The notes below the pieces were generated by a model. It worked only from the letters and a program-made list of their open reading frames with translations, had not been told where the DNA came from and searched no databases. A stretch of 37,976 nucleotides of DNA from a virus (taxonomy: Duplodnaviria > Caudoviricetes). The stretch lies in the IMG/VR virus record IMGVR_UViG_3300037467_000854, positions 1 to 37,976 of that record; one strand, written 5' to 3'. Shown piece by piece: positions 1-37,976 of this stretch (position 1 is the first letter of the stretch; each line of letters starts with the position of its first letter). Both the position numbers and the translations under genes were made by a program.

Positions 1-127
1 GGCGTGATGCAGTTCATGCCCGACACCTGGGCCGCATTCGGCAAGGGCGATCCGCGCGACCCGGTTGCTTCCATTGATGCCGGCGCCGCTTACATGAAAT
101 CCCTGATCGACCAGTACGGCGGGGATG
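1..127. repeat. Terminal direct repeat, left copy (circular assembly overlap)
   Basis: Bases 1-127 are identical to 37850-37976, and the reading frame of the gene spanning the junction is preserved. Confidence 0.95.
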
Positions 128-1215
128 TCCGGGCGGCGATTGCCCATTACAACGGGGGCGGCAAGGCGGGCGCCGCAGTGCGCGCAGGCAAAGAAGCGCC
201 GGCTGCGGAAACGCGCAACTACCTGCAGAGGGTGGACGACTATATGGCCCAGCGCGCCGGAACAGAAGCCGGCAAGGCCATGGCCGGCGATCCGGAAGCG
301 GTTGCCGCGGCGCGCGTGGCGCTCATCCGGCAGACGGTGGATTCTTGGAACCTTGCCGACCCTGCCGCCGCAGCCGGCGCGGAGCAGCATTTGACCGCCA
401 TCCTGCGCGCCTCTGACCAGCTCGGGGCTGGCGATATGGTGAACGTTACTCGCGACATCAGCCTGGACGATCTGGCGCACACCCGCATGCTGGACGATCT
501 TGTATCTCGCCTGGAGCGCACGCGAGCCGACCTGTTGCCAGACGTTGGCAACGTGATGGAGCCGGGCGCGGTGCGTCAGGTGCGCGACGAAATCAACACG
601 CTGCAGCAACAGCGTGCCAGCATCACAGACGAGGCAATCAAGGCGCGCGCGAAGGAAGTGCAGCAGGCAGATGGCGTCAGCTACAAGCAGGCGCTGGCTG
701 CTGCCAAGAAGGAAATGGACACCAGGCTGCAGGACACTGAGGCGCGCATTACCGCACTGGAAAACCAGCTGGACACCAACCGCAGCGCGGAGCAGGCCCG
801 GCAGCAATTGGCCGCGCTGGACACACAGATTGAGGGGGTGAAGCAGCGGCGGGCTGGAACCGAGGCGCCGACCCCGAAAGCCGGTGCGCTGGCAGTCAAA
901 CAGGCGCTGAGTTCCGAACCTGCCGCCCCGCGCAACGTTCTGGAGCGTCAGCCAGCGCCGGCCAAGGCGGCGGAACCGTCCGGGCCAGCCGCGAAGACGA
1001 CAGATGCGGGAGGCAATCAAGCCGGCGCCATGCTGGACGCCCAGGCTGCGGAAATCGCCCGTCTATCGCCAGACATGATGGTTCAACTGGAGGGGATGGA
1101 AAAGCCGATGCGCTTGGCTGACGCGCTGGAATCAGTCAAGGCGGAAGCAGCACAAGACGCCGCCGACGCCCCGCTGCTGGAAGTCGCAGCCAACTGCTTC
1201 TTGCGGGCAGCCTAG
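1..1215 (+). CDS. C-terminal part of internal virion protein with SLT lytic transglycosylase domain (continues from 36818 across the junction; about 748 aa in total)
   Basis: SLT motifs GVMQFMPDTW, ASIDAGAAYM and AIAHYNGG, followed by a coiled-coil region; in frame with the ORF starting at 36818. Confidence 0.88.
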   Translation, partial: GVMQFMPDTWAAFGKGDPRDPVASIDAGAAYMKSLIDQYGGDVRAAIAHYNGGGKAGAAVRAGKEAPAAETRNYLQRVDDYMAQRAGTEAGKAMAGDPEAVAAARVALIRQTVDSWNLADPAAAAGAEQHLTAILRASDQLGAGDMVNVTRDISLDDLAHTRMLDDLVSRLERTRADLLPDVGNVMEPGAVRQVRDEINTLQQQRASITDEAIKARAKEVQQADGVSYKQALAAAKKEMDTRLQDTEARITALENQLDTNRSAEQARQQLAALDTQIEGVKQRRAGTEAPTPKAGALAVKQALSSEPAAPRNVLERQPAPAKAAEPSGPAAKTTDAGGNQAGAMLDAQAAEIARLSPDMMVQLEGMEKPMRLADALESVKAEAAQDAADAPLLEVAANCFLRAA

Positions 1216-1406
1216 TTAAGCCAGTGAAACAGCCAGCCGGCCATCGCAACCAGGACGGCCGGCACCACGATAAAGGACATGGCGATCCAGTACCGCTTGA
1301 ACCCATGCAGCCCATGCCGCCAATTGCCCGTGGCAGCCCATACCGCAAGCGGGATGATGAGGCTCAAGCCAAGGATGGCGCCGACCGTTTTGACGAAAGT
1401 GAGCAT
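1212..1406 (-). CDS. Small two-TM membrane protein, antisense moron (64 aa); candidate superinfection exclusion
   Basis: Fills the gap between two ejection-protein genes on the opposite strand; two hydrophobic segments joined by a GNWRH loop. Confidence 0.65.
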   Translation of the reverse strand: MLTFVKTVGAILGLSLIIPLAVWAATGNWRHGLHGFKRYWIAMSFIVVPAVLVAMAGWLFHWLN

Positions 1407-1411
1407 GTGAC

Positions 1412-3907
1412 ATGAAACCACACTGCATCCAAGCCGTGCAACTGGCAGCTGGCCGGGCCTTGACCCAGGCCGAAATCCAGAAGATTGACGACCGTATTTC
1501 CGCCACCATGCGCCGCCTGGCGCGGCAGGACGTGCAGGGCTGGGCCGCCAAATCGACCGATCAGCGGGTGTTGGAAGGGGCAGCGCAGGCCATGAAAGAC
1601 ATTCAGGCCGAAGCGCAATTGAAGGTGCAGCGCGCCCAGCTCCAGGTGGTCAAGACCGCCGCCATGGAAAGCCGGGTGGTGGACCTGATGGCCAACTACG
1701 CCACCGGACGCAGCAAGGCGCTGGTGCATGAGATGGATCAGACCGCCAGCTACATCGAAGGCATCAAGCGGGAACACGTCGCCCAGCTGATGGATTTGCT
1801 GGATGCGGTCGAAAGCCGGCAAGGCGCAAGTGTGGCCCGCCGTGGCCTGATGCTGCTGTTTGACGCGGAAAACCCGACCATGCGGGTGGACCTGGCCACC
1901 GAAATCTTCCGCAATGCCGATGGCAGCTCGGGCAATACCCTGGCGCAAAAGGGCGCCAAGGCCTGGCTCGATACCATCGAATCCATGCGCCAGCGCTTCA
2001 ATTTCGCAGGCGGGGATGTTGGCAAGCTCGAATATGGCTACCTGCCACAGCCGCATGACCAGGCGCGGGTGAGAGGGGCAGGAACGGCCGCCGCGCGGGA
2101 CAAGTGGGTAGGCGACATCCTGCCGTTGCTGGACCGCTCGCGCTATCTCCTGGAAGACGGCAAGCAGATGAGCGACACCCAGCTGGCCCAAGTGTTAAAC
2201 GGTGTGTGGGAAACCATTTCCACGGGCGGGCTGAACAAGAAGGAGCCGGGCCAGTTCGCCGGGACCGGCGCGCGCGCCAACGCTGGTAGCGCCTCGCGTG
2301 AGATCCACTTCAAGGACTCCAGCGGCTATCTGGCCTACATGCGCGATTACGGCATGGGCGATATGTACGACGCCATGCTGGGCCACATCAGCGGCTTGTC
2401 GCGGGACATTGGCCTGGTGGAGCGCTACGGCCCGAACCCGGCGCAACAGATGCGCCTGCAGTTCGACTTGGCCGAGAAAGCCGACCTCGGCATCAAGCGG
2501 GCGTTCGGCATGCGCCCGCAATCGTATTGGGATGTGCTGTCCGGAAAATCGGGCATGGCCGAGCATGGCTCCATTGCCCGCGTGGCCCAGGACATCCGCA
2601 ACATCGAAACCTTCGGCAAGCTGGCCGGCGCCGTGCTGTCGTCCGTCACCGACCTGGGAACGTATTTCGTCACCACGGGGTTCAACAAGCTCTCGTATTG
2701 GGAGGCAGTCAAGAACATCGTCAAGCAATCCAGCGGCGACACCCGGGACTTCCTGACCATGCACGGCATCATTGCCGAATCCATGGTGTCGAACCTGAAC
2801 CGCTGGAGCGGGGACAATATCCGCAATAACTGGTCCGGCCGGCTGGCGAACAGCACCATGAAGCTGTCGCTGATGAATGCCTGGACCGATACCCTGCGCA
2901 GGGCGTTTTCCATGACCATGATGAACGGCCTGGCCAAGCTGTCCAAAACAGATTGGGCCGGACTGTCGGAATGGGACCGCTCGCACCTAACCAGGAAGGG
3001 CATCACGGAAGACGACTGGAACGTGATCCGCGCGGGGCAACTGACCGACTTCAACGGCGCGCAATTCCTGACGCCCGAGGCTATCCGTGCCAGCGGCGAT
3101 GCGCGCGCCAATGAGGTGGTGGCCAAGGTCATCGGCCTGATTACCGATGAGTCCGAATATGCGGTCATCAATCCCGACCTGGCTACCCGCACCCTGCAAT
3201 CCGGCGGCGGCATGCCGGCCGGGACCATCCGCGGCGAGCTGGCGCGCTCGGTGATGCAGTTCAAGTCCTTCCCGGTGGCGATGATTTCCCGCCACTGGCG
3301 CAGGATGCTGGACGCGCCGCAAGGCTTGGACGGTGCGCCGGCCTTGGCCAACCGACTGGCTTACGGTGGCGCGATGATGGTTGCGCTTACCTCACTGGGG
3401 GCTGTCGCCTTCCAGGCCAAGCAGATCGTCCAGGGCAAAGACCCGCTGGACATGACGACGCCGAAATTCTGGATGCGTGCCGTGGCGCAGGGTGGTGGGC
3501 TGGGCATCGTGGGTGATTTCCTGTTGACAGACCCGACCGAGAATCCGGGCGACTCCACCGCCAACGCCATCAAGAACCTGGCCGGCCCGTCCATTGGCAG
3601 CGCCTACGACCTGGTGGGCAAGCTGGGCATCGAGAACGTCTATGAAGCCGCGCACGGCAAGGACACGCACCTGGGCGCAGAAGGCGTGCGCTTCGCGCGT
3701 GGACATCTTCCTTACCTGAATCTTTGGTACGCCAAGGCAGCGCTCGATCACGCCGGCCTGCACGCTCTACAAGAAAACCTGTCGCCCGGCTACCTGAGCA
3801 AGATGCAGCAGCGCGCGCGCCGCGACTGGAATCAGGATTACTGGTGGAAGCCCGGCAGCAACGCGCCGGACCGGGTGCCCGATATGACCGCAGTAGGAGG
3901 AAACTGA
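1412..3907 (+). CDS. Large internal virion/DNA ejection protein (T7 gp16-like position, 831 aa)
   Basis: Long helical ORF ending the internal-protein cluster, with hydrophobic Gly-rich C-terminal segments; call is mainly by synteny. Confidence 0.75.
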   Translation: MKPHCIQAVQLAAGRALTQAEIQKIDDRISATMRRLARQDVQGWAAKSTDQRVLEGAAQAMKDIQAEAQLKVQRAQLQVVKTAAMESRVVDLMANYATGRSKALVHEMDQTASYIEGIKREHVAQLMDLLDAVESRQGASVARRGLMLLFDAENPTMRVDLATEIFRNADGSSGNTLAQKGAKAWLDTIESMRQRFNFAGGDVGKLEYGYLPQPHDQARVRGAGTAAARDKWVGDILPLLDRSRYLLEDGKQMSDTQLAQVLNGVWETISTGGLNKKEPGQFAGTGARANAGSASREIHFKDSSGYLAYMRDYGMGDMYDAMLGHISGLSRDIGLVERYGPNPAQQMRLQFDLAEKADLGIKRAFGMRPQSYWDVLSGKSGMAEHGSIARVAQDIRNIETFGKLAGAVLSSVTDLGTYFVTTGFNKLSYWEAVKNIVKQSSGDTRDFLTMHGIIAESMVSNLNRWSGDNIRNNWSGRLANSTMKLSLMNAWTDTLRRAFSMTMMNGLAKLSKTDWAGLSEWDRSHLTRKGITEDDWNVIRAGQLTDFNGAQFLTPEAIRASGDARANEVVAKVIGLITDESEYAVINPDLATRTLQSGGGMPAGTIRGELARSVMQFKSFPVAMISRHWRRMLDAPQGLDGAPALANRLAYGGAMMVALTSLGAVAFQAKQIVQGKDPLDMTTPKFWMRAVAQGGGLGIVGDFLLTDPTENPGDSTANAIKNLAGPSIGSAYDLVGKLGIENVYEAAHGKDTHLGAEGVRFARGHLPYLNLWYAKAALDHAGLHALQENLSPGYLSKMQQRARRDWNQDYWWKPGSNAPDRVPDMTAVGGN

Positions 3908-4263
3908 TGCGCCCCGATCAATTGCAGATGCTGGAAGACCTGACCGAAAAGCTGGCGGACGTCTTCATTACCGAAGCTGACCCCGACAACTGGAGCGGCG
4001 CCGGGAAGCTGCCGGCCGACATGAGCGTGGAAGAACGGGGCAACCGCCATTGGGACCGCAAAGGGGCCATGGGAACCGGCGGCGTGCTGCGCTATACCCT
4101 TGACCTGATCCAGTCCGGAAAGACCAACACGATCAATGACACGGCCATCCAAGAGGGCAGGGATGCCGACTTGGACAAGAAAATCCGCCTGGCTGAAAAG
4201 CGCGCAGAAGATGCGGTCAAGCGGGTGATGGACAAGGCGAAGAAAGAAGCCAAGGTCAAATGA
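3907..4263 (+). CDS. terS: Putative terminase small subunit (118 aa)
   Basis: ATG overlaps the upstream TGA; lies immediately before terL with an overlap; small, charged, helical protein. Confidence 0.6.
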   Translation: MRPDQLQMLEDLTEKLADVFITEADPDNWSGAGKLPADMSVEERGNRHWDRKGAMGTGGVLRYTLDLIQSGKTNTINDTAIQEGRDADLDKKIRLAEKRAEDAVKRVMDKAKKEAKVK

Positions 4264-5879
4264 AGATTTCCCTGGTCGCGTTTTTCATGCTGTGGGCCGA
4301 CCGGATGCGGTGGGAGGTGCCGGACGTGCATATCCGCGCCTGTCACTGGCTGGAGCATCGGGGCGACCTGGCCGTATTGCGCTGCTTCCGCGGCTTCGGC
4401 AAGTCCACCCTGCTGGCGGTCTACAACGCCTGGCGCTACTACCAGGACCCGACCTATCGCATTCTCCACCAATCAGAAGCCGACCCAACCGCCTACAAGA
4501 CCAGCCGGGACACGCAAAACGTCCTGCGCAATCACCCGCTGACCGAAGGCTTGTTGCCGCCGGGGCAGGGCACGGTGGAACAGTGGTGGGTGGATGGCAG
4601 CAGTGATGCGCGAAACGCCAGCATGTACGCCCGCGGCATCCTGTCCAACGTCACCAGCGCGCGCGCCGACGAGTGCCAGAACGATGACGTGGAAGTGCCG
4701 CGCAACATCCAGACGCCCGAAGCGCGGGAAAAGCTCGAATACCGCCTGAGCGAACAGACCTTCATCCTGGTGCCGGGCGGCCGGCAGCTTTTCATCGGCA
4801 CCCCACACACCCATGACAGCCTCTATGACAAGATGGAAGCACTCGGATCGGATTGCCTGACCATCCCGCTGTTCCGGGATGAATACCCTATCGATGACGC
4901 CAAGCACACGGCGTATGACCTTCCATTTGCACCTGAATATGTCTTCTTCGGGGTGGGCAAGAATTCGCGCCTGATGGTGGAAGGCGTCGATTATCAAGTG
5001 AAGGGCAAGCGCTTGATCTTCGCGTCCGCGCCCGGCGGGCTGGTGGATTGCTATGCAGGCTGCGCATGGCCGGAACGGTTCGACCGCGCCGACTTGGAAA
5101 AGCGGCGCCGCAAGACCAAGACCAAGAACTATTGGGACAGCCAGTACCAGCTGCACAGCAAGCCGGTCCACGAACTGCGGCTGGACCCGGCGAAGATTCG
5201 CGCTTACGCACTCCAGCCGCGACTGGAAACGGCGAACCGCCAAGTGCGCATGATGCTTGGCCATGTGCAGATCGTATCTGGCCGCGCCTACTGGGACCCG
5301 TCGCTCGGCAAGGTGGGTGGGGATGCCTCGGCTTTCTCTGTGGTCTATGACGACAGCCTAGGCAATTACTACTGGCATGCGTGCGAAGCCTTGACCGGCG
5401 AGTTTGCCGAATTCAGCGACACGCGAAACACGGTCATCACCGCCGGCCAGGTGCTGCAAGCCTGCGACATCATTGCCCGCTGCAACATCCTGCACGTCTA
5501 TGTGGAAACGAACGGGGCAGGCTCTTTCACCGGCAAGCTCCTGCAGCGCGCGCTCAAGCAGCGCAACCTCGCGTGTGGCGTCACCGAAGTGCAGACAAAA
5601 GCGAACAAGAACGACCGCATCCTGGGTGCGCTGGAGCCGCCCCTGAAATCGGGAACCCTGTGGGCGCACGTGGATGTGCTGGACGGTCCTTTGTGGGACC
5701 AGATGAAGGACTGGAACCCGGCCGTGCGTCAGCAGCCTGACGACTTCCTGGACTCGGGCGCAGGAGCGATTGAGCAGGCGCCGGTTCGCATCAATAAAAC
5801 TGTCGAGAAACCGACCCCCACCCTCGCAGATGATTGGCGCGGAACCGCGGGCGTCCATGAAGTGACGCTCGAAGTCTAG
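4260..5879 (+). CDS. terL: Terminase large subunit
   Basis: T7 gp19-type Walker A (FRGFGKST), Walker B (NDDVE), motif III (IGTPH) and RNase H-like nuclease acidic motifs (WDPS, GDASA, VETN, PDDFLD). Confidence 0.93.
   Translation: MKISLVAFFMLWADRMRWEVPDVHIRACHWLEHRGDLAVLRCFRGFGKSTLLAVYNAWRYYQDPTYRILHQSEADPTAYKTSRDTQNVLRNHPLTEGLLPPGQGTVEQWWVDGSSDARNASMYARGILSNVTSARADECQNDDVEVPRNIQTPEAREKLEYRLSEQTFILVPGGRQLFIGTPHTHDSLYDKMEALGSDCLTIPLFRDEYPIDDAKHTAYDLPFAPEYVFFGVGKNSRLMVEGVDYQVKGKRLIFASAPGGLVDCYAGCAWPERFDRADLEKRRRKTKTKNYWDSQYQLHSKPVHELRLDPAKIRAYALQPRLETANRQVRMMLGHVQIVSGRAYWDPSLGKVGGDASAFSVVYDDSLGNYYWHACEALTGEFAEFSDTRNTVITAGQVLQACDIIARCNILHVYVETNGAGSFTGKLLQRALKQRNLACGVTEVQTKANKNDRILGALEPPLKSGTLWAHVDVLDGPLWDQMKDWNPAVRQQPDDFLDSGAGAIEQAPVRINKTVEKPTPTLADDWRGTAGVHEVTLEV
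5797..5834 (+). promoter_or_regulatory. Putative late promoter, copy 1 (inside terL 3' end, upstream of tailspike/lysis)
   Basis: AAACTGTCGAGAAACCGAC at 5797-5815, with -10-like GATGAT at 5829-5834; same geometry as copies at 26293 and 29521. Confidence 0.7.
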
Positions 5880-5919
5880 CGCCGGCAACGGTCGGCGCGC
5901 TTCCCGCTAAGAGGCCGCC

Positions 5920-8001
5920 GTGACCGTCACCGTACAAGATACCGTTTTCTCCCACACCGGCAACGGCGTCAGCACCGTCTTTGGCTTTGGCTGCTTGCTT
6001 CTCGCCCAGGATGACATGGTTGTGCTGGTCGACGGCGAAGAGCAGTTGGGCGGATATACCGTATCCGGACTGGGTTCTCCTGCCGGCGGCAATGTCACCT
6101 TCAGCAGCCCCCCGGCGAACGGTGCCGCCATCATCCTGCAGCGCAAGCTGTCCCTCAAGCGCGAAACCGATTACCAGCAGTTTGGCGACTGGAAGGCCGG
6201 TGTGGTCAATCCGGACTTCGACCGCCTGTGGATGGCCAACCAGCAGCAGCAGGAAGAACTTGAGCGCGCCGCACGCTTCCCGGTCGGCACCAAGAACAAG
6301 TCAGCTGAATTGCCATTGCCGGCCGCCGGCCGCGGTCTGAAGTGGGATTCGAACGAAGGCGTCCTGGTCAATACGAGTTACGACCTGGACGCGCTTGGTG
6401 CGAGCGCCGCATCAAGCGCAAGTGCGGCAGCGGCGTCCGCATCCTCTGCCGTATCCTCTGCAAGCAGCGCCTCCAGCAGTGCGTCTGCTGCGTCGGGCAG
6501 CGCTGCGTCGGCGGCTTCCAGTGCTTCGGCTGCTGCAGGATCGGCGTCGACGGCAAGCTCTGCTGCTTCGACTGCCTCCGCCATCTCGGCCGGGCTGGCC
6601 GACCCGACCGGCTCCTCGCTGGTCGGCTTCAAGCAAGCCGGAACTGGCGCCGTCAACCGCACTGTGCAGGACCGGCTGCGCGAAATGTCCAGCGTCAAGG
6701 ACTTCGGGGCCGTGGGGAATGGCACGACGGATGACGCCACGGCGGTGGGCAATGCGATGACCAGCTCGCCGCGCTTTATCCGCCTTCCCTATGCTAGCGG
6801 CGGCTACCGAATTTCAAGCCTGACCGTGGGCGGTTACGATGGCCTGGGCGGCGACAAGATGTTGGAGAGCTACGTTTCGACCGATGGTATAACGGTCAAC
6901 GGGGCATTCACCGAAATTAAGAACGTACGCCTGGACACTGGGGCGTCCGCAAACTACGCCGTGACCTACGTCACGGACACAAATATCTATGCCAACTTCG
7001 CCAACCATATCAACAATGTCAGACTGTTCGGCCTGAATGGCATCACCAATGGCGGCGCCGAGACCAAGATTCAAAACGTCTATGGCAAAGGCACCGGCAA
7101 CACCAACGGTGGTACCTTCCTCAACATCACGAACTGGGACACCTCAGCCCACACGATTGAGTGCGAGGACTATCAGACCGGCGTGCGGACGAACGGGCGC
7201 GGATACCAGGGGGTCGACACCCATGTGGTGCGCGCCGATACGGCAATTGCCGTCAGCTCGCAAGGGCACCCTACGCAGTTGGTCAACAACTACCTGGACA
7301 CGCCGCGTAGCTTCGGCGCTCAGTTCAGCGACATGTCGGACGCCTCGTTCGTCAACACCTACGTCCTCAACGTGGGCGATGCTGCGACTTCGACCAGTGC
7401 GAGTGGAATTCTGCTGGACACCACCTCCACAGACAACAACTTCATCAACACCTATTTCAAGCAAGCTGATGACACGAAATGGGCGGGCGGCTTTGGCTTC
7501 CAATCCGGCAGCATCAATAACCTCATCGTGGGTGCGGGCGGGTCTTACAAGCTGACCACGAACAGCAAAGATCGCATTCGCAATCAGACCGTTCTTGGCT
7601 GTCATGGTGGCTGGGCGCGGCACAACAACGTCCCGCGCATGAACCGTGCGTATGCACCGGCTGTCGCCGTTGGTGCACAAACCACGCTGGCATTCCAGTT
7701 GGATTGGACTTACCCCACGCTGACCTTCAACACGGTTCTGTTCGTCGGCAATTACGTCTCGCGCACTACTTCCTCCAAGGCCGCCGTGGGGCGCTTCATC
7801 ATCCCCATCAGCTACAGCGACATCGGCTGCTCGCCGGTGGTCGAGAAGCTGACTGGCAGCCCCAACAACAACTGGGCGATCATCTCCGCCAGTTTGTCGG
7901 GCAGCGTGCTGTCGGTGGTAGTCCAGAACAACAGCGAAGCAACCGCGGGCATATCGGTCGAGCTGCAGCGCTCACTGGACGCCATTAGCGCAACCTACTG
8001 A
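5920..8001 (+). CDS. Tailspike/tail fibre with beta-helix (pectate lyase-like) domain
   Basis: T7 gp17-like N-terminal attachment domain (GNGVSTVF...DFDRLWM), Ser/Ala linker, SVKDFGAVGNGTTDD beta-helix cap motif and Asn/Gly/Thr-rich body. Confidence 0.88.
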   Translation: MTVTVQDTVFSHTGNGVSTVFGFGCLLLAQDDMVVLVDGEEQLGGYTVSGLGSPAGGNVTFSSPPANGAAIILQRKLSLKRETDYQQFGDWKAGVVNPDFDRLWMANQQQQEELERAARFPVGTKNKSAELPLPAAGRGLKWDSNEGVLVNTSYDLDALGASAASSASAAAASASSAVSSASSASSSASAASGSAASAASSASAAAGSASTASSAASTASAISAGLADPTGSSLVGFKQAGTGAVNRTVQDRLREMSSVKDFGAVGNGTTDDATAVGNAMTSSPRFIRLPYASGGYRISSLTVGGYDGLGGDKMLESYVSTDGITVNGAFTEIKNVRLDTGASANYAVTYVTDTNIYANFANHINNVRLFGLNGITNGGAETKIQNVYGKGTGNTNGGTFLNITNWDTSAHTIECEDYQTGVRTNGRGYQGVDTHVVRADTAIAVSSQGHPTQLVNNYLDTPRSFGAQFSDMSDASFVNTYVLNVGDAATSTSASGILLDTTSTDNNFINTYFKQADDTKWAGGFGFQSGSINNLIVGAGGSYKLTTNSKDRIRNQTVLGCHGGWARHNNVPRMNRAYAPAVAVGAQTTLAFQLDWTYPTLTFNTVLFVGNYVSRTTSSKAAVGRFIIPISYSDIGCSPVVEKLTGSPNNNWAIISASLSGSVLSVVVQNNSEATAGISVELQRSLDAISATY

Positions 8002-8036
8002 CATCAACTTCTATTTTGACTACCGGGCAGACCCCA

Positions 8037-8210
8037 ATGGACAAACAAGACAGCATCCTCTCTGCAGCAGGCAAGGTTGCTGTCGCCTGGGCAGGCGGCA
8101 TCCTCGGAATGAAATTGTCCGATTGGGTGCTGGCGGTGACGTTGATCTATACCGTGGCCCAACTGTTCTTTCTGCTGCGGGACAAGTGGTGGAGGGAGCG
8201 GACAAAGTGA
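8037..8210 (+). CDS. Holin (57 aa)
   Basis: Small protein with hydrophobic segments and a basic C-terminus (RDKWWRERTK), overlapping the endolysin start. Confidence 0.75.
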   Translation: MDKQDSILSAAGKVAVAWAGGILGMKLSDWVLAVTLIYTVAQLFFLLRDKWWRERTK

Positions 8211-8713
8211 GCCGCGCCCGCATCCTGGTCGCAGCGCTGTCGCTCAGCGCGGCGGGGTTCGTGGCCATCGTTGGCCAGGAGGGCTACACCGACACCGCCA
8301 TTGTGCCGACCAAAAACGACCGGCCGACGGTTGGCTTTGGCAGCACCTTTCGCGAAGATGGCTCGCGCGTGGCCATGGGCGATAAGACTACCCCGGTCCG
8401 CGCCGTCATTGCCGCGGCTGCCCACATCAGCAAGGAAGAGGCGGCGTTCCGCAAGTCGCTGCCAGGCGTAGAGCTGTACCAGGTCGAATATGACCTGTAC
8501 ATGGATTGGGTCTACCAGTACGGGAACGGCCGCTGGAATTCGTCTTCGATGCGACGCGAGCTGCTTGCGGGCCGCTACGGGCAGGCGTGCGATGCGCTGT
8601 TGCTCTACAAGTTCTCCGGTGGGTTCGATTGCTCGATACCTGGTAACAGGGTCTGTGCCGGCGTCTGGACCAGGCAGCAAGCCCGTCACGCCAAGTGCCT
8701 GGAGGCGCAATGA
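8207..8713 (+). CDS. SAR endolysin, GH24 phage lysozyme
   Basis: Ala/Gly-rich hydrophobic N-terminal SAR segment followed by the EG...D..T.GFGST catalytic region; position within the lysis cassette. Confidence 0.88.
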   Translation: MSRARILVAALSLSAAGFVAIVGQEGYTDTAIVPTKNDRPTVGFGSTFREDGSRVAMGDKTTPVRAVIAAAAHISKEEAAFRKSLPGVELYQVEYDLYMDWVYQYGNGRWNSSSMRRELLAGRYGQACDALLLYKFSGGFDCSIPGNRVCAGVWTRQQARHAKCLEAQ

Positions 8714-9123
8714 GTGCCGCTGCGAAGATCATGCTCGCCTTGGCACTGCTTGCACTCGGCGCCGCCGGCGGTTGGACCGCCCAAGGCTGGCGCAAAGACG
8801 CTCAGATTTCCGATCTGCAGCGCGACCAAGCCGACACCAATGCTGGCCAGTACAAAGCCGCCCTGGACGATTTTGAGGCCGCCAGCAAGCGGATCAATGC
8901 GGCCGCCGCCGGCGCCAAGGTCGATCTTTCCGCCGTCAACGGACAGCTGGCCGCCATCCGAAAGGATTTCCAGAATGCGAAGCCTCTACCTATTGATTGC
9001 AAGCCTGATGCTGAGCGCGTGCGCAGGCTCACCGCAACAGCCGCCGCCGTCGACCAAGCCATTGCTCGATCAGTCGCTGGCAGCGCCGTGCCGCCAGAAT
9101 GGCCAGCCGGTGGTCGCCAATGA
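8710..9123 (+). CDS. rz: Inner-membrane spanin (Rz-like)
   Basis: N-terminal TM segment followed by GW...W and a coiled coil; directly after the endolysin. Confidence 0.8.
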   Translation: MSAAAKIMLALALLALGAAGGWTAQGWRKDAQISDLQRDQADTNAGQYKAALDDFEAASKRINAAAAGAKVDLSAVNGQLAAIRKDFQNAKPLPIDCKPDAERVRRLTATAAAVDQAIARSVAGSAVPPEWPAGGRQ

Positions 9124-9223
9124 TTACGATTCTTGGCAAGACTGGGTTGAAACGGTTGTGCTGCCCAACTATGCGGATTGCGCGGTCAGGTATGCACGGA
9201 CGGTGAAGGCTTGGCCAAAATAG
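8975..9223 (+). CDS. rz1: Outer-membrane spanin lipoprotein (Rz1-like, overlapping Rz)
   Basis: Signal peptide with lipobox LSAC and Pro-rich mature part, in an alternative frame overlapping Rz. Confidence 0.8.
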   Translation: MRSLYLLIASLMLSACAGSPQQPPPSTKPLLDQSLAAPCRQNGQPVVANDYDSWQDWVETVVLPNYADCAVRYARTVKAWPK

Positions 9224-9226
9224 ACC

Positions 9227-9517
9227 CTAACTAGGTGGTGCCGCCCGCCGGCGGCGCGCCAGCCGCAACCAGTTCCCCGTTCCATTAGGAAGCGAAACAA
9301 TCCCGAATGGCTGGTCAGGTTCCGGCCGCTCGGTGACAGCCTCGAAAATCTCCCGCGCCAGAAAGCGGTCCCTGGCGTAGACGACATAATCGCCAAACAC
9401 CCACCGCTGCCTTGCCGCATATGGATTCGGATCCACGTAGCGCCCCCGGTCGATTGACCATGTGGCAAGTGTCACGCTGATGGCTCGGCCAGTCAAGCCG
9501 GTGCCGAGGCAGGCCAT
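9227..9517 (-). CDS. Hypothetical protein downstream of integrase (96 aa)
   Basis: Fills the gap between the convergent rz1 and int genes; purine-rich RBS (GGGAGATAGGGA) precedes the ATG. Confidence 0.45.
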   Translation of the reverse strand: MACLGTGLTGRAISVTLATWSIDRGRYVDPNPYAARQRWVFGDYVVYARDRFLAREIFEAVTERPEPDQPFGIVSLPNGTGNWLRLARRRRAAPPS

Positions 9518-9546
9518 TCCCTATCTCCCTGCCCAACCGGGCGAAA

Positions 9547-10494
9547 TCAAATCCTCTTGGCGATATTGGCCGCATCGGGCCGATAGTAGACGTTCATCAG
9601 CAGGCTCAAATCCTTGTGCCCGCTGATCTTGGCCAGTGTCATGACGTCTACCTTCTTGGCCAGATGGGTCAAGGCGGTGGCGCGAGTGTCGTGGAACGTC
9701 AGGCCCTCGATCAGCAATTCGCCGCAGAGGCGCGAAAACAGTACGCTGGCTTCATTGGCTCCTACCGTGAAGGGATCGCGGGCCAGAAGCCTTGCGCCGA
9801 TGCGTCCGATTGGTACTTCACGCGATCCGGTCTTGCGAGCGCCCACCACCATTTCTAGAGTCACCACATTGCGCTTGGTGTCAAAGTTTTCAGGAGCCGC
9901 CAGCACTTCGCCCAGTCGCATGCCGGTACGCAGGGCAATGTGGAAAGCGTCTTGCACTTCGGCGGTCTTGCCTTCGCGGCGGGCGCGCAGTACCCGCTTG
10001 ATGAGTTGCCAAGGCCAAACCGTCTTGCGCGGGGAATTCTCGGCGGGCATCTTCACGCCTTCGAATGGATTGTGCGGCAGCTTCTTCCACTCCAGTCGAG
10101 CCACATTCAGCATATTGCGCAGCAGGTTGGCTTCGCGCACCACGGTTGAGCCGCTGACTTTCTTCAGGCGCTCGTCGCGCCATTCGGCAATGTGTGGCGC
10201 GTCGACGTCTGCCAGCGCCAAATCCTTGAACACTGGCATTTCGAGCAAGGCGTTGAGACGGCGCACTTCCCAAACGGCGCCGTCTTTCTTGCTTGACACA
10301 TCTTTTAGGTATTTATCAACCGCATCGGCAAAGCTCATGCCGTAAGATGACTTCAAGCGCTTGGCTTGAGCCTCTTGTTCCATGGCCCACTGCTGGGCTT
10401 CACGTTTGGTGTCGAATGCTTTACTGGTGCGAACGCCGTTGCGCTGCAATTGGGCCTGCCACTTACCGGAGGCCAGTTTCTGGAAGTACGCCAT
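9547..10494 (-). CDS. int: Tyrosine recombinase/phage integrase (315 aa)
   Basis: Catalytic residues in TGMRLGE, FHDTR, SGH and VYY; arm-binding-like N-terminus (GKWQAQ). Confidence 0.95.
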   Translation of the reverse strand: MAYFQKLASGKWQAQLQRNGVRTSKAFDTKREAQQWAMEQEAQAKRLKSSYGMSFADAVDKYLKDVSSKKDGAVWEVRRLNALLEMPVFKDLALADVDAPHIAEWRDERLKKVSGSTVVREANLLRNMLNVARLEWKKLPHNPFEGVKMPAENSPRKTVWPWQLIKRVLRARREGKTAEVQDAFHIALRTGMRLGEVLAAPENFDTKRNVVTLEMVVGARKTGSREVPIGRIGARLLARDPFTVGANEASVLFSRLCGELLIEGLTFHDTRATALTHLAKKVDVMTLAKISGHKDLSLLMNVYYRPDAANIAKRI

Positions 10495-10758
10495 TCGGGA
10501 TACCCGTTCGGGATATATTCGGGGAGATGGCGACTTTCTAACCGCCGCCGATGTGTTCTGCCATAGTGTAGCAGCAGATCGGACGACGATATTTCCACTA
10601 TGGTGGTGCCGGGAGCCGGAACTTAAATCATAGGGAATTCCGGCTCTCATTCGGGATTCAATCGAAGTCATGCGGCTTTTCGGTACAAAAATGCCTGCAC
10701 GTCTGCGCGTAGCCACAGCGGTTTGCGTTCGCTGGAAGCAGGCACCCGATCCGGGAAT
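10493..10758. promoter_or_regulatory. attP region: core TGGTGCCGGGAGCCGGAA (10604-10621) plus arm-type direct repeats
   Basis: The minus strand of the core reads TTCCGGCTCCCGGCACCA, a tRNA T-stem/acceptor/CCA 3' end (tRNA-Leu-like). RTTCGGGA-like repeats start at 10493, 10506, 10517, 10649 and 10749. Confidence 0.8.
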
Positions 10759-10850
10759 CCAACCCATTTCGTGATGACGTCACGCGCATGGCGCCGGCTG
10801 CACCGGTAAAGCGCCGCGATGTCGTCAAGGTTCATCAATTCGTCAGTCAT
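10668..10850 (-). CDS. xis: Excisionase, AlpA/Xis-like (60 aa)
   Basis: LMNLDDIA...GFP...LW.RADV winged-HTH pattern; adjacent to attP and int. Confidence 0.8.
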   Translation of the reverse strand: MTDELMNLDDIAALYRCSRRHARDVITKWVGFPDRVPASSERKPLWLRADVQAFLYRKAA

Positions 10851-11002
10851 TTCCCATCTCCTTCCCACAGCAGGTAATCACCAAGCGCTTCCATAACGAT
10901 GTCGTTCATCGTCCTTCCCGAGCAAAGAGCGGCGACAGCGATCTGGCAGATCCTGTCCCAAGGCATCTCTACCGGGACGTCTATCTCAGGTTCGTAGATC
11001 AT
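10847..11002 (-). CDS. Small ribbon-helix-helix-like protein (51 aa; not in ORF track)
   Basis: Manual translation gives MIYEPEIDVPVEMPWDRICQIAVAALCSGRTMNDIVMEALGDYLLWEGDGK; ATGA overlaps at both ends and an AGGAAGG RBS. Confidence 0.65.
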   Translation of the reverse strand: MIYEPEIDVPVEMPWDRICQIAVAALCSGRTMNDIVMEALGDYLLWEGDGK

Positions 11003-11454
11003 CCTTCCTCCTTCTCTGGCTGGGGAGATGCGAGCCCGGCCATGGCAGCATCAATTGCGGCATCGAGATATAGGCCATGGTGGAATCGACCTTCGCCATC
11101 CCGCACCTTTTGCGATACTTGAAAATTGCCGATGCCTCGCGGGCCGTTCAAGAGGTAGCCGTTATGCTCGCCGTCGCGGATGTGCCGATACCTTCCCGCA
11201 TCCTTCCTCAGTGCTTCGACCTCATCCAGCAGGGCCAGAACAACAGAAGGGGAAGCGGCTGCGATGTATTCGGCGTCTTGCTGCTCGTTGTGGTTGATGC
11301 ACGAAAGCAGGCAGAGCTGGTGCGAGATTGCGGGCGGCGTTGATGGGCAGCGCACGGCCCACTTGTACGGGTGCAGTTCGCTCGGCGCATCAGCTTCCCA
11401 CGGCCCCGGCGTCGCCAGTAGCGCCAGCCGGCGCAGTTCTTTGGTGTCGGTCAC
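10999..11454 (-). CDS. Ead/Ea22-like protein
   Basis: ELRRLA..ATPGPW and DAEYIAAASPSVVLALLDE signatures. Confidence 0.8.
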   Translation of the reverse strand: MTDTKELRRLALLATPGPWEADAPSELHPYKWAVRCPSTPPAISHQLCLLSCINHNEQQDAEYIAAASPSVVLALLDEVEALRKDAGRYRHIRDGEHNGYLLNGPRGIGNFQVSQKVRDGEGRFHHGLYLDAAIDAAMAGLASPQPEKEEG

Positions 11455-11699
11455 AGCGGGACTCCTTTCGGATGTGTGGCGAACATTGGGTGTTGCGGCT
11501 TGGCTTTGCCATCGTCAATCTGCGCCTTCAGCGCCGCACACACGGTGACAAGCCGGTTGTAGGCTTCGATGGTGCCTAGCTGTTCTTCAAGTCTGACCAC
11601 GGCGTTCATCAGGCTGTAGTCGCAAGGCCGAACGATGGGCTTTGGCAGCTCCATTGGAACGCCTGTTACCTTCGGCCACGGCTTCACTTCTCCGCTCAT
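11451..11699 (-). CDS. Hypothetical protein (82 aa)
   Basis: Coupled by 4-nt overlaps within the leftward operon; RBS present. Confidence 0.65.
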   Translation of the reverse strand: MSGEVKPWPKVTGVPMELPKPIVRPCDYSLMNAVVRLEEQLGTIEAYNRLVTVCAALKAQIDDGKAKPQHPMFATHPKGVPL

Positions 11700-11986
11700 G
11701 CCCTCTCCTTCAGCTTGCGGATAGCGGCGGCGCAATCTTCCTGCGTAAGCTCGAACCACGCCTGATCGTCGTAGGCCCCCACTTCCTTCGCACATTCCTC
11801 AATCACCGCTGCCCGAAGCGCGGCAGGGGATGGGGCCGAACTGCTCGAATTATTCGAGGAGTTGCCTTCTGCCAGGGCGGCGCGAAGACTGGCGATGGCA
11901 GTGGTCATGATTGCCCGGCTGCCGCGATGGTCGTCATCCAGCGACGCGTCGTGCGCTTCTTCCAGCGCCTCAAGTGCTTGGCTCAT
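11696..11986 (-). CDS. Hypothetical phage protein (96 aa)
   Basis: QALEALE...LRAALA and AVIEECAK...CAAAIR motifs common in phage early accessory proteins. Confidence 0.65.
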   Translation of the reverse strand: MSQALEALEEAHDASLDDDHRGSRAIMTTAIASLRAALAEGNSSNNSSSSAPSPAALRAAVIEECAKEVGAYDDQAWFELTQEDCAAAIRKLKERA

Positions 11987-12005
11987 ACGGCTTTGGTGTC
12001 CATGC

Positions 12006-12503
12006 TCATGCCTGCGGCTCCGCGGCGGTCGGATTGACATGGGAGGCAACCCACTGTCGCACTGCTTGCCACCGCTCGAACCCGACAACTTCATTTGGTA
12101 CTCGGACAGTAGGACAGCGGCTTTGCCAAGGCTGCAACGGACCAAAGACCTCAACTTGAATCCAGCGCCACTCGCTGACGTAATCGTCATTGACGTACAT
12201 AATTTCGCGCGCCAACTGCTCCGCAATGTTGAACTTCGGCCCCAGCGATTCCACGTCGTAGGTGTCGATGGTCGCCAAGTTCAGGCCGCGGGCCTGGCCG
12301 ACGACGCCAAGTGCGCAGTAAGACCCATCTGCCTCCAGCTCACCCGCCACCAATCGCTTCTCTGGCATGGCATCAAGCGCGGCCAGCAGTTCACGCAATA
12401 AGGCTTGACCGCGCCTGCCTCTGATTGCCGACATGACCTGGGCGCGATACCGGCCCAGTGCCAGCGGATCGTCGCAATCGTCGCTGTATCCGCTGCGGCT
12501 CAT
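12006..12503 (-). CDS. Hypothetical phage protein (165 aa)
   Basis: MSRSGYSDD...AIRGRRGQALLRELLAALDAMPEKRL; coupled overlap with the upstream gene. Confidence 0.75.
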   Translation of the reverse strand: MSRSGYSDDCDDPLALGRYRAQVMSAIRGRRGQALLRELLAALDAMPEKRLVAGELEADGSYCALGVVGQARGLNLATIDTYDVESLGPKFNIAEQLAREIMYVNDDYVSEWRWIQVEVFGPLQPWQSRCPTVRVPNEVVGFERWQAVRQWVASHVNPTAAEPQA

Positions 12504-13597
12504 TTCCCCTCCCCGGTGGCTTCGACAGGCGGCGCAATGCCGGGGCGCATGGCGGTGCTTGCGCCGCTGATGGCGGCATGCCAGTTCGCGCACGCTGCCG
12601 CCATGGTGATGGTGTGGTGCAACGCCTTTTCGGTATTGCCGTCGATATGTGACTTGAGCGCCTTGCCGCCCAGGTAGCCGACAAGCCAGAACCAGTCTGA
12701 AGGCTCTTTGCCGCTATCGTGGTCAATGCCCCACCGCTCTCGCTGGTGTGCCGCCTCAAGTACGACGCCATTGGCAAAGTCGTGCAGTTCTGGCGTGTTG
12801 ACCAGCGCGCGCAGCCGCTCTAATTCAGCGCTGTCCGCATCCGTCAACTCGCGCACCGGGCGGCGGGCGGCTTTCCATGCGAACTCGGCCAATTCAGTGC
12901 TGCTATCCGCATAGACCCACTCTCCATCACGCTGCACCGCGCTTAGGTCGAAACCTTTTTCGCGCGCCCACGCCTCAAACGCTTCCCGCTCCCCCTCGGC
13001 TGCTGCCTGCTCGGCTGCGGGGTGGGATGGCTTGTTTTGAAGCTGCCAGATGCGCATCAGTACAACGTCAGGCGAAACCCATCCGGTCGTGGTGAAGCCA
13101 AGCGCCTCTTGCACGCGCAGCATGGATTTGCCGTGGTCTATTTCGTCTTCCGGCTCGGCTGGCTGCGACTCGCCATAGCCGCAGCTCGGGCAGCGCTCCA
13201 TCACTGGCGCGTTGCCGTCCTCAGCCTGGCCGCTGGTGCCGGTGCAAATCTGGCCGGTGCCTTTGCAATCCTCGCACTGGTCGGCTGGCTGCGATGGGGC
13301 GGCAAGGGATGCACTCGCTGGCACGATACGGGTTCCTGCGGAACCAAGGTTGAGGCCGAATACCCGGTTAATCAGTTTGGCAAACACCCATGCATCGGTG
13401 CGGTTCCAGTCGAACTCGAAGTGCCAAGGCGCATCGCCCGGACGGCTGTGAGTCATGCAAAGTCTGTGCGTATTGACGGCTTTGAATTCGCCGTGATCGG
13501 TCGGAGTCGGTAGCTCGCCCACGCACATGCAATCTTGGCTGCTGCCTTTGTAGCCGCACTCTTGGTGCGGGCACCAGTTGGGGCGCGAATTAGCCAT
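12500..13597 (-). CDS. Mosaic multi-domain early protein (Cys/His domain, CxxCxGxG zinc finger, C-terminal MazG-like helical domain; 365 aa)
   Basis: Motifs read from the translation; start chosen at the ATG with a GGGAGAG RBS. Confidence 0.7.
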   Translation of the reverse strand: MANSRPNWCPHQECGYKGSSQDCMCVGELPTPTDHGEFKAVNTHRLCMTHSRPGDAPWHFEFDWNRTDAWVFAKLINRVFGLNLGSAGTRIVPASASLAAPSQPADQCEDCKGTGQICTGTSGQAEDGNAPVMERCPSCGYGESQPAEPEDEIDHGKSMLRVQEALGFTTTGWVSPDVVLMRIWQLQNKPSHPAAEQAAAEGEREAFEAWAREKGFDLSAVQRDGEWVYADSSTELAEFAWKAARRPVRELTDADSAELERLRALVNTPELHDFANGVVLEAAHQRERWGIDHDSGKEPSDWFWLVGYLGGKALKSHIDGNTEKALHHTITMAAACANWHAAISGASTAMRPGIAPPVEATGEGK

Positions 13598-14516
13598 TTT
13601 TTTGCTCTCCCTTGGTCGCTGCGCTGGCGGCGATAGCGGCGTCAATGGCGGCGTCGATCTGGCTTCCGAATGTGTCTCCATTCCACTCATGCTCGTAGGC
13701 GTCGGAATCAGCCAGGTACAGCCGGATGGTGCCTGCGCCTTTCTCAAGCTCGATGTTCAAGTCGTAGCCATCGGGCAGTTCGTTACAGGCGCGCTCCATG
13801 GCCTTGCCGATTTCCAGCCATTCTTTGGAACGGCTTGCATCGCCTGCGCTGTCACTCTGCGCATGGGCGAGGGCGGCGCGGGCATCGCGGATTGCGAGGC
13901 GCGCCATGACAACCGATTGGCGCGGAATCATTGCGTTGTCGCTGAGATAGGTTAGATCGCCCGCAAACGCCGTCTCCAGCGCCTCTAGCATCTGCTCGTT
14001 GACCGGCGCATTGGCTGCGGGAGCGGCGGCGAGCATGGCGCGGTAGATGTTCATGTGACCCGCGCCAAAAGGCCATTTGTCGTTTTCGGCGCGCGCCGCA
14101 TCGAGCATTTCATCGGTAGGCCACTCCGGCACCAGCTTGCACCCGGCCGGCACTCCTGCTGCGGGAGCGCTGACGCCAGAGGGGGCGGGCAAAGGCACCC
14201 AGCCTTGAATGTGCCGGTCGATGATCTGCACGGTGGTCACGTCGCACATCCAGCAAGGCCATGTGTAGCCGACTTTTCCAATGCCATCGTTCCAGACGAG
14301 GATACGCACGCGCGGTTCTTTCTCGAAGTCCGATTGCGTCAGCGCCAGGATGCGATGGCGATCAATGCGCGGCGCAGTCTCAATCGGTTGCCACGGTAGC
14401 GCTACGGGAGCGCGAAAGCGGGCAAAATCTTCCAGCAACTGCATCACATCAGAGGTGCTGGCACCAGCTTCGCACTGCTCGCGGATACGTTCTGCTATCT
14501 GTTCATTCGTCATCAT
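13590..14516 (-). CDS. Mosaic early protein with DUF551-like module (308 aa)
   Basis: WQPIETAP...W.PLPAP and KLVPEWPTDEMLDAA modules joined by Ala/Pro linkers. Confidence 0.7.
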   Translation of the reverse strand: MMTNEQIAERIREQCEAGASTSDVMQLLEDFARFRAPVALPWQPIETAPRIDRHRILALTQSDFEKEPRVRILVWNDGIGKVGYTWPCWMCDVTTVQIIDRHIQGWVPLPAPSGVSAPAAGVPAGCKLVPEWPTDEMLDAARAENDKWPFGAGHMNIYRAMLAAAPAANAPVNEQMLEALETAFAGDLTYLSDNAMIPRQSVVMARLAIRDARAALAHAQSDSAGDASRSKEWLEIGKAMERACNELPDGYDLNIELEKGAGTIRLYLADSDAYEHEWNGDTFGSQIDAAIDAAIAASAATKGEQKNG

Positions 14517-14670
14517 CGCGTTTCTCCCTGTTCTGTTTGCAGGCTGATTGCATGGTTTCCAGTCGCTTGTTCTCGGTGCGCAGGGTCTGTATCTCTACCC
14601 GGCAGGCTTGGATCACTTCCGGCACTTCGTCCAGGGGAACCGGATGGGCGAGGCGGTCTAGGAGGTCCAT
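14503..14670 (-). CDS. Small coiled-coil hypothetical protein (55 aa)
   Basis: MDLLDRL...EIQTLRTEN; fills the operon gap. Confidence 0.55.
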   Translation of the reverse strand: MDLLDRLAHPVPLDEVPEVIQACRVEIQTLRTENKRLETMQSACKQNREKRDDDE

Positions 14671-14671
14671 G

Positions 14672-15172
14672 TCACTTAATTTCCAGGCGCTTGCCTTGCG
14701 TGAGCTTGGCACCCGGCACCTCATAGCCGTCCTTGATGGCCTGCTTGATGAGGGCCTTATCCACTTCAAAGCGGGCCGGGATTTCGCGCATGTAGTCCTG
14801 CGGCACCTGCTTTTCATCGAAGACTTCCACCGCTGCCGGGTTGTCGCGCAGCGAGAGGGCGAAATGCGGGCATTCGATCTTCTTCACGCCAGCCAGGTCC
14901 ATGCAGCGCAGCAGGTAGTCCTTCACATGCTTGGCTCGATTGCGCAGGGCCTTGGCACGGTCGAGCATTTCCTTTGCTGCCGCTTCGATGGCATCAGCGT
15001 TGGCGTCCAGGGTCTTGATCGCATATGCCGTGTTCTGCGCCTTCAGTTCCAGCGGATAGGATTCTGCGGATATGGTGTCCTCAATCGTTTGGGGATCAGC
15101 CTGTATATCCATGAGCGTTTCGACCATCTGACGATGCTCAGACGCGATTTGGTAGAGCGTGATTCCTGTCAT
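14672..15172 (-). CDS. Siphovirus Gp157-family protein
   Basis: TLYQIA N-terminus, coiled coil and VDKALIKQAIKDGYEVPGAKL C-terminal signature; next to sak4/ssb. Confidence 0.85.
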   Translation of the reverse strand: MTGITLYQIASEHRQMVETLMDIQADPQTIEDTISAESYPLELKAQNTAYAIKTLDANADAIEAAAKEMLDRAKALRNRAKHVKDYLLRCMDLAGVKKIECPHFALSLRDNPAAVEVFDEKQVPQDYMREIPARFEVDKALIKQAIKDGYEVPGAKLTQGKRLEIK

Positions 15173-15762
15173 GCTTCTCTCCAGATTAAGTTCTTCTTGA
15201 TCTGCCAAACGGTGTGCTGGCTGACCCCATACTCCGCCGCGATGTCGCGCTGCTTCCGTTGATCTGCCCGGATCGCTTTCGCTTCCGATGTCGTCAGTTT
15301 GGAGTTGTGATGCTTCTCCCCGAACTGCCGCACTCCGCGCCCCTTGCGTTCCCGGTCCTGCATGTTCTCAAGGTTAGTCCCGACGGATAGGTGATCCGGA
15401 TTCACGCAGCGAGGGTTATCGCAGCTATGCAGCACATGCAGACCGTCCGGGATCGGCCCCACGTACATTTCATAAGAAACGCGATGCGCCTTACACTGTT
15501 TGCGATTTAGAAGAAACAGTCCGTAGCCGCTGGTGTCCCGCGAGTTTTGCCACGGCCAGCATCCTGGCGTGACGATGAACTTTGACTCAAAGCGAGTCCG
15601 CATGTCGGGTCGATCAGCAATCGCAGCTCGTTTCGCTTTTTGCGCGGCCAGGACACACTGCTTGCAGTGCTTGAGATGACCACCCGCACAGGCTTTGTGG
15701 CGGTAGAAGCCGTCCAACGGGCGCATTTCCAGGCAGGTCGCGCACTGCTTCAATTCGTTCAT
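15169..15762 (-). CDS. HNH homing endonuclease
   Basis: AHRVSY...VLHSCDNPRCVNPDHL..GT..EN..D motif, N-terminal Cys cluster and C-terminal HTH. Confidence 0.92.
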   Translation of the reverse strand: MNELKQCATCLEMRPLDGFYRHKACAGGHLKHCKQCVLAAQKAKRAAIADRPDMRTRFESKFIVTPGCWPWQNSRDTSGYGLFLLNRKQCKAHRVSYEMYVGPIPDGLHVLHSCDNPRCVNPDHLSVGTNLENMQDRERKGRGVRQFGEKHHNSKLTTSEAKAIRADQRKQRDIAAEYGVSQHTVWQIKKNLIWREA

Positions 15763-15797
15763 GGTGAATGGGCGGGGCGCGAACCCCGCCAGTCAGG

Positions 15798-16469
15798 TTA
15801 GAGGACAGCCCAGGCGCGGCGCGCAATAGGGGCGAAAGGAATATCGTCGTCCATGTCGCCGGGACCGCCTGCGGTTGCCGGTTGCGCGGTGCGGGCACCG
15901 GCCTTGTTGCGCAGCGGACGGTCGGCCAGATGCGCAACCATGTTGGCCAGCAGTTCCGGCTTGGTTTTGCCGCTCAGGATTTCGCTGGCGGTCAGTTCAG
16001 TGGCGGCTTCAAACGCGCCTTGCAACTCGATCTTCCAGCCGTATTCGCCGGTAGGAACACGGTCTTTCTGCTTCTCGTATTCGCACGATTGCAGCAGGAC
16101 GCCGATGGGCTTGTTCATCAGGTCCATCAGCAGATCGGCTTCGTACTGCACATCGGCCTTTGCGTCGAAGTCGTACTTGGTCGCCATGCCTTTGACGGGG
16201 TTGGAGATATTACGCAGGCGCATGCAGGCCATCAGCGCCATCAGCGTCTGGAAGCTCGGCAGGCGTTCGCCATTGGCGCGCATGGTGTAGATGCTGAAGT
16301 TGGCGACTTGCTTTTCGTCCGATTCGAACGTGAAGGCGATGCCCTTGGTCCCGGTCGTGGCCACCAGTGCTTCGGCCTTGATGAAGCGCCCTTTGTATTT
16401 GCCGGTGTCCTTGATGAATTTGCCGGTTTGGTCTGCTTGCTTGGCTGCGGCTGCGTCGAGCGTGTACAT
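15798..16469 (-). CDS. ssb: Phage single-stranded DNA-binding protein (OB-fold)
   Basis: Follows the Sak4-like ATPase; acidic DMDDDIPF motif near the C-terminus. Confidence 0.7.
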   Translation of the reverse strand: MYTLDAAAAKQADQTGKFIKDTGKYKGRFIKAEALVATTGTKGIAFTFESDEKQVANFSIYTMRANGERLPSFQTLMALMACMRLRNISNPVKGMATKYDFDAKADVQYEADLLMDLMNKPIGVLLQSCEYEKQKDRVPTGEYGWKIELQGAFEAATELTASEILSGKTKPELLANMVAHLADRPLRNKAGARTAQPATAGGPGDMDDDIPFAPIARRAWAVL

Positions 16470-16487
16470 GGTTGTTTTCCTGTTTGA

Positions 16488-17150
16488 TTAGGCGGGTTGG
16501 GTGATGCCGTAGTACTCGGTGATGGCTTTATCCACTGCCAGCAGATCGTTTTCGATCTGCTCGGATTCGAACAAGCCGATTGGGGATTTCACGGTGTCCG
16601 ACCCGCTGTTTTGCGTGGCGAACAGGTATTGGTCATTGACCTTCATGGTGCGCAGGACGATGGTCACCAGTCCTTCAAGGACAATCTTTTCGTCCAGCAG
16701 CTTGCCGATCGTCTTGACCTTGACCTTGCCGAAGTCGTCGGTGCTGGTGTGGCTCAGGATGTAGACGCGCTTGTGGTCGGGCAGGGCGCTAGCCGCCATC
16801 AGTACATCCCAGGCGTGGCGGGCAATCTCGTTGTACTTGGCGAAGGCTGCATTTCCGACTTCCACATCCGTGACGCGGCGCATGAACTCGTTGGCCAGCA
16901 CATACTGGAAATCGTCAATTACGATCACCGGCTTTTCAGTGCGCTGCATGGCGGCGACGATATGCGCGCTGCTGTCGGTGACGAAGACGGAACCGCCCTG
17001 ACCTTTGACGACCGGCTTCCAGTCTTTAGAACGGAATGGGAGTGGCTTCTTGACTGCCTGGATCAGCAGGGTTTCTTCGGGGTTGAGGTTGCGAAGGCTG
17101 GTGCTTTTGCCCGTTCCCGATTCCCCGATAATCAGAGTTGCGATGCTCAT
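16488..17150 (-). CDS. sak4: Sak4-like AAA ATPase (single-strand annealing recombinase)
   Basis: Walker A GESGTGKST, Walker B VIVIDD, ILSH and KSP motifs; ssb and Gp157 neighbours. Confidence 0.82.
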   Translation of the reverse strand: MSIATLIIGESGTGKSTSLRNLNPEETLLIQAVKKPLPFRSKDWKPVVKGQGGSVFVTDSSAHIVAAMQRTEKPVIVIDDFQYVLANEFMRRVTDVEVGNAAFAKYNEIARHAWDVLMAASALPDHKRVYILSHTSTDDFGKVKVKTIGKLLDEKIVLEGLVTIVLRTMKVNDQYLFATQNSGSDTVKSPIGLFESEQIENDLLAVDKAITEYYGITQPA

Positions 17151-17326
17151 GGTGTTTTCCTTTGCTTTGCAGAAGATTTCGTTTGAATTGCGCTTGTTGT
17201 TCTCTTAGGTCTTGCAACTGCTCGAATTCGAAGAAGTCGCGCTTGGCCCCGCTCATACGTATCCCCGTTGCCACTCGCGCCAGGCCCTCAGGAGGCCGCG
17301 CCTGCGATTGCGAACCAAGTAGGAGA

Positions 17327-17638
17327 TCACGCTGCCTCCTGCTTCCAGTAGGCCATCAGGGTCGGTCCGATTAGGTCGCCATCAGACGAACCGTACTCCG
17401 CGATGTAGCAATCGGTGTATTCGTGCATCGTGTATTCGCCGCCCTTGTAGCCATAGAAGGTCGCGCCGAGGGCCTTTTCGGCCATCCGCAGCATGTCCCC
17501 AATGGTGGTATTGGCCTTAGGGGCGAACGCGAGTTGGTCGTAATAGCCGCGATAGCTGTCCGGCTCGCCAAAGCCGAAGGAAATTGCGGCTTCTTGCGGC
17601 AACTCCTTGAGAGCTGCAATCAGGTCTTGTAGGATCAC
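17327..17638 (-). CDS. Hypothetical phage protein (103 aa)
   Basis: GTG start with GGAGG RBS; SYRGYY and GYKGGEY motifs. Confidence 0.75.
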   Translation of the reverse strand: MILQDLIAALKELPQEAAISFGFGEPDSYRGYYDQLAFAPKANTTIGDMLRMAEKALGATFYGYKGGEYTMHEYTDCYIAEYGSSDGDLIGPTLMAYWKQEAA

Positions 17639-17838
17639 GCTGCCTCCTGTTTGCTGGGGGCGTTCTCTGCAATCGGCCAGCCGACCACGCCATCCATCAC
17701 CCAGCCGCGACCCGTGCGAAGCTGGTCTACGGATTTGAGCCACTGGCGGCGAGCGTGGCGTACTGCTGCATCGCTGGTGTAGGCGGTGCGGGGAAAAAGA
17801 CGCACGGCTTTCTTGAGAAGGGATATGTCGGTTCTCAC
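17635..17838 (-). CDS. Hypothetical protein (67 aa)
   Basis: GTGA overlaps at both ends; basic helical protein. Confidence 0.6.
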   Translation of the reverse strand: MRTDISLLKKAVRLFPRTAYTSDAAVRHARRQWLKSVDQLRTGRGWVMDGVVGWPIAENAPSKQEAA

Positions 17839-19031
17839 AGCGGCTCTCCGATCATTTCTTCGCCCAGGCTTACCATCCGGTCGAACAGGAAGTTCTGCAT
17901 GTCGCGGGTGCAGTCCTTGAATTCGTGGCGCAGATGCAGGAATTCTTCGATCAGGGTGCTGGCCAGATACTTGGTGCCCAAGTCCAGCGTGCGCTGGGCG
18001 ATGAAGATGGTGTTGTCCAGCGCCAGCCCCATCGTTCCAGGGCCGAGGCTTTCCACTACCTTGATCGGATAGCTGCCCGCCACCTGAAAGCCGATCTTGC
18101 CGGCGAAAGCAACAGCCCTGTCCATCATGGTTTGCTGCACGCGAGTCAAAGCCACTTCGCGCGGCGTGAACGCCTTTTGCGTTGCTTCCTGCCATGCCTT
18201 GAATGCAGAATGGTTGACCTTGGTGAGCTTGTCCGCTGCCAGTTCTCCCACCACGGCCAGGAAGGTTTCGCTCGGCTTGGTGCTCCATCCATGGAAGTCC
18301 AGCTCGCATTCCATGAAGTCCGATGAGGCAGTCAGCACGGTGCGCAGCATCGGTGCATCGGTGCAGCGCAGAAACGCTTGAGCGATATTGGCGCGCGGAT
18401 ACCACTGATCTTTGACGGTGCGATCTTCCGTCAGGTCCAGGCTGTCGATCTGGTTGTAGGTGAACAGGCCGGGCTTGCCGAAGCTATGCACCCGCACGCC
18501 ACGGTAGAAGAAGGTGCGGCCGGGGCGACGGTGAATCTGCATCGTGCCAAGCGTCAGATCGGCCGGCGTCTCCAGCAGGAACTCGTCGCGGCGGTTGTGA
18601 ATCTGCTTGAATTCCTCACCCTTGACGATGATCTTTGTCACGCCTGGGCGTGGCTCGTCCGGGATGTCGGTAACGCTCACGCTGCCGCCCTCGTCCTTGC
18701 AGTTGCAGGCAATCTCGCGGTAGGCCATCCACATTTCCCAATGCTTGCCGAGTTGGGTCGTGAAGCCGATGTCGAATGGCGTTTGCTCGTCCACTGACAT
18801 GGTGACGAACTCGAAGTCTTGCCCGCGCACCTGGCGATTGCTGATGGCGAAGTCCAGACGGGTCAGGCCGGAATGGATGCGAATGGTGTGCGCGTTGCGC
18901 AGCAGGACGGCGATGGCATACTTCAGGCCGGTGCCGAAAAAGCCAATCGGGTTTTCCCCATCCTTGACGCTCACGCCGAAGGTGGTGATGGCGCTGATGT
19001 CGATTTCCCCGTCATTTTCAAAGACGATCAT
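17835..19031 (-). CDS. GHKL (Hsp90/MORC-like) ATPase with C-terminal zincin-like domain
   Basis: IGFFGTGLKYA G2 box, REIACNCKD N box and C-terminal STLIEEFLH helix. Confidence 0.8.
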   Translation of the reverse strand: MIVFENDGEIDISAITTFGVSVKDGENPIGFFGTGLKYAIAVLLRNAHTIRIHSGLTRLDFAISNRQVRGQDFEFVTMSVDEQTPFDIGFTTQLGKHWEMWMAYREIACNCKDEGGSVSVTDIPDEPRPGVTKIIVKGEEFKQIHNRRDEFLLETPADLTLGTMQIHRRPGRTFFYRGVRVHSFGKPGLFTYNQIDSLDLTEDRTVKDQWYPRANIAQAFLRCTDAPMLRTVLTASSDFMECELDFHGWSTKPSETFLAVVGELAADKLTKVNHSAFKAWQEATQKAFTPREVALTRVQQTMMDRAVAFAGKIGFQVAGSYPIKVVESLGPGTMGLALDNTIFIAQRTLDLGTKYLASTLIEEFLHLRHEFKDCTRDMQNFLFDRMVSLGEEMIGEPL

Positions 19032-19345
19032 TTCCCGGTCTCCCTCTGTTTGAGTTGGTCTTGCAGGCGGTCCCGCTCTGCCGCCAAGCTGCGGACCATG
19101 GCGTTGCGGTTTTCAAGCTGGATGCGCGCCAGATGCAGCGCGGCTTTGGTTTCGGTGATGGTCTTGTTCAGGCCGTCGATGTGGTCGGCTAATTCGCGTT
19201 TGCCGAGGTGTTCAACGGCATGGGCGCCGGAATCTTCGTCGGCGTCTTCGGGCTCGAAGTAAGCCGGGTCTTCCCGCAGCGATACCGGGCGCAGCTCGTT
19301 GGCATCGCCCATCTGGCGAAGAGTGGAGGGGGAGAGGACGTTCAT
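19028..19345 (-). CDS. Hypothetical coiled-coil protein (105 aa)
   Basis: ATGA-coupled to both neighbours; heptad-rich C-terminal half. Confidence 0.65.
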   Translation of the reverse strand: MNVLSPSTLRQMGDANELRPVSLREDPAYFEPEDADEDSGAHAVEHLGKRELADHIDGLNKTITETKAALHLARIQLENRNAMVRSLAAERDRLQDQLKQRETGK

Positions 19346-19668
19346 GCTTGGCCCAGTGCTTTGGCCAGACTGGCGAACCAGTTGCGGTCAAAGTCAGCCA
19401 TGGCTTCAGCCGGACTATCGCCACAGCCAGCCACACCTTCCTGCAAGTTGTCGCCATACAGGGCAATCCATGCGTTGCCGTCTGGGGCCAGCTTGGGGCG
19501 ATAGATGACGCTGGGGCGCGTGTGTTCTTCGCTGATAGTGTTTGCGGCTTGTTGAAAGTGATAGCCGATGCTTTCGGTGCGCAGCGCGTTTTCCACGGCT
19601 GAACCGATGTCGCCGTTAGAGATTCGGCTGCGTACTGCGTCGTAGGTTGCTTGATAGCTGTCGCTCAT
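19342..19668 (-). CDS. First PL gene; hypothetical protein with HicB-like C-terminal fold (108 aa)
   Basis: Strong RBS; DGNAWIALY...GVAGCGDSPAEAMADF pattern. Confidence 0.7.
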   Translation of the reverse strand: MSDSYQATYDAVRSRISNGDIGSAVENALRTESIGYHFQQAANTISEEHTRPSVIYRPKLAPDGNAWIALYGDNLQEGVAGCGDSPAEAMADFDRNWFASLAKALGQA

Positions 19669-19717
19669 CCTCTCTCTCCCTTATCAGTCCCGCCGCGAAA
19701 GCAGCGGGTATGGAGAG

Positions 19718-19758
19718 AGAATAGTGCCACTACTATTAAACGTCAATAGTGCCACGCT
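19718..19758 (-). promoter_or_regulatory. PL promoter with operators OL1 (19721-19733) and OL2 (19746-19758)
   Basis: Minus-strand TTGACG-N17-TATTCT; operators ATAGTGCCACTAC and ATAGTGCCACGCT match the OR dyads. Confidence 0.88.
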
Positions 19759-19810
19759 TATTTTGCGGGAATAATTTGTAACAGGCGTTCTGGAGGTATA
19801 CGAATCGCAC

Positions 19811-19839
19811 AAAAAAAGCCCGCGATTAGGCGGGCTTTT
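19811..19839. terminator. Rho-independent terminator (ends the cI/lipoprotein transcript; possibly bidirectional)
   Basis: AAAAAAAGCCCGC-GATTAG-GCGGGCTTTT stem-loop flanked by A and T tracts. Confidence 0.88.
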
Positions 19840-19857
19840 AGGCGGGGGTGCTACTCG

Positions 19858-20211
19858 TTATATGCGGCGGCAGGAGAAGGTTCCAAGCATGTTCACATAG
19901 CCAAAATCGTCAACATCATCGCGCAGGCTCACATCGCTCACCCGTCCACCTTGGGCCGAGCAGTAGCGATCCATGACCTGGTATGCAGCTTTGGATAAAT
20001 ACGACACTCGCGTAGTTCGTTCGGCAAAAAGGGCTGAGCCTTGGTACACCACCACCTGGTGCCGGCCTGCCGCCAGCGGCTCAACCTTGTACTTGGGAGA
20101 GGTCGGTATCGCCTGGCTGAACTGGCTATTGAAGTCGGCAAGCCCGCTCTGGCCAGCTGTGGCGCAGCCGGCTAAGACAATCACCAACAACGCAAAGTTT
20201 CTTTTTAGCAT
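19858..20211 (-). CDS. Lipoprotein in immunity region (117 aa); candidate superinfection exclusion/lysogenic conversion
   Basis: MLKRNFALLVIVLAGC signal peptide II with LAGC lipobox, AAGGA RBS; downstream of cI on the same strand. Confidence 0.8.
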   Translation of the reverse strand: MLKRNFALLVIVLAGCATAGQSGLADFNSQFSQAIPTSPKYKVEPLAAGRHQVVVYQGSALFAERTTRVSYLSKAAYQVMDRYCSAQGGRVSDVSLRDDVDDFGYVNMLGTFSCRRI

Positions 20212-20237
20212 GTGTATCCTTTGAGTTTTTGCCATGC

Positions 20238-20280
20238 TTGCGTCTGATCTTCGACCGGAATAAACTGTGTTTGCATACAG
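20238..20280 (+). promoter_or_regulatory. LexA-repressed sigma70 promoter with SOS box at 20265-20280
   Basis: TTGCGT (20238-43)-N17-TAAACT (20261-66); CTGTGTTTGCATACAG fits CTGT-N8-ACAG and overlaps the -10 and expected start site. Confidence 0.85.
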
Positions 20281-20404
20281 TGTTTCTGTTCCCCGCTGGG
20301 CAATCTGTTGCACCGAACCACAGAAACGGTTTCAGAAGTTCACAAGTCGTAGGATGATTCTTACTAACTTGTGTTAGGGTGAATTGACACCCCAAGGTGC
20401 AACG

Positions 20405-20611
20405 ATGCATAAAAAAACGAGAGAAGCTCTGGTCGGTTTATTCGATTTGGCAGACGAAGAGGGGAGACGCGCAATCATGGCCTTTGCAAGAGGCGAAGCG
20501 GCGCGGGCGCAGGCCCGTAAGCCCAAGCTAGTTCTTGTTACCAGTGGTCGGCCGGATGTCGGCCTGACTCAAGTCCGCGACCTGATCCCGGACAAAGTTC
20601 AACACGGTTAA
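20405..20611 (+). CDS. Putative SOS-induced antirepressor resembling the cI C-terminal domain (68 aa)
   Basis: First credible ORF downstream of the SOS promoter, AAGGTG RBS, ungapped similarity to the cI C-terminal domain; its 3' end overlaps the cI 3' end in antisense. Confidence 0.72.
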   Translation: MHKKTREALVGLFDLADEEGRRAIMAFARGEAARAQARKPKLVLVTSGRPDVGLTQVRDLIPDKVQHG

Positions 20612-20971
20612 CCGGGTTTTGGCAGGCAATTTGCCATAGAGCGAAACCAGCTCTGCCACATCACGCAAGTCGGGCGCCTGGTCTTGGGGCGCCACTACAA
20701 TCGAGATTCCCTTTAGCTCGGCCCCAAGCTCGGGGCTGATTTCGGTCGGCTGCACATTCAGTGCCCTGGCAAGCCTCCCTACGGCCCGCACATTCAGCGG
20801 GATCTTCCCGTTCAGGTATTGCCCGGCCGCACCCTGCGTTTTCCATCCACATTCCGAAGCAAGCCACTCCTGGGTTCGGGAGCGGTCCTCGGCTTGCCGG
20901 CGCAAAAATATCTCCTTCAGGCGCTTGGCGTCTTCCAGGCGCGCGCGGCTTAGCGGTTGGTTATTCGGCAT
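20528..20971 (-). CDS. cI: CI-like repressor without S24 peptidase domain (147 aa)
   Basis: Lambda CI-like N-terminal domain (EDAKRLKEIF...TQEWLA...QYLNGKIPLN...EISPEL); divergent from cro; short helical C-terminal domain only. Confidence 0.9.
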   Translation of the reverse strand: MPNNQPLSRARLEDAKRLKEIFLRRQAEDRSRTQEWLASECGWKTQGAAGQYLNGKIPLNVRAVGRLARALNVQPTEISPELGAELKGISIVVAPQDQAPDLRDVAELVSLYGKLPAKTRLTVLNFVRDQVADLSQADIRPTTGNKN

Positions 20972-21007
20972 GGCCGCAACCTTATAAGGCGCACTCCTTG
21001 TTTACAA

Positions 21008-21048
21008 ACAGTGCCACTGTTGACAAGAAATAATAGTGGCACTATGCT
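21008..21048 (+). promoter_or_regulatory. PR promoter with operators at 21008-21020 and 21033-21045
   Basis: TTGACA (21020-25)-N17-TATGCT (21043-48); perfect dyads ACAGTG-C-CACTGT and ATAGTG-G-CACTAT. Confidence 0.92.
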
Positions 21049-21079
21049 GTGTGAAAGCTCATCTTTCGGACAGCAAACA

Positions 21080-21325
21080 ATGCACCTAGCCGACTTCCTC
21101 AAAGAGCGCCGTCTTTCCCAGGACGAGTTCGCCCAACGCATCGGCGTATCCCAAGGGCTGGTCAGCCAGTGGGTGCGCGGCGTGACTCGCGTCACGTTGG
21201 AACACTCGCTCCACATCAAAAAAGTCACTCGAAACAAGGTCACTCCTCAGGACTGCGCGGACATGTACGTCGGGCCGGGAGACACCAAAGATAGCCAGGC
21301 CACGCACGAAATACGGCCTCACTGA
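21080..21325 (+). CDS. cro: Cro-like repressor (81 aa)
   Basis: XRE HTH (LSQDEFAQRIGVSQGLVSQW); first gene after PR. Confidence 0.9.
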   Translation: MHLADFLKERRLSQDEFAQRIGVSQGLVSQWVRGVTRVTLEHSLHIKKVTRNKVTPQDCADMYVGPGDTKDSQATHEIRPH

Positions 21326-21334
21326 ATCACTCGG

Positions 21335-21363
21335 AAGCTCAGCTTCGGCTGGGCTTTCTTTTT
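21335..21363 (+). terminator. tR1-like intrinsic terminator after cro
   Basis: AAGCTCAGC-TTCG-GCTGGGCTT stem-loop followed by TCTTTTT. Confidence 0.8.
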
Positions 21364-21429
21364 CCGGTTTTCGAACTGGTTAGCAAAGCGGTTAGCCCAT
21401 TTAGTTTGCAAATAACAAAAGGGAAAAGC

Positions 21430-21792
21430 ATGGGACAGATCGACCTGGCGCTGATGGGCGTCATAGATGGCGCAAAAGCCGTTCCTCAAGGGGAAGTGGC
21501 GAAGGTGGCGAGTTATCGGGAAGCAGTGCGGATGGCCTGGGCGCATCGCCGTTCGCAGCGCATGACGCGCCAAACGCTGGCCGAGCTGACCGGGATGTAT
21601 CCGCAGCATGTGTCGGACTACCTGGCGGACGACGACCACGACCGCCACGGCAAGGAGCGCCGCGACATGCCGGCGCGGTTCATCAAGGAATTCGAAGCGG
21701 TGACGGGCAACACGTTTGTCAGCCAATGGCTGGCCTACAAGTCGGGCCTGACCGTGTTGCAGGGATTGATCGCGGAGCAGAAGGCGGCCTGA
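21430..21792 (+). CDS. CII-position HTH regulator (120 aa)
   Basis: HTH segment MTRQTLAELTGMYPQHVSDYL; lies between cro and the replication genes. Confidence 0.7.
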   Translation: MGQIDLALMGVIDGAKAVPQGEVAKVASYREAVRMAWAHRRSQRMTRQTLAELTGMYPQHVSDYLADDDHDRHGKERRDMPARFIKEFEAVTGNTFVSQWLAYKSGLTVLQGLIAEQKAA

Positions 21793-21895
21793 TTTTTTTG
21801 GCGCCTGGCAGGGACGCAATCCCGCCATCAACACCAGATTGAACAAGAAGCAGCAAGTGCGTTTTGAGACGCGTCAGTAGCAGGTAAGGGGAGCC

Positions 21896-22732
21896 ATGCG
21901 CGATTACGGAAAAATCAGCCCGCAGTTTTGGATCGGCAAGACCGGGAAGTCCCTACGCGGCAATCCGGAGGCGCAAATCCTGGCCATCTACCTGATGACC
22001 TCGCCGCACGCCGAAATGACGGGCGTCTTTTACTGCCCCGTGGATTACATGGCCAAGGAAACTGGGCTTGGCATGGAAGGGGCTACCAAGGGGCTTCAGA
22101 CGCTTGTAGAGGCCCATTTCTGCACCTACGACGACGATTCCGAGCTGGTTTTCGTGCATGAGATGGCCAAGTACCAAATTGCCGAGGAATTGAAGCCCTC
22201 GGACAACCGCGTGGCTGGCCTTCAAAAAACTTTCGCTTCCATGGCGGATGGCGTCATCAAAGACGCCTTCTTTGCCAAGTACAAAGACGCCTATCTCCTG
22301 GCTGGCAAAGCAAGCCCCTCCAAAGCCCCTCCCAAGCCAGAAGAAGGAACAGAAGAAGGAACAGAAGCAGAAACAGGAACAGGAGCAAAAGAGAAGAAGG
22401 TGCGCGCTACGCGCTTGCCTGCTGACTGGATCGCTCCCCCTGAGTTCATCGACTTCTGCAAGGCCGAACGGCCCGACCTAAACCCACAGGCGATGCAGGA
22501 CAAGTTCCGGGATTACTGGGTTGGCGTCCCGGGTGCGAAGGGCACAAAGCTCGATTGGCCTGCCACCTGGCGCAACTTCATCCGAAGCGAACGCGCTCCC
22601 CCAAGAGCTCACGTTCCTGCCTACCAAACCGCGAACGACAAGGCCCGCGCATGGGCCGACCGAGCAACCGGGAGAAACCGCCATGAACCTGCCGACAACA
22701 ACATCATCGACATCACCCCAGCCAATACCTGA
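21896..22732 (+). CDS. Replication initiator (lambda O-like)
   Basis: N-terminal winged-HTH-like domain, low-complexity linker carrying iterons and C-terminal KFRDYW...DWPATWRNF domain. Confidence 0.85.
   Translation: MRDYGKISPQFWIGKTGKSLRGNPEAQILAIYLMTSPHAEMTGVFYCPVDYMAKETGLGMEGATKGLQTLVEAHFCTYDDDSELVFVHEMAKYQIAEELKPSDNRVAGLQKTFASMADGVIKDAFFAKYKDAYLLAGKASPSKAPPKPEEGTEEGTEAETGTGAKEKKVRATRLPADWIAPPEFIDFCKAERPDLNPQAMQDKFRDYWVGVPGAKGTKLDWPATWRNFIRSERAPPRAHVPAYQTANDKARAWADRATGRNRHEPADNNIIDITPANT
22075..22400. repeat. Putative replication origin: iterons and purine-rich tract inside the initiator gene
   Basis: AAGGGGCT twice near 22077-22095, inverted AAGCCCCTCC twice at 22312-22332, then CAGAAGAAGGAA tandem repeats. 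Confidence 0.65.
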
Positions 22733-23387
22733 AAGCTGGGTGGAAAAGCTGCTCGACAAGATGCTGCTCGACTACGGGAAGCGCTTCACCGACATGTGGG
22801 CCAGGACCGACCCTGACAAGCTTGTTTTGCATTGGTCGCGTGAGCTGGGCGGCTACTCGGGTGCCGAACTCAAGCGCGGGCATGACGCCTTGGCTGCCCG
22901 CGATTGGCCCCCGACGCTTCCTGAGTTCAAGCGCATGTGCCGGCCTGCGGTCGATGGGTTGGTGGCGTACTACGAAGCCGTGGAAGGTGTGCGGGCCCGC
23001 GAGCGTGGCGAGATGGGAACGTGGTCGCATCCGGCCATCTTCTGGGCCTCCGTCAAGCTGGCCTTCGACCTGAAAAGCCTGTCCTACTCGTCCATCAAAG
23101 ACCGCTGGGAAGTCGCGCTTTCCACCGAGATGGACAAGGGGCAGTGGGCGGAGATTCCGCAGCCGGCCTTGGCTCTTGCGGCTCCGGGCAAGACGCACCT
23201 GTCCCGCGAGGAAGCAGTCAAGCGACTGGCTGAACTGCATGCGACCGCAGCGGTGAAAACGCCCAATACCAAGCACGACTATCGGGCATGGATCGGCAAG
23301 GTTCTCGAGCGCGCCAAGAAGAAGGATTCCACGCTTCCGCACATTTCGCTGCGCTTTGCCAAAGAGGCGCTGGAGGTGAAGGAATGA
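22683..23387 (+). CDS. Replication protein P-like (helicase loader; 234 aa)
   Basis: YGKRFTDMW, WPPTLPEFKRMC and WSHPAIFWA motifs; follows the O-like gene. Confidence 0.75.
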   Translation: MNLPTTTSSTSPQPIPESWVEKLLDKMLLDYGKRFTDMWARTDPDKLVLHWSRELGGYSGAELKRGHDALAARDWPPTLPEFKRMCRPAVDGLVAYYEAVEGVRARERGEMGTWSHPAIFWASVKLAFDLKSLSYSSIKDRWEVALSTEMDKGQWAEIPQPALALAAPGKTHLSREEAVKRLAELHATAAVKTPNTKHDYRAWIGKVLERAKKKDSTLPHISLRFAKEALEVKE

Positions 23388-23689
23388 TCCACCCCAACTC
23401 CATGGCCGCTTACATCTCCCTACGCGACAGCGGCGAACTGTCCAAGCGCGAGCTTGAAGTGCTGGAAGCGCTGCAGAAGTTCGGGCCGATGACAAGGGAC
23501 GGCATTTCTATCCGATCCGGAATGCGCCTGTCCGGCGTTTGCGGGCGCGTCAACAAGCTGGTCGAACGGAACCTGGTCGAGCCCTGCGGCACGCTCAAAA
23601 ACCCTGAAACGGGCAAGCCCAATGAAGTGGTGCGCCTGGTATTGCGGGCATCGGCACCGCAGCAAATGGAACTGGCGGGGGTGGCATGA
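23384..23689 (+). CDS. Winged-helix DNA-binding protein (101 aa)
   Basis: LSKRELEVLEAL...GPMTRDGI...VCGRVNKLVERNLV pattern. Confidence 0.75.
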   Translation: MIHPNSMAAYISLRDSGELSKRELEVLEALQKFGPMTRDGISIRSGMRLSGVCGRVNKLVERNLVEPCGTLKNPETGKPNEVVRLVLRASAPQQMELAGVA

Positions 23690-24030
23690 GCGACGAAATG
23701 TTTTGGATGCGGTTGCGCACAATGCCCGACTTGGAGGCAGAGCAGATTCTGCGCGACCGCCGCGATGAGTTGGGTCTTGAGCGCGGCTTGATCCGCACTG
23801 CTCACGCAGCGGCCGGCACGGCGAAAGAGCGGACCAGGCTGCAAGCAGCGCTTTCTGAGATGCGGGCGCTAGACCAAAAGATTGGCGATGAATTGCATTC
23901 GATCTGCAAGCGACAAGACCGGCTTGCATGGCAAAAGGCAATCCGCGAAGTGCTTGGGGAAGAGGCCTATTTGCAGGTTAGGGCCTGGGTCATCATGAAC
24001 GAAGAGCGCTTGAAGCGGGAGGCCGCATGA
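23686..24030 (+). CDS. Hypothetical protein (114 aa)
   Basis: ATGA-coupled helical ORF in the nin-like region. Confidence 0.65.
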   Translation: MSDEMFWMRLRTMPDLEAEQILRDRRDELGLERGLIRTAHAAAGTAKERTRLQAALSEMRALDQKIGDELHSICKRQDRLAWQKAIREVLGEEAYLQVRAWVIMNEERLKREAA

Positions 24031-24461
24031 CCGCCCTAGTCATCAACAGCCAGGAATCGCTGTCCCGCGCTTTGGGCGACCTTCGCACCATGTGGGACAA
24101 GCACAAGTTCCTGCGGGTGAACGTCAAGGCAGGGAAGGCCCGCAGCCTCGACCAGAACGCGCTGTCGCACTGCTGGTACGAGCAACTGGCGGCAGAGCTA
24201 CGCGAGTTTGATGCGCTGGGCTACAAGGCGTTCTGCAAGCTGCATTTTGCCGTGCCGATCCTGCGCGCTGAGGATGAGGACTTCCGTACCTTCTACAACA
24301 AGGCGATTTTGCACACGCTCTCCTACGAGCAGAAGCTGGACGCCATGAAGTTCGTGCCTGTGACCTCGTTGATGAACAAGGACCAGTTGAGCAGGTATCT
24401 GGAAGCGGTGCAGCAGCACTTTGCCAGCCAGGTGCGGCTGGAATTTCCGGAGGCCGCCTGA
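24027..24461 (+). CDS. ninB: NinB/YbcN-like recombination protein
   Basis: RSLDQNAL.H.W and TSLM.K.Q...YLE motifs. Confidence 0.72.
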   Translation: MTALVINSQESLSRALGDLRTMWDKHKFLRVNVKAGKARSLDQNALSHCWYEQLAAELREFDALGYKAFCKLHFAVPILRAEDEDFRTFYNKAILHTLSYEQKLDAMKFVPVTSLMNKDQLSRYLEAVQQHFASQVRLEFPEAA

Positions 24462-24850
24462 TGCTTCGCCAGTCCAAGCCCCTGACCCGCAAAGCGCCGC
24501 TGCGCCCGACCTTCAAGGGCAATGGGCCATGGAAGCGCATGAAGTCGCGCCGCAAGTCGGTGCCAGCGCATGAGACCGCCCATTACAAGCGCGTGGCTGC
24601 ATTGCCTTGCGCTGAGTGCGGGATTGTCGGCTATTCCCAATGCGCGCACTCCAACCGCCATCAGGACGGCAAGGGAATGGGAATCAAGGCGAACTATCTG
24701 GCCACCTTTCCGCTGTGCGCTACCCGGCCGGGAGATGTGGGCTGCCATGTACGGCACGACCAGTGCATCGGCATGACGAGGGAAGAAGCCGACGAGCGCA
24801 CCGGGCGCTACATCGCAGACACGCATCGCAAGCTGGGGATCGTCCAATGA
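24461..24850 (+). CDS. Zn-binding HNH-like nuclease (DUF968/DUF1364-like)
   Basis: LPCAECG...AH...GKGMGIK...PLC...CH..HD pattern. Confidence 0.75.
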   Translation: MLRQSKPLTRKAPLRPTFKGNGPWKRMKSRRKSVPAHETAHYKRVAALPCAECGIVGYSQCAHSNRHQDGKGMGIKANYLATFPLCATRPGDVGCHVRHDQCIGMTREEADERTGRYIADTHRKLGIVQ

Positions 24851-25143
24851 GGCACGCCAAGCGAGTGGACGGCAACCACAAGGAAATCCGCGACGGATTG
24901 CGGGCGGCAGGGTTCCCGGTGCTGGACTTGTCCGGCTGCGGTCAAGGTGTGCCGGACTTGGCGGTAAAGGTCGGGGATGGGCGCAGCGTTCTGCTGGAAG
25001 TGAAGGACGGCGCCAAGGCACCTAGTGCCCAAAAGCTGACCGATGCCGAGCGCATCTGGTTCGAGTTCAACGGGTCGATTTCGCGGGTGGTCAATTCGCT
25101 GGAATCGGCGCTGGAAGCAGTTCGAGAGTTTGTTAAACCGTAG
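24847..25143 (+). CDS. VRR-NUC/PD-(D/E)XK nuclease, putative Holliday junction resolvase (98 aa)
   Basis: GVPDL...LLEVK...KLT motif. Confidence 0.82.
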   Translation: MRHAKRVDGNHKEIRDGLRAAGFPVLDLSGCGQGVPDLAVKVGDGRSVLLEVKDGAKAPSAQKLTDAERIWFEFNGSISRVVNSLESALEAVREFVKP

Positions 25144-25166
25144 TGCCAACCAAGAAAGGAAATGCC

Positions 25167-25553
25167 ATGAGCGACCAAGCAATCGAGCAGGAAATCCAGG
25201 CCAAGGGGCTGACCGCGCCGCGCATTACGCCAGCCGACATCGAGGCGAACATCGCCAGCGAGCATTACTTCACGGCGGCGGACGGTGTGCTTGGCGCATA
25301 CAAGTACAACAACGATGTTCGCGTCGAATCCTACAAGGGCGACTGGGAGGTGCCGCGCAGCATTCAAGCGACGAGCCTGCTCACCTTCTGCGTGCTGGTC
25401 CTGCGCAACGGCTTCACCGTCACCGGCGAAAGCGCCTGCGCCAGCCCGGAGAACTTTGACCCCGAAATCGGCAGAAAGATCGCGCGCCAGAACGCAGTCG
25501 CCAAGGTGTGGCCCCTGATGGGCTACGCGCTGAAGGAACGGCTCGCTTCCTGA
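25167..25553 (+). CDS. N4 Gp49/Sf6 Gp66-family protein (128 aa)
   Basis: APRITPADIE...LTFCVLVLRNGFTVTGESACASPENFDPEIGRKIARQNA..KVWPLMGY signature. Confidence 0.88.
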   Translation: MSDQAIEQEIQAKGLTAPRITPADIEANIASEHYFTAADGVLGAYKYNNDVRVESYKGDWEVPRSIQATSLLTFCVLVLRNGFTVTGESACASPENFDPEIGRKIARQNAVAKVWPLMGYALKERLAS

Positions 25554-25602
25554 TGTGCACCGCCTGCACTGCTGCCGAAACCGGCCTGAGTGGAGCCTGG
25601 AT

Positions 25603-25776
25603 ATGAAGTGGCTACTTGACCCGATGCTTTTCAACGTCCTGATCCTGGTCCTGTTCGCCGCGGCATCGGTTCGCTGGGCAATTGCTGGCGATTGGAAACA
25701 GGCTCTTTACTGGTTTGCAGCCTTCTGGCTGAACGTCGCAGTGAGTGCGATGGCACAACCGGGCGCGAAATGCTGA
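25603..25776 (+). CDS. Small two-TM membrane protein (57 aa)
   Basis: Two hydrophobic segments around a GDWKQ loop. Confidence 0.6.
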   Translation: MKWLLDPMLFNVLILVLFAAASVRWAIAGDWKQALYWFAAFWLNVAVSAMAQPGAKC

Positions 25777-26003
25777 CCGATGAAGAGGTTCACGCCCGCC
25801 TTCTGGAATTGGTGGGCAAGTACGGAACCCGTGTCGAGGCGGCGGAAGCGCTCGGCGTAACACGGCGCTTCCTGGCGGCAGTGCTGAGCGGGGAAAGGCA
25901 AATACCGAAATGGATGCAGGCAGAGATAGGGGTGCGCAAGGTCAGGGTGGTGATGTATGAGGACTGTCGGCCCTCTCTGCCTCGCGCGCGCACGCGTGTT
26001 TAA
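25770..26003 (+). CDS. Small HTH protein (77 aa)
   Basis: XRE-like HTH TRVEAAEALGVTRRFLAAVLSGER. Confidence 0.7.
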   Translation: MLTDEEVHARLLELVGKYGTRVEAAEALGVTRRFLAAVLSGERQIPKWMQAEIGVRKVRVVMYEDCRPSLPRARTRV

Positions 26004-26026
26004 AAGAAAACCAGGGAGGATTGAAC

Positions 26027-26293
26027 ATGCCATTTCCGCACCCGGCAACGCGCATTAACTGGTTTCGTGTGCTGGACGACATTATCCGGCAGGAGTCTGG
26101 ATCGCTGAAGCAGGCTGGCCGTGAGTTGGATGTTCCGCGCGCCACGCTGATGGCCTGGCGGGATGGAGTCGAGCCGCGCCACGCCGATGGTGAGAGGCTG
26201 ATTGCGTATTGGGTGCGCGTGACCAAGCGCGAGCGGTCTGATTTGCCGATTGAGCCACGGTATCCGAACGCGCATTCCAGGCGCCGTAGCTGA
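26027..26293 (+). CDS. HTH protein in the Q position; putative late-gene activator (88 aa)
   Basis: HTH SLKQAGRELDVPRATLMAWRDG; GGGAGG RBS; last early gene, with its stop codon abutting the late promoter motif. Confidence 0.7.
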   Translation: MPFPHPATRINWFRVLDDIIRQESGSLKQAGRELDVPRATLMAWRDGVEPRHADGERLIAYWVRVTKRERSDLPIEPRYPNAHSRRRS

Positions 26294-26330
26294 AACTGTC
26301 GAGAAACGGGCAGGGATGGGGCCGGATACT
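26293..26330 (+). promoter_or_regulatory. Putative late promoter, copy 2 (start of structural operon)
   Basis: AAACTGTCGAGAAACGGGCA with -10-like GATACT at 26325-26330. Confidence 0.75.
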
Positions 26331-26358
26331 CGCGGGCAAATCACCCCTTGGAGGCGAC

Positions 26359-26613
26359 ATGCCCCGTCCTTCCCGCGTCACCAAAGTTCAAGTTCCTGGC
26401 GAGACTGCCGATGCTGCACAAGCCGCGTCGTCCACGTCTGCCACGTCCCAGCCCGAAGCCGTCAAGGCCGAGCCGGAATCCAAACTGATCCGCCCCAGCC
26501 GCGCCCAATATGCGCAGATGAACGCTGCCGATGTGGATGTCTCCACGTTGAAGTCAGCGGTGCTGACCAAAGACGGCTGGGTGTGTCCGCCGACTCTCAC
26601 CCCCAAGGTGTAA
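26359..26613 (+). CDS. Hypothetical late protein (84 aa)
   Basis: GGAGG RBS; first gene of the structural operon; VLTKDGWVCP C-terminal motif. Confidence 0.7.
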   Translation: MPRPSRVTKVQVPGETADAAQAASSTSATSQPEAVKAEPESKLIRPSRAQYAQMNAADVDVSTLKSAVLTKDGWVCPPTLTPKV

Positions 26614-26615
26614 GC

Positions 26616-26849
26616 ATGTGCGGCGGCGGCTTATTCGGAGGCGGGCCGGACCTGCCTCCTGCATCGGACCCCAAGGCCGAGCGCGATGCTGCGCAAGCGG
26701 ACGCGACCACCAAGGCCAATCAATCCACGGCTGCAGCCAAGAAGCTGCGCCAGCAGCAATCCCTGCTTGCCAGCGGCGGCATCGCCCAGGGCGACCAGTT
26801 GCAGACCAGCTCTGTGCTGGCCCAGGGTAAAGCCAAACTCGGAGCCTGA
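26616..26849 (+). CDS. Small virion protein, T7 gp7.3-like position (77 aa)
   Basis: MCGGG start, Ala/Gln-rich, ends KLGA, immediately before the portal. Confidence 0.7.
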   Translation: MCGGGLFGGGPDLPPASDPKAERDAAQADATTKANQSTAAAKKLRQQQSLLASGGIAQGDQLQTSSVLAQGKAKLGA

Positions 26850-26852
26850 CCC

Positions 26853-28451
26853 ATGTCGGACCTCGGCGCGCAGATCATCAAACGCAAGGAATCGCTGCGC
26901 AGTCTTCGGACTGTGCATGAGGATACATGGATTGAGTGTCTCGATCACTCGTTTCCGATTCGCGCCAATGGCTTCTTTGGTGATGGCAGCAGCGATACCG
27001 GCGCGGCGAAAGCGAAGCGCGCGCGGTTGATGGACTCCACAGCCACGGACGCGGGCCGCACCCAAGCGTCTTCAATCCAGTCAGGCATGACGCCTGCGAA
27101 CTCGCGCTGGTTCACCCTTGCTGTTGGTCACGAAACCGACGAAGAGAAGCGCTGGTTGGACGAATCGGGGCAGCTGCTGTGGGAGAACATCCACGCTGGC
27201 AATTTCGATGCGGCCGCGTTCGAATGCTTCCTCGACATGATTGCGGTGGGCTGGTTCGCCTTATTCATTGACGTCGATCGCGAGCGAGGCGGACTGCGTT
27301 TTGAACAGTGGCCGATAAACACGGTATATTGCGCCTCCTCGAAGAAGGGCGGCCAGATTGATACGATCTATCGCGATTTCGAACTGACGGTTGAGCAGTG
27401 CGTCAACGATTACGGGATCGATGCTGTATCTGACAAGGTGCGCCAGCTCTACCAGGACGGCAAGCTGGACGAGAAGATCAAGCTTGTGCAAGCGATCTAT
27501 CCGCGCTCCACCTATGCAGTCGGCGCCCAGCGCGCCAAGAACCTGCCGTTTGCCTCCTGCCATGTGGAAGTCGAAAGCAAGAAGCTGGTGCGCGAGTCCG
27601 GCTTCCATGAATTGCCCGTGGTCGTTCCGCGCTGGGTGCTGATCCCCAACAGCGTCTATGCAGTCGGCCCCATGTTCGACGTGCTGCCGGACGTCAAGGA
27701 ATTGAACCGCCTGCTGCTGCTGGAGGATGCCGCGGCTGAGCTGGCGGTGGCCGGCATGTGGATTGCCGAAGATGATGGCGTGCTGAACCCCCGCACCGTT
27801 CGGGTGGGCGCGCGCAAGATCATCGTCGCCAATTCGGTGGACAGCATGAAGCCACTGCTGACCGGCTCGGACTTCAAGGTTTCCTTCACCAAGAAGGAAA
27901 TGCTGCAAGCGCAAATCCGCAAGATGCTGATGGCCGACCAGCTGCAGCCGCAGGATGGCCCGGCCATGACTGCGACCGAAGTCCATGTGCGCGTGCAACT
28001 GATCCGCCAACTGCTCGGCCCGGTGTATGGCCGACTGCAGGCTGAATACCTCAAGCCTCTGATCGAGCGCTGCTTTGGCCTGGCCTACCGTGCCGGCGTC
28101 TTCAACCCGCCGCCGGAAAGCCTGGCCGGGCGTGACTTCCATATCGTCTACGTCTCGCCGCTGGCCAAGGCGCAGAAACTGGAGGAAGTCTCAGCCATCC
28201 AGAACACGCTGATGCTGGCCGGCGAGATTGCCAAGGTGCTGCCAAACGTTCTGGACAACATCGACGGCGACGAGGCGCTGCGCCAGATCGCGGACGGCAA
28301 CGGTGCCCCGCAGACCATCCTGCGTAACGTGAAGGACCGGGACGCCTTGCGGCATCAGCGGGAGCAGGCCCAGCAGCAGCAAATCCAGCAGGCCCATCAA
28401 CAGGCGGTGACTGAGAAAGTCGCCCCGCAACTGGTGAAGAATGCCGCGTGA
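26853..28451 (+). CDS. Portal (head-to-tail connector), T7 gp8/BPP-1 type
   Basis: 532 aa; GMTPANSRWF, MTATEV..R..L...LGPVYGRL and YVSPLAKAQ motifs. Confidence 0.93.
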   Translation: MSDLGAQIIKRKESLRSLRTVHEDTWIECLDHSFPIRANGFFGDGSSDTGAAKAKRARLMDSTATDAGRTQASSIQSGMTPANSRWFTLAVGHETDEEKRWLDESGQLLWENIHAGNFDAAAFECFLDMIAVGWFALFIDVDRERGGLRFEQWPINTVYCASSKKGGQIDTIYRDFELTVEQCVNDYGIDAVSDKVRQLYQDGKLDEKIKLVQAIYPRSTYAVGAQRAKNLPFASCHVEVESKKLVRESGFHELPVVVPRWVLIPNSVYAVGPMFDVLPDVKELNRLLLLEDAAAELAVAGMWIAEDDGVLNPRTVRVGARKIIVANSVDSMKPLLTGSDFKVSFTKKEMLQAQIRKMLMADQLQPQDGPAMTATEVHVRVQLIRQLLGPVYGRLQAEYLKPLIERCFGLAYRAGVFNPPPESLAGRDFHIVYVSPLAKAQKLEEVSAIQNTLMLAGEIAKVLPNVLDNIDGDEALRQIADGNGAPQTILRNVKDRDALRHQREQAQQQQIQQAHQQAVTEKVAPQLVKNAA

Positions 28452-28684
28452 GCGAACCGACTGCCAAGCTCTACAAAGAGCTATTCGAAGACGACCGGCG
28501 CGGTGCGGCCATCCTGGAAGACCTGACCCGACGCTTTGCCCGGCCAGCGGTGACGACTGGCGGGATCGATGCCGTATTGCAGACCTATCACCGGGACGGC
28601 ATGCGGCGAGTGGTGGAGTTCATCGTCACGCAAATCAACCGCGCCAACGGCGTGGACACATCAGAACAGGAGAATGAGGAATGA
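28448..28684 (+). CDS. Bbp19-like small protein (78 aa)
   Basis: YKELF...G..ILEDL...T....G.R.VV..I pattern, between portal and scaffold. Confidence 0.72.
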   Translation: MSEPTAKLYKELFEDDRRGAAILEDLTRRFARPAVTTGGIDAVLQTYHRDGMRRVVEFIVTQINRANGVDTSEQENEE

Positions 28685-29514
28685 AGCTCAAGCGCTTTGT
28701 GCTGCTGGACGCGGCAACTGAAACCCCGCCCGGCGGCTCCACGCCGCCCGCGACTGAAACTCCACCGGCAGCTCCGCCGTCTTCGGTGCTGCAGACCGGC
28801 GCCACTGAGACGCCGCCCACAACTGAATTCATCCCCGAGAAGTACCGGGTAACCAAGGACGACGGCAGCCTTGACCTGGAAGCCTCCAGTCGCAAGCTGG
28901 CCGAAGCCTACGGCCATGCTGAGAAGCGCATCGGCTCTGGCGATGTGCCGCCCAAGACCGCCGAGGAATACCAGGTCACGGTGCCCGATGCCTTCAAGGA
29001 TGCATGGAAGCCGGACGAAGACGAATCGTTCAAGGACTTCCGCAGCAAGGCGCTTGAAGCCGGCATGACCCAGAAGCAGCTCGATTTGGTGATGGGCCAA
29101 TACTTCACCATGCTGCCGCAACTGGCCGGCGCGAAGTCGGAAGCCACGGCCGAAGCCGCCACGGCTGAGCTGAAGCAGACCTGGGCGACCGAAGCCGATT
29201 TCAAGCGCAATGTCGCCAATGCCTATACCGGCGCGCAAGCCCTGTCCCAGAAGTCCGGCATCCCCATGGACGAAATCATGGCGCCGGGTGGCCTGGGAAA
29301 CAACCCGCTGTTCCTGAAGCTGATGGCGGCCATTGGCCCCGAGTTCCGCGAAGACACGGCGCCTGGCGGTGGTGGACAGCTGAGCCAGGAGAACATCGAA
29401 GACCTGATGCGCTCGGAAGCCTATCTCGATCCGAAGCACAAGGATCATTCCAAGGTCAGCGAACAAATCCGCCAACACTTCATCCGCAAGCACGGCACCG
29501 AAGCCGCCGCCTGA
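28681..29514 (+). CDS. Capsid scaffolding/assembly protein
   Basis: Pro/Thr-rich N-terminus, IPEKY and P...EEY motifs, C-terminal AY.DPKH.DH; upstream of the capsid gene. Confidence 0.82.
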   Translation: MKLKRFVLLDAATETPPGGSTPPATETPPAAPPSSVLQTGATETPPTTEFIPEKYRVTKDDGSLDLEASSRKLAEAYGHAEKRIGSGDVPPKTAEEYQVTVPDAFKDAWKPDEDESFKDFRSKALEAGMTQKQLDLVMGQYFTMLPQLAGAKSEATAEAATAELKQTWATEADFKRNVANAYTGAQALSQKSGIPMDEIMAPGGLGNNPLFLKLMAAIGPEFREDTAPGGGGQLSQENIEDLMRSEAYLDPKHKDHSKVSEQIRQHFIRKHGTEAAA

Positions 29515-29520
29515 CCCATC

Positions 29521-29558
29521 AAACTGTCGAGAAACCGACAGCTACCTAGCGCCACCAT
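29521..29558 (+). promoter_or_regulatory. Putative late promoter, copy 3 (major capsid gene)
   Basis: AAAC-TGTCG-AGAAAC-CGACA perfect dyad with -10-like CACCAT at 29553-29558. Confidence 0.78.
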
Positions 29559-29709
29559 TGCGGGCATCTACTGGCCCGCAGTGGCGCGCGGACACCCAGC
29601 CAAGCCCTCTCCAAACGCGCGGTAGCCGGCGCGAGGGAGCGACAGCAGCGCAGGCCCGGTGAGCCGGACACCCTGAAAGGCGAAAACCAATCACCTTTTT
29701 GGAGGACAT

Positions 29710-30570
29710 ATGTCCAGCACGATCACCCAAGCCTTCGTCCAACAGTGGGACACCACCATCCGCTTGCTGGCGCAGCAAAAAGAATCCCGGCTCGAATCCA
29801 CCATCATGGATAAGGGCAACATCACGGGCGAGTCGTTCACCGCGAACCGCCTGGCGCCCATCGATGACACCCCCGAGAACACCACGCGCCACGGCGACAC
29901 GCAGTGGAGCGAGGCTGAACACTCCACCCGCGTGGCGCTGATGCGTGACTTCTACCAGGCTTTGCCGGTGGACCGCGCCGATGAGCCCAAGGTGCTGGCC
30001 AACCCGAACGGCGCCTACATGGAATCGCTCCTGGCGGCCTGGAATCGCCGCAAGGACGGCTTGATCTTCGCCGCCCTGATCGGCAATTCGCAAGCCAAGG
30101 ACGGCTCGCAAGTTGCGCTCGGCTCGGGCCAAACCATCGTCCACGGCAGCGCCGGCCTGACCAAAGCCAAGCTCATCACCGCGCGCAAGCTGTTCCGCGC
30201 CAACGAGTCGGACGAGCACAACGGCGACGAACTGTACATCGCCTACAACGACGCCATGCTGGAAGACATCCTGGCCGACACCACGTTGACCAGTGCCGAC
30301 TACATGGCGGTGAAGATGCTGCAGGAAGGCGACATTTCCGGCAAATGGATGGGCTTCAAGTGGGTGCCGTATCAAGGCATCAGCCTGTCCGGCGGCACCT
30401 ACACCACGGCGGCCTGGGCCAAGTCCGCAGCATGGCGCGGCACCGGCTTCTTCGAAGGCAAGTCGCAGCGCCGCGGCGACAAGAAAGACACGATGCAGCT
30501 CTCGGCGGCTGGCTCCTACGGCGTGACTCGCGTCGAAGAAGCCAAGGTTGTGGCCATCCAGTTCCAATAA
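29710..30570 (+). CDS. Major capsid protein
   Basis: ITQAFVQQW...QQKESRL N-terminus, GKWMGFKW and G.TRVEEAKVV C-terminus; GGAGG RBS; follows the scaffold gene. Confidence 0.9.
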   Translation: MSSTITQAFVQQWDTTIRLLAQQKESRLESTIMDKGNITGESFTANRLAPIDDTPENTTRHGDTQWSEAEHSTRVALMRDFYQALPVDRADEPKVLANPNGAYMESLLAAWNRRKDGLIFAALIGNSQAKDGSQVALGSGQTIVHGSAGLTKAKLITARKLFRANESDEHNGDELYIAYNDAMLEDILADTTLTSADYMAVKMLQEGDISGKWMGFKWVPYQGISLSGGTYTTAAWAKSAAWRGTGFFEGKSQRRGDKKDTMQLSAAGSYGVTRVEEAKVVAIQFQ

Positions 30571-30634
30571 CCCATCAGGCAGCCCCCGGCGAAGGCCGGG
30601 GCAACCCCTGAACTGATCGAAAAGGACATGAATC

Positions 30635-31090
30635 ATGGCTGAACAAGTCTCCCGCCAGGCTGCCAAGGTAGCCGCCCGCACCAAGATGTCTCCCAATGAA
30701 GCCTATGGCAAGAAGCGTGTGCTGGTGATTACCTCGCCCGCTTCCGTGACCTGGGCGCAGGGTGACACCATTGCCAGCCCGGTGCTGCTTCCGGTCGGCA
30801 CCCGCTTCACCTGCAACAGCAAGGTATCCAACGCTGCCATGGGTGCATCCGTGACTCTGGACGTGGGCATCCGCGACAAGAACGGCGTCGAAATCGATGC
30901 CGATGGCATTGCCGCCGCAGTGGCAGTGTCGTCGGCTGGTCGCAGCGCACTGGACACCGGTGTTCTGGTCAAGGACGGCGCCGAGTACATCACCACGGTG
31001 CCCTGCTACGTCTACGCCACCCTCAACGGGGCAACTCCTTCCGCCAATGCGCAGATTCGCATTGAAGTCGAGGTTGTGACGCCGGACTGA
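30635..31090 (+). CDS. Capsid decoration/cement protein (Bbp16-like position)
   Basis: Beta-rich 151-aa ORF between the capsid gene and a terminator. Confidence 0.65.
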   Translation: MAEQVSRQAAKVAARTKMSPNEAYGKKRVLVITSPASVTWAQGDTIASPVLLPVGTRFTCNSKVSNAAMGASVTLDVGIRDKNGVEIDADGIAAAVAVSSAGRSALDTGVLVKDGAEYITTVPCYVYATLNGATPSANAQIRIEVEVVTPD

Positions 31091-31130
31091 TTGCTGCTGG
31101 TCTCCTTGCCGCGCTCCCCTGCGTGGACTT

Positions 31131-31161
31131 GCCGGGGGCTTCGTGCCTCCGGCTTTTTTTT
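31131..31161 (+). terminator. Intrinsic terminator after the capsid/decoration genes
   Basis: GCCGGGGGC-TTCGT-GCCTCCGGC stem-loop followed by a T8 tract. Confidence 0.88.
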
Positions 31162-31175
31162 GAAGGTTCCCTGTC

Positions 31176-31742
31176 ATGGCGATCAGTAAGGTATCCATCT
31201 GCTCCAATGCGCTGCTGCTGCTGGGAGCTGCGCCGCTGTCGAGCCTGGAAGAAGATACCGACCATGCCCGGCTGTGCCTGAACCTGTATCCCACGGTGCG
31301 GGACGACATCCTGCGGCTGCATCCGTGGAACTGCGCGACCAAGCGCCTCATCCTGGCGCCGCTGGCGACACCACCCGAATTCGATTTCGGCTACCAATTC
31401 CAGTTGCCCGGCGACTGGCTGCGCACCATCCAGGTGGGCAACAAGCGCAACCCGCTGGAATACCGCATGGAAGGCCGCAAGATTCTGGCCGACACCAACA
31501 CGCTTCCATTCGTCTACGTCTTCCAGAACACCGAAGAAGCCACCTGGAGCAGCAACCTGGTGCATGTGGTGGAGCTTGGCATGGCGGCGAAGATGGCCTA
31601 TGCGGTCACGTCCTCGGCATCGATGCGCGACTCCATGCGCGATGAGTTTGCGCGCGAGCTGAAAGCCGCCAAGGGCATCGACGGGCAGGACGACCCGCCA
31701 GAAGAATTCGGCGCCGGCATGCTGGTCGAGTCTCGATTCTGA
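31176..31742 (+). CDS. Tail adaptor (tail tubular protein A, gp11-like)
   Basis: ICSNALLLLG, HPWNCA and YQFQLPGDWLR motifs; synteny. Confidence 0.85.
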   Translation: MAISKVSICSNALLLLGAAPLSSLEEDTDHARLCLNLYPTVRDDILRLHPWNCATKRLILAPLATPPEFDFGYQFQLPGDWLRTIQVGNKRNPLEYRMEGRKILADTNTLPFVYVFQNTEEATWSSNLVHVVELGMAAKMAYAVTSSASMRDSMRDEFARELKAAKGIDGQDDPPEEFGAGMLVESRF

Positions 31743-31751
31743 GGGCCGACG

Positions 31752-33926
31752 ATGCCGCGCGTAACCATCGTTCAAAGCAACTTCACGGCCGGCGAAGTCT
31801 CGCCCAAGTGCTACGGTCGCACGGATGTGGCCCGGTATCAGAACGGCGCCAAGACCCTGCGCAACTGCCTGGTGCAGATTCACGGCGGGGCGATGCGGCG
31901 CTGGGGAACCTTGTTCGTCGCATCGACCAAGGATTCCGCCAAGCGCTCGCGCTTGATCCCGTTCGTCTTCAGCGTGACGCAAGCCTTCATGCTTGAGTTT
32001 GGCGACGGCTATGTGCGGTTCTACGAGGCCGGCGGCGGGCAGATTCTTGCCGGCGGCGTGCCTTACGAAATCGCTTCGCCATATACCGAGGACATGCTGG
32101 CCGACCTGGACTTTACCCAGGGTGCCGACACCATGTTCATCTTCCATCCGAACGTGATGCCAAACACGCTGAAGCGCATTTCCGCTTCGGTGTGGTCGAT
32201 GCAAAACGCTCCCTTTACGACGCTGCCGGTCGATGAAATCGGGTTCCGGCCGGCATCTACCGCAACCCTGTCAGGCCCGACCGTTGGCACTGGGCGCACC
32301 ATCGCAACGACGCCTGCGGCTTGGCTGGCGGGCGATGTCGGGCGCCGGGTGGTGCATGAAGGCGGCACCGCGGTAATTACTGGATTCACCAACACGGGCC
32401 TGGTGACCGCAGACGTCACCAGCGCATTCTGGGCAACGGTGATGCTGCCGGGCAGTTGGCAACTGCTGGACTCCCCGCAGACCACGCTCACGCCATCGGC
32501 AAAAGACCCGGTAGGCACCAGCATCACCCTGACGGCCAGCGCCGATTCGTTCCGTGGCAATGAAGTGGGCTGGTTCATCAAGATCAATGGCGGCCTGGTC
32601 AAGATCACTGGCGTCACCAATGCCACGACGGTGACCGGCATCATCCGCGCCGAGTTGACTTCTATCGTGGCCTCGCCGCCTAACGCCTGGTCGTTGGAAG
32701 GTCCGGTCTGGAACGCAGCCGATGGCTACCCAAGCACGGGCGGACTGTATGAGCAGCGCTTGATGCTGGCCGGCTCGCCCGGCTTTCCGCAATCGGTGTG
32801 GGGCAGCAAGTCGGGCCTGTATTTCGATTTCACCATGGGCGACGTGGACGACGACGCCCTGGCCTACAAGATTCCCTCCACCGGCCAGATCAACAAGGTG
32901 GTGCGCATGGCCAGCACCGATACCTTGATCCCATTGACCTACGGTGCTGAATTCACCATTGAGGGCGGCATTGAAAAGCCGCTAACGCCTTCCAACGTGC
33001 GCGCCAAGCTGCGCTCTACCCGAGGCTGCAGCACGGTCAAGCCCATCCAGATCGGCGCGGAAACCGTGTTCGTGCAGCGCGCTGGGCGCAAGGTGCGCTC
33101 AATCTCCTACAACAGCGACACCGGTCAGTACGGCGTTCCGGATTTGACGGTGCTTGCGGAACACATCACCCAATCCGGGGTGGTGGACATGGCGTACCAG
33201 CAGGAGCCCGGTTCGTTGCTGTGGTGCGTGCTGGCCAACGGAAAGATTGCGGTCTGCACCAAGGACACTGATGAAAGCGTGATTGCCTGGTCCTCGCAGG
33301 ACACGGATGGATTCTATGAGTCGGTTGCCTGCATCCCGCGTGCGACGGGGGATGAGCTGTGGGTGATCGTACGCCGCACCATCAACGGCGAGACAAAGCG
33401 GTATGTGGAGCGCTTCGATGAGTCTTTGCTGACCGATTGCGCCATCGTCGGTACCAGCGACCCGGAAGCCGACACCTGGAGCGGGCTGGATCATCTCGAA
33501 GGAAAAACGGTGGTGGCTAAGGAAGGCAACACCGTGATTGGGCGCTATGTCGTGGCCGGTGGCGAAATCACCATGGCGCGCGCTGCGGCGTCGGTGGAAA
33601 TCGGGCTGGATTACACCACGGAAGTCACGCCCTTGCGCCCCGAGATTCAATCGGGAGATGGCAGCTCCACCGGCAACAACATGCGCACGCATGAGGTGGC
33701 GCTGCTGTTCAAGGACACCATCGGCTGCAAGGTGAACGGTTCGGTCGTTCCGTTCCGGCGCTTCGACCAGGACGCATTGGACAGCTCGGCCACCGAGTTT
33801 GCCGGCTTCGGCCGGATCGGCTTGACCGATTGGAAGCGGGGCGAATCGTCCATCACGATCACTCAGGAGGAACCCTTGCCTTTTCATCTGCTGGCCATCG
33901 CCCGCAAATTTACGTCCAACTCATGA
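31752..33926 (+). CDS. Tail nozzle (tail tubular protein B, gp12-like)
   Basis: QSNFTAGEVSP N-terminus, GYPS....YEQRL motif; beta-rich 724 aa. Confidence 0.88.
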   Translation: MPRVTIVQSNFTAGEVSPKCYGRTDVARYQNGAKTLRNCLVQIHGGAMRRWGTLFVASTKDSAKRSRLIPFVFSVTQAFMLEFGDGYVRFYEAGGGQILAGGVPYEIASPYTEDMLADLDFTQGADTMFIFHPNVMPNTLKRISASVWSMQNAPFTTLPVDEIGFRPASTATLSGPTVGTGRTIATTPAAWLAGDVGRRVVHEGGTAVITGFTNTGLVTADVTSAFWATVMLPGSWQLLDSPQTTLTPSAKDPVGTSITLTASADSFRGNEVGWFIKINGGLVKITGVTNATTVTGIIRAELTSIVASPPNAWSLEGPVWNAADGYPSTGGLYEQRLMLAGSPGFPQSVWGSKSGLYFDFTMGDVDDDALAYKIPSTGQINKVVRMASTDTLIPLTYGAEFTIEGGIEKPLTPSNVRAKLRSTRGCSTVKPIQIGAETVFVQRAGRKVRSISYNSDTGQYGVPDLTVLAEHITQSGVVDMAYQQEPGSLLWCVLANGKIAVCTKDTDESVIAWSSQDTDGFYESVACIPRATGDELWVIVRRTINGETKRYVERFDESLLTDCAIVGTSDPEADTWSGLDHLEGKTVVAKEGNTVIGRYVVAGGEITMARAAASVEIGLDYTTEVTPLRPEIQSGDGSSTGNNMRTHEVALLFKDTIGCKVNGSVVPFRRFDQDALDSSATEFAGFGRIGLTDWKRGESSITITQEEPLPFHLLAIARKFTSNS

Positions 33927-34372
33927 CGATCCGACACGCCACTGCCGATGACGTAGACGCGCTGGTCGCACTGGGGCAACGCATGCAGGCCGAATCGCCG
34001 CGCTTCGCCAAGCTCGCTTACAACGCGCAGAAGGTCGGGACCTTGCTGGCTGGTCTGATCGATGGGCAGCACGGCTTTGTGCTGGTGGCCGAAGACGATC
34101 AAGGCCAGGCGGTCGGTGGGTTCGTCGGTTTCATGATGGCGCACTGGGCCAGTGATGACCTGATGGCGCAGGAACTGGCCGTTTTTGTGCGGCCGGACAA
34201 ACGCGGTGGCCTGATGGCGGCGCGCATGGTGCGCATGTTTGCCGCCTGGGCAAAGGAACGCGGGTGCAAGCAGACGGTCCTTGGCATCAGCACGGGAGTT
34301 CGGGTTGAGGAAACGGCGCAACTGTACCGCGCGCTGGGGCTGAAACAGTTCGGTTACTGCTTTGAGGTGTAG
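33923..34372 (+). CDS. GNAT-family acetyltransferase (149 aa)
   Basis: IRHATADD, FVRPDKRGG acetyl-CoA-binding motif and LYRALGL; T7 gp13-like position. Confidence 0.85.
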   Translation: MTIRHATADDVDALVALGQRMQAESPRFAKLAYNAQKVGTLLAGLIDGQHGFVLVAEDDQGQAVGGFVGFMMAHWASDDLMAQELAVFVRPDKRGGLMAARMVRMFAAWAKERGCKQTVLGISTGVRVEETAQLYRALGLKQFGYCFEV

Positions 34373-34375
34373 ACC

Positions 34376-34843
34376 ATGTGTACAGGATTAGAAATCGCCC
34401 TCATCGCCGGGACCACGCTATCGGCTGGCTCGGCGCTGATGCAGGGGCAGCAAGCCAAGCAAACGGCAGATGTGAATGCCGAACTAGCGCGGCGCCAAGG
34501 CGAGGCCGACAAGGATGCGGCAGTCGCCCAGGCCGAGCAGATCAGGAAAGCTGCGCGTTACCAGATCGGCGCGGCCAATGTGGCGGCGGCGGCTTCCGGC
34601 GTCCAGATCGGGGAGGGCAGCGCCGGCATCGTGAACGAGGGCATCAGCCAGCGCTCCGAGAACGACGCCTACATGACGATCCTGTCCGGCACGCGCAAGC
34701 AGGCGACGGCCGCTAACCAGGCGATGCTGTACGAGTCGCAAGGGCGAAACGCGCAGACCGCATCCTTGTTGGCTGCCGGCGGCGCGGTGGCGTCCGGCTG
34801 GAAGACCAATCAACTGGCCAAAGCGGGGCTGAAGACAGCATGA
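34376..34843 (+). CDS. Internal virion protein (gp14-like)
   Basis: MCTG start, hydrophobic N-terminus, Ala/Gln-rich, AASGV....GS motif. Confidence 0.78.
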   Translation: MCTGLEIALIAGTTLSAGSALMQGQQAKQTADVNAELARRQGEADKDAAVAQAEQIRKAARYQIGAANVAAAASGVQIGEGSAGIVNEGISQRSENDAYMTILSGTRKQATAANQAMLYESQGRNAQTASLLAAGGAVASGWKTNQLAKAGLKTA

Positions 34844-36828
34844 AAATCCCACAAGGAAATTTCGGCAGTGTCGTCGCGGACCCGCAGCGCCAGGCGTTTG
34901 CACCGCAGGACAATCAGATCGCCACGGCGCTTGGGCAGGCGGGCGGCGCGGTCATGCAAGGCGCAGGCGCCATGCAGGCTATCGAAATCAGCAAGCAGCG
35001 CTCTGCTGCTGCGGCAACGCTTGCGACCACGGCCAACGATCTGCACGACATCCACGACGACATTTCCCGCCAGGTGGCCAGCGGGCAAATGAAGCCGGAA
35101 GACGCGCTCGAGCAATTCCGCACGCGTAGCGCTGAAGTGAAGAATGCGCGCACGGAAGGCATGACGCCTGACCAGGTGCAGGCAATCGACTCACACCTGA
35201 TTGCGGCCGGCGGAACGCTGGAGCGCAGCCTGACCGGCGTCATCGTCAAGCGCCAGCAGACGGATGTCGGCGCCAACATTTTGACCATGGGCGAGCAGTT
35301 CCAGCGCGCCGCGATGCGGGATTTGCCCGGATCGATTGCGCAGTTCGACCAGGCTGTGGACGTGATGGGGCCGCAAGCCGGCTGGGATGACCTCAAGCGG
35401 GCGCAAGCCAAGCAGGCTTTCAAGGAAGGCGCGCACTTCAACTTTGCCAATGCCACGCTGGAAGGCGCCGCGCAGACCGGCAATATCGACCTGATCCGCG
35501 CCGCGCGCCAGAAGATCGAAGGCCCGGACGGTGAGGCCATCGACCCGACCAAGCGCACCACGCTGATTACCCGCGCCTATGCCTACGAAAACGGCATATT
35601 GGCATCGAACCAGCGGGAAGCGGAAAAGCTGGCGCGCGAGGCGCAGGCCCGCGAAAACGATGGCGTGTCGGCCCTCAACGAAGCCTCCGACCTGATGAGC
35701 AAGGGGCGGTACTTCTCGCAGGACTACATCAACGAGCTGACCGCTCGCACCGCCGGCACCAAAGTGGCGCCGCAAGTTCTGGAGCTGGTGAAGTCCCAGC
35801 AGCAAGTGGCGGGCTTTGCTTCGCTGTCGCTGCAAGCCCAGGGCGCTGAGTTGGAGCGCATGCGCGCCGCCGGCTCCGACCCGAAAGCGGGCACCAACCC
35901 GGTGGCGCAGAAGGTGCAGGAGCAGCTGCAGCGCATCTATGACGCCAGCACCCAGGCGTACAAGGAAAACCCGTGGAAAGCGGCGCAAGAGCGCGGGGTG
36001 ATCCAGGATGCGCCGACCGTGACGCTCAACACGGTGCAGGACGCGCAGGCGGTGCTGGCCGAGCGCATGAAGAACATTGGCCAGGTGGAAGTCGCCGCCG
36101 GCCGCAAAATCTCGCCGCTGCAGCCGGATGAGGCGCGCGCCATTGGCCGGCTGGTGCGCTCTCTGCCGCCGGACCAGCAGTCAAGCGCGCTGGCGTCATT
36201 CGGCACCCTGATCCGCGATCCAGACCGGCTGACCGACTTTGCCCGCCAGATCGACGCCAACGACAAGGTATTGGGCACGGCCATGATGTTTGCCAACCAG
36301 CAGACCACGCAAGGTCGGTATGTCAGCGAACTGATCCTGAAAGGGGATAGGGCGATCAAGGACAAGGCCATCGTGGTGGACAACCTGAAGGAAACCGGGT
36401 GGCGCGGGGCGATTGCCAAGGAGATTGGCGATGCCTATCCGAACCAGGAACTGCGCCAGCGCATCATCGATGCCGCTTTCCTGGTGCAAGCCGGGTTTGC
36501 CGCGGAAGGGCAGGGCACCGACACCAGTCGCGCGCTGCGATTGACGGCGGGCCGGATTGTCGAGCGCAACGGCGGCAAGATCCCTCTTCCAGCCGGGATG
36601 GAGGAATCCGACTTCGAGAAGCGCCTGAAGGCGGTAAGCCTGTCCACGCCGGACGGCATGGTGAAGATTGGCGCCGCCACCATGCCAGTGGCCGACTTTG
36701 CCAAGCAGTTGCCCGATGCCCGCCTGGAATACGCCGGCCAAGGAAAATATGCGGTCAAGGCTGGAATGGGCTATGCGCTGCGGTCGGATGGAAAACCGCT
36801 GATTGTCGAGGTGGCCAATGCTCGATGA
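34840..36828 (+). CDS. Internal virion protein (gp15-like, 662 aa)
   Basis: MKIP start, helical Ala/Gln-rich composition; synteny. Confidence 0.72.
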   Translation: MKIPQGNFGSVVADPQRQAFAPQDNQIATALGQAGGAVMQGAGAMQAIEISKQRSAAAATLATTANDLHDIHDDISRQVASGQMKPEDALEQFRTRSAEVKNARTEGMTPDQVQAIDSHLIAAGGTLERSLTGVIVKRQQTDVGANILTMGEQFQRAAMRDLPGSIAQFDQAVDVMGPQAGWDDLKRAQAKQAFKEGAHFNFANATLEGAAQTGNIDLIRAARQKIEGPDGEAIDPTKRTTLITRAYAYENGILASNQREAEKLAREAQARENDGVSALNEASDLMSKGRYFSQDYINELTARTAGTKVAPQVLELVKSQQQVAGFASLSLQAQGAELERMRAAGSDPKAGTNPVAQKVQEQLQRIYDASTQAYKENPWKAAQERGVIQDAPTVTLNTVQDAQAVLAERMKNIGQVEVAAGRKISPLQPDEARAIGRLVRSLPPDQQSSALASFGTLIRDPDRLTDFARQIDANDKVLGTAMMFANQQTTQGRYVSELILKGDRAIKDKAIVVDNLKETGWRGAIAKEIGDAYPNQELRQRIIDAAFLVQAGFAAEGQGTDTSRALRLTAGRIVERNGGKIPLPAGMEESDFEKRLKAVSLSTPDGMVKIGAATMPVADFAKQLPDARLEYAGQGKYAVKAGMGYALRSDGKPLIVEVANAR

Positions 36829-37976
36829 TCTGTACCAGGAAGGCACGGACAAGGTTCTGGCCGACCGCGCCACCCGGCCGCTACCGCAGCGGACCGAATC
36901 GCCCGGCTTCGGGCTGGGCCTGTGGAATACCGTCAAAGCTCCGGTCAAGGGCGTGGTGGCCGGCGCCAATGAATCCGCCGCCTTTGCCTCCGACATCCTG
37001 GGCGCATTCGGATCGATCCAGGCCGGCATCGGCTTGCAGGCCGACCCAACGAACCTGTTCGATCCGGAAGGCCAGAAACAGCGCATCCAGGCAGGCGAGC
37101 AGGCGCGCGCGCAACTCGATAGCGGCGAAGCCTTCAGTACCGACCTTGGCGACGGATTGCGCGCCCGTTCGCGCTCCCTGATGCCCGATGCGGCAACAGC
37201 CAACGCGGCAGAAGAAGTCCTGTTCGGCCTGGGGCGCTTCATGTCCAAGGCGGTGGGCTATTCGCTGGTAGCCGGCCCGGTCCCCGGCGCGGTGATGACC
37301 GGCGCCGATGAAGGCATGACCGAGGCCGACAAGCTCAAAGCTCAGGGCGTGGATTTTGGCACCCGAACCAAGGTTGGCATGGTCGCAGGCGCGTCCGCTG
37401 CGGGCGCGGTGGCGCTGCCGATGGCCGGCAAGACGGTGGCCGGCACGGCGGGTCTGGTGGTGGCATCCGGCCCGGCCTCATTCGTCGCCCAGCAAGCCGC
37501 CTCGCGCTCGATCCTTGAGAACGCCGGCTATGACAAGATCGGCCAGCAATACGATCCGTTCGACCCGGTAGGCTTGGCCCTGTCCACACTGGTTCCGGCC
37601 GGATTTGGCGCATGGGCGATGCGCGGGGTGAAGGCCAAGCCCAAACCCGCAATCGATCCTGCCGCGGCGCGCACCTTGGCCGACATGGGCGCCAATGAAC
37701 GGCTGGCCCTGAAATACGATGATCCGCGCCTGGATGCCTACGCCGTCACCGCAGCCCAGCGCGCCGGCATTCCGCCCGAGGCTCTGCTGGCGATCAAGAA
37801 CACCGGGGAGCGTTCCAACCCGACCGCAGTGAGCCCGAAGGGGGCGCAGGGCGTGATGCAGTTCATGCCCGACACCTGGGCCGCATTCGGCAAGGGCGAT
37901 CCGCGCGACCCGGTTGCTTCCATTGATGCCGGCGCCGCTTACATGAAATCCCTGATCGACCAGTACGGCGGGGATG
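36818..37976 (+). CDS. N-terminal part of internal virion protein with SLT domain (joins 1..1215; absent from ORF track)
   Basis: GAGGTGG RBS and ATG at 36818; frame runs into AQRAGIPPEALLAIKNTGERSNPTAVSPKGAQGVMQFMP, and 37850 is a codon start matching base 1. Confidence 0.88.
   Translation, partial: MLDDLYQEGTDKVLADRATRPLPQRTESPGFGLGLWNTVKAPVKGVVAGANESAAFASDILGAFGSIQAGIGLQADPTNLFDPEGQKQRIQAGEQARAQLDSGEAFSTDLGDGLRARSRSLMPDAATANAAEEVLFGLGRFMSKAVGYSLVAGPVPGAVMTGADEGMTEADKLKAQGVDFGTRTKVGMVAGASAAGAVALPMAGKTVAGTAGLVVASGPASFVAQQAASRSILENAGYDKIGQQYDPFDPVGLALSTLVPAGFGAWAMRGVKAKPKPAIDPAAARTLADMGANERLALKYDDPRLDAYAVTAAQRAGIPPEALLAIKNTGERSNPTAVSPKGAQGVMQFMPDTWAAFGKGDPRDPVASIDAGAAYMKSLIDQYGGD
37850..37976. 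repeat. Terminal direct repeat, right copy
   Basis: Identical to bases 1-127. Confidence 0.95.

Follow-up and report, generated by a model that had tools for sequence, protein, structure and literature searches.

Background

Many prophage repressors lack a self-cleaving domain, and their inducers are mostly unknown. The closest described system is AimX/AimC of the Bacillus arbitrium phage phi106, in which a LexA site precedes a 29-aa ORF that overlaps the end of the repressor gene. As presented in the preprint (bioRxiv 10.1101/2025.11.23.689978), heterodimer formation by AimX and loss of repressor DNA binding were shown, AimX was modelled in the position that the second C-terminal domain (CTD) would take, and a comparison with SinI is drawn. 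GfoA and GftA of Gifsy, Tum of 186 and AntC of N15 are also LexA-controlled antirepressors (PMC3121763). In the Gifsy type, as outlined in that article, a non-cleavable repressor of about 140 aa is inactivated by a small LexA-controlled protein whose gene sits in a dinI operon, at a distance from the immunity region. SinI of Bacillus subtilis is described as a small helical protein that mimics the oligomerisation domain of SinR. The CI dimerisation domain of phage TP901-1 corresponds to structure 6fxa, according to the source (PMC7250872); in contrast to the switch proposed below, TP901-1 is switched by the Cro-like MOR, which acts at the N-terminal domain.

The locus analysed here lies in a whole 38-kb virus record (37,976 nt, hereafter the window). 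Like the AimX-AimC-AimL module, it carries a short single-HTH repressor (cI) without autocleavage domain, a divergent cro-like gene and a small ORF that lies behind a LexA site (here a sequence match) and overlaps the repressor 3' end in antisense. An earlier, sequence-only reading of the locus had considered this combination undescribed for a prophage switch; AimX/AimC is that combination, with experiments. However, no aimR or aimP precedes the ORF, where a 125-aa lipoprotein-like gene is found on the opposite strand, and the LexA box is of proteobacterial type and is associated with a conserved leader hairpin. Sequence homology between ORF and CTD is detectable here whereas it is not known to be reported for AimX; conversely, the AimX heterodimer was shown while binding is here predicted from sequence. 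A non-cleavable repressor inactivated by a small LexA-controlled protein is also what is predicted here, but in the window the gene overlaps cI. The predicted mimicry is that of SinI-SinR, although the latter is a chromosomal biofilm switch without SOS control, and at E 0.1 none of 29 ORFs or 18 CTDs matches the Pfam SinI profile, which we take to be PF08671. The PHROG antirepressor family has no convincing match either (1 of 29 members, at E 0.041). The switch belongs to neither the arbitrium module nor the SinI family. What is new is an unannotated betaproteobacterial small-protein family without arbitrium genes, together with a covarying leader absent from Rfam; no description of such a proteobacterial family or of its leader was found in the openly accessible literature.

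Judging from the sequence comparisons below, the small gene probably encodes a LexA-gated antirepressor that jams cI pairing and works like AimX and SinI. This is supported by selection on the ORF, its homology with the CTD, the link to peptidase-less repressors, the modules retrieved by DNA pattern or RNA model and the phi106 precedent; the lack of cognate likeness, the pairs without box, the stand-alone copies, the many short repressors without ORF, the lower predicted stability of the conserved leader fold and a middling structural match to the dimerisation hook count against it.

Organisation of the control region

The control region is lambda-like (Table 1). The half-site AGTGCCAC occurs four times, on the PL and PR sides, and no copy lies near the small-gene promoter, so that autoregulation of the small ORF by cI was rejected. 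As the sequence-only reading had it, cI is peptidase-less: it matches only HTH_3/HTH_31 profiles and no S24. Its nearest relatives in named genomes come from Herbaspirillum, Ottowia, Collimonas and other Burkholderiales, suggesting a betaproteobacterial host.

Table 1. Features of the switch region and their positions in the window
Feature	Position	Strand	Remarks
Operator half-site AGTGCCAC, 2 further copies	19723-19755		PL side
Lipoprotein-like accessory gene, 125 aa	19858..20235	-	left of promoter, outside module; label from sequence reading
Putative -35 hexamer TTGCGT, rightward promoter	20238..20243	+	left edge of conservation with L003; 17-nt spacer
Putative -10 hexamer TAAACT	20261..20266	+	overlaps first bases of LexA box
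Putative LexA (SOS) operator	20263..20282		core CTGT-N8-ACAG 20265-20280; binding presumed
Conserved leader hairpin, ~46 nt	20282..20327	+	directly behind operator; covarying outer stem
Remaining 5' leader, two hairpins	20328..20404	+	Shine-Dalgarno-like AAGGTG 20394-20399
Small gene, 68 aa, candidate antirepressor	20405..20611	+	two helices, P-x-L-x-L-V, cI-antisense tail
cI-like repressor, 147 aa	20528..20971	-	HTH domain and short CTD, no S24 peptidase
cI C-terminal helix pair, predicted dimerisation hook	20561..20668	-	residues 102-137
Operator half-site AGTGCCAC, 2 copies, and PR-like promoter TTGACA-17-TATGCT	21010..21048		between cI and cro
cro-like HTH gene	21080..21325	+	divergent from cI; cII-like and replication genes come next

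The AlphaFold2 model of the cI CTD is a helix pair (pLDDT 84-96) that overlays the TP901-1 CI dimerisation domain (6fxa) with an rmsd of 1.2 over 35 residues, at a middling Z of 4.1 that lies within the range common for helical arrangements. The ORF and CTD models are both two-helix hairpins; for the CTD model, matches to 6fxa, NblA and the CapH CTD have Z 3.5-5.5. SinI/SinR are not among the 50 structural matches listed for the CTD model, which excludes nothing.

The lipoprotein-like gene has no family match. It is missing from L003, a relative with a 78% identical cI, where the PL region lies upstream instead and the promoter and box are kept. The possibility that the box serves this leftward gene was rejected, since L003 lost the gene and kept the box. 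In the window the gene appears inserted between cI and PL and is a candidate superinfection-exclusion moron, possibly carried on the cI transcript. A GC hairpin between A and T runs at 19810-19840 is terminator-like both ways.

Promoter and putative LexA operator

The promoter TTGCGT-N17-TAAACT and the overlapping LexA box are located where the sequence-only reading had placed them. The sequence CTGTGTTTGCATACAG at 20265-80 is the sole CTGT-N8-ACAG in the window; as the 38 kb contain a single box, no further SOS trigger is evident in the phage. At least one such motif occurs in 32 of 100 shuffles of the window, and the LexA box by itself is not beyond chance. The operator has 6 mismatches to the E. 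coli-type 20-mer consensus (2-7 in relatives). It is conservation that lifts promoter, box and ORF above chance: L003 retains the ORF and its leader as well as the -35 hexamer and the core of the LexA box. At the -10 position, the 36 modules examined (see below) carry TATACT (21), TACACT (6), TATGCT (4), TAAACT (2), TAGACT (2) or CATACT (1). The initial TA is thus present in 35 of the 36 and, unlike the final CT, did not belong to the search pattern.

The small gene

The 68-aa ORF announced behind this promoter is indeed present. Its predicted helices (residues 2-15 and 18-37) precede a P-x-L-x-L-V motif and its last 84 nt are antisense to cI. Compared with L003, codons 16-35 exhibit 16 base changes, 15 of them at third positions, and no amino-acid change; over the 41 non-overlapping codons, 17 codon changes are synonymous and 9 non-synonymous. 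This pattern of changes indicates that the small ORF is under purifying selection.

The window ORF matches no Pfam, PHROG or NCBIfam family. Word-based and HMM protein searches returned few relatives (3 proteins in one case, 5 in another), and one of the five is a 1145-aa repeat protein whose match looks spurious. Used as a query, the ORF found no relative in metagenome contigs or annotated phages and only chance-level matches in 401 genomes. Searches of the ESM Atlas gave nothing above 0.84, Foldseek on the ORF model gave no match, and PDB sequence searches with ORF and CTD profiles gave nothing below E 0.09.

Relationship between the small protein and the cI C-terminal domain

The sequence-only reading took the small protein for a copy of the repressor's own CTD on the basis of a 25-residue alignment. 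The alignment is found as reported (7 identities, BLOSUM62 score 30) and the two segments are encoded by separate DNA despite the antisense overlap. Taken alone, the pairwise match is marginal: P is 0.06 against the whole of cI and 0.007 against the CTD (2000 shuffles each), an equal or higher score is reached by 1 of 136 tiles from other window proteins, and BLASTP of the ORF against cI does not report the segment.

At the family level the relationship is clearer. Alignment of ORF and CTD profiles with hhalign gave 86.4% for a first set and 92.7% (E 4e-7) for 14 non-redundant pairs, against 0.14% for reversed CTDs, the ORFs and CTDs being aligned within each set from seeds placed by the analyst. 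The score of 24.6 bits compares with at most 10.3 in 40 column shuffles, and only register 0, of 17, has a positive mean score. According to these profile comparisons, the small proteins are family-level homologues of the helix pair at the C-terminus of cI, in the same register, namely the one originally proposed.

However, the likeness is not greater within cognate pairs than between non-cognate ones (permutation P 0.69 with 14 of 18 pairs kept; P 0.45 in a second test with 21 of 29 kept). The window ORF ranks its own CTD only 14th of 21, with a score of 22, while it scores 47, 46 and 43 against CTDs of other phages. The idea of a recent copy of its own CTD was rejected for this lack of cognate-specific likeness. 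Since an ORF resembles its own cI no more than it does other repressors, the small proteins appear from their sequences to be an old paralogous family of the CTD. A correlation does exist between the ORF and CTD similarity matrices (Mantel r 0.44, reached in 0 of 5000 permutations), but this indicates joint inheritance and does not demonstrate co-evolution, as shared ancestry alone can give it.

Homology predicts binding, not its sign. The small protein might therefore bind cI and stabilise repression or damp induction, and a phage protein that blocks induction, Hex of phage 434, reportedly exists. Such a role seems very improbable: a peptidase-less cI needs an inducer and not protection from RecA, and the LexA-controlled small proteins published beside such repressors activate lysis, as those sources describe them (bioRxiv 2025.11.23.689978, PMC3121763).

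In the family alignments, the two helices of many cI CTDs are preceded by a strand-like hydrophobic motif (LVYV, LQWI, ISIVV), while the small proteins place P-x-L-x-L-V after them, possibly reflecting a circular permutation relative to the CTD. Single-chain models have no strand.

A conserved structured leader

A conserved structured leader, missed by the sequence-only reading, lies between operator and ORF. Window and L003 share 107 of 123 leader positions without gaps, a better conservation than that of the ORF. The 5' leader has a fold z of -3.65 in the window and -3.24 in L003, and its hairpins differ between the two by three pair-keeping changes. The Shine-Dalgarno-like AAGGTG is predicted to be hidden in the lowest-energy fold, with GGUG fully paired.

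The window and a distant locus, L223, have two short sequence blocks in common behind the box. Among 83 sources the leader was found only in these two; it is absent from the six other box-bearing pairs and from every long-repressor locus of that set. The hairpin consists of a covarying outer stem, an invariant GUUC/GAAC stem, a CAC bulge, a CCC loop and a variable inner hairpin, with GUUCCCC / GAACCAC as invariant core. In 31 leader sequences, 67 cells have changed on both sides of a pair against 27.9 in shuffled alignments (0 of 500 shuffles as high), paired cells of the outer and inner stems amount to 82.5% against 69.9, and covariation is 0.379 against 0.177 (slid controls at most 0.19), with the qualification that the structure was named by the analyst, that the invariant core is partly imposed by the search pattern and that the statistics ignore kinship. 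An RNA model (R1), which matches the window at 20278-20335 by construction, retrieved on its own 2 of 151 genomes; each of them has a box, the ORF and a convergent cI, which is frameshifted in one case. Predicted stability in the window favours, by 8 kcal/mol, a longer fold that conceals the Shine-Dalgarno sequence over the conserved one, and the two may alternate. Rfam covariance models (C4 antisense, riboswitches, thermometers) gave no match over the window leader at E 10 and, in 10 related loci, two weak matches far below gathering score. A C4-type antisense RNA was rejected on this basis.

The leader being better conserved than the ORF, and the ORF overlapping or abutting the 3' end of cI in almost every paired locus, the SOS-released transcript might itself lower cI, by antisense pairing or polymerase collision at the cI 3' end, with the protein secondary. 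Moreover, the hairpin at ~19810-19840 is the sole leftward terminator-like one seen, so the cI transcript may cross the whole small gene. We nevertheless consider this explanation unlikely, given the purifying selection on the non-overlapping helices, the P-x-L-x-L-V motif kept across the family and the homology to the CTD. In phi106, as far as the preprint reports, a start-to-stop allele abolished the response while recoding of the overlap did not (bioRxiv 2025.11.23.689978).

Distribution of the family and of the module

The layout of operator, ORF and convergent short repressor, which the sequence-only reading proposed to look for in related prophages, recurs in dozens of unrelated phage loci. 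Family members exhibit two predicted helices followed by P-x-L-x-L-V and match no Pfam or PHROG family convincingly. Profiles built from family ORFs match 8 of 301 and then 38 of 401 genomes belonging to a single family. The latter search yielded 27 new loci: the ORF overlaps the 3' end of a short repressor in 10 of them and lies elsewhere in 17, which have no convergent repressor within 1.5 kb, are often tandem and carry no box.

Among loci found through cI, two independent short repressors (L111 and L182) have a convergent small ORF. Searches through cI gave 79 distinct repressors, of which 3 were dropped because their flanks were short; the short and long ones were compared with a profile built without the window, L003, L111, L182 and L221. 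At E <1e-4, a matching convergent ORF accompanies 4 of the 26 short repressors and none of the 50 long ones (Fisher P 0.012) and a box lies within 350 nt for 3 of 26 and 0 of 50 (P 0.037), in both tests with loci that are not independent and include near-duplicates. At E 0.05, one weak match is added on each side. The ORF is lacking in 22 of the 26 short repressors. Among 13 genome pairs found without using the box, 3 have a box and 10 have none within 1.3-1.8 kb; because of this low proportion, SOS control is to be regarded as a layer on the small-protein family and not as a fixed part or definition of it.

A DNA-only pattern, composed of the LexA core and the two leader blocks, retrieved 20 viral and 81 metagenome loci, 71 of them distinct (72 with the window). 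Within these 72, the ORF is present in 35 of 44 matches with a good box (no more than 7 mismatches to the E. coli-type LexA consensus), 3 of the 35 being in the profile by construction, and in 0 of 28 with a poor one. Five of the nine good-box matches without ORF appear to be real modules whose scores are weak or whose flank is short. In 35 of the 36 modules examined (33 of the 35 ORF-bearing loci and 3 misses), a convergent ORF ends in or beside the small gene, and 32 of these carry a CTD-like stretch. Unlike lambda-type self-cleaving repressors, the window cI and all 25 convergent proteins scanned lack S24, and 19 of the 25 match HTH families. Two other patterns were less selective: a first leader pattern gave 25 loci, all spurious but for the 2 relatives already known, and a LexA-plus-protein-motif pattern gave 32 loci with 4 real modules.

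The common stand-alone and tandem copies without neighbouring cI, together with the higher scores of the ORF against foreign CTDs and the lack of cognate likeness, might point to a hook mimic of broad range that acts chiefly on repressors of co-resident prophages or on other XRE regulators and not (or not only) on its own cI. Gifsy antirepressors are described as acting on non-cognate repressors (PMC3121763). This seems quite unlikely for the window, where the phage has no other evident SOS trigger; the joint inheritance of ORF and CTD also argues against it, although shared ancestry could suffice to explain the latter.

Proposed switch

For an antirepressor directed at its own cI, the following sequence of events can be proposed. 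Host LexA would likely keep the small-gene promoter shut, and DNA damage would release it so that the 68-residue protein is made. This protein would replace the second cI tail and jam repressor pairing, likely freeing the lytic promoters. The leader hairpin could impose a threshold at the post-transcriptional level and so prevent induction by leaky transcripts; this is the weakest step. From the arrangement as a whole we infer LexA binding, expression, CTD dimerisation, heterodimer formation and a need for the protein in induction.

A wider generalisation is tentative and somewhat doubtful: a widespread, unannotated betaproteobacterial prophage switch might use an ancient free-standing hook paralogue as a dominant-negative inducer, gated by LexA and by a structured RNA that sets the threshold, while stand-alone tandem mimics might let mobile elements induce one another.

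The candidate family offers dozens of ORF-repressor pairs in which binding and specificity can be tested. With it, the logic of AimX, known from Bacillus, would reach Proteobacteria that have no quorum-sensing genes at the locus, and there is added sequence evidence for a descent of such inhibitors from the domain family of the repressor itself. The leader provides a new candidate for a conserved RNA linked to an SOS operator, and the DNA signature retrieves whole unannotated modules.

Other arrangements

Several loci depart from the layout of the window. In L355 (1695-2211), the box, the leader and the small gene are intact, but cI appears to carry a frameshift that separates its HTH from its CTD. 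L255 and L300 exhibit truncated small proteins or repressors that end right after the helix pair; their overlaps are only 6-12 nt and the long antisense overlap is therefore dispensable. In L220 and L234, a palindrome ATCCCATAT(A/T)CATGGGAT replaces the LexA box some 60-90 nt before the small ORF, hinting at another regulator, and a similar palindrome lies upstream of the box in L355. Tandem arrays of two or three hook-mimic genes occur in L222/L228, L233, L237, L236 and L249, one gene being fused to a longer C-terminal part; they mostly lack a neighbouring repressor or LexA box and might be cross-inducers. Finally, about 548 nt past cI in L031, L039 and L109, a LexA box drives a convergent HTH gene and an 81-aa gene, which face a short cI whose CTD is of the same type.
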